Assembly (NCBI RefSeq): GCF_018350175.1
Contig: NC_058369.1
Coordinates: 12,834,001-12,898,000 of the forward strand
Direction: 5' to 3'
Length of the DNA: 64,000 bases
From: Felis catus
Lineage: Eukaryota
Part shown: in pieces, positions 1 to 64,000 of the stretch
How the letters are laid out: each line of letters opens with the position of its first letter
How positions within the stretch are numbered: the stretch's first letter is position 1
Notes under the pieces: generated by a model
Seen by the model: only the letters and a program-made list of their open reading frames with translations
What the model was told of the DNA's origin: nothing
Database searches by the model: none
Translations under genes and position numbers: made by a program

Positions 1-360
1 GTAGGAGGGGCCCACGTGTCACCGTCGAGAGGGGGACCCTCAGTCCATTTTAAAATGTACAGTTCTGTGTCTTGGCACATTCACCGTGTCGTGTGGCCAT
101 CCCCACCTCCGTGTTGCTCCAGAGCTCGGATCGTCCCAAACAGAAATTCCGCACCGGGGTGTGTAATTCATTCTCCCCATCCTCTCAAGGCAGGAAGTCA
201 CGTTCCTGTTCTTCTGTAGGGACGACCCAAGGCCCAGAACAGCTGAGTGGCCCCCCCAGGGAGCTCGGCCCCAGATCCCAGCCACGGGGTTCCATTTGAC
301 AAAGGGCCTTGATTAGAAGGAGGATCGAGAGGATCGAGCCTTTATGAGAAGTAGGAATAG

Positions 361-530
361 GGGCCCCTGGGTGGCTCAGTGGCCCGAGCGTCCGACTTCG
401 GCTCAGGCCACGATCTCGCGGTCCGTGAGTTCGAGCCCCGCGTCGGGCTCGTTGCTGTCTATTCCCCTCCCTCCCTCCCCCTCTCTGGCTTGCACCCTCT
501 CAAAAATAAGTAAAAAAACATTTTTTTTTA
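361..530 (+). mobile_element. CanSINE (tRNA-derived), internally deleted; a short antisense SINE follows at about 630-730
   Basis: TGGCTCAGT A-box, GTTCGAGCC B-box, CT tract, A tail. Confidence 0.85.
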
Positions 531-864
531 GAAAGGGACTAAATAGTGCTGTTTGGGGGGGGGGGAATCAAACACTTCATAGTTCCTTGCTCTGCCCAAA
601 TTTGAGGGACTATTTTTGTTTTGGGGTTTAAGATTTTATTTTTAAGCAATCACTACACCCAGCGTGGGGCTCAAACTCACAACCCCACAATCAAGAGTTG
701 CACACCCGACTGACTGGGTCAGCCCGGCACCGTGTTTTGGGGGTTTTTTTGTTTGTTTGTTTTTTAATGAGTTAAGTTGAGATCAAAGCCTTTGTGAAAA
801 AGACAAAGGCCTTCAAGTCCCCAGGCAACCCCCGCCTCCAACTCCCTCTGCTCTGTGTCCCCAG

Positions 865-946
865 CAGGTCTGGGCAGCCCCGGCACCCACAGTCACCTGG
901 GAGAGCAGCAGAGAGGACCCGGCACCCCATCGGAAAAACTGTACCG
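865..946 (+). CDS. MYO9B: MYO9B exon, loop-2 insertion (AGLGSPG...SEKLYR)
   Basis: CAGCAG tandem acceptor (start 865 or 868), donor CG|GTGAGC, phase 1 to 2. Confidence 0.9.
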
Positions 947-2059
947 GTGAGCGAGACCTTGATTTGTCCAAACCGCAGCTAGTATGCCGTGGCAGTAATT
1001 GTTTCAAACAATGCCAGAAACCCTACACCCTGAACCCAGGTTGGGGTTGACCTGGATAAGGAACTCAACTGCCACGTGAATCAAAAAGGACCCAGAAACA
1101 AATGGCATCTGGTTGCCGCTTTTCTGCACACAGAAAGACAGGCCTCCATGCATCAGCTGCCTTCGGGAGATGTTGCACGGCTCACTTTACAAAGGATTCT
1201 TTTCACGGCCGGTCATGGCCATTGGCGGGTGGGGCCCAGAAGCTGCTGGTTGCACCGAGCAACAGGCTTGATTGAAGAGCACATCCTGCCCTAGGCTGGC
1301 CGGGGTGTCCTGAAAGAGATATGCCGAGTCACTTCATGTGTCATTGCACGCAAGAGGATGAGGGTATTTTGTGGCCACGGGCCTCCCACATACCCCAGTT
1401 TGTACTGAATGTAGAAGTGAGCAGCGAGTACTCTCAGGAAGGTGGGGTTACAAAAAAAAAAAAAAATAGGCCATACTGGACAGACATCCAAGGCAATGAC
1501 AAAGCCAGGGGAGGGACACTTCTGGTGTCTTGAGAGAGTCAGGCAGGCTGTACTGAGAAGGGACCAGTTGAGCCAGACGAGGCAGGCAGGGTGTGCTGGC
1601 AGGTGCGGGCGGCACATGCAAAGGCCCTGCGGCAGCCAAGTTCCCAACGTCTTTCTCAACACTCACAAATACCCAAGGAGCAGGCCAGTAAATATTGAAA
1701 CTTGAAAAGATCATTTTATGTTTGAGCCCTTCACAACAAAAACCTCTTCAAGAGATTCATAACAACGTACGCGTTGGAGGTGGAACTAGCTACCGAGGCA
1801 AGTGACCCTAAGTCATTTGTCTGAAAGCACCGCGTGTCCTTTTCCTGGTTTTACGAGGTACATTTTTAAATCCACTTTTTCACCCAAAAGGGGGCAAGAG
1901 AAAAACGAACACCTCTCTTTATTTGCTTGTGTGTTTTCCCCCCACCACAAAGACCGAACGTGGCCCCTGACCCACATTCGCTGGAGTGACGCCAGTCTCC
2001 CCAGGGCCTGGCCCCTAGGCTGCGGGTCCCCATTCCAGGACCGCGTTTAGTTTACACAG

Positions 2060-2112
2060 GTTCGATATTAACGCTTTTGAGGACACATCATTGCTTTCTA
2101 TGAAAGCAAGAA
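2060..2112 (+). pseudogene. MYO9B: Frameshifted relic of the MYO9B loop-2 cassette exon (FDINAFED / IIAFYESKN)
   Basis: TTTACACAG| acceptor and AA|GTAAGG donor; removing AC at 2085-2086 gives an in-phase peptide resembling the recalled rodent Myo9b insert. Confidence 0.7.
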
Positions 2113-2821
2113 GTAAGGAGAAGCAAGGGCCTTCGAACCCGAGACCAGGAAGGCACACAGAGGAGCCGCCGTCCCCAGGCGCTCAGCGTGGCGTCCAGGG
2201 CCAGGAGTGGGGATCCGCAGGCTATGGGGGTGCCGGGGCCTGCTGGGAGCACTCTAGCCAGATTTAGCGGGGTCGGGAAGCAGGGAGGGGAGCGCGGGTT
2301 GAAGCCATAGGCCTTGTCCAGAGCTCTGGGCGCTGCGCTGACCGCTCGGGGGGTGGAGGTGAAATGTGACCCCTCTGTTGTCTTTGCTCTGTGCCTCCCT
2401 GGAGGGCGAGGGAGCAGAGGTAAGTGTGGCTGTCCAGGCCCTAGGCATGGTGCATGGAACACAGACCGGGGACTGCCGGTCGGGGTCTTTCCAGGCCAAC
2501 TGCCCAGAGCTTAAACATGTATTTGAAATAACTGGAATGAGGAATTTTTAGAAAGAAACAAAACAAACCCAGAACCTCCCGACTCCTCCCGCAGTCACCG
2601 GCACCTCGTTCCCAGAAACCCCATGAGGACATTTGTCATCTAGACATCCTTCATGAATCCTCACTTTCAGAGCATCTGATTTTCATCTGTGATCCATTCT
2701 TGTTCTCACGCGTCGGTGCCGAAGTGTGGGCCCGGAACATACGCCCCGCCCTGAACCCCCAGGAATTGAACGAAAGGAAGTGAATGAGATTGACTTCTTT
2801 GGGGCAAAGATCTCCTTCAAC

Positions 2822-3055
2822 TAGGGTCTCCCACCCTCACCACTGGGCCGGGCCACTCTCTGTGGTGGGACCGTCCCTTGTACTGGAGGGGGTCGAGCAG
2901 CATCCCGGCCAGATGCCAGGAGCACCGCCCCACCCACCCCCCCGCCCCAAGTCATGACAACCATAAATGTCTCCATAAATGTCAACCATTTATGTCTCCA
3001 AAACATAAATGCCTTGCCCGGAGGGTAGCATCTCAAGCCGCTGGTGGAGAACCAC
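2822..3055 (-). mobile_element. MER20-like DNA transposon fragment
   Basis: AGCAGCATCCCGGCC...AGATGCCAG...GACAACCATAAATGTCTCC...GAGAACCAC; internal CCATAAATGTC duplications. Confidence 0.6.
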
Positions 3056-3514
3056 CGTGCGAATCCTGGTCCGCTCCTCCTGAGGCCTTTCTCGAAGCCG
3101 ACACGGAGGTTGACGTGTGGCCACAGAATCCTCAAGAAAAACCGAGGGGCTACCTCCCACCGGCACCCTCTGGTCCTTTCTTTTCAGTAGCCCCTGATGC
3201 CTTGTCACAGATTCCAGAAGCCTGTTCTACGTGAGGCCTTTTTCAGTGATCTGAGCCGCCAGGTTGCAAAACCCATTCTGCCCGGAGCGACCCTGGCCCT
3301 CCCAGAGAAGGGGGAGCCACTCTTGGCCGAACCCCGCCCCCCCCTCCCCAGTGCAGGATGGAGAGACCGTGGCGCACACGCTCGCCAGCTGCATGTTTCG
3401 GCTCCAGTGGCCTGGGGAGGGTCCCGACCGCGCTGGGGACCCCAAGGTGGCGGGCCTGCTGCTCTAACTCGGTCTTCTCCCTGTCACTGCGCCCCTCCCC
3501 CTCCCCACTCTCAG

Positions 3515-3628
3515 CGATTTGCATGACCAAATCATCAAGACCATCAAAGGATTGCCCTGGCAGGGTGAGGACCCCCGTAGGCTTCTCCAGTCCCTCAGTC
3601 GGCTCCAGAAACCCCGCACCTTCATCCT
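3515..3628 (+). CDS. MYO9B: MYO9B exon ([21 protein letters not shown]...PRTFIL)
   Basis: CTCAG| acceptor, |GTGAGT donor, 114 nt, phase 2 to 2. Confidence 0.95.
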
Positions 3629-5074
3629 GTGAGTCCCCCCCAAGGCTGCGGCGCCTCCCTCCCTGTCCCCCTGACCCCGCAACAAGTGCAACGGCCGCCC
3701 CCCCTCGCTCCCAGGACCCCCGGCCTGCGGGCTGCCCGTAATGCTGAGTCGGCCGCTGCCAATGTGACGTCTCGTGGCTCCGTTTGTACACCAGCCTTTG
3801 CTCAATGGCGCTCGTAACACGCCTACCCCAGCGTCTGCCCTGTGCCCCTAGCCCTTGCCAGCTCCCGGCGCAGCTTTGCGGGAACGCCCCTCCCACAAAG
3901 CATCTCTTGTTCTGCCCGCAGGCGTGCAGAGAGCAGGCCTCGTCTTTCCCTACCTCCTGCCACCGTGCGCTCGTAAAAAAGCTGTCAGAAGCGGAGCCTC
4001 CGTGGCCCTGCTCTGTGTGGACAGCAGTGCGACGTGGTAGGAAGGGCCCAGAAGCCACACAAACTAGGTTTGGACGCGGTTAGCTCTGGCTAACCCGCCA
4101 TGTGGCCTGAGTGCTCTGAGCTCTCGGCCTCTGTGTCCAAAGCAAGGGTCACGACTCTCAGAGCACCCGGCGGGCGGCCGCCTCGGTTGGTGGGACGCCC
4201 GTGGCCGCTCCGGGCCCGAGCCGGCGGAGAGCAGAGCTTGTGCCCGCAAGGGCACCGGTTTTCAAATCCGTTTTCATTCCTGGGGATCGAGGTGGCACCT
4301 GACGCACAGCGAAGCCCACAGCCAAGCGTCTTGCTGATCTGTGGGGCACCCTCTCCTCGGCTGCTCTCCAAAGCGAGCCGCCCCGCAAGTTATAGAAAAC
4401 TTTTCTTTCGCCTGCAAGGTTTCCGTAAAGTGTCTGAGAATGAGGGGCCTACCGTGCCCCTTCCCTTGCCCCCAAAGATTGGCTTTTGTTTTTTTCCTTC
4501 CCACCATCGTGAGCCTGAAAAGCACTCCTACCCAAACCCCATTGCAGTTCTTTGCAGGGCAGACACCCCCCCACTCCACTTGCCAGGGGGTCCCAAAGAG
4601 GCTCTGTGGGCCTACTTGGCACTTCCCAATGTGTAGCGAATAAAGCCAGGACGCCCGGCCGGCGTCAGAACCGCGCGGGGTCCCCCAAAGCTCCGTTTGG
4701 GGCACTTTTTGAGATCTGTAGCTGGCCCCGTACAGATGCACGTTCTGCCCTACCGATCACCAGCGGCCCCTCTTGCCCCCCGGACATCCGAGTGGCCCCA
4801 GGCTAGGTGCCCCTGCCACTTCGGGGGCCGCCGCTGGCCCGGTAAAGTTCACGTCCAGCTACAGAAGCACCCCACACGTGCGCAGGGAGGGCCCGCCGGG
4901 GCTTCGGTGGCGGCGGGGGGGGGGGGGGGGCGCCTCGTTGCACTTGTGCCTCCCGACTGTGCTTCCTCTGCTCTCCGCTCCCTCTAACCCGCAAGGCGTG
5001 GCTTGCTGAACTAACCCAAACCTCTGGACACCGTGTTCCCTCTATTCACGAAACCATTTTTAATATTTTGACAG

Positions 5075-5114
5075 GAAAAGTAAAGGTATCAAACAAAAGC
5101 AGCTCATTCCAAAG
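5075..5114 (+). CDS. MYO9B: MYO9B 40-nt exon (KSKGIKQKQLIPK)
   Basis: GACAG| acceptor, AAG|GTAAAC donor; ACTAAC-type branch candidates near 4984 and 5010. Confidence 0.93.
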
Positions 5115-6219
5115 GTAAACGTTCGCGACACCGTCCGAGGCCACCTCCTTGCTTTTGCCTGTCTTGAGAGCGCCTGGCTCAACCTGCCTTCCGGAAAATG
5201 GGAGGGGGAGAGGGGGAGGAGGCACTTTTAACTTCTCCAGCTTTGTAGTCCCTTCCTCTTCCCACCATCACCCCCTGCCCCCCCCTCCGCTCCCCTCCAA
5301 AAATAAGTGCTCGCGTGGAAATGATTTGGAGCTGTCTTTGGGTTTCCCGGAAGCAGGGTGCGTGATGGGGGTAGGATATTTGCAGAAGCGTGTGGAGGGG
5401 AGAAGCAGGCTGGGGCGGGGGAACTGAGCGAGGAGGTGGGCTCGGCCTCATCCCACCGGAGCCTCGGGGTGTGAACAGCACCACAGAGCTTTTCCTGCCC
5501 AGAGGCGATGGGACCCTTCTGTCCTACCCCCACTTGGGGGGTCTTTAGCTACGAGCCACCTCCGGAGGGCGGGACAGGGTGCAGCACCTTCCTGGCCTGT
5601 CTGGGAGAGGATGCCCTTCAGCCAGGGAAGCCCCACCAGGAAGGGGGTAACCGTGCGTTGCCAGCAGCCAAGACCCCAGTAGCCGGCCTTGGCCGAAGTG
5701 CACCCAGCCTCTGTCTAGTCTCCACACACGGTGTGCGGATGGATCAGGAAGTCTGCAAAAGTGAGAAAAACCCCTCAGTGCATCCAGCGGATGGGACGGT
5801 GCTATTCCTCTTGTCAGCTGCGACTAAGTGTTGGCACACATGGTGGGGGGACCAGACCAGCCTTATGGATAAGCTCATGCAAAAGTGCAGGAGACTTGGC
5901 GGTCCTGGAGCTCGACAGGAGGGAGGTGGCACGCTGGAGCCCTTGGCTTCTGGGCACTCGGGCTGCCAAAGAGGCTGTAATCAGTCCTTCCAGAGCCGGC
6001 ACCATGTGCAGGCTAAAGCCCAGGTTCGGCCCCAGGGCGGTCCCCGCCTCCCGCCAGGCCCACCATCCCCTACCCTCCAGCAGCCCTGTCCCGAGACTGA
6101 TCCCAAGAACTGCCCCCCCCCCCCCAGAACACAGTCCTGGCTCTGGGGCATCTACGATGCCTCCCAGTGCCCACTGGGACCCCAGGAGGGCAGGCCAGAC
6201 CCCCATGTGTCTGTCCTAG

Positions 6220-6342
6220 AACCTGCTGGACTCCAAGTCGCTGAAGCTCATCATCAGCATGACGCTGCACGATCGCACCACCAAGTCCCTGCTGCACCTA
6301 CACAAGAAAAAGAAACCGCCGAGCATCAGCGCCCAGTTCCAG
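6220..6342 (+). CDS. MYO9B: MYO9B exon ([10 protein letters not shown]...PPSISAQFQ)
   Basis: AG/GT bounded, 123 nt, class IX myosin motif. Confidence 0.96.
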
Positions 6343-6431
6343 GTGGGCAGCCTAGAGAGGCCAGAGGTGACGTGAGACTCAACCCGATGCGCTCGTGACT
6401 TGGCCACGACAGACCCAACAAATTTTTACCC

Positions 6432-6612
6432 TAGGGCTTCCTGGCCTCAGCATTGTTTGACATTTGGGGCTGGATCATTCTCCACGGTGGGGGTCATCCT
6501 GTGCATTCTGGGATGCACAGTAGCATCTTCCAGTTGTGGCAACCAAAAATGTTCCCAGTCATGGCCATGTGCTCTGGAGGTGAGGCAGAATCACCCCTGT
6601 TTTGAACCATTG
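6432..6612 (-). mobile_element. MER20-like fragment
   Basis: TTGACATTTGGGGCTGGATCATTCT...GTCATCCTGTGCATT...CAACCAAAAATGT. Confidence 0.6.
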
Positions 6613-7196
6613 AGTTAAAATAACGGATTAACGTGTTATGATGTTACATCATGTTTCCCTTTTCTCCGTGGCTGCCAGGAAGCTCAGAGGCATTTTTTTT
6701 TTTTTTTAAGGGGGCTCAATGGCTGCCGCTAACCCTCACCATTAGCTTTTTTTGTCCCTTTCCTCTTTTTCAATCTGAGTCTTTTGTGCCCATCTTGGCC
6801 TTTTTGGCAAATTACCTCACCTGGAAGCTCCTGAAAATCCTTTTTGTAAATAGCAGGCCAAAGACCAAAGTCAGTGTATCTGTGTTTCCTTCTGAAGCTG
6901 TCTAGCATTTTAAATGCCCAGAAGTTTGGTCCCACTCCCCCTAACACTCCTGCTGAGACAAAGAGCTAGGAGACCCTGGGAAGATGACAGCTGTCAGCTC
7001 TGGGGACCCTACAGCTCTCTTGGGGCTCCCAGAGGTAGTTCAGCCTCTAATGAGAATGTCCACCTACAACCTCCCGTGTCCTGCATCACTACTGATGCCA
7101 GCAAGTGACCTGGGTCCCCTCCCACTGAGCAGCGTGCCTCTTGGGGGCGGGGGGGGGGGGCGGTCCCAGCTCAAGACCTTCTCCCTCTTTCCCCAG

Positions 7197-7277
7197 ACGT
7201 CCCTAAACAAGCTCCTGGAGACACTGGGGAAGGCGGAGCCCTTCTTTATCCGCTGCATCCGCTCTAATGCCGAGAAG
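7197..7277 (+). CDS. MYO9B: MYO9B exon (TSLNKLL...[11 protein letters not shown])
   Basis: AG/GT bounded, 81 nt, myosin FIRCI motif. Confidence 0.97.
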
Positions 7278-8441
7278 GTGAGTAGCTCCAGTGTCTTGGG
7301 GAAGTGAAGGCCAAGGTCTGGTGGCTCAGCGGGGGGTATTCCTGTGTTGCCGTGGCCTCTTGGGGGCCGCGAAAAGCCTCAAGGAACCAAGTGTTCAGCC
7401 AGGTTCCGGGAGCGGTAAATAGCCTGCCGAGGGCAGCCAGGTGGCCAACCAAAAGCAGCGACATCGTCTGGAACATGGAGGGGCCCCAGAGGTTTGCTCA
7501 AGAAGGGACAGGTCAAGCGTGTCCCGGATCAGCCAGTGCAGAAAATGTGGCAGAGGGAGAGGGTGAGATCACACGGCAGAAGCATAGAGGCTGCTGTTCA
7601 TTTGATTGGAAAGCTTCTGGAAAGACTCAGTGGAGCACCACTGGGGGCCCTAGTAGTGGGCTCAGCCCTCACTCCCAGGCTTCCTTTGCCCCAGGGGTCC
7701 ACTGGCCATTCTGCCCCCTTGGGAGCTTGGCGGGGGGCTCTTCAGGATCTGGACCTACCCCCTTTGTCTCTACTCTTCCCATTTCCCTGGCTCTCCCCTG
7801 CTCCTGGGACCGTCCTCTTCTGGGCCTTTACCTGGCTGCTCCCCGCCCTCCTCCTCCTCCTGCCTATTCCCTCCTCAGGACCTGGCCCAGGGTCCCCTCT
7901 CCTGTTGGACACTTCCCAGGGGGGCCCAGGCAGTGTCTGCCCCATTCCCACATGCGCCTGGCTCCCACCTCCAGACCTTACTCCCCTCTTGGCCAAATCC
8001 TTAGTGTTTACCCCAGGGCCTGGCACAGAGTACGAGCTCAACACAGGTTTTGATTGCAGTCCTTAAGAAATAACTCTTCGCAGCAAATTATCCTAAATTG
8101 AGCAGTGAGAAATGGCATCTGTCTCCCAGACAGCAGGGAATAGAGCAGCTCAGACGCCAGATTTTCCAGAAGAGATGAATACCTTAAGCACCAGTGCTGA
8201 ACAGCCCCAGCTCTTGATTCCAAAAAGAATGTCTGGGACAAGGAAAGAAGGGTCCTCCGGGTGCCCGCGGCTGCCGTGCTGGGGACATTCTGACCAGCCG
8301 GGGGGGCCCGTGTGGGCTCCCGGACCATGCTCATGTCCAGAATCCTACAGGACCTCGTGCCTACAGATCCCCGTCCCCGGCTGCCGACGCTTGATTGTCC
8401 CACAGCTGGCACCCGTCCTGATGGCTCATATCCCGTTTCAG

Positions 8442-8552
8442 AAAGAGCTGTGTTTCGACGACGAGCTGGTGCTGCAGCAGCTACGCTACACGGGCATGCT
8501 GGAGACAGTGCGGATCCGGAGGTCAGGCTACAGTGCCAAGTACACGTTCCAG
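8442..8552 (+). CDS. MYO9B: MYO9B exon (KELCFDD...[18 protein letters not shown]...FQ)
   Basis: AG/GT bounded, 111 nt, SH1/SH2 helix motif. Confidence 0.97.
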
Positions 8553-9007
8553 GTAAGCCACACACTCGTGGCCGTCGTGACAGGGCAGAGGGCTGGCCAC
8601 CTCCCTCTTTGAGAGAGAACGCTTCTCTGGAACATGAGCCCAGGGGGTTACGCTGTGCCAGGGCTTCTCCGCTCCGGCCCTGTTGGCATTTATACCAGTC
8701 ATTTCAGAGGTCGGGGTGGGGAGAGGGAGCAAGTTTTCTTGGAAGAGGTGGCTGGGCCCAGGCCAAGCCTGGAAGGATACAGAGTTGTAAAGCCAAGCCG
8801 GGAAGAGGGAATGACAGGAGCAGATCCCTGCACAGCTCTGCCCTCTGTTGAGCATCTTCGGCAACAGACGCTTTTATACCCATCTCTTTTATTCTGCCAA
8901 ACCAACAGCAGGCGGTCCTGGCTTCTGTTTTGCCAGTGCGGAAACTGAGCCCCAGGAGGTGATGACTTCATAGATGGCTCCCTGGGCTTTTTAGAAACAC
9001 AAAAGGA

Positions 9008-9720
9008 GGGGTGCCTGGGTGGCTCAGTCGGTTAAGCGTCCGACTTCGGCTCAGGTCATGATCTCACGGTCCGTGAGTTCGAGCCCCGCGTGGGGCTCTG
9101 TGCTGACAGCTCAGAGCCTGGAGCCTGCTTCAGATTCTGTGTCTCCCTCTCTCTCTGACCCTCCCCCATTCATGCTCTGTCTCTCTCTGTCTCAAAAATA
9201 AATAAACATTAAAAAAAAAAAATTTAAAAAAAAAAAAAAAGAAACACAAAAGGATCAGAGGTGCCTGGGTGGCTCAGTCGGTTAGACATCCGACTTCAGC
9301 TCTGCTCATGATCTCATGGTTCATGAGTTCAAGCCCCACATCAGGTTGTGTGCTCACAGTATGGAGCCTGCTTGGGATTCTTTCTCCTCCTCTCTCTCTG
9401 CCCCTTGCCTGCTCCTCTCTCTCTCTCTCTCTCTCAAAAGAAGAGAAAAGAAAAGAAAAGAAAAACACAAAAGGATCAGAGGTGCCTGGGTGGCTCAGTC
9501 GGTTAGACATCCAACTTCAGCTCTGGTCACGATCTCATGGTTTGAGTTCGAGCCCCACATCAGGCTCCACGCTAATGGTGCAGAGCCTGCTTGGGATTCT
9601 CTCCCTCTCTGCCACTTCGCCGCATGTGTTTATGCACGTGCACGCACTCTCTGTCTCTCTCTCTCTCTCTCAAGATAAATAAACTTAAAAAAAAGGAGAA
9701 AGAACAAGAAGAAAAAAACC
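9008..9720 (+). mobile_element. Three head-to-tail CanSINEs (about 9008-9240, 9259-9465, 9480-9720)
   Basis: Each has A/B boxes, CT tract and A tail; separated by repeated AAACACAAAAGGA. Confidence 0.92.
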
Positions 9721-9767
9721 CACAAAGGATCATTACTAACCTCAAGTTGGCAAAGACCAAATTGCTA

Positions 9768-9986
9768 AAGCAGTTTCTCACCTGCAGTACCATGGACACT
9801 GAGGGCCACCAGGTCATTCGCTGCAGGGGCTGCCCTGTGCATTATGGGATGTTGAGCAGCATCCCTGGGTCTCCACCCACTCGATGTCAGTAACACCCAC
9901 CGCTCCCGAGTTGGGAGAACCCTGGATGTCTCCCGACATCACCACATGTCCCCGGTGATAAGCTGGCCTAGGTTGAGAACCCCTGG
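9768..9986 (-). mobile_element. MER20-like element
   Basis: GCAGTTTCTCA...GGGCTGCCCTGTGCATTATGGGATGTTGAGCAGCATCCCTGG...GGTTGAGAACCCCTG. Confidence 0.7.
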
Positions 9987-10604
9987 CTCGTGCCCTGAAC
10001 TGGCACCACCTGTATGAGCACTGACGTGAGCCCCGGGCCTGAAGCCAGTGGCACCTGGTCCCCAATCCAGCTGCCCCCACATGGCCTCGGGGACATGGCT
10101 CCATCACGGCCTGCCTCCTTTTTCTCATCCGCAGAATGGAAATAGCATCTCTCTGACCCTGTATAAATAGAAAAGGCAAAATCCCAGAAACGGGAGGAAA
10201 TGCTAGTGTATTTCACTAATGCTTGGTTCCTAAAAATTTGACCTAATTGTTTACTTAAAAGCTCTGTATCTCCAGCTATGACTCAGCCCTCCAACGAGCC
10301 ATAGACCGTGAGCCCCCGCAAAGGCAGCCCTGTCTCCTGGCCACGCCCCCCAACTATGCCAGCCCCCAGTAGGCCCTGGAGAGCCACTCAGCAAGTGGCT
10401 GAAAGACCCTGGTGCTCTGTGTGTGTGGCAGTCTTTCCTAAGCTTTAGGCTGCTGCAGAGAGTCCGAGATTTTAGCTTGGTCAGTGCCATTCCGGTCAAA
10501 CCAGGTCCCGGCTTCGGAAATTTGGGAGTTGCTGGAGCATCATATCCTTGCTGGCGGCGGGAGCACTCAGCAGAGATTCTCTTTTCTTGGCCCCAATCCC
10601 CCAG

Positions 10605-10727
10605 GATTTCACAGAGCAGTTCCAGGTGCTGCTGCCCAAGAACGCCCAGCCCTGCAGGGAGGTCATCTCTGCCCTGCTGGAAAAGATGGACATAGACAAG
10701 AGGAGCTACCAGATCGGGAAGACCAAG
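10605..10727 (+). CDS. MYO9B: MYO9B exon (DFTEQFQ...YQIGKTK), converter
   Basis: AG/GT bounded, 123 nt. Confidence 0.97.
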
Positions 10728-11139
10728 GTCAGGACTCCGGCCCCTCGGGGGGCTTCCAGCGTCCACAGGGTCCTCCCACGGCCTGAAAGACAAGGGACTC
10801 TGCTGCGGAAGTGTCTTTTTTGGGGCCCGGCGCCTATTTCTTCCCAGAAGGCAAAGGGTGCCTCTAAGGGGCGGGGCCCAGACATCACTCCGTTTTCCTG
10901 CTTCCTCACACATAGCCTAGGGCTACTGCAGGGGGCTCAGGGGCCAGTTGGTACCTCTTAATGTCTGGCAGAAGGTCTCATTCCCTTGTGCTCCTTCCAG
11001 ACGCCGTCTCCCACCTCTAGGTACATGCTGGTTGCTTCTTAGTGTTGTGGCACCAGCCACTGTCCCCGTCCAACAGCGGTAAGGTCAGCTCCCGTTAGGG
11101 CTTCATCTGATGTGAAAAGTCCCCGCACAGTTCCCCAGC

Positions 11140-11700
11140 AAGGCAAGCCTAGAGTTACCACGTGACCCAGCAATTCCGTCCACACGTATGGACCCAAAAG
11201 ACCTGGAAAGAAAGCGTCCCAACAAATCCTCATACACGCGTGTTCATAGGGGCACGAGTCACAATAGCCGGAAGGTAGAAAGAAGCCATCCGTTCATCAG
11301 CTGGTGAACGGATTCAAGACACGCGGGCCATCCATATCCATACAATGCAATGTGGTACGGCTCTGATCCAGGTTATGATATGGATGGGGCCTTGACAACA
11401 TTGTGAGCGAGAGAAGAAGCCAGACACAAAAGCCTGTAGTGTGTGATGCCACGTATACGAAACATCCAGAACAGGCAAATCCAGAGAAAGCAGATTAGTG
11501 GTGGCCAGGGGCTGGGGGAGAGGGCCAGGGGGATGACCGCTAATGGGTATGGGCCTCTCCTGGGGGTGGTGGAAATGTTCTGGAGCCAGACAGTTAACGA
11601 TGTTTGCACCATTGTCACGAACGTACCAAATGCCATTGAACTGTTTGCACTGAAATGGTTAGTTTCACGTTACGTGAATTCTCTCACCGTATTAAAAAGC
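11140..11700 (+). mobile_element. Old L1 (L1MB-like) 3' end
   Basis: GACCCAGCAATTCC, GAAAGAAGCC-type motifs, GAAAGCAGATTAGTGGTGGCCAGGGGCTGGG. Confidence 0.75.
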
Positions 11701-11855
11701 TCCCCTTGGTCGGGTCGGTCAGCACGCCAGCTTGGTCTCACGCCCTTCCGGGGTGGGCTGTGCAGAGACCTCCCGGGCACGGGGATTCTGGGGGCTGTGC
11801 TGACCGCCCCTGTGCCCCCCCACCCCCCACCCCCACCCCCGCCCCCGCCCGCCAG

Positions 11856-12005
11856 GTTTTCCTGAAGGAGACCGAGCGGCAAGCCCTGCAGGAGACGCTG
11901 CACCGGGAGGTCGTGCGGAAGATCCTGCTCCTCCAGAGCTGGTTCCGGATGGTGCTGGAACGCCGCCACTTCCTGCAGATGAGGCAGGCGGCCGTCGCCA
12001 TCCAG
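11856..12005 (+). CDS. MYO9B: MYO9B exon (VFLKETERQ...AVAIQ), first IQ
   Basis: AG/GT bounded, 150 nt. Confidence 0.97.
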
Positions 12006-12098
12006 GTACCGGGCGGCCCCCTGCAGGGCTGGGGGTGGGGGCACCCGGGGGGGGGGGGTCCCACGTGCCGGGTCCCTGAATGTCCGCTCCGCCCCCAG

Positions 12099-12265
12099 GC
12101 CTGCTGGCGGTCCTACCGTGTCCGCCGGACGCTGGAGAGGACGCAGGCCGCTGTGTACCTCCAGGCTGCGTGGAGGGGCTACCGGCAACGGGTGGCCTAC
12201 CGGCACCAGAGACAGAGTATCGTCCGCCTGCAGAGCCTCTGCCGGGGTCACCTGCAGCGCAAGAG
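12099..12265 (+). CDS. MYO9B: MYO9B exon, IQ motifs (ACWRSYR...[12 protein letters not shown])
   Basis: AG/GT bounded, 167 nt, IQxxxRGxxxR repeats. Confidence 0.97.
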
Positions 12266-12973
12266 GTGAGCAGAGCCGGCCCCCCTTCGCCCCCCAGCTC
12301 CCCCCAGCCCCGAACGTTCCACCCGCCCGAGAGCTGCCTGAGATGGCTTCTGGCCAGTGGAGCCATCAGGACGTGATTCTAGGCGCAGGGAAGCCGGGAG
12401 GGGCTGGCAGGAGTCTAGCCGTCTGGGCACGCGCGGCCCCAGAGAGAGAGATGCTCCAGGGCTGGTGGGCAGCACCTGCAGATGAAGACAGAGGTCACTG
12501 TTGGCCAGGCTGGCTCTCCACCAGAGACCAACCCTCCCCCCCCCTTCGCTGCACCTGCCCGCCCTGGGCCCCTTAATGAAACACTTGGCTTCAGAGGTGG
12601 AGGGTTCAGGTTGTTAGGACCAGCCCATAGCCGGTTCCCCTTGCCCCATTCTTCTACGTGAATCTCAGGCGTCCACCCAGCCAGGGACCCCAAAGGAACT
12701 CAGGGATTTCTTAACAGATCCTTCCCACGGTAGGGAGACCCAGGGCAGAGGTGGCCATGACAATAAGGGGCCACCTCCTGTATCCCCCTTTCGTAGCTAA
12801 GGAGTTTCCACATTTCCAGAAGCCTCTCCGAGGGCCAGGGTTACCCCATTTAACAGAGGCAGAGCCTGGCCCCTAGCCCACGGGTGGCACAGGGGCCCCT
12901 GATGCCCTGCATGGGTTCTGGAGGTGGCATGCATGTTTGTTCCTGAAATTTCCCCCTTAACGCCTCACACCAG

Positions 12974-13888
12974 CTTCAGGCAGATGGTCGCAGAGAAGCA
13001 GAAGGCTGAAGAGAAGGAGAGGGAGGCCCAGCAAGCCCTGAGGGAAGAAACAGCGGAGGGAGGGCCAGGCCAGGTGGCCGGGCAGGAGCAGGTGCCCAGG
13101 CAGGGCCCGGAACCATCGGAGGACAGGGAGCCTTCGGCAGTGGAGCCCGAGGTGTGGCCAAGCGATGAGCCCCTGGCAGAGAGCTCCCCACCGGAGGAGG
13201 TCCCCAGCCTGGAGAAACCTCCCGCACCCCAGAAGAACCCGGCTGAAAGTCACGAGAAGGTGCCCAGCAGCCGAGAGAAGCGCGAGTCACGGCGGCAGAG
13301 AGGGCTGGAGCACGTGAAGCTCCAGAACAAACACATCCAGTCCTGCAAGGAAGAGATTGCTCTCAGAGAGCCTTCTGGAAGGGCCATCCTCGAGCAAGAA
13401 GAGAGCCTCCCAGAAGACAGAAAGGAGAGCAGAGAAGACGAAACCCTTTCAGACTTGGGCACGGAGGCAGAGAACACTTTTAAGCAGCAGCCGGAGGAGC
13501 CACCGCGGGCTGTGCCAGCCGGCCAGCTGCCCGGAGAAACCCCGAAGGTGCCCCAGGGTGGGGACCCAACGCCTGGCCACGTGGAACGGCCAACCAGCCT
13601 AGCCTTGGACAATAGGGTCGGCGAGCCCACGCCCAGCACCACCCCTGAGACCCCCAAGGACAAGAGCAAGCTGGGTGGTGACCTGAGGGCACAGGACAGG
13701 CCCGAGAGCCCCGGAGGCTCCACCCAGATCCAGCGGTACCGGGACCCGGACTCTGAGCGGCTGGCCAGCGCCGTGGAGCTCTGGCGGGGCAAGAAGCTGA
13801 TGGCTGCCAGTTCCAGCACCATGCTGAGCCAGTCCCTGGACCTCAGCGAGCGGTACCGGGCTATGGAGGCCACTCTCACACCCGCAGA
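12974..13888 (+). CDS. MYO9B: MYO9B large tail exon (FRQMVAEKQ...LTPAE)
   Basis: 915 nt open, contains SREKRESRRQRGLEH and ERPTSLALD; donor GA|GTAAGT. Confidence 0.96.
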
Positions 13889-14579
13889 GTAAGTAAGCCC
13901 CGGGCCCTCCTTGGTCTGAACACCCGGGGTGCCAGGCCGGGTTGGGCGGGCAGGGTGGAGGGACACACAGATTCCTGGCCGCAGGACCAGGGCAGTGCCG
14001 CACGTCCCAAAAGCATGTGAGTGGCTCTGAGTGTGGGAGCCCTGAGGACGGAGGGAGAGGGGGCAGAGGAAGGTGGAGGGGAGGCATCTGGCAGGAGCCG
14101 CTGAGCCTGGGGCCAGCTGGGACCCTGAGGCCCCCGCCACAGCGAGCTGTGTTCACACAGAAATCCCCTGGCTTCGTGGGAAGCAGCGTCTCGGGGCAAA
14201 ATCCCACTCCCCGGCCTGCCTGGGTTTCTGTTTCCTCGGCAGAGATTAGGGGTGATCGCACTCACCCAGGAATTGAAGAGGGGCCCAACTCTTGACCCTT
14301 AGTTAGCTGCATACCGATGACTCCCGAGTCGCCAGCCCGACCTCCCAGAGACCTGCTTGGCCAGAGGGCAAAAGGGCCGGAGGAGGATGTGGGCTGTTAG
14401 GTCGGGCTTTCTGGGCCTCGCACACTGACACCTGTGTCGGGCTCCTTGTCTGGGCTGGGCCGTCCGGCACACTGGGGAGCACCCAGCGGCATCCCTGGTC
14501 CCCTCCCACCCAAGTCGGGACCGCCAAAACTGTCCAACTCGCTCTTGTAAACAAAAGCCACATTTCTGTGATCTCACAG

Positions 14580-14652
14580 GGAGAGGCGCATTTCCTTATC
14601 CACGAGCGACGTCTCCAAGCTCCTCCTGTCCCCGTCCCACACCAAGACTCAG
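14580..14652 (+). CDS. MYO9B: MYO9B exon (ERRISLSTSDVSKLL...KTQ)
   Basis: AG/GT bounded, 73 nt, phase 2 to 0. Confidence 0.92.
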
Positions 14653-14845
14653 GTAAAGCTTCAGGCTGCGGCTGCCACCTGTCAGGGGCCAAACCCGCTT
14701 CTGCCGGGGCGCCCTGGCCCTGCCCGAAGGGCAACGTAAAAGAGAAGGGAAGTCGGTGGATGGAGTGCACGGGGAGCGGAGCACCCCCGCTTTCCCTCCA
14801 GCAGGTCCTGCCTGCCTTTGCTCACCCAGCCCTGTTCTCTGGCAG

Positions 14846-14970
14846 CCTTCTACAGAAACGGTGGACGGGGAGGCCGGCACCAAGAAGCTGGCCGTCCAGA
14901 AGAAGAAGTCGGGCGACGCTTCTGCCGGCACAGATTCCGGGCTGTCCCCAGGCTCCCAGGCAGACTCTAA
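14846..14970 (+). CDS. MYO9B: MYO9B exon (PSTETVDGE...QADSK)
   Basis: AG/GT bounded, 125 nt. Confidence 0.92.
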
Positions 14971-15489
14971 GTAAGTGTGGGGTCTGGACGTGGCTCAAGT
15001 CACCAGGGGATGCCCAGGGTCCCTGCCACGGCCTCCCATCTCAGAGCAGTCTGGTCTCCTGAACTGACGGCAGTTAGGATGCACGGTGGGGCAGGTGTTC
15101 GCTCAGCCTGTGATGAGAGATCCCTCACAGAGCCCAGGTCACGCCCCCCTCATGTGCCAGCGTGGCCACTCGCCAGCCTGATGACTGCCACTAAGGTCTG
15201 GAGCCCCCTCCTCTGGGTCCCCTCCTCTGGGTCCACAGAGAGACGGTTTCCATTTGACTTGTTACGGTATCCAAATCCAGCCCCCTCTACCTTAGAAACC
15301 CCTCCTGGGTCCTGGGATGGAAGAAACTGGGCCAAGACTCTGTCCCCAGAAAGCGCCACAGAAGTGCTCCAGATGGTTCCATCACAGAGCAGAGAGGATG
15401 GGCCATGGGACAGGCAGGGCTTTGATCCTAACGCAGAGACGGGAGGCGGAGGAAGGGCCAGCACAGGCTTGGAGAGGCAGGCAGAACGA

Positions 15490-16140
15490 AGCCCCACAAA
15501 CCAGGGGGGCTTCCAACAACTGGAATTCACTTCTCACAGTCCTGGCGGCCACGAGTCCGAGATCAGGGTGTCCGCAGGGCGGCTCCCTCGGACGGCCCTG
15601 GGGAAGGGCCCTTCCTCGCCTCTTCCGGTTCCTGGGGGCTCCGGGTGTCCTTGGCTTGTGGCTGCATCAGCCCATCTCCGCCCCCGTCTTCTCTCTCTGA
15701 CATTCTTCTCTCTGTGTTTTCTCTTTCTCTGTCTCTTATGAGGATACTTGTCACTGGATTTAAGGCCCAACTGGGTATTCCGGATGGTCTCAGCCCCAAG
15801 TGCTTCATTTAGCGTCTGCTCTAACAAAACTGCCACAGACTAAGTGGCTTGAACTACATGTGTTTCTTACGGTTCTGGGGGCTAGGAGTTCAAGACCAAG
15901 GTACCAGGAGATGCAGTATGTGGTGGGGGCGACTTCCTGGTTCACAGATGGCATCTTCTCACTGGGGCCTCATGTGGCAGGAAGGGCAAGGGAACTCGCT
16001 GGGGCCCTTTTTGTAAGGGTGTTAGTCCCATTTATAGGGACTCTACCCCCGTGATCTAATCAGCCCCCTGATACCATCACACTGGGGATTAGACTTCAGC
16101 ATACGAATTTGGGGCGACAAAGACATTCAGATTGTGGCAC
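15490..16140 (-). mobile_element. Two MLT1-type (ERVL-MaLR) LTR fragments, with a continuation at about 16590-16685
   Basis: CCACAAAC...TTCTCACAGTCCTGG...GAGTCCGAGATCAGGGTGTC and TAACAAAACTGCCACAGACTAAGTGGCTT...ATACGAATTTGGGG. Confidence 0.7.
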
Positions 16141-16167
16141 ATAGAACTTAGTCACATCTGCAGAGAC

Positions 16168-16587
16168 TTTTTTTTTTTTTTGAGATCTACAGAGACAGTA
16201 CAAGTGGGGGTGGGGGGAGAGAATCCCAAGCGGGCCCCTTGCTGCCAGCGTGGAGCCTGACGCGGGGCTCACATTCAAGAAACCACGAGGTCTTTGGGGC
16301 GCCTGGGTGGCTCAGTAGGTCGAGCAGCCGACTCCGGCTCAGGTCATGATCTCGCCGTCTGTGAGTTCGAGCCCCGCGTTGGGCTCTGTGCTGACAGTTC
16401 AGAGCCTGGAGTCTGCTTCAGATTCTGTGTCTCCCCTTCTCTCTGCCCCTCCCCTGCTTGTGCTCTCTCTGTCTTTCAAAAATGAATAAACATAAAAATA
16501 AAAATTAAAAAAAGAAAGAAACCACGAGGTCATGACCTGAGCCAAAACCAAGAGTGAGACACTTAACCGACTGAGCCACCGGCGCCC
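16168..16587. mobile_element. Antisense CanSINE interrupted by a sense CanSINE (about 16296-16515)
   Basis: 16-nt TSD AAGAAACCACGAGGTC at 16277-16292 and 16516-16531. Confidence 0.88.
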
Positions 16588-17006
16588 CTGCAAAGACCCT
16601 TTTCCCAAATAAAGTCACACGCCCAGGTCCTGAGCGTTATTTAGCACATGGACACATCTTTTGGGGGGCACACCATTCAGTGTATGATTTGGCATGTGTT
16701 TGATTTTTTCCCCCTGAAACTTGGGCCCGTAAAAACACATTAAGGGGGCAGAGCGTAAGTTATATATATATATATTTTTTAATGAGAATGGGGTCATGCT
16801 GTGGTGGCTTCCCTGCATCTTGCTTTTTTACCTGACCCCCCCCTTGTCAGTTCACACAAACCAATCTCATTTTTAGTAGCATCTCATTGCGCTGACAACC
16901 AAGAAAAGCGTTATTTTTTCTCTATAAGTAAGAGGACCTTTCCTTCAGCCTTGCTTCCGTGGTCATTTCCAGAGGCTTAAATGAAACCCCTTACTTTCCC
17001 CTACAG

Positions 17007-17140
17007 ATCCACTTTTAAAAGACTTTTCTTGCACAAGAACAAGGATAAAAAAGCCAGCCTGGAGGGTGTGGAGGAAACTGAGAACACAGTGCCAGGGCAC
17101 ACGGTGCTGGAAGCTGCTGCCACCAAGAAGAATCTAGAAG
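17007..17140 (+). CDS. MYO9B: MYO9B exon (STFKRLFLHK...KKNLE)
   Basis: AG/GT bounded, 134 nt. Confidence 0.94.
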
Positions 17141-17371
17141 GTTGGTTGCTGGCAGCCTCAGGGATGGATGGTGGAGCCGCCAGGGTCCCTGGGGACGTGT
17201 GCTACCTCCAGGTGGGGCCTTGGGCACAGGGCTTCAGGGCTGGTCCCAGCCCCACCAGGGCACTTTCTGGCTGCAGACCCCGGTTCACGGCAGGGCAGGG
17301 TCCTGGTTCTCTGTGTGTGTGACCCTGCCTCCCCCAGCACCCACCTCACCAGCGGCTCCTTCTCCCTCCAG

Positions 17372-17562
17372 CCTCCTCCAGCCACCAGCACCGCCACGCG
17401 GCCGGGGAGAAGCACGCCAAGGAGCCAGGAGGCAAAGGGAAGAAGAACCGAAACCTCAAGATCGGCAGAATCACGGTGTCAGAGAAGTGGCGGGAGTCGG
17501 TGTTCCGCCAGATCACCAACGCCAACGAGCTCAAGTACCTGGATGAGTTCCTGCTCAACAAG
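17372..17562 (+). CDS. MYO9B: MYO9B exon (...[10 protein letters not shown]...LDEFLLNK)
   Basis: AG/GT bounded, 191 nt. Confidence 0.94.
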
Positions 17563-17840
17563 GTGGGTCACCCAGGGGCACGTACGGCGTCGCGGGGGGA
17601 CACGCAGTGTCAGAGCTGGGCCTCCCCAGAAGGGTTTTCACCACCCGGCCGTTTTCTGAGCCGCCACACCACAGCCCTTCGTGCGCCGGGAACAGAAAAT
17701 CCAGGTGCACAGTTCCGGCACAGAAAGTTCCGGAAACCAGATGAGAACCCCTCCCTGGGCTCACGTGAGAACACCTGCAGCCGGTGTTCCTGTTGCTCAC
17801 CACAGATGTTTACATCTCGTGTAAAAACTCAGTGGGTCTT

Positions 17841-18205
17841 GAGGTGCTGGCTCAGGCGGTAGAGCATGGGACTCTTGATCTCAGGGTCGTGGGTTCAAGC
17901 CCCACGTTGGGCATGGAGCTTACTTTAAAAAAAAGAAAAAAAAGGTCAGCGGGTCTTAATACAGGGACTGCACAGAAAATGTAGAACCGGGGCACCTGGG
18001 TGGCTCAGTCGGGCACCCAACTTCGGCTCAGGTCATGATCTCACAGTTTGTAAGTTCGAGCCCCGCATCAGGCTCTGTGCTGACCGCTCAGAGCCCGGAG
18101 CCCGCTTCGGATTCCGTGTCTCCCTCTCTCTCCAACCCTCCCCCGTTTATGCCCTGTCTCTCTCCCAAAAATAAACATTAGAAATTTAAAAGGAAAAAAA
18201 AAAAT
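17841..18205 (+). mobile_element. Two CanSINEs (short form about 17841-17945; full form about 17989-18205)
   Basis: A/B boxes and A tails. Confidence 0.85.
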
Positions 18206-18358
18206 ACACTTTTAACGAAACACGTTGGGTCTCAGGGCAGGTGCTGATTGAGTGCTTAGTGTATACAGTGGAGCTGAATTAGTAACCACGGCATGGATCC
18301 GGGGCGTGGCTCAGTGTTAAGTGCCTGTGAGGGCTGGCAGGAAGGGCCCCAGCTAGAC

Positions 18359-18530
18359 CAGTGGTTTTCAACCAGAGATGGTCCTGCCCCAGGAGATACT
18401 CTGGGACATCTGCAGACATTTTTGACTGTCCTGACTGGGGAGTGCTACTGGCATCTGGGGCGTGGGGTCCAGGGGTGCTGATCAACAGCCCCCAGTGTGA
18501 TCCAGCCCCAAATGTTGGGTGCTGTAAACC
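18359..18530 (+). mobile_element. MER20-like element
   Basis: CAGTGGTTTTCAACC...CAGACATTTTTGACTGTC...GTGCTACTGGCATCT. Confidence 0.65.
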
Positions 18531-18684
18531 CGAACTAAGGGGACTGGAAGGACCGGGATTAGCCAGAGGGCCTGGATTTTTTCCCAGAGGAGCCAGGGAA
18601 GGACTGGGGACAGAGCGGAACAGCCACCAATCAGATGCAAAACCTGAGGTCACTCAGGGTCAGCGCACCTCTTTCTTCCTACAG

Positions 18685-18783
18685 ATAAACGACCTGCGCT
18701 CCCAGAAGACCCCCATTGAGAGTTTATTCATCGAAGCCACCGAGAAGTTCAGGAGCAACCTCAAAACCATGTACTCTGTCCCC
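18685..18783 (+). CDS. MYO9B: MYO9B exon (INDLRSQK...MYSVP)
   Basis: AG/GT bounded, 99 nt. Confidence 0.96.
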
Positions 18784-18894
18784 GTACGTGCAGCCCCCAG
18801 CCCTGGCGAGGGCCCCTGTGGGGATCCCCATGGCCTCTCCCGGGCGCCTCCCCCTTCTGTCTTTCCCCCCCGGGTCACGCCTGCATCCCTGCAG

Positions 18895-19068
18895 AATGGC
18901 AAGATCCACGTCGGCTACAAGGACCTGATGGAGAACTACCAGATTGTCGTGAACAACCTGGCGGCCGAGCGGGGGGAGAAGGACACCAACTTGGTCCTCA
19001 ACCTTTTCCAGTCGCTGCTCGACGAGTTCACCCGCGGACACACCAAGAATGACTTCGAGCCGCCCAAG
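18895..19068 (+). CDS. MYO9B: MYO9B exon (NGKIHVGY...DFEPPK)
   Basis: AG/GT bounded, 174 nt. Confidence 0.96.
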
Positions 19069-19151
19069 GTTGGTGGCGCGGCTTCGGGGACGGGGGCAGG
19101 CGGGGGCGCTCCCGGGGCCCACACAGACTTCGCCTCTGTGCCCCCTCACAG

Positions 19152-19193
19152 CCGAGCAAAGCCCAGAAGAAGAAGCGGAAGCAGGACCGTGCT
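19152..19193 (+). CDS. MYO9B: MYO9B 42-nt exon ([14 protein letters not shown])
   Basis: CACAG| acceptor, |GTGAGT donor. Confidence 0.93.
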
Positions 19194-19388
19194 GTGAGTA
19201 TTTGCACGCGTGCGAGAGAGTGTGTGTGTGTGTGTGAGCGTGTTTTCCCGCCCAGCCCTAGGGAACCCGGCCGTGAATGGGAACCTCGGCCCCAATATGC
19301 CACGGGCCGCGTGCACGCTGGGCGGCCCCGTGGTGAGACCGTGGAGGGTCTGCCCTCGCCGCTCAGCGCCCTCCTCCACCGCCCCCAG

Positions 19389-19500
19389 GTCCAGCACCAC
19401 AACGGGCACGTATTCGCCAGCTACCAGGTGAGCATCCCTCAGTCGTGTGAGCAGTGTCTCTCCTACATCTGGCTCATGGACAAGGCCCTGCTCTGCAGCG
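19389..19500 (+). CDS. MYO9B: MYO9B exon, C1 zinc finger first half (VQHHNGHVF...LLCS)
   Basis: H-x12-CxxC pattern, AG/GT bounded. Confidence 0.96.
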
Positions 19501-20239
19501 GTGAGTGCCCCAAACCCCCGCATCCCCTAACGCTGTCACCACTCCCCCTGACCCTTCACTTTGTCTCCCCCCCCACCCTCCACACCACACCTCCGGACCC
19601 TCCCACTGCAGCCCCTGACCCTTCCCCATGCCCAAGAACCCTCCACAACATCTTTGGCTCACCTGCTGCACCCCCTGACCCTCACCTTGCCCTGGGACCC
19701 TCCTACCAAGCCCCCTGATCCCCCACCATGTCCCCAACCCCTCACTGTGCACCAGGGCCTTCACTCAAGCCACACGGTGGATCTTTCTGGAACACTGCCC
19801 TCGCCACACCTCACGCACTCAGACCTCCCACTGTCACCCTGGGGCAGATCCCGATTCTCAGCCAGCCCTGAGGCCCCCAGCCACCTCTGCAGCCTGCCCT
19901 CCACCTCGCCAGGTTACCCCACGTCCTTCCTCCAAGCCCGTCAACACACTGCCCCTGCTGCCTGAACTCCAGCGCCTCTCTCGACCCCCCGAGTCCCTCC
20001 CTCATGTGCCAGGCGAGGTCAGTCAGCCCCACAGGAACCCCGAGAAACATACAGCCCAGGATGACCCAGCTGGCAGGAGGCCGGGGCCGGGTCAGTCGGT
20101 CTCTGGCAGTTGTATTTTCCTGCAGGGATCAGCTTTCTCTCCCTGGGCCTCTCTCTCTTCTGCCCGGGGTCTCCTGTCTCCTCAGTCCCTGTGTAAAGAG
20201 CGATCTGTCCCCTCATGTCCATCACAAATACCCAGGCAG

Positions 20240-20333
20240 TGCTTCTGATTCTGTGTCTCCCTTTCCCTCTGCCCCTCCCCCGCTCACGCTCTGTCTCTCA
20301 AAAATAAATAAAAATGTTAAAAAAAAAAAAAAA
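20240..20333 (+). mobile_element. 5'-truncated CanSINE
   Basis: Only the 3' half and tail present; flanked by ACCCAGGCAGT direct repeats. Confidence 0.8.
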
Positions 20334-20665
20334 CCCAGGCAGTTGTCACCGTCCTGAGACAAGGACACTAGCTGCCCTCTCCTTTTTGGTCTCAGCCCAT
20401 TTCCTCTCTCAAGTATGCCCCTGCCCCCCACCTCCCCCCTCCCGAGCCCTTGCTCCTGTCCCGCCGGCCGGGCTCTGAGGCCACACAGAGTCACCAGCTG
20501 TGAACATCTGCCCACGTGGCTTCCTCACCTGGGCATCAGGGCAGGGATTCGTAGGACTCCAATTTAGAAGCTGGTCAGCGGGTCCCTGGCCGACAGGGCA
20601 GGCGGCCTCGGGAAACCGGGGTCCTCGATGCATCATCTGTGACCACCCCCCCCCTTACCTCCTAG

Positions 20666-20739
20666 TGTGCAAGATGACCTGCCACAAGAAGTGTGTGCCC
20701 AAGATTCAGACCTACTGCGCCTACGCATGCAGGAGAAAG
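20666..20739 (+). CDS. MYO9B: MYO9B exon, C1 zinc finger second half ([10 protein letters not shown]...RRK)
   Basis: CxxxCHxxC pattern, AG/GT bounded. Confidence 0.96.
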
Positions 20740-21192
20740 GTGAGCAGGCCGGGAACTTTCCGGAACACCTAGGGGAGGCACTCCCGAGCGATGCAGAGGA
20801 GAGGGTGTGCTTGGTGCCAGGCCAGCGTAGGGTGTCAGACGAGGGGCTGGTTTGCAGCCCCTGTTCTGTCAGAGCCCCTCGGGGTCTCCTGAGACAGGAC
20901 TGGGCTTATACGTGCGTCTCAGACCCCCAGCCCTGCCCCGCCCGAGACCCAGGAGGGCGTCCCCAACTCTGCGTGAGGGAGGCAGGGTCCCAAGCACTGG
21001 AGCTGCAGCGGAAGCAGGACCAACCACCCTGAGGCAGCTGGGGCCGCTCCGCAGGGGGAGCCCCTGCCCAGCGGCCAGCAAGCTCACCTCCCCAGCCAGG
21101 CGCCCCCAGCAGCCTATGGGGGGCGTGAGGGGCAGGGAGGGTAGAGCCCACACAGGAGACCTGACCCCCCCCCCCCACCTCTGGTACTGCAG

Positions 21193-21385
21193 AGCGAGCC
21201 AGGCGCCGAGCCGGGCCACTTCGGCGTGTGCGTGGACAGCCTGACCAGTGACAAGGCCTCAGTGCCTGTTGTGCTGGAGAAGCTTCTGGAACATGTGGAG
21301 ATGCACGGCCTGTACACCGAGGGCCTCTACCGCAAGTCGGGCGCTGCCAACCGCACGCGGGAGCTCCGACAGGCACTGCAGACAG
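21193..21385 (+). CDS. MYO9B: MYO9B exon, RhoGAP start ([12 protein letters not shown]...GLYRKSG...LQT)
   Basis: Arginine finger motif, AG/GT bounded. Confidence 0.97.
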
Positions 21386-21473
21386 GTGGGTGTCCGGGGG
21401 GAGTGGGCACGAGGGGGCTGGGGCACAGCCCCCCTGCCTGCGTTCACCAGCCCCGCCCCCCGCCTCCCCGCAG

Positions 21474-21602
21474 ACCCCGCGGCCGTCAAGCTGGAGAACT
21501 TCCCCATCCATGCCATCACCGGCGTGCTCAAGCAGTGGCTTCGGGAGCTGCCTGAGCCCCTCATGACTTTTGCCCAGTACGGCGACTTCCTCCGAGCCGT
21601 AG
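21474..21602 (+). CDS. MYO9B: MYO9B exon, RhoGAP (PAAVKLENF...[12 protein letters not shown]...RAV)
   Basis: RhoGAP [12 protein letters not shown] motif. Confidence 0.97.
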
Positions 21603-21860
21603 GTGAGTCCCACAGCAGCAGCGAGGGCAGGGCAGGTGGCCACGGCCAGGGTTGGAACCACGCGCGCTCACTGCGGCTAATCGGGGAGCACAGCTGAGAA
21701 GCCAAGGCTCAAAGCAGCCGGCCCGGTGCGGGTCCCCAGCCTAGGGCACGTAGCCCTTGTGGCCCTGCATCTGGCCCCACGTGGCGGGGGGGCTCCCCTG
21801 CGCCCCGGGAACGTTGGGGGGGCCAGCGCTATGGGGAGCTGACGCCCTGGGTCCTTCCAG

Positions 21861-21966
21861 AGCTGCCGGGAAAGCAGGAGCAGCTGGCCGCCATCTACAC
21901 CGTCCTGGAGCACCTGCCTGAGGCCAACCACAACTCATTGGAGAGGCTCATCTTCCACCTCGTCAA
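21861..21966 (+). CDS. MYO9B: MYO9B exon, RhoGAP (LPGKQEQL...IFHLVK), GC donor
   Basis: Frame with the next exon requires donor AA|GCAAGT. Confidence 0.93.
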
Positions 21967-22260
21967 GCAAGTGCCTGCCACCTGCTCTTGTGGGGTGGGG
22001 GTCCCCATCAGGAGCCCCGCCACAGTGTTCCCTGGGCCAGCGTTCTCTGGTGGTTGCACCCCAGGCCCCGGGGCCGGGTTGGGGGCGGGGGTCGGGGAGG
22101 GGCCCCCCACGCTCTCCTGCGGTGGCTCTCTGCCCCATGGAAGCGAGGTGCTAGCCTCCACCTCCAGGGTCTGGAGGCACTTTTCCTGGCAGCAGCCCCA
22201 GGGTCCTGGCCTCCAGTCTCGGGGCTCCCTGGCCACCCCTAACTGCCGCTCACCACGCAG

Positions 22261-22392
22261 GGTGGCCCTGCTCGAGGACGTGAACCGCATGTCGCCCAGT
22301 GCTCTCGCTATCATCTTCGCACCCTGCCTCCTGCGCTGCCCTGACAACTCAGACCCACTGACCAGCATGAAGGATGTCCTCAAGGTCACCAC
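22261..22392 (+). CDS. MYO9B: MYO9B exon, RhoGAP ([10 protein letters not shown]...KVTT)
   Basis: NRMxxxxLAIIFAP motif, 132 nt. Confidence 0.96.
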
Positions 22393-23350
22393 GTGAGTGC
22401 CAGGCGCCGGGGCCCCCGCGCGGTCTCCTCCGGCAGCTAGGGCATCACTTCCGAATGCTTTGGAGGCTGGAGAACACAGAAAGGAGGAGAAAGCCCTCGT
22501 CTCCAGTTGCAGGGCGAGGGGCAGACGGCAAAGCCCCGCGTTCCCGGCCTCTGGTTAGCAACAAGAGCCGTCAGGAAAAGCAGCAGTGGCCTGGGGGTGT
22601 CTTCCCCTTCTCCCCACCGCGCCATCCTCAAAAGTTTTCAAAGTTCTTCAAAAGAACTCAGAAGAAAGTCGTTAGACATCAGCCACCAAGAGGACATTGT
22701 TTAGGCTTCGAATTGTAAAAATAAGAACGTGTCACCCTAGGCGGTTTCTTGGGCGGCCCTGACGCTACCCCAGTAGCCGCGTGGTGTTGACAGAGTTCCT
22801 TCCGGCCTCTTCCGCCACACTCTTTGCTCCTTTTTTCCTCATGTGGTCGAGATGTCGGGAGACCTGAGCTGCGATTCTTTCTCCGGGCTGAGCTGCCCGC
22901 CCTCCCCCCACTGACCACTGCAGGCTGAGCCCCCCACACACTTAACCACTCACAGTGCACCTTCTGGAGCCCTTGGGGTGGCTTGCCTGCGGCCCCTGTG
23001 ACAAATCGCCCAGCCTCCCCGTTCCTCATGCTTCCACGGGAGGTGGGAGAACCCCCACCCCGCAGGGTGACTATGAGGGATCGGTTCACTCTGATCCGCG
23101 TACTGTACTTCCTCCTTCAAACCAGGCTGGTTGAGTCCGAGGCTCAGGCTCAGAGAGGTGGAGTGAGCCGCACGAGGTCACACGGTGAGCTGGCACCAAG
23201 ATGACACAGCCCACGGCTGTGTCTGTGGCCCTGCCTGGTCTCTGGATCTCTGCCTGGCCGCCGTGCCCCAGTCTCCGGGCAGTGCCTCTCTAGACGCCAG
23301 GCCCTGACGCTGGCCGTCCTGGGGCAGTGACTGAGTCACCTTCTCCGCAG

Positions 23351-23474
23351 GTGCGTGGAGATGCTGATCAAGGAACAGATGAGGAAGTACAAGGTGAAGA
23401 TGGAGGAGATCAGCCAGCTGGAAGCCGCGGAGAGCATCGCCTTCCGCAGACTCTCCCTCCTGCGACAGAACACT
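23351..23474 (+). CDS. MYO9B: MYO9B exon (CVEMLIKEQ...LRQNT)
   Basis: AG/GT bounded, 124 nt. Confidence 0.96.
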
Positions 23475-23925
23475 GTGAGTGGAGGGGTGGGCGGGGCCGG
23501 TGGGCGGGGCTTGGGCGTGGGGCGGGGCCTCACGCCATCCTTGCCCTCCCTGCCCACCCTCGGCCACAAGCTGCCTGGCCAGGGGCCTCATGGGAGCAAG
23601 GTTGGGAGGCAGGTCCCCCACATCGGCTAAACGACCGCCTCCCTCCCCCAGCCTCATGCCGACTGCCCCTCAAAGGGCAGCAGGGCACCTGGCACCCGCT
23701 TGGTGATGGTTCAGGTCATCCACCAGCCCCGCCTACGGGGAAGACTTCCCACAGCAGAAGTGGCCCTACAGTGGGGGTGGGGGCTGAGGGGGAGGCAGGT
23801 CTGGGGCTCCCGGGGGAGGACCCCGTCCTTGTCCCCGCAGCCAGATGTGGCTCCGGTGCCCGTGACTTACACCCGTGTGGTGATCGTGGCCCTGTGTGGT
23901 CACCCTCTGTTCATCTCTTTCCCAG

Positions 23926-23973
23926 CCATGGCCTCTCAAACTGGGGTTTTCGTCTCCCTATGAGGGGGTCCTG
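23926..23973 (+). CDS. MYO9B: MYO9B 48-nt cassette exon (PWPLKLGFSSPYEGVL)
   Basis: Phase 0/0, CCCAG| and |GTATGT; peptide matches the recalled human alternative exon. Confidence 0.92.
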
Positions 23974-24318
23974 GTATGTACATGTTCCGCGGGCCCACCC
24001 TGCATGTCTCCGGGCGTGGTGCATGCTGGGTTCACCTCGTGCCCGTGGTCTCCTAGGATAGACTGAGCGTGTCCTAACCTTCTGGAAGTGCATGCTGGGG
24101 GAGGCCCGTCGCCTGCTGCCCACCTGCGCTGAGGATGACTAATCAGCCGAGCACCGGCCACTCGGTCCCCACCTGATCCCCGGAGCAGCCTCACTAAGCC
24201 CACCCTTCCACGTCAGAACTAATCTCTCCCGGAGCCGTTCACACCACCCTCTCCCTCCCGTGAGCACTGAGCCCACCGTCCAGAGGGGCCAGCCAGACCT
24301 GCCGTTTGTCTGTTGCAG

Positions 24319-24461
24319 AACAAGAGCCCCAAGACCCCGGGAAGCAGCGTGGGCGGCCTGGAGGACCTCGGGGTGCTGCCAGAAGAGGAAGTGCCCAGCG
24401 GTGACGAGGACCGCGAGAAGGAGATCCTCATTGAACGGATCCAGTCCATCAAGGAGGAGAA
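24319..24461 (+). CDS. MYO9B: MYO9B exon (NKSPKT...IQSIKEEK), GC donor
   Basis: Frame with the next exon requires donor AA|GCAAGT. Confidence 0.93.
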
Positions 24462-25132
24462 GCAAGTGTCTCTGCCCCCTTCCTGCCCTCGGCTCTGCCG
24501 TCCGGCCCCCACCCCCAGGCCCCTCTGCCATAGCGGACCTGGCTGTTAGGAGGCTGACGGGCTAGGCTCGTTCCCGCCATCCAGTACCCACCTCGTGGGG
24601 TGCTGCTGTCCTAACACGCAGCCTAGCGCTCTGTTTAAACCCCACACTTGGCCACCGGGAACCGTGGTGGCCCACAAAGAAAGAAGGGGCAGCAGAGGGG
24701 TAATGCCCAAACTCTGCCTGGAAGTTGGTCTTAGCTGGAGTGACCAACCAGTCTGTCGTCCCGCCAAGACGTGTGAATAGGGCACCATTAACGTGCCAGG
24801 AGAACAGGTGTGACCCGGGCCACCCGGCCACCCTAGTCTTAGGAACAAGGTAGGGCGCGCCAGGCAGAGGGAACAACACTTGCCAAGGCCCTGAGGCAGA
24901 AGCAGGTCACTAGCTCAGTACAGGGCCTTCCCTCAGCAGCCTGACACATCCCTCCCATGAGTTTCTCCGGGCCGGCTGTGATTTGGGGACGGGTGTTGGG
25001 GGTGCTGGGAGCAGGGACTCCCATCCAGGACCAGGAAGGCCTGTTCTGCCCCCTACCCGGCGGCTGGCACTCTGGAGGGGTGGTCTTTCACCTTGGGAAC
25101 AGCCTTAGACACCGTGACCCCCTCATCCCCAG

Positions 25133-25260
25133 GGAGGACATCACCTACCGGCTGCCGGAGCTGGACCCTCGGGGCTCCGACGAGGAAAACCTGGACTCGG
25201 AAACGTCGGCCAGCACCGAGAGCCTGTTGGAAGAGCGGGCCGGGCGGGGGGCCTCAGAAG
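25133..25260 (+). CDS. MYO9B: MYO9B penultimate exon ([10 protein letters not shown]...GASE); read-through into the intron ends GQY* at 25271
   Basis: AG/GT bounded, 128 nt. Confidence 0.96.
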
Positions 25261-25380
25261 GTCAGTATTAAGGCGGCGTCTGCTTTTCTCCTTCCCGTGT
25301 CCACCACCGGCAGGCCCTGGGGCAAGGGTCCATCTACTGGCCCTGAAGCTGCAGTAACCCTGCCGTCTGTCTCTCAAAAG

Positions 25381-25796
25381 GGCCCCCCGCGCCTGCTCTC
25401 CCCAGCCCCGGCGCGCCCGCCCTGAGCCCCCTCCCCGTGGCAGCCGCCCCCCCACGACGAAGGCCGTCGTCCTTCGTGACGGTCAGAGTGAAGACCCCCC
25501 GGCGGACCCCCATCATGCCCACAGCCAACATCAAGCTCCCACCCGGCCTACCCTCCCACCTCCCTGGCCGGGCACCGGGTGCCCAGGAGGGTGCTGCCCT
25601 AGTGAGGCGCCGAGAGCCGCCCGCCCGCCGCCCGGACCAGGTGCACTCTGTGTATATCACACCCGGCACGCACCTGCCCGCGCGGGGCACTCGGGAGCCC
25701 GCGGACGAGGACGCCCAGCCTCCCGGGGCCAAGCGGAGGTACTCGGACCCCCCGACCTACTGCCTGCCCCCCACCCCGGGCCAGGCCAACGGCTGA
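25381..25796 (+). CDS. MYO9B: MYO9B last coding exon, Pro-rich tail (GPPAPALP...GQANG*)
   Basis: AAAAG| acceptor, open to TGA at 25794-25796. Confidence 0.95.
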
Positions 25797-26807
25797 GGGC
25801 CCACACAGTGCCAGAGGCCGCGTGTCTGAGGACGACCCAGTGCCGGAGCTGGGCGTGAGCTGCAGAGCCAGCATCTGGCCGAGAAGGATTCCGAATGAAA
25901 AGCTCCGAAAGCAATGTGAGGTGGGCGTCAGCTCCGAGCGCAGAGTCCAGGCGGGGAGAGGCCAGCCGAGGCCCCGTCGCCCTGGCTGGGCCCCCACATC
26001 ACACAGACACGCCCACCCAGAGCACCAAATCATGGTGGGCAGCCTGGCATCTCCCACCTCCCTTTTTGTTTTTATGGTAACTGTTTCTTCGTGCGTGGTT
26101 TACATAACTTCAAACTGTAACAGCCTTAACAAGAGACCAAATTGTTTTTTATACGTGTATGTACAAACTTTTATATTAACGCCCTGCATCGCCCTTGTAA
26201 CCTGGACATGAGTCTTTGGAGCAAAGCCCGCAACAGCCGCCACACGGAGGAGGCCCAGACTCGCGCTGAGGACGGCTCGGGGCCCGTGGTCTGAGGGCCA
26301 GGACCGTGCACAGGGGATTTGGACCCTTGGGGCACCTGACTGCCCCAAGTCCGTCTCAGACTCCTCCTCTGGCCCAGCTGGCAACCGGCCACCTGGCTGG
26401 CATGCACTTGAAGGAGCGTTGGAGCCTCTCTGGGGATCAAGGCTGGTGGTTGGAGTCAGGACACAGGGTGGTAGGCAGCCTCCGCCCGCAGCACCACAGA
26501 CCTCACATCCCAGGGAGACTTGAATGTGGCCGTCACTCTTCTGTCCACCACGCCCTGGACTCAGGAGGCTGGAGGAGGCCATCCTTGGCACGCCGCCCGT
26601 TCCGTGTGGCGAACAGGAGCCGCGACTCAGGACCACTCACCGGCAGGGAGGGCAAGGCCTGGGGTTGTACATTCCTACTGGTCAACAGTGATGATCTGGG
26701 GAATCTCCGGAGAGGGGCTTCCTCTCTCTCAGGCCTGGGTCGCTCCCCAGACACACGGCCACAGGTCTGGTACGAGAGGTGCCCCAGGTGCCCCACGAGC
26801 CGTGTGA

Positions 26808-26813
26808 AATAAA
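26808..26813 (+). terminator. MYO9B: MYO9B poly(A) signal AATAAA
   Basis: First canonical hexamer I found after the stop, followed by GT-rich sequence. Confidence 0.7.
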
Positions 26814-28189
26814 AAGTGCCTGAAAAGTGTTTGCGTGCAATTCCTGCTCGGACTGGTTCAGAGTTGGAGGAGCAGGGGTTGACAGGTGGGGCGGGGGAGG
26901 GGTCCACCCTGTGACCTCAGCCAAAAGGGGTGCAGGGCAGGGGGATGTGCCCCCCGGTCTGGGAGGACCTGCCTCGATTGTCCCACAAATGCTGCTGCTG
27001 GAATTTCACACGCACTCTGGGTGCTAGAGTGGTGGGCTTGCTGGAAGGGCTTGTTAATTGATCTGGAAATGGGGGTGAGGGGCTGGCAGAGCCTGTTGTC
27101 CTGGGAGCTGCCTCCTGGTGCCCTGTTTCAGCACCCAGCCTCTCCCCAGGTAGGGCTCAAATGTCAGCTGTAGGGGCCATCTGCCCTATGAAGGGCAACA
27201 GAACTAGAAACCACACACCCCCACCATCCCCTCTCAGACCAGCTCCCAGGCTGCAAATCAGATGGGCAGTTGTGGGAACCTGCTGGCAGGTGGGGTCCAT
27301 GGGGGTGGGGTGGGGGACAGTGAAGAACCCTAGTCCAGACTGCACATGAGGGAGAGTTGAGAGGCTTGTCCAAGGCCACGTATTTGGGATGGGACAGGGC
27401 TGGGATTCAGAACCTGCCTCATCTGCCCCCTGGATTCCTTCATCTACCCTGGGTTTCCTCTCCTCCATAGTATTTCTCAAGAACACCAGGCCCACAGGTG
27501 TGACCAGGACACAAGTGACGTGAGGAGTGGGAAGATGGATGAGGGCTGCATGACAGGCTCTAGTCCCTCTAAAGTCCCCCCTCCTCACCCGGTCTGCAAG
27601 CCTGGGGTGGGAGGAGCTCAGAGAATGGGCTTCAGCTGGAGGGCTGGGGACCCAGGTGGGTTCTCTCCATGAGGCCTGGTGGGTTAGGGGTGACCCCGCC
27701 CCACCTCTCACCCCAGGGCTAGCTAATGTTCCCCTGGAGGCAGGCTTTGTCACACCACCCAAAGTTCCACCCAAAGGAGGAACCGAGCCCAGAAAAATTA
27801 AGAAACCTCGCTCAAGGCCCCGGGGGGGGGGGGGGGGGTCAGCGTCAGACCCGGAAGAACATAATCACAAACTGGATGGGCCCCTAAGCCTTGGATTCCT
27901 TAGTCCCAGGGCCGTACCCCAGGAAGAACCGGGAAGGCTGCCTGGATACGGAAGAGCTCAGTATGAGAAGAACCCAAACAGGAGTGGGTGTGGGGGAAGG
28001 AATTCCGATCAGAAAGAAAAGAATAAGCAGAGGACGTATACTGCACATGGACCTGACCTCGAAGGATCCGGTCCTTTCAACCCTCCCGGAAGAGCTAAGA
28101 CGCCTGCGGGGGTGGGGGGGGGGGGGGGGAGGAAAGCGATTCAGTCCTGAATAAACATGGACAGCACAGCGCCCCTCCTTGAAATAAGA

Positions 28190-28320
28190 CGTTACTTCCG
28201 CCCCAAACAAAGATGGAACCGCGAGCGAGCGGCGGACGCGACCGGAAGAGGTCAAAACGAGGGCGCTTCCGACCTTTCCAAGATGGCGCCGGCGGAAGGG
28301 ACCGGGTACCGCCGAGAGGG
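28190..28320 (+). promoter_or_regulatory. USE1: USE1 CpG-island promoter
   Basis: CpG-rich; ETS/GABP-type ACTTCCG and ACCGGAAG; YY1-type AAGATGGCG at 28280-28288. Confidence 0.7.
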
Positions 28321-28321
28321 G

Positions 28322-28423
28322 ATGGCAGCGTCGAGGCTGGAGCTGAACCTGGTGCGGCTGCTCTGCCGCTGCGAAACGATGGCAGCGGAGAAGCGGGACC
28401 CGGACGAGTGGCGTCTGGAAAAG
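28322..28423 (+). CDS. USE1: USE1 exon 1 ([14 protein letters not shown]...WRLEK); in-frame upstream ATG at 28283
   Basis: Recognisable USE1 N-terminus, donor AAG|GTGAGG. Confidence 0.95.
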
Positions 28424-28748
28424 GTGAGGGAAACCTGTACTTCCGAGTACAACTCGACTCCCAGAAGGCGGCCTACGGGGCTGACGGCCACCGGGCCCGA
28501 CTCCCCAGTCCCAACAGCCGCTCTGGCCACGCCCCTTCCGGTCGGCTCCGCCACGTCCACCTGCAGCTCCCGCCCCCTTCCCTGAAGCTCAGCTGGCCCC
28601 GCCCCCCTGGGACGTGGCTCCTCCCTTTTCAGTCCTGCCCCGTCCTGGTCCCGCCCCTTGATGGCTCTGACCACCCCACCTTTGAGCGTTATTAGTGCGA
28701 GGATGGGGGGGGGGGGAACCAGGCTTACACCCCACTTTCCCTCCCCAG

Positions 28749-28798
28749 TACGTGGGAGCTCTCGAGGACATGCTGCAGGCCCTGAAAACCCAGGCAAG
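28749..28798 (+). CDS. USE1: USE1 exon 2 (YVGALEDMLQALKTQAS)
   Basis: AG/GT bounded, 50 nt. Confidence 0.95.
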
Positions 28799-28957
28799 GT
28801 GAGTGCCGGCGGCTACAGGGGCTTCAAATCAGGGATGGGAGTCGAGGCCTGAAGGCCAGCCCCTGTTGGGGAATCCCTGGGCTCCAGCCCCTGCTGACAC
28901 CCTTCCCAGAACTGGAGGCAGTGGGCAGGTTTTCTTTTTCCTCTTCTCACCTTCCAG

Positions 28958-29036
28958 CAAACCGGCCTCCGAGGTGATCAATGAATATTCCCGCAAGGTA
29001 GATTTCCTGAAGGGGATGCTGCAGGCAGAGAAGCTG
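28958..29036 (+). CDS. USE1: USE1 exon 3 ([10 protein letters not shown]...AEKL)
   Basis: AG/GT bounded, 79 nt. Confidence 0.96.
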
Positions 29037-29126
29037 GTGAGCAGGGGTACTCTTCTTCCTCGGCCCTCATCATGCTCACCTGCCCAGGACCTGCCCGTCC
29101 GGTGACCCCTTTTCCCTCTTCTGCAG

Positions 29127-29279
29127 ACCTCCTCCTCAGAGAAAGCACTAGCCAACCAGTTCCTGGCCCCTGGCCGTGTACCAACCACAGCCAAGGAGCG
29201 GGTACCCGCCACGAAGACAGTGCATCTGCAGTCCCGGGCACGGTACACCAGCGAAATGCGGAGTGAGCTTCTAGGCACG
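29127..29279 (+). CDS. USE1: USE1 exon 4 ([12 protein letters not shown]...ELLGT)
   Basis: AG/GT bounded, 153 nt. Confidence 0.96.
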
Positions 29280-29793
29280 GTAGGGCTTTCTCCCTGATCC
29301 CTGGGAACTCTTTGGTCAGGGACAGGAGATTAGTGCCTGTGCGTAGCAGAACCACCCCACCCTGGCAGGTGCAGGGACCCTAAGGGGCCCAACAGCCTCC
29401 ACCCTGGGCCCACAGTAGGCTTCCCAACAGAAGGGCCTAGACAGGACTTTGCTAGATATCTAGGAGTTTGGTACAAGGCGAAAATGGCACCTATCTCGTT
29501 AAGCCCCAGAGTTGGCCCAGAGCAACAGATAGACAAGTTTGCCACAGACAGACTGAGTTTATCTCATCTTGCCACAAGTGGACGAGTTTTTTCACCTGTA
29601 AAACAGGATGACAGGTGTCCTTTTGAACACTTTACGTGGGTCAGGTAAACCCTCAATATGAAGAAACTGAGGCACAGAGGTCATAGGACTTGCCCAGGGC
29701 CCTGACTAAGAGTGGGGAGTTTCCGAGAGCAGAAAGGACAGTTTGGGGGCATTACCAGGTAGGTGACTTCATACCTCTCTCTTTTTCCCATAG

Positions 29794-29806
29794 GACTCTG
29801 CTGGAG
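29794..29806 (+). CDS. USE1: USE1 exon 5, 13-nt microexon (DSAG)
   Basis: Strong pyrimidine tract plus TAG|, donor GAG|GTGAGT; needed for phase. Confidence 0.85.
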
Positions 29807-30245
29807 GTGAGTCAACCTGAATAAAACAGGACTTGAGGCTTAGCTGTCTGGGACAAGACATGTGCTGCCTCTTTCACCTGCCTCCTCCACGGTCTTCACA
29901 GCCCAGGGAGCACATCCCCAGGGGCATCACCTAGTTAAGCCTGATGGGGGTGCCAGGACAGAGGAGATGGGCCCCAGAGGAAATAAAGCCGGATACACCC
30001 AGCCCACAGGTTAGGCTAGCAGAGGGACCTGGGGCCTGGGGGAGCCCAGATAAGGATGAGGAAAACTTCTTAAAAGAGAGGGCATTTGACCTAGAGCTTT
30101 GAAGCATGATCAGGAGCTCACTGGGCAGCAGACAAGATAGGAAACAACATTATGAGTAGCAGACACAGCACAAGCGATGATCAGGAAGTTGGAAAACGGG
30201 AAACCAATCCTCTCTTTCTTCCTGCTTGGCCTTTTTCACTTACAG

Positions 30246-30273
30246 AGCCCGAGCTGGATGTGAGGAAGAGAAC
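30246..30273 (+). CDS. USE1: USE1 exon 6, 28 nt (EPELDVRKRT)
   Basis: Long pyrimidine tract, TACAG| and |GTGAGT. Confidence 0.9.
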
Positions 30274-30559
30274 GTGAGTGCCTTCAGCCCTTGGGGAGCA
30301 CTGGGGGAGGGGGGGGGCAGTATGGGGGGCTGGATGAACCTTGGGCCACTGAGGCACCAAACCATGAGGGCCACCACAAGCATCTAAACCATTGATCAGA
30401 AGCCACTTGTGGGGATGTTCTTCCTAAAAACCAAAGTAAAGAAGGGGAAAACTGAGGCCCAAGGAGGGCCGTGGCCAGAGCCATAACCTCTGGGTTCCTT
30501 GGGAACATGTTGGTCTCTTCCTATCCCACGCCTGCCTGTCCGCCCACGTGTGAGGGCAG

Positions 30560-30734
30560 TGGGGTGGCAGGGCCCAGGCCAGGAGATGAGAAACAGTCAG
30601 CAGCCGAACTAGACCTCGTCCTGCAGCGACATCAGAACCTCCAGGAGAAGCTGGCAGAGGAGATGCTAGGCCTGGCCCGGAGCCTCAAGACCAACACACT
30701 GGCCGCCCAGAGCGTCATTAAGAAGGACAACCAG
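30560..30734 (+). CDS. USE1: USE1 exon 7, SNARE coiled coil (GVAGP...KKDNQ)
   Basis: 175 nt, phase 2 to 0; purine-rich acceptor. Confidence 0.92.
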
Positions 30735-30975
30735 GTGTGAGGACTGTGGGGCCTTTTCAGCCTCTGCCCTGGGACGCCAGACAAGGCTTCCCAGCAGAGG
30801 GGCATGGGGGCCAGGGCTTTGTTGGATCAAGGAGTCTGACAGAAGGCAAAAGTGGACTTCCCAGCAGGGGGCGCAGTACCAGCCAGGGCCCAGAGGAGGG
30901 GACTTGCCCCAGGGTGGTGGCGAGAGGCCACGCTTGGCCGCAGTCCCGCTGACACTCTCCCCACCTGCCCCACAG

Positions 30976-31158
30976 ACCCTGTCGCACTCACTCAAGATGG
31001 CTGACCAGAACCTGGAGAAGCTGAAGACGGAGTCGGAGCGGCTGGAGCAACACACGCAGAAGTCGGTCAACTGGCTGCTCTGGGCCATGCTTGTTATCGT
31101 CTGCTTCATCTTCATCAGCATGGTCCTCTTCATCCGCATCATGCCCAAACTCAAATAA
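30976..31158 (+). CDS. USE1: USE1 exon 8, SNARE end and C-terminal transmembrane anchor (TLSHSLK...MPKLK*)
   Basis: Hydrophobic [21 protein letters not shown]; total CDS 783 nt = 260 aa. Confidence 0.97.
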
Positions 31159-31159
31159 A
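31154..31159 (+). terminator. USE1: USE1 poly(A) signal overlapping the stop codon
   Basis: CTC AAA TAA A contains AATAAA. Confidence 0.7.
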
Positions 31160-31535
31160 GACCTGTGCTGGCCCCCCGCATCCGTCTGCCCTCCACCCGT
31201 GTTCACGGGTGCCCTTTGGGCTAGGCAACAATACGGGAGGGTCTTTGCAGGTTCCTGAGAGCCACAGAGGATGCACGAGCCGGAGAGGAAGGTCAGTCTG
31301 GGAAGGGACTCAGAGGACCATCCCCCTCGGATTCCCCCCTGGTACCTACCCCACACTGCAAAAGGCCGGGTCCCAAGAAGCCCCAGGAGCCTCCGGTCTG
31401 ATAGAGTCGAAGGCCAACAGTGCCTTCAGCCCTGTGGGATCAAGGGGAGGGTGGGGGAGAAATGGGGCTATGCCTGGAGGTCGGCCTGGAGGAGGGAGTG
31501 TCCGTGCTGGGCTTTCCTTGAAACTGAAGATGATT

Positions 31536-31846
31536 GGGGCGCCAGGGTGGCTCAGTCGGTTGAGCGTCCGACTTCAGCTCGGGTCATGATCTCGCGGTCC
31601 GTGAGTTCGAGCCCTGTGTCGGGCTCTGTGCGGACAGCTCGGAGCCTGGAGCCTGCTTCAGATTCTGTGTTTCCCTCTTCCTCTCTCCTCCCCCGCTCAT
31701 GCTCTGTCTCTCTCTTCTCAAAAATAAATAAACGTTAGAAAAAAAAAAAATTTTTTTTTTAAATAGATCTTAAGGAGCACCTGGTTGGCTCTCAGGTTTG
31801 TGAGTTCGAGTCCCACACTGGGCACAGAGATTACTTAAAAATAAAA
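31536..31846 (+). mobile_element. CanSINE plus a short SINE
   Basis: A/B boxes, CT tract, A tail. Confidence 0.85.
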
Positions 31847-31899
31847 TTGGGGGGGGGGGGGAAACAGATCTTAAGAAGGCTCACACCTAAGTTGCAGAG

Positions 31900-32650
31900 A
31901 CGGGTCAACATAGCCACATTAACATATCAGGAAACAAAATCGTGGGGTGAATCAATGGCACTTTGGACCGTACGGTGTCCATTACTCAACATCTCTCAAA
32001 AAACATTAGGCAAAGATAGATATTCCCCTGATTTAACTGAAAAATCTCAAGCCAAAGACAGCATTGAATTTAATGAATAAATACAGGCAATTCTGCCATC
32101 AAAGTGAGGAAGGGGGAGATGGGAGGCCCACAGTTCACCCAACTCCCCCAGAGATTTGTCTGGAAGTGCTGGTCAATACAACTAGACAAGAAAGAAGAAA
32201 TGAGAAAAAAAGGCGGAGTTATTTGCGGATGATACGACTGTCTACATGAAAAACCCAAATAAAAAAGCTGTTTCAGTTAAGAGAATTAAATAAAACAGAA
32301 AAGGACTTACGAATACTTAGTTTCCCTCATGGGAAAAAAAAAAGTAAACTTATTGAAAGACCTCGCTTATAATAGTAAAACGAAAAGACACACTATTTGG
32401 TTGATAACCATCCTTGCTAAACAAAGAGCTCCCAAAAATCAACAACAACAAATTTGCAAGAAAACAGACAAATCGTTTCTGGGCTTTTTCTCTCACCAGA
32501 TGAGTCAAGACTTAAAACTCTGAAAACATACTTGGAAACCATAATAGCACTGGAGTTACAAAAGTTGTAGGAAAACCAGTATTTCTCTTACAGCGGGTCA
32601 GAGAATAATAATCTAGTGATTAGAGAAATAGTTTTAAAATATAATTTCTG
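31900..32650 (+). mobile_element. Degenerate old L1 ORF2 fragment
   Basis: A-rich; CTGGAAGTGCTGGTCAATACAACTAGACAAG...TTATTTGCGGATGATA resembles the L1 RT LFADD region. Confidence 0.55.
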
Positions 32651-32699
32651 AGTAAGCAGATAAGTACAAGTTTGCCAAAACCACCGGTGTTTCAGGCCA

Positions 32700-32879
32700 A
32701 AAAACTGAGAGTCGGAGGTGAGTCACCGGCTCTGTTGGACTCGAACCTGCGATTCAAAGGCGGATCCTCTTCCCTCATCGCCGGGCCCCGCCCCCACCCC
32801 GCCCACCCCGCCCAATCCCGCTAGGACCCGCCCCGCCCTGTGAAGCGACCCCTCCGGTTGTGTCCAGCCTTAGAAGTTA
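32700..32879 (+). promoter_or_regulatory. OCEL1: OCEL1 promoter: AP-1 site TGAGTCA (32719-32725) and GC-box cluster
   Basis: Repeated CCCGCCC at about 32786-32838 in a CpG island. Confidence 0.6.
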
Positions 32880-32948
32880 ATGCACAACCGGGACTCAGGC
32901 GCCTCTCCGGGAGCGGACCCAGGCTCGGAGACCCGGACGCTGGGACAG
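32880..32948 (+). CDS. OCEL1: OCEL1 exon 1 (MHNRDSGASPGADPGSETRTLGQ)
   Basis: Resembles the recalled human N-terminus; donor CAG|GTGACC. Confidence 0.85.
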
Positions 32949-33105
32949 GTGACCCCGGACGGGGGCGGTCCCTGCGGACTGCCGCTGGGGCGGAGGTCCC
33001 GGGGGGTCTTCTCGGGGGCGGTGTCCGAGGGCTTCACGCGCCGTAGTGGGCGAGGCTGCGGCCTCTCGGGGGTTAACTGGAGCCTGGCCGGCTCAGGGTA
33101 CGCGG

Positions 33106-33189
33106 TGACGTCACGGGCGTAGTGCTTTTCCGGGTTACGCAGCCAGGGGCGGGCTGCTCTGAGAGCCAATCGAGCGCGAGTATGCAAAT
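33106..33189 (+). promoter_or_regulatory. CRE (TGACGTCA), CCAAT and octamer (ATGCAAAT) module in OCEL1 intron 1
   Basis: Perfect consensus sites at 33106-33113, 33166-33170, 33182-33189. Confidence 0.6.
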
Positions 33190-33305
33190 AGCAACGGAGT
33201 CTGCGAGCTCGCGGGTCCGCGGAGAGTTGGCCGCTCCCGGTCCACCTGCCGGTGCGTCGTCCGACCTTGCCCGCCTCCAGGCGCGTCCTTCTGTCGCGTC
33301 CACAG

Positions 33306-33482
33306 GCAGCTCGCCGACCACCCCCGCCACGCGCGGGCCGCGGCGTCCCTCGCAAGACCCGCCCGCCGCCCCAGGGACGCCCGAGCGGCGCCTCCCCGAG
33401 GCGGATGCCTACCCGGGAGAGCCCCAAGACCCGCGGCTATCGGGGGGATCTGCAGACCCGCCCGCCTGGCCCTGGGCCCCCG
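33306..33482 (+). CDS. OCEL1: OCEL1 exon 2 (AARRPPPPRAG...GPGPP)
   Basis: CACAG| and |GTGAGT, 177 nt. Confidence 0.88.
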
Positions 33483-33610
33483 GTGAGTCTGGACGGGAGG
33501 AGGGCTCCCAGGCCGAACCTAGGCAAAAGATTCCTTCCCCGCCGTTTGAGGGATTCCGGCTTCCCCATACCCTGGTTAACTCCAAACCATGATTCCTGCG
33601 GCACCTGCAG

Positions 33611-33810
33611 CGACTGGTGCCTCCAGTCCAGGAAACCAGCCCTCCCCGCGCTCTGTGCGAGCCTCAACCAGGAGCCCACAGGGCCAGACCCAAGAAGATT
33701 GTGTTTGAGGATGAGCTGCCCTCCCGGGCCCTCTTGGGCACCAAGAAGCCTATTGAAGCCATCCCTGGGGGGCGTAGGCCAAGGCCCCACCCAGTGCCCG
33801 ACTATGAGCT
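33611..33810 (+). CDS. OCEL1: OCEL1 exon 3 (RLVPPVQ...KKIVFEDEL...PVPDYEL)
   Basis: CTGCAG| acceptor, |GTGAGT donor, 200 nt. Confidence 0.88.
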
Positions 33811-34032
33811 GTGAGTGTCCCCCACGTTGTTCCTGATGCCTGGGAACAGGGAAGGTGCACTGAGGCTGGGGCTTTGACAAGTGGATAAAAGTTTACCAGA
33901 TAGTAAGAAGAGAAAAGAAAAGGGGTGTGGGGGGCAGGGAGCCCAACATGGGCAAAGGAAAACAAATTAAACGGATTGGGGGAGCGGGATGGGTTCTTCA
34001 CACTCATACTCTGACCCACTTGAACCCCGCAG

Positions 34033-34198
34033 TAAGTACCCACAAGTGAGGAGTGAGAGGGAACGGAGCCGCTATGTTGCAGTCTTCCAGGACCAGTACA
34101 CAGAGTTCTTGGAGCTCCAGCAAGAGGTGGGCTGTGCCCGGGCAAAACTCCGACAGCTGGAGACCTTGCTGAACTCGCTGCCGAGGCCCCGAAGCCAG
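34033..34198 (+). CDS. OCEL1: OCEL1 exon 4, occludin/ELL domain (KYPQVRSERERSRY...PRSQ)
   Basis: Occludin_ELL domain motif. Confidence 0.95.
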
Positions 34199-34456
34199 GT
34201 CAGCGGCGGGAGAAACCCCCACCCCACAGCCCTTCCCGGTGATGGACCCTGGCCTCTGGGACACCCCCTGGGTCCAGGTCCCTGGGCCTCTGTCTCCTCT
34301 AGGCTGGGTGGGCACCACAGCACGGGGCCAAAGTCAGCCCTTGAAGTCCTCACTAGACGGGTCACTTTGTCCATCTGAGCCTCAGTTTCCCCATCCCTCC
34401 TTGGGTTCAGCATTCTGTGAGCCACCCCACCCCACCCCTCCCCTTTCCACTTGCAG

Positions 34457-34510
34457 AAGGAGGCCCAACTTGCCGCCCGAGTCTGGAGGGAATTCGAGAA
34501 GAAACAGACG
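34457..34510 (+). CDS. OCEL1: OCEL1 exon 5 (KEAQLAARVWREFEKKQT)
   Basis: 54 nt; CAGAAG tandem acceptor. Confidence 0.93.
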
Positions 34511-34691
34511 GTGAGTCATGCCTCCTGAATCCCGCAGCCTGGGCTTTGCACCCATGACGTTCCCATGAGGCTCAGTGTGCCCAGTTTCAAGGAAAGAAAA
34601 CTGAGGCTCAGAGAGGAAAAGGCAGAGGGTTGAGCAGCAGAGGGTTAAGCCAGACTGCTACAAGGACTTTCCTGGCTCTTGCCCTGCCCAG

Positions 34692-34814
34692 GACCCCAGC
34701 TTCCTGGACAAGCAGGCTCGCTGCCACTACCTGAAGGGCAAACTAAGGCACCTCAAGATCCAGATCCAGAAATTTGATGAGCAAGGAGACCAGAAGAGTT
34801 CCGTGTACTTCTGA
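34692..34814 (+). CDS. OCEL1: OCEL1 exon 6 (DPSFLDKQARCHYLKGKLRHLK...SVYF*)
   Basis: CxYLKxKLxHLK motif; total CDS 789 nt = 262 aa. Confidence 0.95.
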   Translation, partial: DPSFLDKQARCHYLKGKLRHLKIQIQKFDEQGDQKSSVYF

Positions 34815-35075
34815 GCGCCCCGGCAGACAGGCAGAGGGACACATCGGGGTGGGGGGTCCGCCCTGCCCTTGCCTCTCTTCCTACCTCCTGGCCTTAGCTC
34901 CTGCTGCTACCCCTTCCTGGGGTAGCTTTTGCAAATGCCTCAGCCCTTGAGACCTAGCTCTGATGGCCCCCTCTTCCAGGAAGCCTTCCAGAACCTCCTC
35001 TGGGACCCCAGGCCCTGAGCCCAGATCTCAGCCCATCCCCTGGAAGCAGGTCTTTCCTCATTTCCATCCCAGTGT

Positions 35076-35089
35076 AATAAACATTTATT
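35076..35089. terminator. Adjacent poly(A) signals (+ 35076-35081, - 35084-35089) in an L2-like tail
   Basis: AATAAACATTTATT followed by AAATGCCTACTGTGT. Confidence 0.65.
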
Positions 35090-35737
35090 AAATGCCTACT
35101 GTGTACAGCCGTTTAACATTCCTGATTTCACTCAGTTGTCACCAAAACAATCGTTACTCCATCTTCCAGAGTTAAAAACTCAAGGTTCTGGAAAAGAGAC
35201 TTGTCCAGGCAGGCTGTGAACCCTTGTCTGTCCGGAGAGCTCCCTCTCCTCCAAGAACCGCATGTGGTCTTCTGGTGGGAAGCTGAGGGGCTGACATCCG
35301 GCATCACCTGCTCAGCCAGGCCTGGTCTAGGGGAGCCCCGGGAGCCACAAGTCTCGGCAGGTCCAGTAACAGAGGCAGGACTGGCAGAGGACCTTCCCTA
35401 GTCTTGCTCCGTGGGTGTGATACAAAATTCATGTGGTGCAGTACTGGGGACCTCCTGAAGGGGGCGGACTCAGCCCAGGAGCCCTGCTGGAGTCCCCGAG
35501 GCCACCCCGGATACATGAGCCCTTAAAAATCTCAGCTTCTACCGGGGCACTGTAGGCCGGGCAGTGACTGATGCCAGGCACTGTGTGAGTACAGCTCTTG
35601 TGCCTGGCTCTGGGAGGGAGTCGCAGGGTGCCCACCCCATGCCGGGCCCTGAGTAGGGTGGGTGGGGGCTGGGGTGCCAGGGGAGCAAAGGGGATGGGGA
35701 CGATCAGGGAGGCATACTACAGGCAGGGAAGGCAGGG

Positions 35738-36283
35738 TCAGCCACTCAGTCGCCGAGTCCTCAGTCCCAGAACCAGTAGTCATGGAGTCTCTACGCTCAG
35801 GGACCATGGGCCTGGGCCCGGTGTGGTAAGAGGAATAACAAAAGGCTGGATGACAGTCAACCAGAGCCTCAAGATGTCGTCTTCAAGGGCCATATGGGTG
35901 GGGTTTTGTAGGAGGAGTAGGAGTTCTGCAGTCAGGCCGAGACAGACATCCAGGTCTCTGGCCCAGGGACTGGAGAGCAGGACAGACAGAATGGTCCTGC
36001 TCAGTTCTCAGATGTCCTGTGAATCTAACAGAGCATCGCTGTCCAGCCCAACGGGAGTGACATTCGCTTACCTGCAGGACATCGTGGGAGATGCTGACTC
36101 GGGGCCGAAACAGCCCACCCTCTGATGGGAGCCCAGTATCCTCTCCATCCCGTACCTACTTTAGTCCCGTCGGAGGGCAGAGCATACCCACGAGACCCTC
36201 CTTTATTCCACAGGAGACGGATTCAACTTCCCAGGCCTCCAACAGTATGGACGTGAAGGAGGCTGGGTGCTAATGGGGAGCAT
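35738..36283 (-). pseudogene. Possible decayed gene of unknown family between OCEL1 and NR2F6
   Basis: Protein-like Leu-rich frame interrupted by TAA/TGA codons; putative 84-nt GT-AG intron 36072-36155. Confidence 0.3.
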
Positions 36284-37302
36284 TTTGGAGGAGGTTTAAG
36301 GGCTGAGCACAGGCCCAGCCTGTGGGGCAAGACCAGAGTTCTTCCCCGTTTTCACAGGGGCATCTTTGTCTTCCCGACAAGACCTCAGCAGGGCCAAGAG
36401 TGCCACCCTCCTGCCTGCCTCTGCCATCTAGGCCCTAACTACCCACCCCTAGAGCCACAGTCCCGGCAGTCAACCCCACAGGCGCCTTTGCCACCAGGGC
36501 CGGGCCACAAACTTCTGAGACCAGGATGGCAAGGTCCGTGGTGCCTTGCCTCTCCCCACATCGACCTAAGTCCACGTTTCAGTTTGTCCTTGGCTGTCCC
36601 ATCTTCCAAATGCCAATCTCTGAAACAGTTTCTTAGTTACATGTGAGAAGAAACCAAACTCAGACTGACTCAGGCCCCAAAGAGTAAATCTCGGATCGTG
36701 GAACAGAGGCAACCGAAAGGTTTCAGGAATGGCTTGATCCAGGGGCTTCAAAGGCATCCTGGGAAATTGGTCTTCCTCTTTTGGCTCTGCTTTCAGTTAC
36801 AGCTTCCAAATCCCGCCATCAAGTCTCAGTGGCCGGTTCTGGGCCCCGTGCCCTCCCTGAACCAACTGCTGTGGGCACTGTCTAGGCTGAGATCAGGTGG
36901 CAGAACCACCCCGAATGTTTCTCCAGAGGACACCAGGGCTCAGACACCATGATCAAAGGCTGACCAAAGGTTAACAGGAAGGTGTTTGGTCCAGGGCGTG
37001 TGTGAATCTATGAGGCTTACCTTCATAGGCCAGGGCCTGAATCTGAACCCGAGCCATCTGTAGTATTTAGTACTCAGCTCCTACGGACTCACTAGCTGAC
37101 CACGGGGGTCCCCTCCCCGCCCCCGGCTTGTTTCCCACAAAACCGTACAAAAAACAAACAAACAAACAAACAGCAAGTAGGGCTGTCGTTAGGCTGTGGG
37201 TGTTCCAGGAGGCTGGGAGCAGGTGGCCATGGTAGGCCGCCCCCCATTCTCCCCTCCCCTCGGGAAGATAAGATGATGGAGGCCGTGCAGTTAGGAAATA
37301 GC

Positions 37303-37308
37303 TTTATT
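37303..37308 (-). terminator. NR2F6: NR2F6 poly(A) signal
   Basis: TTTATT on + strand about 450 nt past the stop. Confidence 0.7.
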
Positions 37309-37760
37309 ATTGGCCTTGATTCATTCATCATGTAGTGTCCAACGTGGATTACGTGTCCAGAGGGTCTGCCTGATAGATACTACCCCTGCCCGGCTGCGGC
37401 CGCCCAGCTAGTCCAGCCACCAGGCCTTTGTCCATCACACCAGGGAAGCCAACCCCCACCGTCCCAAAAGTTCGTGCTTGGGGCGCTGAGCTACAGGCTG
37501 TCCCAGGAGGGGAGCCCTCAGTCCCTCCCCTTCTTATTTTGGCCAGGAGTTCTGAGGAGGCCGGGGCTGGCGCCTGGACAAGCACTCTCTTTTTGGTTTC
37601 ATGATCATTTAAAAAACAGAGAAGACAAACATTTCACAGTCTTTAAAAAATAGGAGTCTGAGAAGCCAGGGTCCTCCGCTGGGGGGCCCCGCCCGAGGCC
37701 GAAGCATCCGTATCCCTTGAGGTCTGCAGACCCAGCCGCAGCGCACCGGGCCCCGTGAAG

Positions 37761-38035
37761 TCACTGGCCTGAGCCATAAGGCCAGTTGAAGGTACTTCCT
37801 GACAGCAGCATGTCTCGGATCAGCGTCTCGATGGGCGTCTTGCCCACCAGGCGCATGAAAAACAACTGGGAGATGAGGGAGGCGGGGACAGCACGCAGGG
37901 CGGGGAGCCGCAGCAGCAGACGCCCAAAACGCTGCGGCTGGGACGGGTACTGGGCCCGCACGTACTCGGTGAGGGCCACCTGCGCCTTCTCCTGCAGGCT
38001 TTCCACGTGTGCTGGGTCCGAGAGGCCGCAGGCAT
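37761..38035 (-). CDS. NR2F6: NR2F6 exon 4, LBD C-terminus ([13 protein letters not shown]...[12 protein letters not shown]...YGSGQ*)
   Basis: COUP-TF/EAR-2 LBD with AF-2 helix; 275 nt. Confidence 0.97.
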
Positions 38036-39394
38036 CTGGGGAGACATGGGCAAGGTCAGTTGGGTGGGAAGTGGCAGGAAAACGCAAGGCTCCAGGGGGT
38101 GACTGGGGGGTACCACTCAGGGCTCTGGGTGTGGAGGGAGGGGGGCACTCAGGAGGTGGGAAACGGAGGCCTGAGGCACAAGTAGGATATCTCAGGCAGT
38201 GTCAGTCCTCAAGAGAGACTGAGGTGGCCTCAACTGGGGACAATAACACAGGAGGGTGGGCAGTGATGTGTCAAAGGATAGAGAAGCTCAGACAGGCCTT
38301 TGGCAGGGTGACAAGTTCTAATCGGGCTCAAGGGGAAGAGAAGCCGGGGAGGGGAGTTGGGAAAGAAGGCAAAGCCCTGAGAGAATATTCGGACAGGGGG
38401 GCCTGGGGTGTTAGTGAATGTGACAGCATCTAAACTGGAGACCCGTGAAGGATGGGGCAGAAAAAGAATATTCTGGGGGAAAGAGGGGCAAAGCCATATT
38501 TATCAAATGAAAGCCACCTCTCAGAATGGTCTGGGTCTGGTTCTTGCATTCCTGACCCCATGAAGACACCTAGTGGGATCCGGAACCTTCCAGAGAGCAG
38601 AGCCAGCTATGCCACCAGTCTTTGGACTAAGGTAGGACTTTACTAAGCCAGTTAACTAATGACTAGGAAGGTATTGGAACAGCCCCGCCCTAGCCCCGCC
38701 CACAGTGGGAGGGACTCCAAAACCAGCCCCTGCCTAATCCCAAAGCAATCCCAGACGACCCGGCTGCCAGGAGGCCGCCTCGGGGGCAGTTTGGGAGCCC
38801 TGGGTCAGAAGTCTGGGGGCCCAGGAATCGAGGAGTGGAAAGCTCAGGGGAGGCCAGAACCAGTTGTCAGGGTATCCCTGCCAGGCAGCCCTCCACAGCT
38901 GCGCAGTAAGAGGGAAGAACAAGGTCAGGAGTTGGGGCACAAGAGGGTCAGGAGTTGGGGAGGACAAAGATCAGGGACTTCGGGCCAGAACCAGATGTCG
39001 GGGACCTGCCTCCCGCATCCCCCCCCCCCCATTCTGCCCTTAGCACGAAGAGCACCTTGATGAGGGGGTGGAAGGTGGGAGTCTCAGGGAGCCTGGGAAT
39101 CAGGGAGAGAGGCTGTGGGGACTTGAGTCACGGGTCCAGGCCCAGCTCTGGGTCCTTAGGGAGACCTGGGATCAGGGGGGTGGGGGCATCAGGGGGCCAC
39201 CCTGCCTGCATCACCTCCTCCACTGTCCCCCATCAAAGCTCAGGCATGTGCAGGGCGCCAGGTCCGGCAGCCCGAGGGTCAGGGAGTGGAGGGCTATGGG
39301 GGCCGGGGTCAGGGTCCGGGTCGCCCCCCCACCCACCCTCCCGCGGCCTCGGAGACCGCCTGCTCCAGCCGGAGCGCATNNNNNNNNNNNNNNN

Positions 39395-39982
39395 NNNNNN
39401 NNNNNNNNNNNNNNNNNNNNNNNNNNNNNNNNNNNNNNNNNNNNNNNNNNNNNNNNNNNNNNNNNNNNNNNNNNNNNNNNNNNNNNNNNNNNNNNNNNNN
39501 NNNNNNNNNNNCGCGCTCGGCGGCCATGGGCGCGGCGTGCAGACCGGCGGCGGCCAGCAGCGGCGCCGTGTNNNNNNNNNNNNNNNNNNNNNNNNNNNNN
39601 NNNNNNNNNNNNNNNNNNNNNNNNNNNNNNNNNNNNNNNNNNNNNNNNNNNNNNNNNNNNNNNNNNNNNNNNNNNNNNNNNNNNNNNNNNNNNNNNNNNN
39701 NNNNNNNNNNNNNNNNNNNNNNNNNNNNNNNNNNNNNNNNNNNNNNNNNNNNNNNNNNNGCGCCGCCCCCGGCGCCGAACGCGCCCGCCGCGCCCGCGCC
39801 GAAGCGCCCGGCCGCCGCGGGGTAGGGCTCGGCGCGCAGCAGCTGCGCGATCAGCTCCGACACCGGCTGTCCGGGGAAAAGGTCTCCGCCCGCCGCCGCC
39901 GCCAGCGCCGAGCCCGGGGGGCTGCCGGAGGAGGCGGCCACGGCGCCGGGCAGGGAGTGCGGGATGCGGCCGCGCTGCACGG
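39395..39982 (-). CDS. NR2F6: NR2F6 exon 3, hinge and LBD (two N blocks; lower boundary estimated)
   Basis: VQRGRIPHSLPG...LLRAEPYP and TAPLLAAAGLHAAPMAAER visible; donor lies in the 39380-39511 gap. Confidence 0.9.
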
Positions 39983-40844
39983 CTGCGGGGATTGAATGGA
40001 GATGGGAAGGAGGGAAGGGAAGGGGGCAGGAGCAGAGGGAGGAGAGATAGGTGCCCCCACGCCGCCGCAGGGAACCGGGAGGGGAGGGGGGAGGGGGATC
40101 CGGGAGGTGGAATGGCGACAAAGGGTACGGGAAAGGGATTGAGGGACATTGAGAGGCCAGAGAGGGAAGAGGGAGGTGACAGGAAGAGGGAGGAGAGGGA
40201 GGGAAGGAACAAGAGGGAAAGTGGGTATCCAGAGTCATGGGGGGGGGGGGGGGGAGAGGAGAGGAAAAGAGGGGGAAAGATAAAGTCATCAGAGGGTCAC
40301 TCAACCCCTCCCCTCAAAGGCTCCCCACACCCAGGCTCTCCCTGGACCTCCAACCCCACCCCATGGGTGCACAGTTTATTGGGAGACCAGGGACCCCCCC
40401 CCCCCCGTCCTGGGTCCTGCAGGCCCCACCCTGCTCTGCCCTGTGCCCTCAGCCTAAGCCCCCGTCCAGCCACCGCTCCCACCCCCACTTCTTGACGAGG
40501 AGCATGGGGCGGGGGTTGGGATGGGACCATTAGATAAAGACTAATTCATGCCTGGCCCCCTCCCTCTGGACGGTGTGAGCTCCACTCAGCAGCCATGGAG
40601 GCTTGATCCATCCATCATGTCCCCATCTGTCAATCATGGGAGTCTGGAACTGATAATGGGGCCAGAGAGGGGTCACCTTCACACTACTCAGGGCTCCTGG
40701 CCAGCCTATCCTTAAGCAAGTGATCTCTCCTATGGAGATGGGATCTTTTCTCTAGCTCCCAACCCCACCCCCACCCCCAGGTCATGGCTCCCTAGGGCAG
40801 GTCTCCTTGGTCTGCAGTGACCCCAGGAGTGGAGTCCTACCCTA

Positions 40845-42080
40845 CATAGTAGGTGCTCAATAAACATTAAATTACTATCTTGCCCATTAAGAGGGGAGAA
40901 GCCACTGCTGGCTTCAGTCAGTGTCCCCAAGATTCAGGTAGATGGGAAGAAGGAAACTGAGGCACAAAGAGGAGGCAGGGTGGCCACATGCTCACCTGAC
41001 CTGTGCCAGGACGGGTGGGACGGAGGGGCAGACTGAGCTGAGGGCCAGACAGAAACTAGGTAATGATCTTTTAATGAGCTGGCATGCCCTGTCTCCTCTC
41101 CATGAACTCCTGGTCAACCAGCCATGGAATGAGTGGGAAAGAGAATGTGGGTGGGAGCCAGGGGCTAGTAGAGCTGAGCTGGGAAGTGAGGGCTTAGGCT
41201 GGAGGCTCCACGTGACTTCTAAGTCTCAGGATCCACTATCATAAGGGTATAGCTGGATAAGGTCAGAGAGTGAATCCCAGCTCAACATCCTGGCCCCCAG
41301 GGAGTGACCTGTTCCTTCCCTCTTTGCTCGCCCAGTTCTGAACCCTACCTCCAGCATTCGTCCATCACCCAGCCTTGTTCCTACCTCAGAGCCTTTGCAC
41401 TTACTGTTCCTCCTTCCTGAGAACCCCTTCCCCAGCCCTTCCTCTTCATTCAGCCCACACTGCATGGGTGCCAGTCTCCACCCAACTCTGCTGCTCTGAC
41501 CCTAGCGAACAGCCTCACTTCTCTGCTCTCTGTGCTCAGTTTCCCCATCTGTACGATGCAGGTGGTAATACCGGTGATGACACCAATCACTAAATTAATG
41601 AGAATCTACCTAACTTGCTTAGAACAGCACTAGGCATATAGTAAGGGCTAAACGGGTAGCAATTCAAGCCAAAAAACGTTTATTAAGTACCCTCTGTGTT
41701 CTAGGCCCTGGGAATATGTCAGAAAACCAGACAGACAGAAGTCCCTGCCCTCAAAGAGTAGATATGTGTTCTGGTGGGAGAGCAAGTAAATTACAGAGCA
41801 AGGCAGATGGTGCAAAATAAAGGGGGCCGGTGAAGAGTAATCAGGAGGGCTTCTCTGAGGAGGTGTCCTTTGAGCAAATCTTAAAAGCAGTAAGGAAGCC
41901 ATGCAGGCATCTGGGGTGCTCCAGGCAGAAGGCACAGCCTGTGCAAAGGCCCTGAGATGGGACTGTGCTTGGGGCACGAGCTGGGATTATGATTACTTCC
42001 CACTCCTGAGACTTTGGAGATCCGAGGTGTATCAGCAGTTTAGGTCAAATGAACAAGTGGAGGCAAAATCCAGGTTGTGG
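40845..42080. mobile_element. Cluster of MIR and L2 fragments in NR2F6 intron 2
   Basis: TAGGTGCTCAATAAA, GAGGAAACTGAGGCACA, CTCAGTTTCCCCATCTGT, TTTATTAAGTACC. Confidence 0.6.
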
Positions 42081-42979
42081 GGGTGGTGCAAGCCGTCTCC
42101 AAATTTAGCAGGACCAAAGAGAGTAATCAGTTTTAAGGGAAAGACTGAGCAGCCATTGCCAGCTTCTTGCACAGAGGCCAGCAGAGAAGAAACCAACTTT
42201 AGAGCAGGAGAGATTCAAGATGCAGGGGAGAATTGCCAAACTGGCCATGAGAGTCCGGGGCCAAGACAGGAAGCCCAGCCTGGGATTCTGGTCCAATGAG
42301 CCAGATTTAGCTCCCAAGCCCACCAGGCTCCATGTGGAAGTCTGTGGATTCCAACTGAATTCTAAGAGTGCTTGGTCCAGGTCTGGACCCAGCTGCCCGG
42401 CACGTGTCCACTCAAGTCCCCAGGGCAGAAACAAGGGGCTGAGCCTCCCTCTGGCTCCCAGTGCCCAGGGTCAGGCGGAAGGGGAAGGGTAAGCTGCCCT
42501 TTGCCTTAATCGGCGAGTTCCTGCCTTGGGCAAACACAAAGCCAGGAGTGGAGGCTGGAGGAAACCAATCAAAACAAAACAAAACAACACAACACAAAAC
42601 AAAACACACACATCCTTATTCGGAATGCGTTGGCCACCTAGGGGGCAAAGGAGCCACCAAGGTGTCAGGACCAAGGAATGTGGCTCCGAGGCCAGGAGGC
42701 CTGGAGAAGAGGAGCTGGGGAGCAGAACAGTCCTAACATGGGCCTGAATCGGGGTGTCCCTCGCGTCCCCAGTTCCGCCGCGGCCGCCAGGTGACCACGG
42801 ATAATCGGATTCCTCCAGCCCCGGGGCCAGACTGAGGCCCACGGGATCTTGGGATCGGTGGTAACAAGGTTAACAGGCGCCAGACCCCACCCTCCGTGGC
42901 TCCCAGGCCCCCGAGAGAGGGAAGAGAGGGGAGGGCTGCTGGTTCACCCTCTGCCTGTCCCACACCAGCGGGTACTCAC

Positions 42980-43074
42980 CCTCCTTCCTCATGCCCACCC
43001 GGAAGCACTTCTTCAGGCGACAGTATTGGCACTGGTTCCGGTGATGCTGGTCAATCTGGCAGTCACGGTTAGAC
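42980..43074 (-). CDS. NR2F6: NR2F6 exon 2, second zinc finger ([31 protein letters not shown])
   Basis: C4 zinc finger, AG/GT bounded, 95 nt. Confidence 0.98.
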
Positions 43075-45390
43075 CTACAGGCAGGCGGGAGGGTCGCCGT
43101 GACACCCACATCCTGCTCCCTGAGCCACCCCGTAAGCCACCGTGGAGGGCTACGCCCCAGAAATACCAGTGGCCCCCTACCCCAGGCTGCGCAGGTATCC
43201 CCAAAGGGGCACAGGGGCTAAGCCTGCAAAGGGGAGGAGGGCAGCTGGGAGCAGGTGGTGACGAATGGAGTCTGTGGCAAAGGAGAATGGCTCGCTCGGG
43301 AGGGTGTGTTGGCACGGGGTTGTGAAGGCTGCCCAGAAGTTAGTTCCCCAGAACGGAGAGGCGACTCCAGGCAGAGAGTGCACAAGAGCAAAAGGTTGGA
43401 AATGTAAAAATACCAAAGCCCAGTTTCATAGTTACTTGCTCATTGCTGGCCCAAGGGGCGGGGTCTTTGTCCCAAAGGCAATGTCAGAACGGCAAAGGTA
43501 CGCGGACAGGGAGCCGGGCTTTGTGAGTTAACTAAGAGACTAGGGGCCAGGCCAGGCCAGGGCCAATCCTGGTATGGGCACAGTAGGGCCCCAGTATTAT
43601 CACCCTGCACGAGACCACCATCAATGAATAAATGAATGAGTGAACGAACGAATGAACTCCTCTCTTCCCTTGAAGACCCCACACCTCCTCTGGGAAGTCC
43701 TTCCAACTCCCAGCTAAGCCTGAGAAGCTTCTTCTGGGTGGCCCTCAGGGATAACTGCCGGTTCCAGGGAGGGGAAGGTGGCCCCGCCTTGCGAGACCAT
43801 GAGCTCCCCATCCAGGGTCAGTCCCAAGCAGGAAGGTTCAGGCCCTTGTTTTTCAAATTCCCCCAGCACTTCCTCCCCTTGGCCCCCAGCCCCTGCGCTC
43901 CTTCTGTGTCTCTCTATCCCGGACTCAGGGCTCTCCAAGGCCCAGACCTGGGGCAGACACCCCTAGCGTCCCATCTGGGCACCAAGAGGATACCCAGCGA
44001 CAGTCACAGAGTGAAACAAACGTTCAATCGAGTTGAAAAGCAAACACATCTCAGCTAAAGACACGCAGCCCCAACCATGGGGCGGCAACTTCTCCGCCGA
44101 ACCTCAGTTGCCTCATCTGGAAATGGGGAGGCCCGATGCCCACTCCACGTGGGATGCACTGTGTCTGGGGGAATCTGGGGGGCCTTTGGGGAGGGCATCA
44201 GGACCCAAGCTCATGCTGGGGCGCTTCAATGGCAGGCTCAGGAGAGCTGAGGCCCTGGGGGTCTCCAAGGACCCAGATCCCAAAGCACCAGCTTCTAAGC
44301 CAGGGCCTCTGTCTGCTGCCTGGCCTGAGCCCCCAGGAAGAGGCCCTGGTAGGGTGGAGAGAGCTCAGGCAGAACCAGAACAAAGCCCAGCAGGCAGGCA
44401 GTGGGAGGGTCCTGGGCAGCCGGGTGGAAACAGCTAGGCCTAGGGCAGGCAGGCAGGGGCCCAGCTCAGGGCCCCTGACCTCAGGGGAGGTCCTGAAGCT
44501 TCTGCCTCAACTTCCCCAGCTGTGGGGTTGGGACAGACCTCCTGTCCCTCCAGACGGGGCAACGGTAAGTTCCACCTGTTATCCCCCCCTAAAGAGCACA
44601 GGCTCTGCCCAACCCCATGACCCCGCTCAGCCTCCTCCCTGGGCTTCTGGCCTTTGGTCCAATTTGATCACTGCCCTCCCTTGCCCACATACCCTCCTTG
44701 GTTCCCTGTCACCCTCAGTCCAGCACTTCAGATCCACTCAGCTCTAACTTCTCCCATGCCTGGGTGGTCTCCACCTACAATGCTGCTCCCCTAACCTGCC
44801 ACTGAGTGTGTGTCTGGGCCATGCTCTCTGCGGGAGTGCCCTTCACCTCCTCTACCTGCCAAGCCACTCCTGCTTCCAGGTTCACCTTCCACGGGCCTCC
44901 TCCAGGCAGCCCTCCCTGAACCTCGGGTAGAGCCCCTCGCTCCGTCCTGGGACTTCAGACCCGTCCCCTCCCTCTGGCCCAGCCCAGACTCCACAGGCAG
45001 AGAGCGTCTGTGTCTCACTGTGTCTCCTCCAGGCTGGAAGAGAGCTGGGATTGGAGCTGGGGTCTCTTTGGGGGACTGGCATCAAATCACCCAGGCGAGG
45101 CCCCGAGGGAACCTTGCTGAATCTATCTGAGGCTCAGAGAGGAGCAGTGACTTCACCAGGCCACGCAGTGCAGAGCTTCTGCAGAACCTACAGGCCCCAA
45201 ACAACTCCCCCCTCCCCTGTCTTGGTGCTCCCCGCTCCCACCCTCAGAGAGCCCCTGGGACCCTAAAACCACCTAAGCTCCTCCCTTGCCCTCCCCAAAG
45301 ACCTGGCCAGAGATCAGGCAGTTATTCCAGCAACAAGAATGAGGCCAAAGTCTGGTGGCCCAGTTAGCACTGGAGGAGGGAGTAAGCCAG

Positions 45391-45446
<56 letters not shown>
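45391..45446. repeat. (CT)n(CA)n compound microsatellite
   Basis: Direct reading. Confidence 0.95.
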
Positions 45447-45447
<1 letters not shown>

Positions 45448-45999
45448 CTACCCCAGACAAGGCCCTGACCGCAGACCTGGGGCCAAACTCCAGCCTCTGG
45501 GACCTGGGGCCCCGCCCTTCGGCCTCACCAACAAGCCCTCCATCGGCTGCCCTCTCCCCGGGGACACCCTGACCAGGACTCAGCTCCTACCCTCTTCCCA
45601 ACCCCAGTTCCCCTTGCTAAGCCCCACGTGGGGCAAGGGTCTCTCCCCTGCCAGTGCACTCCCCTGCCAGGGCAGTGCCGGGACCTCTGTGGGCCTCAGT
45701 TTTGCACATCCGGAAAATGGGACTCTCCATACTGGCTCGGCAGAGCCTATGCATGTTCATGCTGGGAAGCAGAGCAGGAGCCTGTCAATGGAGCAAAAGG
45801 GCACTCAAGGAAGAGCGATAGGAAGAGGGCCCTGGGCTAGACACCCCACCTCAGCGCCAACCAAAGAAACTAGCAAGGCCACACCCTGTCAGCGGGGACT
45901 CCAACCCAGGGCAGCCCAGGGCTCCTTCTTGGAAACATTCACCCCCACCCTGTCAGAGACGACTGAAGTTTCAGGGATTTTCCAGCAGCCCCAGGTCTG

Positions 46000-48130
46000 C
46001 ACCCACTCCTGGTGGGGGGAGGGCTGGAGCAGCCGAGGTGTGGTCAAATCCCGCCGCCCTCCCAGCCCTGCAGCGGCGGTTTCCGGTGACCCAAGGCCCA
46101 GGGTGAGCGCAGGGTGGGGGGAGTCCCCCCCGGATGGACAAGCCCATCTCTCCCCACAGCAGGGCTCCTCATGCGAAAGAGGCCGCCCTGTGCCACCCCG
46201 GCCTCGCTCCCGCCGCCGCCGCCGCCTCGGTGGCCAGGGCGACTTTGGAAGTGATATTTGACCCCAAGGGCGCGCCGTATCGATCCGCGCGGCCGCAGAC
46301 AATGGCCCCTGGACGCTGCGAGCTCCACAGTCCAAGTTCCACGTTCGATTCCCGAGGGGTCCCCTGCGCACCGAGATCCCCAAGAGAAGGGATGCCCTGG
46401 GGTTAGGGCCCCACCCCTGACAGCACCCCCAACCCCTCCCCGCGCGGAGATCACCCCTCTCCGGAGAAAAGGGAGGGAGGGAGAAGGAGCAATGAACTGA
46501 GGCGGAAGCCGCAAGGGACCACCTGACGGGGGGGACCTGCATCGATACAGCGCCGACTGTATACACAATCCCAGGAATGGAATGGAGGTGGGGAGAGGGG
46601 GCTGTGCCCCTATCTCAGAGGGGGAGTGGAGGCCCAGGGAAGGTCAGCGCCAGGCCCAAGGTGACCGAGCAGGTCAGAGGCCCGGCTCAAGCCGGGGCCG
46701 GGTGCACAGCGGCNNNNNNNNNNNNNNNNNNNNNNNNNNNNNNNNNNNNNNNNNNNNNNNNNNNNNNNNNNNNNNNNNNNNNNNNNNNNNNNNNNNNNNN
46801 NNNNNNNNNNNNNNNNNNNNNNNNNNNNNNNNNNNNNNNNNNNNNNNNNNNNNNNNNNNNNNNNNNNNNNNNNNNNNCGCCCGGCTCAGCGTCGCTGGCG
46901 GCGCCGGGAGGTGAGGCCGAGTCTTCCTCGGCCGCGCGCGGGTAGCCGCCCGCCTTATCCACGCCGTTCGTGTCGCCGCCGCCGCTGCCGGGGCCGCCCC
47001 AGCCGCCGGTCACCATGGCCATAGCCCCAGGGCAGCGGGGCCGGGGCGCCCCCTCCGTGCTCCTCCCTCCGGGCACCCCTCTCGGCCCGGGGGGACCCTA
47101 CCCGGCACGCATCCGGGCCCGGCGCGCGGGGGGCACCGGCTGCACCCCCCAAAAAAGTTTTGCACCAACTTCCTGCGGCCGGTCCGCGCGCCCAGGCAGA
47201 ACTGGTCGGGCCGGTTCCAGGCCAACTTTCCCACGCGTGCGCGGGGCCGGGCCTGGGGCCGAGGGGGGGCGCACTAGAGGCGCGAGCCGGGGGCCCCGGG
47301 GACTCGCGCCCCGCCGCCCTGGGGCCCCGGCGGGGGCGCGCGGGCCATGGCCCGGCCCAGGCTGCGCAGGGGGCGCCCTCTGGCCTGGCCGCCGCTTGGC
47401 TGGGGGCTGCGGCCAACTTAGCGGCCCGCCATCTGAGCGCGGGAGGCCGGGGGGAAAGTTTGGCCGCAAGTTACGCGGCCGCCCGCTGCGCGGGGGAGGG
47501 GCGGCAGGCGCGCGCCGGGGCCGGTCGCCGCGCCCCCTGGCCTCCCCGGGTCCCCAGGCGGCCGCTCGGGGCCTGCAAGGCTGCGGTCCGGCGCTTCCCG
47601 AGCTGCCGCCCCCTCTGCGGCCGCGCCTGCCCGGCCTGGGCCTGCGCCTGGGCCCGAGCCTCGCTCTCNNNNNNNNNNNNNNNNNNNNNNNNNNNNNNNN
47701 NNNNNNNNNNNNNNNNNNNNNNNNNNNNNNNNNNNNNNNNNNNNNNNNNNNNNNNNNNNNNNNNNNNNNNNNNNNNNNNNNNNNNNNNNNNNNNNNNNNN
47801 NNNNNNNNNNNNNNNNNNNNNNNNAAGGGCATGGGTGGCCTCGCTCGGCGCCCGGCGCCCGGGCAGGCGGGAGGGGCGAGGGCGGAGCACGGGGCCGCTC
47901 GGCCTGACCCTCCCCCCCCTCCTTCTCCCCCTACCCCCGCCCTCGCCCGACTCCAGCCTTAACCCCTGCCGGGCCGCGGCAGGAGCCTGGGCCGCCGCTG
48001 CCCTCTGCCCTTCCGCAGCCTCGCCAAGATGTCTCTCCAAAGCCCTCCCCTCCACCTCCGGCCTTGGACGATGCGTCGCTCAACCGCCCTCGAGGAGCCC
48101 CTCAGAACCTTACCCCTCCATTCCCCGCAG
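46000..48130. promoter_or_regulatory. NR2F6: NR2F6 CpG island (promoter, 5'UTR, start of intron 1)
   Basis: Very high GC and CpG density around exon 1. Confidence 0.85.
46736..47022 (-). CDS. NR2F6: NR2F6 exon 1 coding part (MAMVTGGWGG...; first zinc finger under the N block, lower boundary estimated)
   Basis: ATG at 47022 in GCT ATG G context; N block 46714-46877. Confidence 0.9.
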
Positions 48131-48178
48131 AAGCAATAATGGGGGGCCAATTGCACCCGGGGGGTACGCCCCTGCGCG

Positions 48179-48179
<1 letters not shown>

Positions 48180-48222
<43 letters not shown>
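48180..48222. repeat. (CA)n microsatellite upstream of NR2F6
   Basis: Direct reading. Confidence 0.95.
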
Positions 48223-48225
<3 letters not shown>

Positions 48226-51164
48226 GGGGCATTTCTTTGCACAGTTGCTTGATGGATTGTGTTTGCTTCCTCTTCCAGAAAGTCGCCGCGTCCGACCCCC
48301 ACCCCACCCTTTCTCAGCTTGAGCTCACACCTGGTGCTGGGAATCTCCAGGGCCAAGGGATGTTGTGGTCTGCGGCCTGCGGGGACGCGAGGTCGGGGGC
48401 CCCCTCCAGAATTTTAGGCCTCTGGGGGCAGGGCACCCACCCGCCCAGCTAGGCGGGAGGCAGGAGGCAGCAGGAATGCCCACCATCCCCACTGCGGCCT
48501 GCCCCTTTTCCTCTTTAATCTCCTTTTCTGTGCTTCACATAAAGGGCTTGGCCAGGCCACCGGCTGGACTGCAGATGTCTCTTCCAGGCTCCCTGGAGCC
48601 TCTCAGTTGCGGCTGGCTTACAGACTCCCCCCACCCATCCCTGGCTTCCTCTCCCCACCCCACCGCCCCCCCCCCAACCCGTTGGGCCGACCAACATTTA
48701 TTAAGCACCCTTTCTTTGTCGTGCCCCCACCCCAACTCCTGCCCAGGCAGCCCTGGGCTGGGGAAGCCTGAGCCTCTAGCTCTGGGCCTGTTAACATTTA
48801 ACCAGCTGGAAAAGCCCTTCCTACGGTGACCTTTCACCTTGGAGTCCCGCAGGTCCAGTTGTAGGCCTTATCTTCTGCCCTGCCCTGGGCCCTGGGCCCT
48901 GGGCCCAGAGCTGGACACCAGGGCACGTGGCTGGGCCTCTGAGGGCTGCGGGGCAGGAGAACTGCCCTCTGCCCTCTCCCCTCCCCTCGCTGGAAAGGGC
49001 CATGGGAAAGGGTTCCCTTCTCCAGATTACATCTGAGGGGACACCTTGGGTCGGGGGTTGAGGAGAGCTTGGAGATCATGCAACATTTAAGAGGATACCA
49101 AGGTTCTGTAAAAGCCAGGCACCACACACCCAGCCCCGGGCCTCTGGACCTCCCAGGGAGAATCTGGCTGGGTGCGAGCTAGAGGAGGTTTTAGCAAGTA
49201 CAGGAAGCAAGAAGGACTGGAGTTAGACGGGAGCAAGGACTTTCCGTGGGACCGACTAGAGTGGAATTCTCTGCCCTTGTAAGCCCTGCTGGAGGAGAGG
49301 GTCTGGATGGTTGGAGAGGACCATTTGTTTCTGGGCTGCCTGGGAATGTGGAGGTGCTGGCTGGTTTTTTGGGGTGAGGGCAGGGGTCCTAGGTCCCTGT
49401 TCTGGGCTTTCCAGGATTCTTGGTTGGAGGGGTTAGGTCTCGGAAGGGAGAGAAGGTCCCGGGAAGCGACTCAGAAGAGGGGCTGGAGAGGGCAGGGGGC
49501 AGGGACCTGGGGTTTGAGGGACAAGAGTCCAGGGGAGGTGAGGCTCAGAAGTGGCCGTCTGGGGCCGTTTTGGAGACTAGGGAAATATCCGCTGCAGATC
49601 CTAGAACCTCCCGTTGGTCCAACCCCTTGGCGGCCGCCTGGGCCCTCCCTAGTAGCGCCAGGGCCCCTGAACCCCTGGGGCCCTCCTGGGGGTGGGTCGA
49701 AGTCCGGCCCCGCCCCCTTGACCCCTGCCCGCGGCCCCGCGGTGACATTTGACCTTGCGGCGGCTGCGGACCGCGGACAAAGAGGCCAGGGCCCATCTGC
49801 CGAGGGGGCACCCGTGGGAACGGCCAGACCCGGCTCCCGGCGGCCTGAGAACCATCCCCAGACCCCTCCAACAGCGCGAACTCATTCCCCACCCTTCAAC
49901 AGGTGACCTTGCCTCCCTTTGCGCCCTCCCCCTACCGCGGGCAAACTGGTGGGACTGGGGGGCTTGAAGTCACTCTTGCACTCTTGGCCACAGACAAAAG
50001 GGGATAAGGTCGGCTCCTCTGACCCTCCTCAGGACCTTGCCCTCCTCAGTTTCCCTGCTTTCTTCAAAGCTGGGTGTCGTCCAGAGAGACTGCACGGTCG
50101 GAAGGTCACCAGCGCCAGTGATCCCTGGGGAGTTGTGTGTCAGGAAGGCCAGGGTTGAGTCCAGGCCCCTGACGGGCCTGAAGTCGGTTCCGGGCCCACC
50201 TTGCCCTCCCTTGGGAAAGGCGGTCACCGTACACGCCTGCACAGGTGTGGGCTGGGAATCACCACCACCAGGCTGGGGATGAAAACCTTCCCAATCCACG
50301 GCTTGGGTTTCAGCCTTTACCCAGGAGGGGAATAGCTGGCCAGTAATCTAGCTGGCGGGTCTCACCTAAGCCCCCTCTCCAGGAGGTGTGGCCTATGCAA
50401 ACGACATGCTAATTAGCTGCCTGCAATTAACCTGACACTAACAGCTCCCAGCGCCGCAGGCAGGTGAAAGCTGGCATTTAGCCAGGCCAGGGGCCTTCCA
50501 GTCCCTGAAGGGCGAGATGTGTCTCCCTGCCCACCCTTGTGTGCCCTCTCTTAGTTAGTCCCTGTCCCTGAGTAACCACTTACAGGTTTTTGCTTTTGCT
50601 GTGCCCCCAACCCCAAAGCCCTTTATCTTACTTAGCTCCGTATTCTTCGAATACAAGTTCCAAAGCCCTCTGATTCCTCCTCCTCCTTTGGGAGCGATTA
50701 CTCTTCCAGCAAATTTTCTACACCCTGAACCTATAGGCCCTCAGTCTTCCTTCTGAGATGTGGGCCTTTTCCTCTCGGGAGCATCTGCCAGGCCAAACCC
50801 AGCATCTCCCCGTGAACCCCTCCCAGGGCTTCTGGAGGCAGCTGAGTGTTGGCATTTCCGTTCTGGCGATGTAGCCTCACTGACCCCTGAATCCTTGAGC
50901 CAGCCCTAGGTCTGTCATGACCTCTGGCATGATCCCGCTGACATATCACATTCACATGCCACGTGGTGCCAGGCCAAAGACCTGGAGCCCTTCCCAAATG
51001 CCCAGTCACCCCTCCATCCATCAGGTTCCAGACGCCCAAGTGTCCCATCCCACCCAACAGGTCCCGACATTCAAGGTCACACATGATATAGTATCACTCC
51101 AGGACAGTTTATGATGTGGCCTGCCCTAATTGTCTGGTACACCCAGACACAGCCAGAATGGGGC

Positions 51165-51354
51165 CTACAGAAAGGTCTCTCCCAGCCGGGGAGGTGGACA
51201 AGACGGTCTGGGCCTCCCCAGCGCCCTTACGGTGGCTTCTAGCACTTCCAATTCCTCTGCCTGTCGAACCTCCATTAGTGCCACCTGCTGTTCCAGCTTC
51301 CTCCGTTGCTCTTCCTGCTTCCGGTGGGCACCTCGGAAGGCCAGGACCAGGGCA
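51165..51354 (-). CDS. USHBP1: USHBP1 last exon (ALVLAFRGAH...LGETFL*), C-terminal class I PDZ ligand
   Basis: 190 nt; total CDS 2112 nt = 703 aa. Confidence 0.95.
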
Positions 51355-51633
51355 CTAGAGGGGATGAGTAGGCTGAGCCAGGAAACAGCCCCCCCCCCCA
51401 CCAAATCAGGAGCTATGTGTTCCCAGCACCAGACGGGAGCTCTCTGAGCCTGAGTTTTCCTGGGGTCCCGTTCAGAAAGGGGCCGGCAAACACTGGGTAT
51501 CGGGGGAGGCACAGGATGGATTGGACCTGCCACCTACCTTGCAGGGGAAGGCTGCAGGCCAGAGAGAGCCAGGGACACTTCTGAGGTCACGGGGCGGGGA
51601 GTGGGGGGGAGAGTACAGGGAAGGGAGACCCAC

Positions 51634-51756
51634 CTGTGAGCCTTGCATAAATCGTTGTTCAGCTCGGCACTCTGAGCACGTCTGGCTCGCCCCTTCTGAG
51701 CCACCTGTTCCAGTTCCTCCCGCAGAGACTGCAGCTGCTCCCGCAGCCTCAGGGCC
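51634..51756 (-). CDS. USHBP1: USHBP1 exon (ALRLREQLQ...DLCKAH)
   Basis: AG/GT bounded, 123 nt, coiled coil. Confidence 0.95.
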
Positions 51757-51957
51757 CTGGTGCAGGAGTGAGGAGAGAGGAGCTCATGGCCAGAGCCAAT
51801 CCAGTCTTCCTTCCCTCCACCTACCCACCTGTATTCCCAGGTGAACACACCTGTATGCAGATGGATGCCCCGCCCTCTGCGGCACACAGTGCCCCCCGGG
51901 GATTCTCACGTAGACCCGCCCAACCCATCCGTCCCAGCCCGGGATCGAGACACACAC

Positions 51958-52064
51958 CGGTGAAGTGACGCTGCTAGTTCCTGGGCTAGAATCTCCGGGC
52001 CCTGTGCTTTGCCCGCCTGGCCTCCATCAATGCCCCTGCTGCCACCAAGAACGGCTGGAGGGCC
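51958..52064 (-). CDS. USHBP1: USHBP1 exon (GPPAVLGGSRGIDGG...LAASLH)
   Basis: AG/GT bounded, 107 nt. Confidence 0.88.
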
Positions 52065-52680
52065 CTGTGGGAGGCAGAAGGGAGGAAAGTGACATTGACT
52101 CAGGTGGAGTGTGTGTTCAGCCCAAGCCGGACGTTGAAGTCACCCAGGCTGTGGCAGCCACAGCCCCTGCCCTCACGAAGCCCCCAGTCTGATGAGAAAC
52201 CCTAATTAGGACAAAATGACTCCCTAACGGGGAATCTCATCTGGAGGCAGGTGATATCTCAGCACAGACCTGCAAGAGATCATGGGCTTAATTAGACAAA
52301 GAGGGAGATGCCCAGTGTTCCTGGGGGGGGGGGGGGCACAGCACCTACAAAGGCTTGGAGGTAGCAGAGATGATCCAAAGGAGGGTTCTATAAGCTGCTG
52401 AAGGCTTTAAGCAGAGGACAGACATGATTAGATAGGAAGGGGCAAAAGGGAAGTCCTCAGGGTGGAAGCTAGAGCCAAAAATTTAAGAAGACACGAAGCA
52501 TGGGCTGGGGCTGTTGGAGTGGCGATGCCGCCAGAGTATGAACAACCCTGGGGGTGGGAAGCAAGAGGTACAGGTTTGAGTGGAAGACGCTAAACGCCTT
52601 GGGGCTTATTGGGCTCCAGACCTTCAGAGAAAACAAAACAAAACAAAAACCCAAAGTACAGGTATGAACTTTGACATGCA

Positions 52681-52892
52681 TTTTTTTTTAATGTTTATTT
52701 ATTTTTAAGAGAGAGACGGAGCGTGAGCAGAGAGGGAAGCAGCAGAGACAGGGGGAGACACAGAATCGGAAGCAGGCTCCGGGTCCTGAGCTGTCAGCAC
52801 AGAGCCCGATGTGGGGCTTGAACCCATGCGCCGTGAGATCACGACCCGAGCTGAAGCTGGACGCTTAACCGACTGAGCCAGCCAGGCTCCCC
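52681..52892 (-). mobile_element. CanSINE
   Basis: Reverse-complement SINE with T tail. Confidence 0.88.
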
Positions 52893-53036
52893 TAAACCTT
52901 GACATGCGCTCTAACCGTTCAACACATTTCTTTGTGCAGAAATGCAAGCCGAGGCTCAGAGGAGTCTGGGATTGACCAGGGCCACATAGCCAGCAGTATA
53001 TGGCTATCCCCACCAGGTCCAGGAAGGGCCACTCAC

Positions 53037-53258
53037 CTGAGACGACTCCTCTTCGTCTCCACTGCTCCCGCCTCCACTGCTGTCCCCACCACTACTGTTG
53101 GCCCCACCGGTCCGGAGCTGTGCCTGTTCCCACCGCAGCTGCTCTAGCAGGAGCACATGGGCTGGGCCCTGGGCCCGGAGGGCAGCCTCCTTCAGCTCCA
53201 GACCCCGCTTCTCCCGCCTCATCAACTGTAGCCGCAGCATCAGTTCTGCCAGAGTCTC
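53037..53258 (-). CDS. USHBP1: USHBP1 exon (ETLAELMLRLQ...DEEESSQ)
   Basis: AG/GT bounded, 222 nt. Confidence 0.95.
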
Positions 53259-53804
53259 CTGAGAGAACAAGAAGTGGGCAGAGAATTTGGGCCTCTGGGA
53301 TCGGGGGAAACTGAGGGCCCAGGAGGCACCCAGTGAGGACTGGTCAGGCAAGAACTCAAACCCTCACCATGATCTTGTGTGGTGGGAACTATCATCTCCT
53401 AAAAACGACAGCTATAGAAATCATCGTTCAGGGAGCACAAATATCTTAGACGAGGTCAAGTGGCATCTCAGGAAGGGTCTGGAGTTTCTCCAACTCTAGA
53501 ACCTCAGATCTTTCATGCCAGGGTATAAACCTCAGACTATGTCCCCCTGCCATCATCTCCTTTCCATAAGAAGGCAATTTGAGAAAGCTACATTCAGAAT
53601 CTTCCGAGACACTGAATTCCAGAAGACAAAGTCCTATTCATCCCTCAAAATCCCAGGCTCCAATTCCCTTCCCTCCAGGAAGTCTGCCCCCAGCCAGGTA
53701 GAACTCTCCTTTGCTACTTGGTCCCCCAATCCTCCCTCTAAGCCTCAGCAAAGGGCTTTGTCCCACCAGAAAAGACCGACACGGTGCCCGCTGCCCATGT
53801 GTAC

Positions 53805-54054
53805 CCGTGTGGCCGCCAGGTCCCGCTGGATCTGCATCTTCTCCAACCGGGGTAGGACTGGGCCAGGCTGGGTCCCCAGAATGGCCTGCACCATGGCCTC
53901 CGCATGGGGCACAGTGGGCATGGGTGCCAAGGTTGGGCCAGGCTCTGGGGGAATCTTCACCAGAGCACGGCGCTCCTGGAGACGCTGGACATAGCCCCAG
54001 AGCTGGGTAGCCAGCTCCTGTGGTGTGGGCCGATCCACACTGCTGCCCTCGGGG
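53805..54054 (-). CDS. USHBP1: USHBP1 exon (PEGSSVDRPTPQE...LAATR)
   Basis: AG/GT bounded, 250 nt. Confidence 0.94.
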
Positions 54055-54749
54055 CTACAGGAAACCGAAGAGGGGTCTAATGTCAACACTTGTGGCCATA
54101 GTTGTGCTAACTTCATGCCAACCCTGGTGGGCTCTGCCTTCTTCCATCTTACGGACCGTGATGGATTCTATGCCGTCTGTGGTGAGTGCTGTTATACCAA
54201 CATGGCAGACACATAATATAAACCCCAATGGGCACCATTATTCATCAAGACAATGTAGTGAACACCATCGTGTCAATGATTACTGTTGCTCATGCCATCG
54301 TAGTGGAAGCCACCACACCAACTCAATAGGCCCTATCACTTATGCCAACGTGATGGATGCCGTCACGCCAACACAATGGGTACCATTGCTCAGCTGGCCG
54401 ACTCTATTTGGCAACATCATGCTAACCCCCACGCGTACCAGCATCAAGCCAACCCCATTAAACACCATCATGCCAGTTCTAATCAGTAGGCACCGTCATC
54501 CATCAACAAGCCATCCTGGTGGGTCCTATACCAATCCCAGTGGCTGTCAACCACCCATGCCGACTTTCTTGAGTAGCCACCAGCCAGCTCTACTCGGGCC
54601 TCATGCCAACCAAGCACAGAGAGTCCCTACACCAACTTTGCTGGGCACGGCCAGGCCAAACCCCAACACGAAGCCAGCTGTGGGAGACCCATTCTCTAAT
54701 AAGAACCCTACTCACTGGCCCTCCCAGTTCTCAAGGTTCCCAGGGGTAC

Positions 54750-54923
54750 CTTGGCTGTGGATTCCGTGGTGCCCCTCCATCCATGGCAGCCTCCTCGTGT
54801 GCCAGCAGCCTCTGAGCCTCCTTCTCAGCCACCTCCAGGTCCCTCATAGGGGCTTCCTCTCTTGCTCCCGAATCTGCCTCCCGGAGACTGAGCAGGACTC
54901 CATATGCCTCCTCACAGTGCTCA
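54750..54923 (-). CDS. USHBP1: USHBP1 exon (EHCEEAYGVLL...RNPQP)
   Basis: AG/GT bounded, 174 nt. Confidence 0.93.
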
Positions 54924-55176
54924 CTGTGAGACACTGATTCTGAGAGCTCTGGGACACCTGGCTCCATCTTGCGTGGGTGACGTCCCCACTTGCTCCTGGA
55001 TCCTTCACTTCGTCCCCCAGCCCCCACCCCTGGGAGCATGTAAACTCCTTCAGCACCCTGGGACTAAGGGGAAAGTGCTTTCCTGCAAGGGCCCTGACTC
55101 TCTCTGGGATGGGGGTTCCTCCTGAGCGTGCCCATTCCCTTCCACACCAGTGATACCATGGGTGGGATGCACTGAC

Positions 55177-55317
55177 CTGTACTGCAAGGCCAGACGCAGG
55201 GCTGTGGCTTCAGCCTCCCGCTGGCCCAGCTGCATGCTAAGGGCTTCACACCGGCCCTTGTACCCCTGCAGCACAGCTGACAGCAGATGGTTGAAACACT
55301 TGAGCTTCTCGATGCTC
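55177..55317 (-). CDS. USHBP1: USHBP1 exon, MCC-like domain (SIEKLKCFNHLL...LALQY)
   Basis: AG/GT bounded, 141 nt. Confidence 0.95.
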
Positions 55318-55483
55318 CTGCCTCCGAAGTTAGGGAAGGGGGGACGTGAGAGGCCCCGCAGGGCAGCCAGGACCCAACTGACTGCCATCCTCCTCCCCAC
55401 TCCATTCCAGCTCCAGACTGGGGCTCATAGGCCAGCTGGGAAGGAAGCGGTGCCCTTACGAGCTCAGCACGGGTGGCCCTTAC

Positions 55484-55620
55484 CCCTGGAGCTGTTCCGT
55501 CTGGCTTTCCATGATGCGCACCTCGGGGGCGAGGGGTTGAGTGCGGAGAGGCCCAAACATCTGAGTGCTGGAATCACTCCGGAGGCGCCGGAGCAGGGGG
55601 TGAGCCAGGGAGAAGGGGTC
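55484..55620 (-). CDS. USHBP1: USHBP1 exon (DPFSLAHPLLRRLRSD...EQLQ)
   Basis: AG/GT bounded, 137 nt. Confidence 0.92.
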
Positions 55621-55791
55621 CTGCCAGAAAGAGGTTACTTGATTCACCCGGGTTGTCATTGAGAACCCAGAATCACGGATTTAGGCCTTTTGCAAGCCCA
55701 GAAGCTACTGGATTGCATGACCAGGATTTCAGTCTCACTGCTCCAAATCCCACAGATCTCAAGATTGTGGTTTTGAGCTTCCCACACTCAC

Positions 55792-55917
55792 CTGAGTCCC
55801 CCAGGGCTCTTCATCTACCCCAGAACTGCTGGAGCCACTGCCCGAGCCACCTGCTTGGCCACGGGAGGGAAGTGGAAAGGGCTCCAACCTCATCAGGGAA
55901 TCCTGGAGCTCCTGGAC
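55792..55917 (-). CDS. USHBP1: USHBP1 exon (VQELQDSLMRLEP...PWGTQ)
   Basis: AG/GT bounded, 126 nt. Confidence 0.92.
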
Positions 55918-55988
55918 CTGGGGGTGGGTGGGAAAGGAGGATGGAGTAGGTTAGGCCTGGAGACTCCAACCACCCAGCAGCCCCCCCC

Positions 55989-57800
55989 CCTTTTTTTAAG
56001 TTTATTTATTTTGAGAGAGAGAGAGCAAGCACATTCGTGCATGGGAGAGTCAGAAAGAGAGGAAGAGAGACAGAGAATTCCAAGCAGGCACTGCACTGCC
56101 AACACAGAGCCCAACGTGGGGTTCAATCTCACCAACCACGAGCCAAAGTCAAGAGTTGGGCGCTTAGCGGACTGACCCCCTGTGTCCCAGTCCTCCTTAA
56201 GAAGTGTTCCTGGGAGAGGTGCCTGGGTGGCTCAGTCGGTTAACCATCCAACCTCAGCTCAGGTCACGATCTCACGGCTGGTGAGTTCAACCCCCATGTC
56301 GGGCTCTGAGCCATCAGCACAGAGCCTGGAGCCTGCTTCAGATTCTGTGTTTCCTTCTCTCTCTGCCCCTCCTTCGCTCACATGTCCCCATGCGTGCACT
56401 CTCTTTCAAAAATAAATAAACATTAAAAAAAAGAAAAGAAAGAAAAGAATTAAGGGTAAAACTATCACACGATTAGCTATTCCACTTCTGGGTATTTGTG
56501 TGAAGAAAATGAAAAAAGTAATTGGAAAAGATATCTGTGCCCCTATGTTCACTGCAGCCCAGGCGATCATTAGCAGATGAATGGCTAAAGAGTAGATGTA
56601 TAAACAGTGGAATAGTATTTGGCCTTAAAAAAGGAGGGGTGTCTGGCTGACTCAGTCAGTGGAGCCCGTGACTCTTGGTCTCAGGGTGGTGAGTTTGAGC
56701 TCCACGTTGGGTCAAGATATTATGTAAAAATAAAACCCTTTTTTTTTTTAATTTTTTTTCAATGTTTATTTATTTTTGGGACAGAGAGAGACAGAGCATG
56801 AATGGGGGAGGGGCAGAGAGAGAGGGAGACACAGAATTGGAAACAGGCTCCAGGCTCTGAGCCATCAGCCCAGAGCCTGACACGGGGCTCGAACTCATGG
56901 ACCGTGAGATCGTGACCTGGCTGAAGTCGGACGCTTAACCGACTGCGCCACCCAGGCGCCCCAAACCTTTTTTTTTTTTTAAATATACATTTTTTAATGT
57001 TGATTTTTGAGAGAGAGAGAGTCGGGAAGGGGCAGGGAGAGAGCGAGACACACACACACAGAATCCGAAGCAGGCTCCAGGCTCTGAGCTGTCAGCACAG
57101 AGCCGGATGCAGGGCTCGAACCCATGAACTATGAGACCATGACCTGAGCCAAAGTCAGATGCTTAACCGACTGAGCCACCCAGGTGCCCCTCCTTTTTTT
57201 AAAAAAAATTTTATTTATTTTTGAGACAGAGAGAAACAGAGCATGAGCATGGCAGGGGCAGAGAGGGAGACACAGAATCCGAGGCAGGCTCCAGGCTCCG
57301 AGCTGTCAGCACAGAACCCGATGCAGGGCTCGAACTCATGAACCGAGAGACCATGACCTGAGCCAAAGTCGCTTAACCGACTGAGCCACCCAGGTGCCCC
57401 CCCCCCTTTTTTAAGAGAGCAAACAAACAGGGAAGAGGGGCAGAGGGAGGGAGAGAGAAAGTCTTAAGCAGGCTCCATGCTGAGCATGATCCCAAGACCC
57501 CAGGATCATGACCTGAGCTGAAATCAAGAATGGGACGCTCAACTGACTGAGCCACCCAGGTGGCCCTAAAAATAAAATCTTTAAAAAAAAAAAAGAAGAA
57601 GGAAATCTTGCTATTTGTAACAACATGGATGGACCTTGAGGGCATTATGCTAAGTGAAATAAGTCAGACAGAGAAAGGCAAATACTTTATGACCTCACTT
57701 CTATGTGAAATCGCAAACAAAAGAAGACGGAACATCAAACTCACTGATCCAGAGATCAGAGGGGTGGCTGCCAGAGGTGGTGGGGGTGGGGAGAGGAATG
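55989..57800. mobile_element. SINE/L1 nest: two SINEs, then an L1 3' fragment split by one sense and four antisense CanSINEs
   Basis: L1 motifs CTATTCCACTTCTGGGTAT (about 56477) and GAGGGCATTATGCTAAGTGAAATAAGTCAGACAGAGAAAG (about 57638) either side of the SINE stack. Confidence 0.85.
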
Positions 57801-58525
57801 TGGAGGGGAGATTTTCTTTCCCAGTCAGGAAGTGGGCCCCACCCCTCAGGCTGGGCTCTGGCAGTCCCACATCTTGCCACCGGGTCCTGCCAGAGTTGAG
57901 GACCTGTTTCCCACGATCTCTTTCAGCCACATGGCTTTAGATTGCATCCACATGCTAAAGAGGCCCAAATGTGTTTCTCCTACCCTGACATCTTCCCTGA
58001 GCTCCGGACTCAGGCACAGAACTGTCTCTTTGATGGCCCCACATGGGTGGCTCATGGGTGCCTGGTGCTCGTTAGGACCCAAACAGCTTCTGGTCCCCCT
58101 CCCACCACACCTGCCCCTCCTGCAGCATCCCCATTTCTCGTCTCCAGCCCCGCGGGCTCCCAAACCAGGACTTGTCCTCAACCCTTCTCTAGCTTTCAGA
58201 CCCAAACCTGCCAGCAACACCTTCCACACCACCCAGTATCTGCCCACTTCGGGCCGCCTCCACAATTTCCACCATCTGGTGTCTGGACCAGTGCCTCCTG
58301 GATCTCCAGGAGTCCGCCCTCGCCCCTCCCACAGGCTGTTCCCCCCGTGGCCGCCAGAGGGCGCCTGTGAACGCACCATCAGGTCCCGCCCCTTTTTGCT
58401 CAGAAAAATCCTCCAGGATCCCCGCGGGCTCAGAGAGCGAAAGCTCAACTCCCAGCATCCCCAAGACCCTGTAAATCTGCCCCCATCACCAGCCTGCCCT
58501 CCCCTTGGCCTCTTCACGGTTCCTC

Positions 58526-59235
58526 TTTTTTTTTTTTTTTAATGTTTTATTTATTTTTGAGACCGAGAGAGACAGAGCATGAGCGGGGGAGGGGCAGAGA
58601 GAGAGACCCAGAATCCCAAGCAGGCTCCAGGCTCTGAGCTGTCAGCACAAGGGCCCCACGCGGGGCCCAAACCCACCTATGGTGAGATCATGACCTGAGC
58701 TGAAGTCGGACGCCCAACCCACTGAGCCACCCAGGCGCCCCTCCTCACATTTCCTTGAATCACACTCCTGCTCCAGGGAGGGGGTTCCTGCTCTGCCTGG
58801 CATGCTCTTTCCCCAGATCCTTGCATGGCTCCTCCCTTACCTCCTCATTCAAGTGTCACCTGCTCAGGGGGTATCTCTGAGCACCTGAACTAAGAAGGCA
58901 AGGGAGTTTTATTTACTCAGGGCCCAGCAGTCCATGCTCTACGAAAGTTTTTCTTTTTTTCTTTTTTTAAGTTTATTTATTTTTATTTTTTATTCTTAAT
59001 TTTAAAAAAGCGGGGCTCGAACTCACCGGCACCCCTAAATGGGTATTTATTTTTGAGAGGGAGCATGCGTGCGCACGAGTGGGGGAGGTGCAGAGAGAGA
59101 GAGAGAGAGAGAGGATCCGAAGCAGGCTCTGTGCCGACAGCAGAGAACCCAGTGCGGGGCTCGAACTCATGAACCTGTGAGATCATGATCTGAGCTGAAG
59201 TTGGTCACTTAACCGACTAAACCACCCAGAAGCCC
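58526..59235 (-). mobile_element. Two antisense CanSINEs (about 58526-58741 and 58945-59235)
   Basis: T tails and reverse A/B boxes. Confidence 0.85.
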
Positions 59236-59351
59236 CTCCATAAAAGTTTTTCTAAGGAGCTAATGATTGAACGTTGCCTATGCCAGGCGCACCCCCCACC
59301 CCCCACCCCCCTTAGACAGAGAGCTCTGGGAGGCAGAGCTCCCCCACTCAC

Positions 59352-59790
59352 CTCCCTCTGCAACGTCTCCTTTTCAGCCTGGATGGCCTGCACGGAGGCC
59401 TGCACGCGAATCAGCTCCTCTTCTCGGCTGCCCAGGGCCAATCGCAGCCAGGCATTCCTCTCTGCCAGGCGGGCTGCCTCCCTCTGGCAAGCCCCTGCCC
59501 CCTCCTCCTCCAAGCAGGGCTTTGGTCCTGCCTCACTTCTGTCCTCTGCCTCCACAGGCCCAGGACAGCTTGGGGGCCGGCGGTGCCAGGCCGCAGCAGC
59601 AGCCTCCAGCGAGCTCAGGGCATGATGGAGAATCTGAAACACATCAGAGGCTCCAGGCCTGGGGGGGACCAGCTCCCCGGGCCGTGGGGCTACATCTGTG
59701 GCCTGGTGGCCTTCCTCTGCAGGCCCATGGGGTCCCTTGAGAGATGGGGCCGGTCCTCTGTTAGAGTTCTCTTCAGCCTCTTTGGTGGGC
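59352..59790 (-). CDS. USHBP1: USHBP1 exon (PTKEAEENS...SSLEAAAAAW...TLQRE)
   Basis: AG/GT bounded, 439 nt open. Confidence 0.93.
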
Positions 59791-60005
59791 CTGTGGTCAG
59801 GTGAGACAAGGAAGATTCTGGAAGTGGGGTCATCTGGGGTGGCTAACTCACGGGGGCTGTATTATCCAGGGCCTCGAAAGTTGGGCTGATGAGGACAATG
59901 GGAAGCTATGGCATGTGCGTGAGCAAGGGAGGAACACGGGCGGACCTAGGGGTAGGGAAATTGTACCAGAGCTAGAGTGGGGAGCACAGACCAAGTGGGC
60001 CTTAC

Positions 60006-60154
60006 CTGCCCCCCAAGCCCTGCCCCCTGGCCTCTGCCTCTGGCCCCGGCAGCTTTGGCTTGAAGCTCTCCTGAGATGGCACAGGGCCCGGCTCAGAATT
60101 CCCGCCGGCTGCCTCAGCCTCCTCTGAACTCTCTGCCACAGGATCCAGCTCCCC
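60006..60154 (-). CDS. USHBP1: USHBP1 exon (GELDPVAESSEE...GQGLGG)
   Basis: AG/GT bounded, 149 nt. Confidence 0.92.
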
Positions 60155-60245
60155 CTGAAAATGACCCACGGGACCAAGCTCTGAAGCCAGGCAGGGCTAT
60201 GAGTGGCCCCAAAGAGCCGGGTGTGGCAGGGAGGGGACCACTTAC

Positions 60246-60299
60246 AGGTGGAGCGTGCCTCCCTCGCCGGCTTCGGGGTCGTGTGGCCCGGGAACTCAT
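60246..60299 (-). CDS. USHBP1: USHBP1 first coding exon (MSSRATRPRSRRGRHAPP)
   Basis: GCA ATG start, donor |GTAAGT; likely acceptor at 60346-60347. Confidence 0.93.
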
Positions 60300-60799
60300 T
60301 GCTGTCCAGAAGTCAGTCCTCTGGATCTAACTTCTTCCTCTCCCCCTAAAACCACCGCCTGATCTCAGCTCTTGTCCTGGCTGTCCTGGGTAGCCTTAAT
60401 TTCTTCTTCTGTGAAATGGGCATTGATTTCCTCCCTTCGAAAGGGATCTTGGGTTATCAATGTTGATTTGGTGCATTTGAATGCCTCCCTTGACAGGCAG
60501 CTCACTATCTCCAAAAATTGTTCTGAACTCCTCTTCTCCTCTGCCTCCTTTATCTTTCACTCCCTCTGTGCTCCCCAGTCTGGGCCTGGCTTAACAACTT
60601 CAAGAGTCACTTCTCCTCCCCAGGGCTCTTTTGAGCCAGAGGCCCCAATCTTGGGATTGGGTCCCCTCAGCCTGCTCAAATTCTAGTCCTCTGTGCCTCT
60701 GGGAGCACCTTGGTCAGCAGGGCAAATCCCTGGACATTCTTGGGGTAGCTCTGACCACTGCCTGCTGAGACCTGGGCTGGCCAAGGCTGGCTCGGGAGG

Positions 60800-60880
60800 G
60801 GCCAGGAAACAGGAAGCCCCCTCCCCTGGTCATGTGACTTGTTATTGTGCTGTTTCCTCCTCAAGGCCATCAGCTTCCTC
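60800..60880 (-). promoter_or_regulatory. USHBP1: Putative USHBP1 promoter: FOX:ETS, E-box and SOX motifs
   Basis: AAACAGGAAG 60807-60816, GTCATGTGAC 60829-60838, ATTGT 60844-60848, TGTTTCC 60851-60857. Confidence 0.45.
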
Positions 60881-61875
60881 CAGTCCCATCAGCTGGGGAC
60901 ACGTGTCCGGCTCCTGAGGTGTCAGCTACTCCTCACCTCAGCCTCTGATCTCGAGTCTCCTCCACCTCTGAGCCTCAGTTTTCTTATCTGTAAAATGTTT
61001 GCGGGGAGGGGGGGGCAGTAATTATAGCATTTTCCTACGATGTCGTGGAAATTTTAACAAGCAATTTGCACATGGTCAAGCATCATCCAGGAACTGAATT
61101 GTAATATTTCCACTTGTTCCCTACCTCCCTGGCCCTCCCATCTCTGCTTTCTCTGCCAGCTGCCATTTCTCCTGTGTAAATGTTGGATTCCTCAGAGCCC
61201 AGATAGTCCCTACATCCTGCCCATTTTCCCTGCATCCGTCTCTAAAGGCCCTCCTCATCTCCATCCATTATAAGAACCCAAGCCTCTCCCCTCCCACCTG
61301 GATGCCAGCCCAGCTCCCTCCCTGGACTCTCCAGCCACCCCTCCACTCCCTTCCCTACCCAGGTCCCAGAGACAGAGACCTCATTGTTCACCTCCTCTGC
61401 TCACACACCATCCATGACTCCCCATTGCCCTTGGGAAATATTTCAAGCTCTTCTACCTGGCTTTCGAGGCCCTTAACAATTATGCCTGCTGCCTGCACCC
61501 TTGTATACTCCATGCTTTAGCCACGATGACCCCCCTCTCCTCTGTAAACAGTCGAAGGTTCACAATCCTTATACCCCAGGACCTTTGGTTATGCTGTAAT
61601 CTCTGCCTGAAACACCCTTCCTTGGGGGCACCCAGGCACATTGAAATCTGTGCTCTTAGCCTCTGCTCCAGCCATATTAACCTGTTTAAAGGCTCTGCCG
61701 CTCCAAAGTTCTTGCAAGCCTCCGGATCTTTGCGAAGGTGGTTCCTTCTTTCCGGAATGCCCTTCATTCTCTTGTTTTTCTGGCAAGTTCTCCATTCTCG
61801 AAGACTCAGCTTACATAGCTCCTCCTGGATGTCAATCACTGGAGCCTGGCTTATGAGGGCAGGTTTAACTGACCC

Positions 61876-61879
<4 letters not shown>

Positions 61880-61922
<43 letters not shown>
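61880..61922. repeat. (CA)n microsatellite
   Basis: Direct reading. Confidence 0.95.
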
Positions 61923-61926
<4 letters not shown>

Positions 61927-61943
61927 CTGATGCTCGTGGTTTT

Positions 61944-62012
61944 TATTTTTTTTTTAAGTTTGTTTATTTATTTTCAGAAAGAGAGTGCAAGCGGGGGAGG
62001 AGCAGAGAGAGA

Positions 62013-62060
<48 letters not shown>

Positions 62061-62675
62061 CCCAAGCAGGCTCTGCACTGTCAGTGAGGAGTTCCACACC
62101 GGGCTCAAAGAACTCACAAACCATGAGATCATGATCTGAGCTGAAATCAAGAGTCTGACGCTTAGGAAAAAAAAAAAAAAAGTCTGACACCTAACCAACT
62201 GACCCACCCAGGTGCTCCTCACAGCGTGTTTTTCCTTTTAATTTTTTAATGTTTATTTATTTTTGAGAGAGAGAGAGTGAAACAGAGCACAAGTGGGTGA
62301 GGGGCCGAGAGAGAGAGACAGACAGAATATGAAGCAGGCTCCAAGCTCTGAGCTGTCAGCACAGAGCCCAACGCGGGGCTGGAACCCACAAACTGAGATA
62401 TGTATGACCTGAGCCGAAGTTGGACGCTTAACCGACTAAGCCACCCAGGCGCCCCCCTTCAAAGTGGGTTTTAAATTGTTTGGGGGTGGGGTGCCTGGGT
62501 GGCTCAGCTGGTTAAGCATCCAACTTGATTTCGGCTCAGGTCATGATCTTACGGTTCATGAGATGGAGCCCCATTCCAGCTCTGCTCTGACACTGCAGAG
62601 ACTCCTTGGGATTCTCTTTCTCTCTCTCTCTCTCTCAAAATAAATGAATAAACATCTTAAAAAGTACAAAGAAAA
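61944..62675. mobile_element. Three CanSINEs (two antisense, one sense)
   Basis: A/B boxes, (GA)n or (CT)n tracts, tails. Confidence 0.85.
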
Positions 62676-62819
62676 GCAAATGACAATCTTTTTTAAAAAA
62701 AATGGTTATGGGGGTAAGAGGAGGAGTGCGCATGAAGAAGAAAGGGTGGTTTGAAATAGTTTGGGCTCAAAGGTCTGTAGAATAAGGAACAGAATTAAGT
62801 AACTGGGAAGGGCCTGGCG

Positions 62820-63313
62820 CCTGGGCCACGCCCACCTCGGTCCGCAAAAACCCGCCCCTCATTGAGGGCTAGGTCAGCTCCACAAATCACCAATCAGCCC
62901 CACCTCGTCTTCTAAATCCCGCCCAAGTCACCTGTGTTCAGTTTATCACATTGCAAGTGGCCTTCTCCCTCCATGTGAGCCGACTCTATTGAAAGCCCCA
63001 CTTCACTAGGCCTTGTTCCAGCCTATCAGGGTAGAAGCGCTGACCAGTGTACCTGATTCGGCCAGAAACATAAAAGCTCTGGCTATTCTTCCTTTAACCA
63101 ATCACATTCCAAGCCCCACCCCCTAGCACAGCCCCAGCCTATCAGCTTTCAAGGCTCACCAGCCTTCCCCGGTTCGGCCATCCGCTCGCCTGACGGCTTG
63201 CTGGACTACATTTCCCAGGAGGCGTCGCGCCCGCGCCGCACTACTTCCGGGCTGCGAAAGATGGCGGCTTCCTAGCCAGCGCTCGACTGAGTTGGAGGGA
63301 GGCTCCGGCTACG
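62820..63313 (+). promoter_or_regulatory. BABAM1: Housekeeping promoter and non-coding first exon, probably BABAM1 (by synteny only)
   Basis: CCAAT and GC boxes, ZNF143-type ACTACATTTCCC, ETS ACTTCCGG, YY1 AAGATGGCGG, donor ACG|GTGAGA at 63314; no coding exon in window. Confidence 0.7.
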
Positions 63314-63527
63314 GTGAGAAGCGGTTGGGTGCTTGCGGTCCAGTCCCTAGAGGTCCAGCCCCTAGCCTTTCCTGAGGCTTCCGCCTTCAGCTCTGGTTTC
63401 TCCTGCAGTTTTCTGGTTTCTCGTCCATCTGTCTTGCTGAAGCTAAAGCATTGTTTTCCTTAGAGATTGTGGGGGTTGCAAGGCGCATAGAGACCACAGG
63501 GACATCAGCCCACACCCATGCCCAGAC

Positions 63528-63592
63528 AGGGTGTCCATCTGTTGGTGTCCATCCTCAGGGTGTCCACCAACTGTTGGTGTCCATCCTCAGGG
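63528..63592. repeat. Short tandem duplication, CTGTTGGTGTCCATCCTCAGGG twice, period 32
   Basis: Copies at 63539-63560 and 63571-63592; GGTGTCCA occurs four times. Confidence 0.85.
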
Positions 63593-63732
63593 ACCTTTAA
63601 CACCTAGATTCTTGCCCTTCCTTTGTGCAGACACCCTCTAGACAGCCCACTGTCCCCTGGAGACGAACCCAGAGGTAATTATTATTACTATTTAATTATT
63701 TTTCTTTGTCCTTTTTTTTTTTTTTTTTTAAG

Positions 63733-64000
63733 GGGGCACCTGGGTGGCTCAGTCGGTTAAGCCTCCCACTCTTGATTTCGGTTTAGGTCATGATCTCTTG
63801 GTTCATGAGATCAGGCCCTACGACCGGCTCCGTGCTGAATGTGGCGTCCACTTGTGATTCTCTGTCTCCCCGTCTCTTTCCCTCTCTCTCTCTCTGCTCC
63901 TCCCCCTCCTCTCTCTCAAAATAGATAAATAAACCTTTTTTTAAAAAAGATTTTAGTTTTAAGTAATCGCTCCACCCAGCGTGGGTCCCCAGCCCACAAC
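63733..64000. mobile_element. Sense CanSINE followed by the tail of an antisense SINE cut by the window end
   Basis: A box, CT tract, A tail. Confidence 0.85.

What the first reader, a model, noticed from the sequence alone, without database searches (positions are those of the whole stretch)
2039..2118. Frameshifted MYO9B loop-2 cassette exon with intact splice sites: dead exon or poison exon
Seen: between two phase-2 loop-2 exons lies TTTACACAG|G TTC GAT ATT AAC GCT TTT GAG GAC [AC] ATC ATT GCT TTC TAT GAA AGC AAG AA|GTAAGG. Without the extra AC (2085-2086) it reads FDINAFEDIIAFYESK and joins exon 3515 as ...N-DLH in frame. With it the exon is 53 nt (74 nt from a second acceptor at 2039), and inclusion creates TGA exactly at the 3628/5075 junction, a predicted NMD target. 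Recalled, unverified: rodent Myo9b has an insert ...DVNAFEDIMAFYESRN-DLHNQ at this position, in the loop-2 extension linked to actin and calmodulin binding. Inference: this lineage lost the coding exon but may retain it as a regulatory exon.
Basis: partly seen in the sequence, partly recalled or inferred. Interest (0 to 1): 0.8.

Follow-up and report, generated by a model that had tools for sequence, protein, structure and literature searches.

The report
Cats lost a conserved MYO9B exon
In this cat-family genome, a 30-amino-acid optional piece of the motor protein myosin IXb that is nearly unchanged from turtles to hyenas has lost its splice entry site and first 13 codons and gained a frameshift, so it is likely a dead exon rather than a regulatory 'poison' exon.

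Summary
The letters are as described: 2060-2112 holds the last 16 codons of a MYO9B loop-2 alternative exon, split by an extra AC. Inclusion gives TGA at 3628/5075-76. The splice sites are not both intact. The orthologous exon is 90 nt (30 aa, net charge -7), identical in hyena, meerkat, seals, bears and pig, and barely changed in turtles, lizards and echidna. An orthologous intron reading frame from another mammal shows that 2039-2059 is old intron. An inferred ~53-nt deletion at 2059/2060 removed the real pyrimidine tract, acceptor and first 13 codons. Both 'acceptors' are leftover intronic AGs, and all 8 AGs tested give a premature stop. None of 6 felid proteins (5 species) has the exon, against 16 of 17 other carnivoran species, a biased sample. 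Read data gave no coverage over the exon, so inclusion is untested. Verdict: dead exon (~0.8), probably lost across Felidae; poison role ~0.1. The acidic exon would weaken MYO9B's basic actin tether, so cats are likely a natural knockout of that isoform.

The parts
868..946 (+). Upstream MYO9B loop-2 exon (ends ...SEKLYR in phase 2); tandem NAGNAG acceptor at 865/868
   Evidence: isoforms with and without one Ala
1802..2059 (+). Intron collinear with the orthologous intron of another mammal (Logan ORFs P0257/P0258); 2044-2058 reads RLVYT in both
2037..2038 (+).
2051..2055 (+). TTTAC, likely the old branch point (about 19 nt from the ancestral acceptor, now 5 nt from the AG at 2058-59); inferred
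   Evidence: branch-point spacing from general knowledge
2058..2060 (+). Deletion junction 2059|2060: an intronic AG now abuts exon base 40; about 14 intron nt plus 39 exon nt missing (inferred, ~53 nt)
   Evidence: 13 of 13 residues compatible; 0 of 500 shuffles reach it
2060..2112 (+). Remnant of alternative exon A: last 16 codons, no amino-acid change, plus a 2-nt insertion
2085..2086 (+). Extra AC (micro-duplication), frameshift
2113..2118 (+). Retained donor GTAAGG (score 6.3; the gene's own donors score 2.5-12.5; 97th percentile of decoy GTs)
2451..2456 (+). TGCATG (RBFOX-type motif, label from own knowledge) downstream of exon A; two more at 3390 and 3520
   Evidence: 3 of 8 such sites in the first 26 kb lie in 2451-3525
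3515..3628 (+). Loop-2 exon B (114 nt, basic); skipped in 'A only' isoforms of other mammals
5075..5114 (+). Next exon; premature TGA forms across 3628/5075-76 if the remnant is included
6220..6342 (+). Following exon; premature TGA at 6242 if the remnant is included and exon B skipped

Best explanation
This is the frameshifted remnant of a conserved 90-nt alternative exon of MYO9B loop 2 whose real acceptor and first 13 codons were likely removed by one ~53-nt deletion, so it is likely skipped and decaying neutrally, likely across the cat family. Shown: the remnant, the +2 insertion, a premature stop by every splice route tested, and an intact, near-invariant exon in hyena, meerkat, caniforms and other amniotes. 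Inferred: the single deletion, skipping in vivo and the Felidae-wide date. Predicted role of the intact exon: 30 residues of net charge -7, added to or swapped for the basic exon B. This lowers loop-2 net charge from +20 to +13/14 (A+B) or +10/11 (A only), which would weaken the electrostatic actin tether and the processivity of the motor in the tissues that include it. Cats can no longer encode those isoforms.
For: Exon A identical over 29 residues in 20 of 22 non-felid carnivoran proteins that have it; the 2 badger proteins differ at 1 residue. It is present in primates, bats, rodents, afrotheres, marsupials, echidna, turtles and squamates. Deletion: P0257/P0258 are collinear with 1802-2058. 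One DNA string can encode both their tail and the pig model's ILPFS|CSMLDFSF with 14 nt between the conserved G and the exon start (13 of 13 residues; shuffles max 10, 0 of 500). 2039-2060 fits the exon's 5' codons no better than shuffles (151 of 300). All 8 AGs from 1953 to 2060 give a stop with or without exon B. 0 of 6 named felid proteins (Puma, two Lynx species, Panthera onca, Leopardus) carry A, against 22 of 27 proteins and 16 of 17 species of other carnivorans; the insert-blind subset is 0 of 6 against 9 of 12. No named felid is among the 120 listed of 132 hits to the insert query. Charges are; loop 2 as an electrostatic actin tether is from PMC3887004.
Against: The donor is retained, and both leftover AGs score inside the range of the gene's real acceptors (4.5 and 4.7 against 2.4-15.6, a crude matrix from 27 sites). 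The 16 remaining codons are unchanged. No read covered the exon, so skipping is not shown. The ancestral intron was inferred from translated ORFs of one unnamed species plus one pig gene model, not from DNA. Felid absence rests on 6 annotated isoforms, and felid isoforms with A could hide among the 277 members of one cluster, of which 15 were listed per call. The non-felid tally is inflated because one search used the insert as query, and related species are not independent. The charge-switch role has no direct test; the structure model of the loop was uninformative (pLDDT 44.9).
Confidence: 0.78

Rival explanations
1. The remnant is still included, through the AG at 2058-59 or 2037-38, in tissues that once made the acidic isoform, and now acts as a selected poison exon that lowers MYO9B by NMD.
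For: Donor retained; cryptic acceptors score 4.5-4.7; every route gives a premature stop with 24 exon blocks downstream; TGCATG motifs at 2451, 3390 and 3520 remain; no substitution visible at the protein level in the 3' part.
Against: The pyrimidine tract and true acceptor are deleted, and the likely branch point is too close to the new AG. Lack of change is expected under neutrality (P 0.34 for loss at the felid stem, 0.71 at the crown, 0.12 at twice the rate). No junction was seen, although the test was blind.
Confidence: 0.1
2. The exon is dead here, but the loss is recent (Felis or part of Felinae), and other cats keep it or lost it separately.
For: No DNA of another felid was seen; zero amino-acid changes fit a recent loss.
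Against: Proteins of Panthera onca, Puma, Lynx and Leopardus lack A. The Leopardus isoform numbered X3 is only 2146 aa and lacks both A and the 16-aa tail exon, which leaves little room for longer A isoforms (numbering by length is from own knowledge).
Confidence: 0.09
3. The lesions are an assembly error or a private allele.
For: The AC was not seen in raw reads; 8 of the 9 runs at share 1.00 may be sources of this DNA.
Against: Two separate lesions are present; 14 DNA-like runs in 8 studies hold 0.97-1.00 of the words; sampling missing both lesions has P about 0.015; other felids lack the isoform.
Confidence: 0.03

Closest known systems
Lineage-specific loss of a conserved alternative coding exon (pseudoexon), the exon-level counterpart of gene loss (class from own knowledge)
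   Same: Intact and constrained in sister groups, with splice-site deletion and frameshift in one lineage, while the gene stays whole
   Different: This exon is near-invariant across amniotes; no description of it or of its loss was found in 9 literature searches
Poison exons / unproductive splicing (e.g. PMC10123112, search listing only)
   Same: Inclusion would create a premature stop far upstream of later junctions
   Different: No inclusion shown, native acceptor deleted, no sign of constraint
Class IX myosin loop-2 insertion as electrostatic actin tether (PMC3887004, passages read)
   Same: Same loop; basic (net +20 in the cat-type isoform)
   Different: [quoted passage not shown]
CELF2/RBFOX2-regulated MYO9B exon (PMC5538552, passage and supplement row)
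   Same: Alternative exon of the same gene
   Different: It is a 48-nt exon, matching the 16-aa tail exon at 23926-23973, which is intact in this window

Membership tests
MYO9B orthologue | Exons match MYO9B (myosin head, IQ, C1, RhoGAP) | tested here: met
Dead (pseudo)exon | Orthologous exon intact and conserved in sister lineages | tested here: met
   hyena P0168, meerkat P0081/P0188, caniforms
Dead (pseudo)exon | Inactivating lesions in frame and splice site | tested here: met
   +2 insertion; acceptor deletion inferred; stop by all 8 routes
Dead (pseudo)exon | Not included in mRNA | tested here: inconclusive
   no reads over 1996-2179 in 2 RNA runs, about 1-2% of each read; the tool drops human-like reads
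Dead (pseudo)exon | Neutral evolution after loss | tested here: inconclusive
   0 of 16 changes is compatible with neutrality; no other felid DNA
Poison exon | Inclusion makes a premature stop well upstream of later junctions | tested here: met
Poison exon | Functional native splice sites | tested here: not met
   native acceptor deleted; only cryptic AGs and the donor remain
Poison exon | Regulated inclusion that rises on NMD block | not testable with these tools
   no such runs offered
Poison exon | Purifying selection on the non-coding remnant | tested here: inconclusive
Mutually exclusive exon pair (A/B) | Exactly one of two exons is used | tested here: not met
   A+B 115, B 66, A 30, neither 5 among 216 classified proteins (17 unclassified, 22 without anchor dropped; biased sample): two independent cassettes

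The most novel reading that the evidence does not exclude
In cats an ancient coding switch became a degradation switch: cells that in other amniotes insert an acidic segment to loosen MYO9B's actin tether now include the broken remnant through a cryptic acceptor and destroy the mRNA, reaching a similar drop in tethered RhoGAP activity by NMD.
Probability: 0.08. Interest if true: 0.72.

Novelty: new member of a known kind. Interest (0 to 1): 0.42.

Why it matters
An exon kept almost unchanged across mammals, turtles and lizards would be expected to be indispensable, yet this felid cannot encode it. It points to an acidic alternative segment in the MYO9B actin tether, not found in the literature searched, with a simple testable prediction: lower actin affinity and run length. 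Cats would be a natural knockout of these isoforms. Exon loss itself is a known process, and no phenotype is linked, so interest is moderate.

Tried and rejected
1) My first idea, that 2039 is the ancestral acceptor with gradual 5' erosion, was rejected: the remnant scores like shuffles and P0257/P0258 show it is intron. 2) Laying reads: one search gave no coverage of the exon in 4 of 4 runs; the DNA runs yielded only short repeat-like pieces; no joints were listed. This is not evidence either way, and junctions into exon B could not be examined. 3) A paralogous exon in MYO9A: none found in the 50 kb spanning its loop-2 exons (profile search, best score 0.6 bits). 4) Mammalian DNA in metagenome contigs: 0 hits with two motifs; 14 viral hits match only the motif. 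5) A search with four window frames for felid ORFs: 38 candidates, none at E<=10, with a diffuse profile; 3 of 3 window ATG ORFs not in the collection. 6) Templated origin of 2039-2060: no match of 9 nt or more nearby. 7) AlphaFold model of the seal fragment: pLDDT 44.9, unused; no MYO9 head among the 60 PDB hits shown of 72. 8) Earlier scan findings: none relevant. 9) Struchholz 2009 and PMC5206537 were not held.

Full report
Setting. Window 868 to about 25,800 holds the 3' part of MYO9B. Its loop-2 and head exons match a Leopardus protein at or near 100%, the variable tail exon differs by 2.6-3.3% from four felids and 14% from meerkat, and RNA runs holding the stretch include 'feline metagenome'. 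The genome is a felid, most likely domestic cat. The site is single-copy in G000.

Observation. The letters, the 53- and 74-nt lengths, the extra AC and the TGA across 3628/5075-76 are confirmed. Skipping keeps the frame. With the donor at 2112, all 8 AGs between 1953 and 2060 lead to a premature stop, with or without exon 3515-3628.

The orthologue. Protein searches (75 of 89 and 120 listed of 132 candidates) show a 30-residue insert between SEKLYR and DLH, that is a 90-nt phase-2 exon (A). It is identical in seals, bears, most mustelids, fox, hyena, meerkat, pig, whales, mole and elephant, and differs at few positions in bats, macaques, squirrels, marsupials, echidna, turtles and lizards. 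Isoforms with A+B, B only, A only or neither all occur (115, 66, 30, 5; 17 unclassified and 22 without anchor of 255 held; biased towards A). Most are computational annotations; one A-only protein comes from a 7.3-kb Logan contig (P0169). Birds, amphibians and fish were not among the listed hits; the two human proteins seen lack A, which settles nothing. No counterpart was found in the MYO9A loop-2 region.

The 5' lesion. Only the last 50 nt of the exon align without mismatch, and 2039-2060 fits the first 13 codons no better than shuffles. An exhaustive search with the intron frame 1790-2047 gave 2 hits; P0256, a 16-residue repeat-like match, was not followed. P0257 and its cluster mate P0258 (unnamed Logan contigs of 8.6 kb) are collinear with 1802-2058 and share RLVYT with window 2044-2058. 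Their tail and a pig gene model that runs from the intron into exon A (P0015) can be encoded by one DNA string in two frames: 13 of 13 residues, shuffles at most 10, 0 of 500 (12 of 14 for P0257). This places a 14-nt pyrimidine tract ending in AG between the base equivalent to 2059 and the true exon start. The cat therefore lacks about 14 + 39 = 53 nt at 2059|2060 (inferred). The branch-point-like TTTAC at 2051-55 was about 19 nt from the true acceptor and is now 5 nt from the nearest AG, too close by general knowledge of splicing. By coincidence the deletion alone would have left a 51-nt in-frame piece; the AC breaks that too. The order of the two events is unknown.

Real and how old? Reads could not show the lesions: one search had zero depth at 1996-2179 while intronic RNA reads covered both sides, and the tool warns that such holes can be its filter. 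Word sharing supports them indirectly. 0 of 6 named felid proteins from 5 species, spanning Panthera and Felinae, have A, against 22 of 27 proteins and 16 of 17 species of other carnivorans; the insert-blind comparison is 0 of 6 against 9 of 12 (isoforms and kin are not independent). A loss on the felid stem is likely but not shown at DNA level.

Dead or poison. For poison: a retained donor, cryptic AGs within the low range of real sites, premature stops, and TGCATG motifs near A and B. Against: the native 3' splice site is deleted, and the unchanged 16 codons are expected without selection (tail-exon branch lengths 0.047 for the stem and 0.021 for the crown; P 0.34 and 0.71, or 0.12 at double rate). 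I put dead at about 0.8 and poison at about 0.1.

What the exon did (inferred). PMC3887004 (passages) shows the basic loop-2 insertion is an electrostatic actin tether needed for processive movement. Loop-2 net charge is +20 with B, +13/14 with A+B and +10/11 with A only, so A would weaken the tether. The RBFOX-type motif positions would fit an A-for-B switch in neurons or muscle; this is untested.

Literature. Nine searches found no description of this exon or its loss; most subscription papers are not covered. Seen: PMC3887004, PMC13622658 and PMC10048575 (passages); PMC5538552 (passage and supplement rows; files 1 and 13-16 not searched), whose MYO9B exon is a 48-nt exon, not this one; others as listings only. 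Struchholz 2009 was seen only as cited; it and reviews not held may mention loop-2 splice forms.

Verdict. A real, lineage-specific death of a deeply conserved alternative exon: new member of a known kind, interest 0.42.

Noticed in passing
window 865-868: Tandem NAGNAG acceptor (CAGCAG) giving plus or minus one Ala; both forms are annotated in many mammals
   Followed up: partly
window 23926-23973: 48-nt alternative tail exon is intact; likely the CELF2/RBFOX2-regulated MYO9B exon of PMC5538552
   Followed up: partly
window 1168-1466: Pile of sense intronic RNA reads ending at a genomic A-run (1451-1466) in an oligo-dT library; likely internal priming
   Followed up: no
window 3380-3514: Intron upstream of exon B, including TGCATG at 3390, appears conserved in translated ORFs of several unnamed mammals (P0001-P0006, P0024)
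   Followed up: no
P0178, P0180 (Thomomys, Dipodomys): Exon A and exon B are both more diverged in these two rodents than in other mammals, perhaps relaxed constraint
   Followed up: no
window 30991-31155: Last exon of USE1 downstream of MYO9B (Pfam Use1)
   Followed up: no
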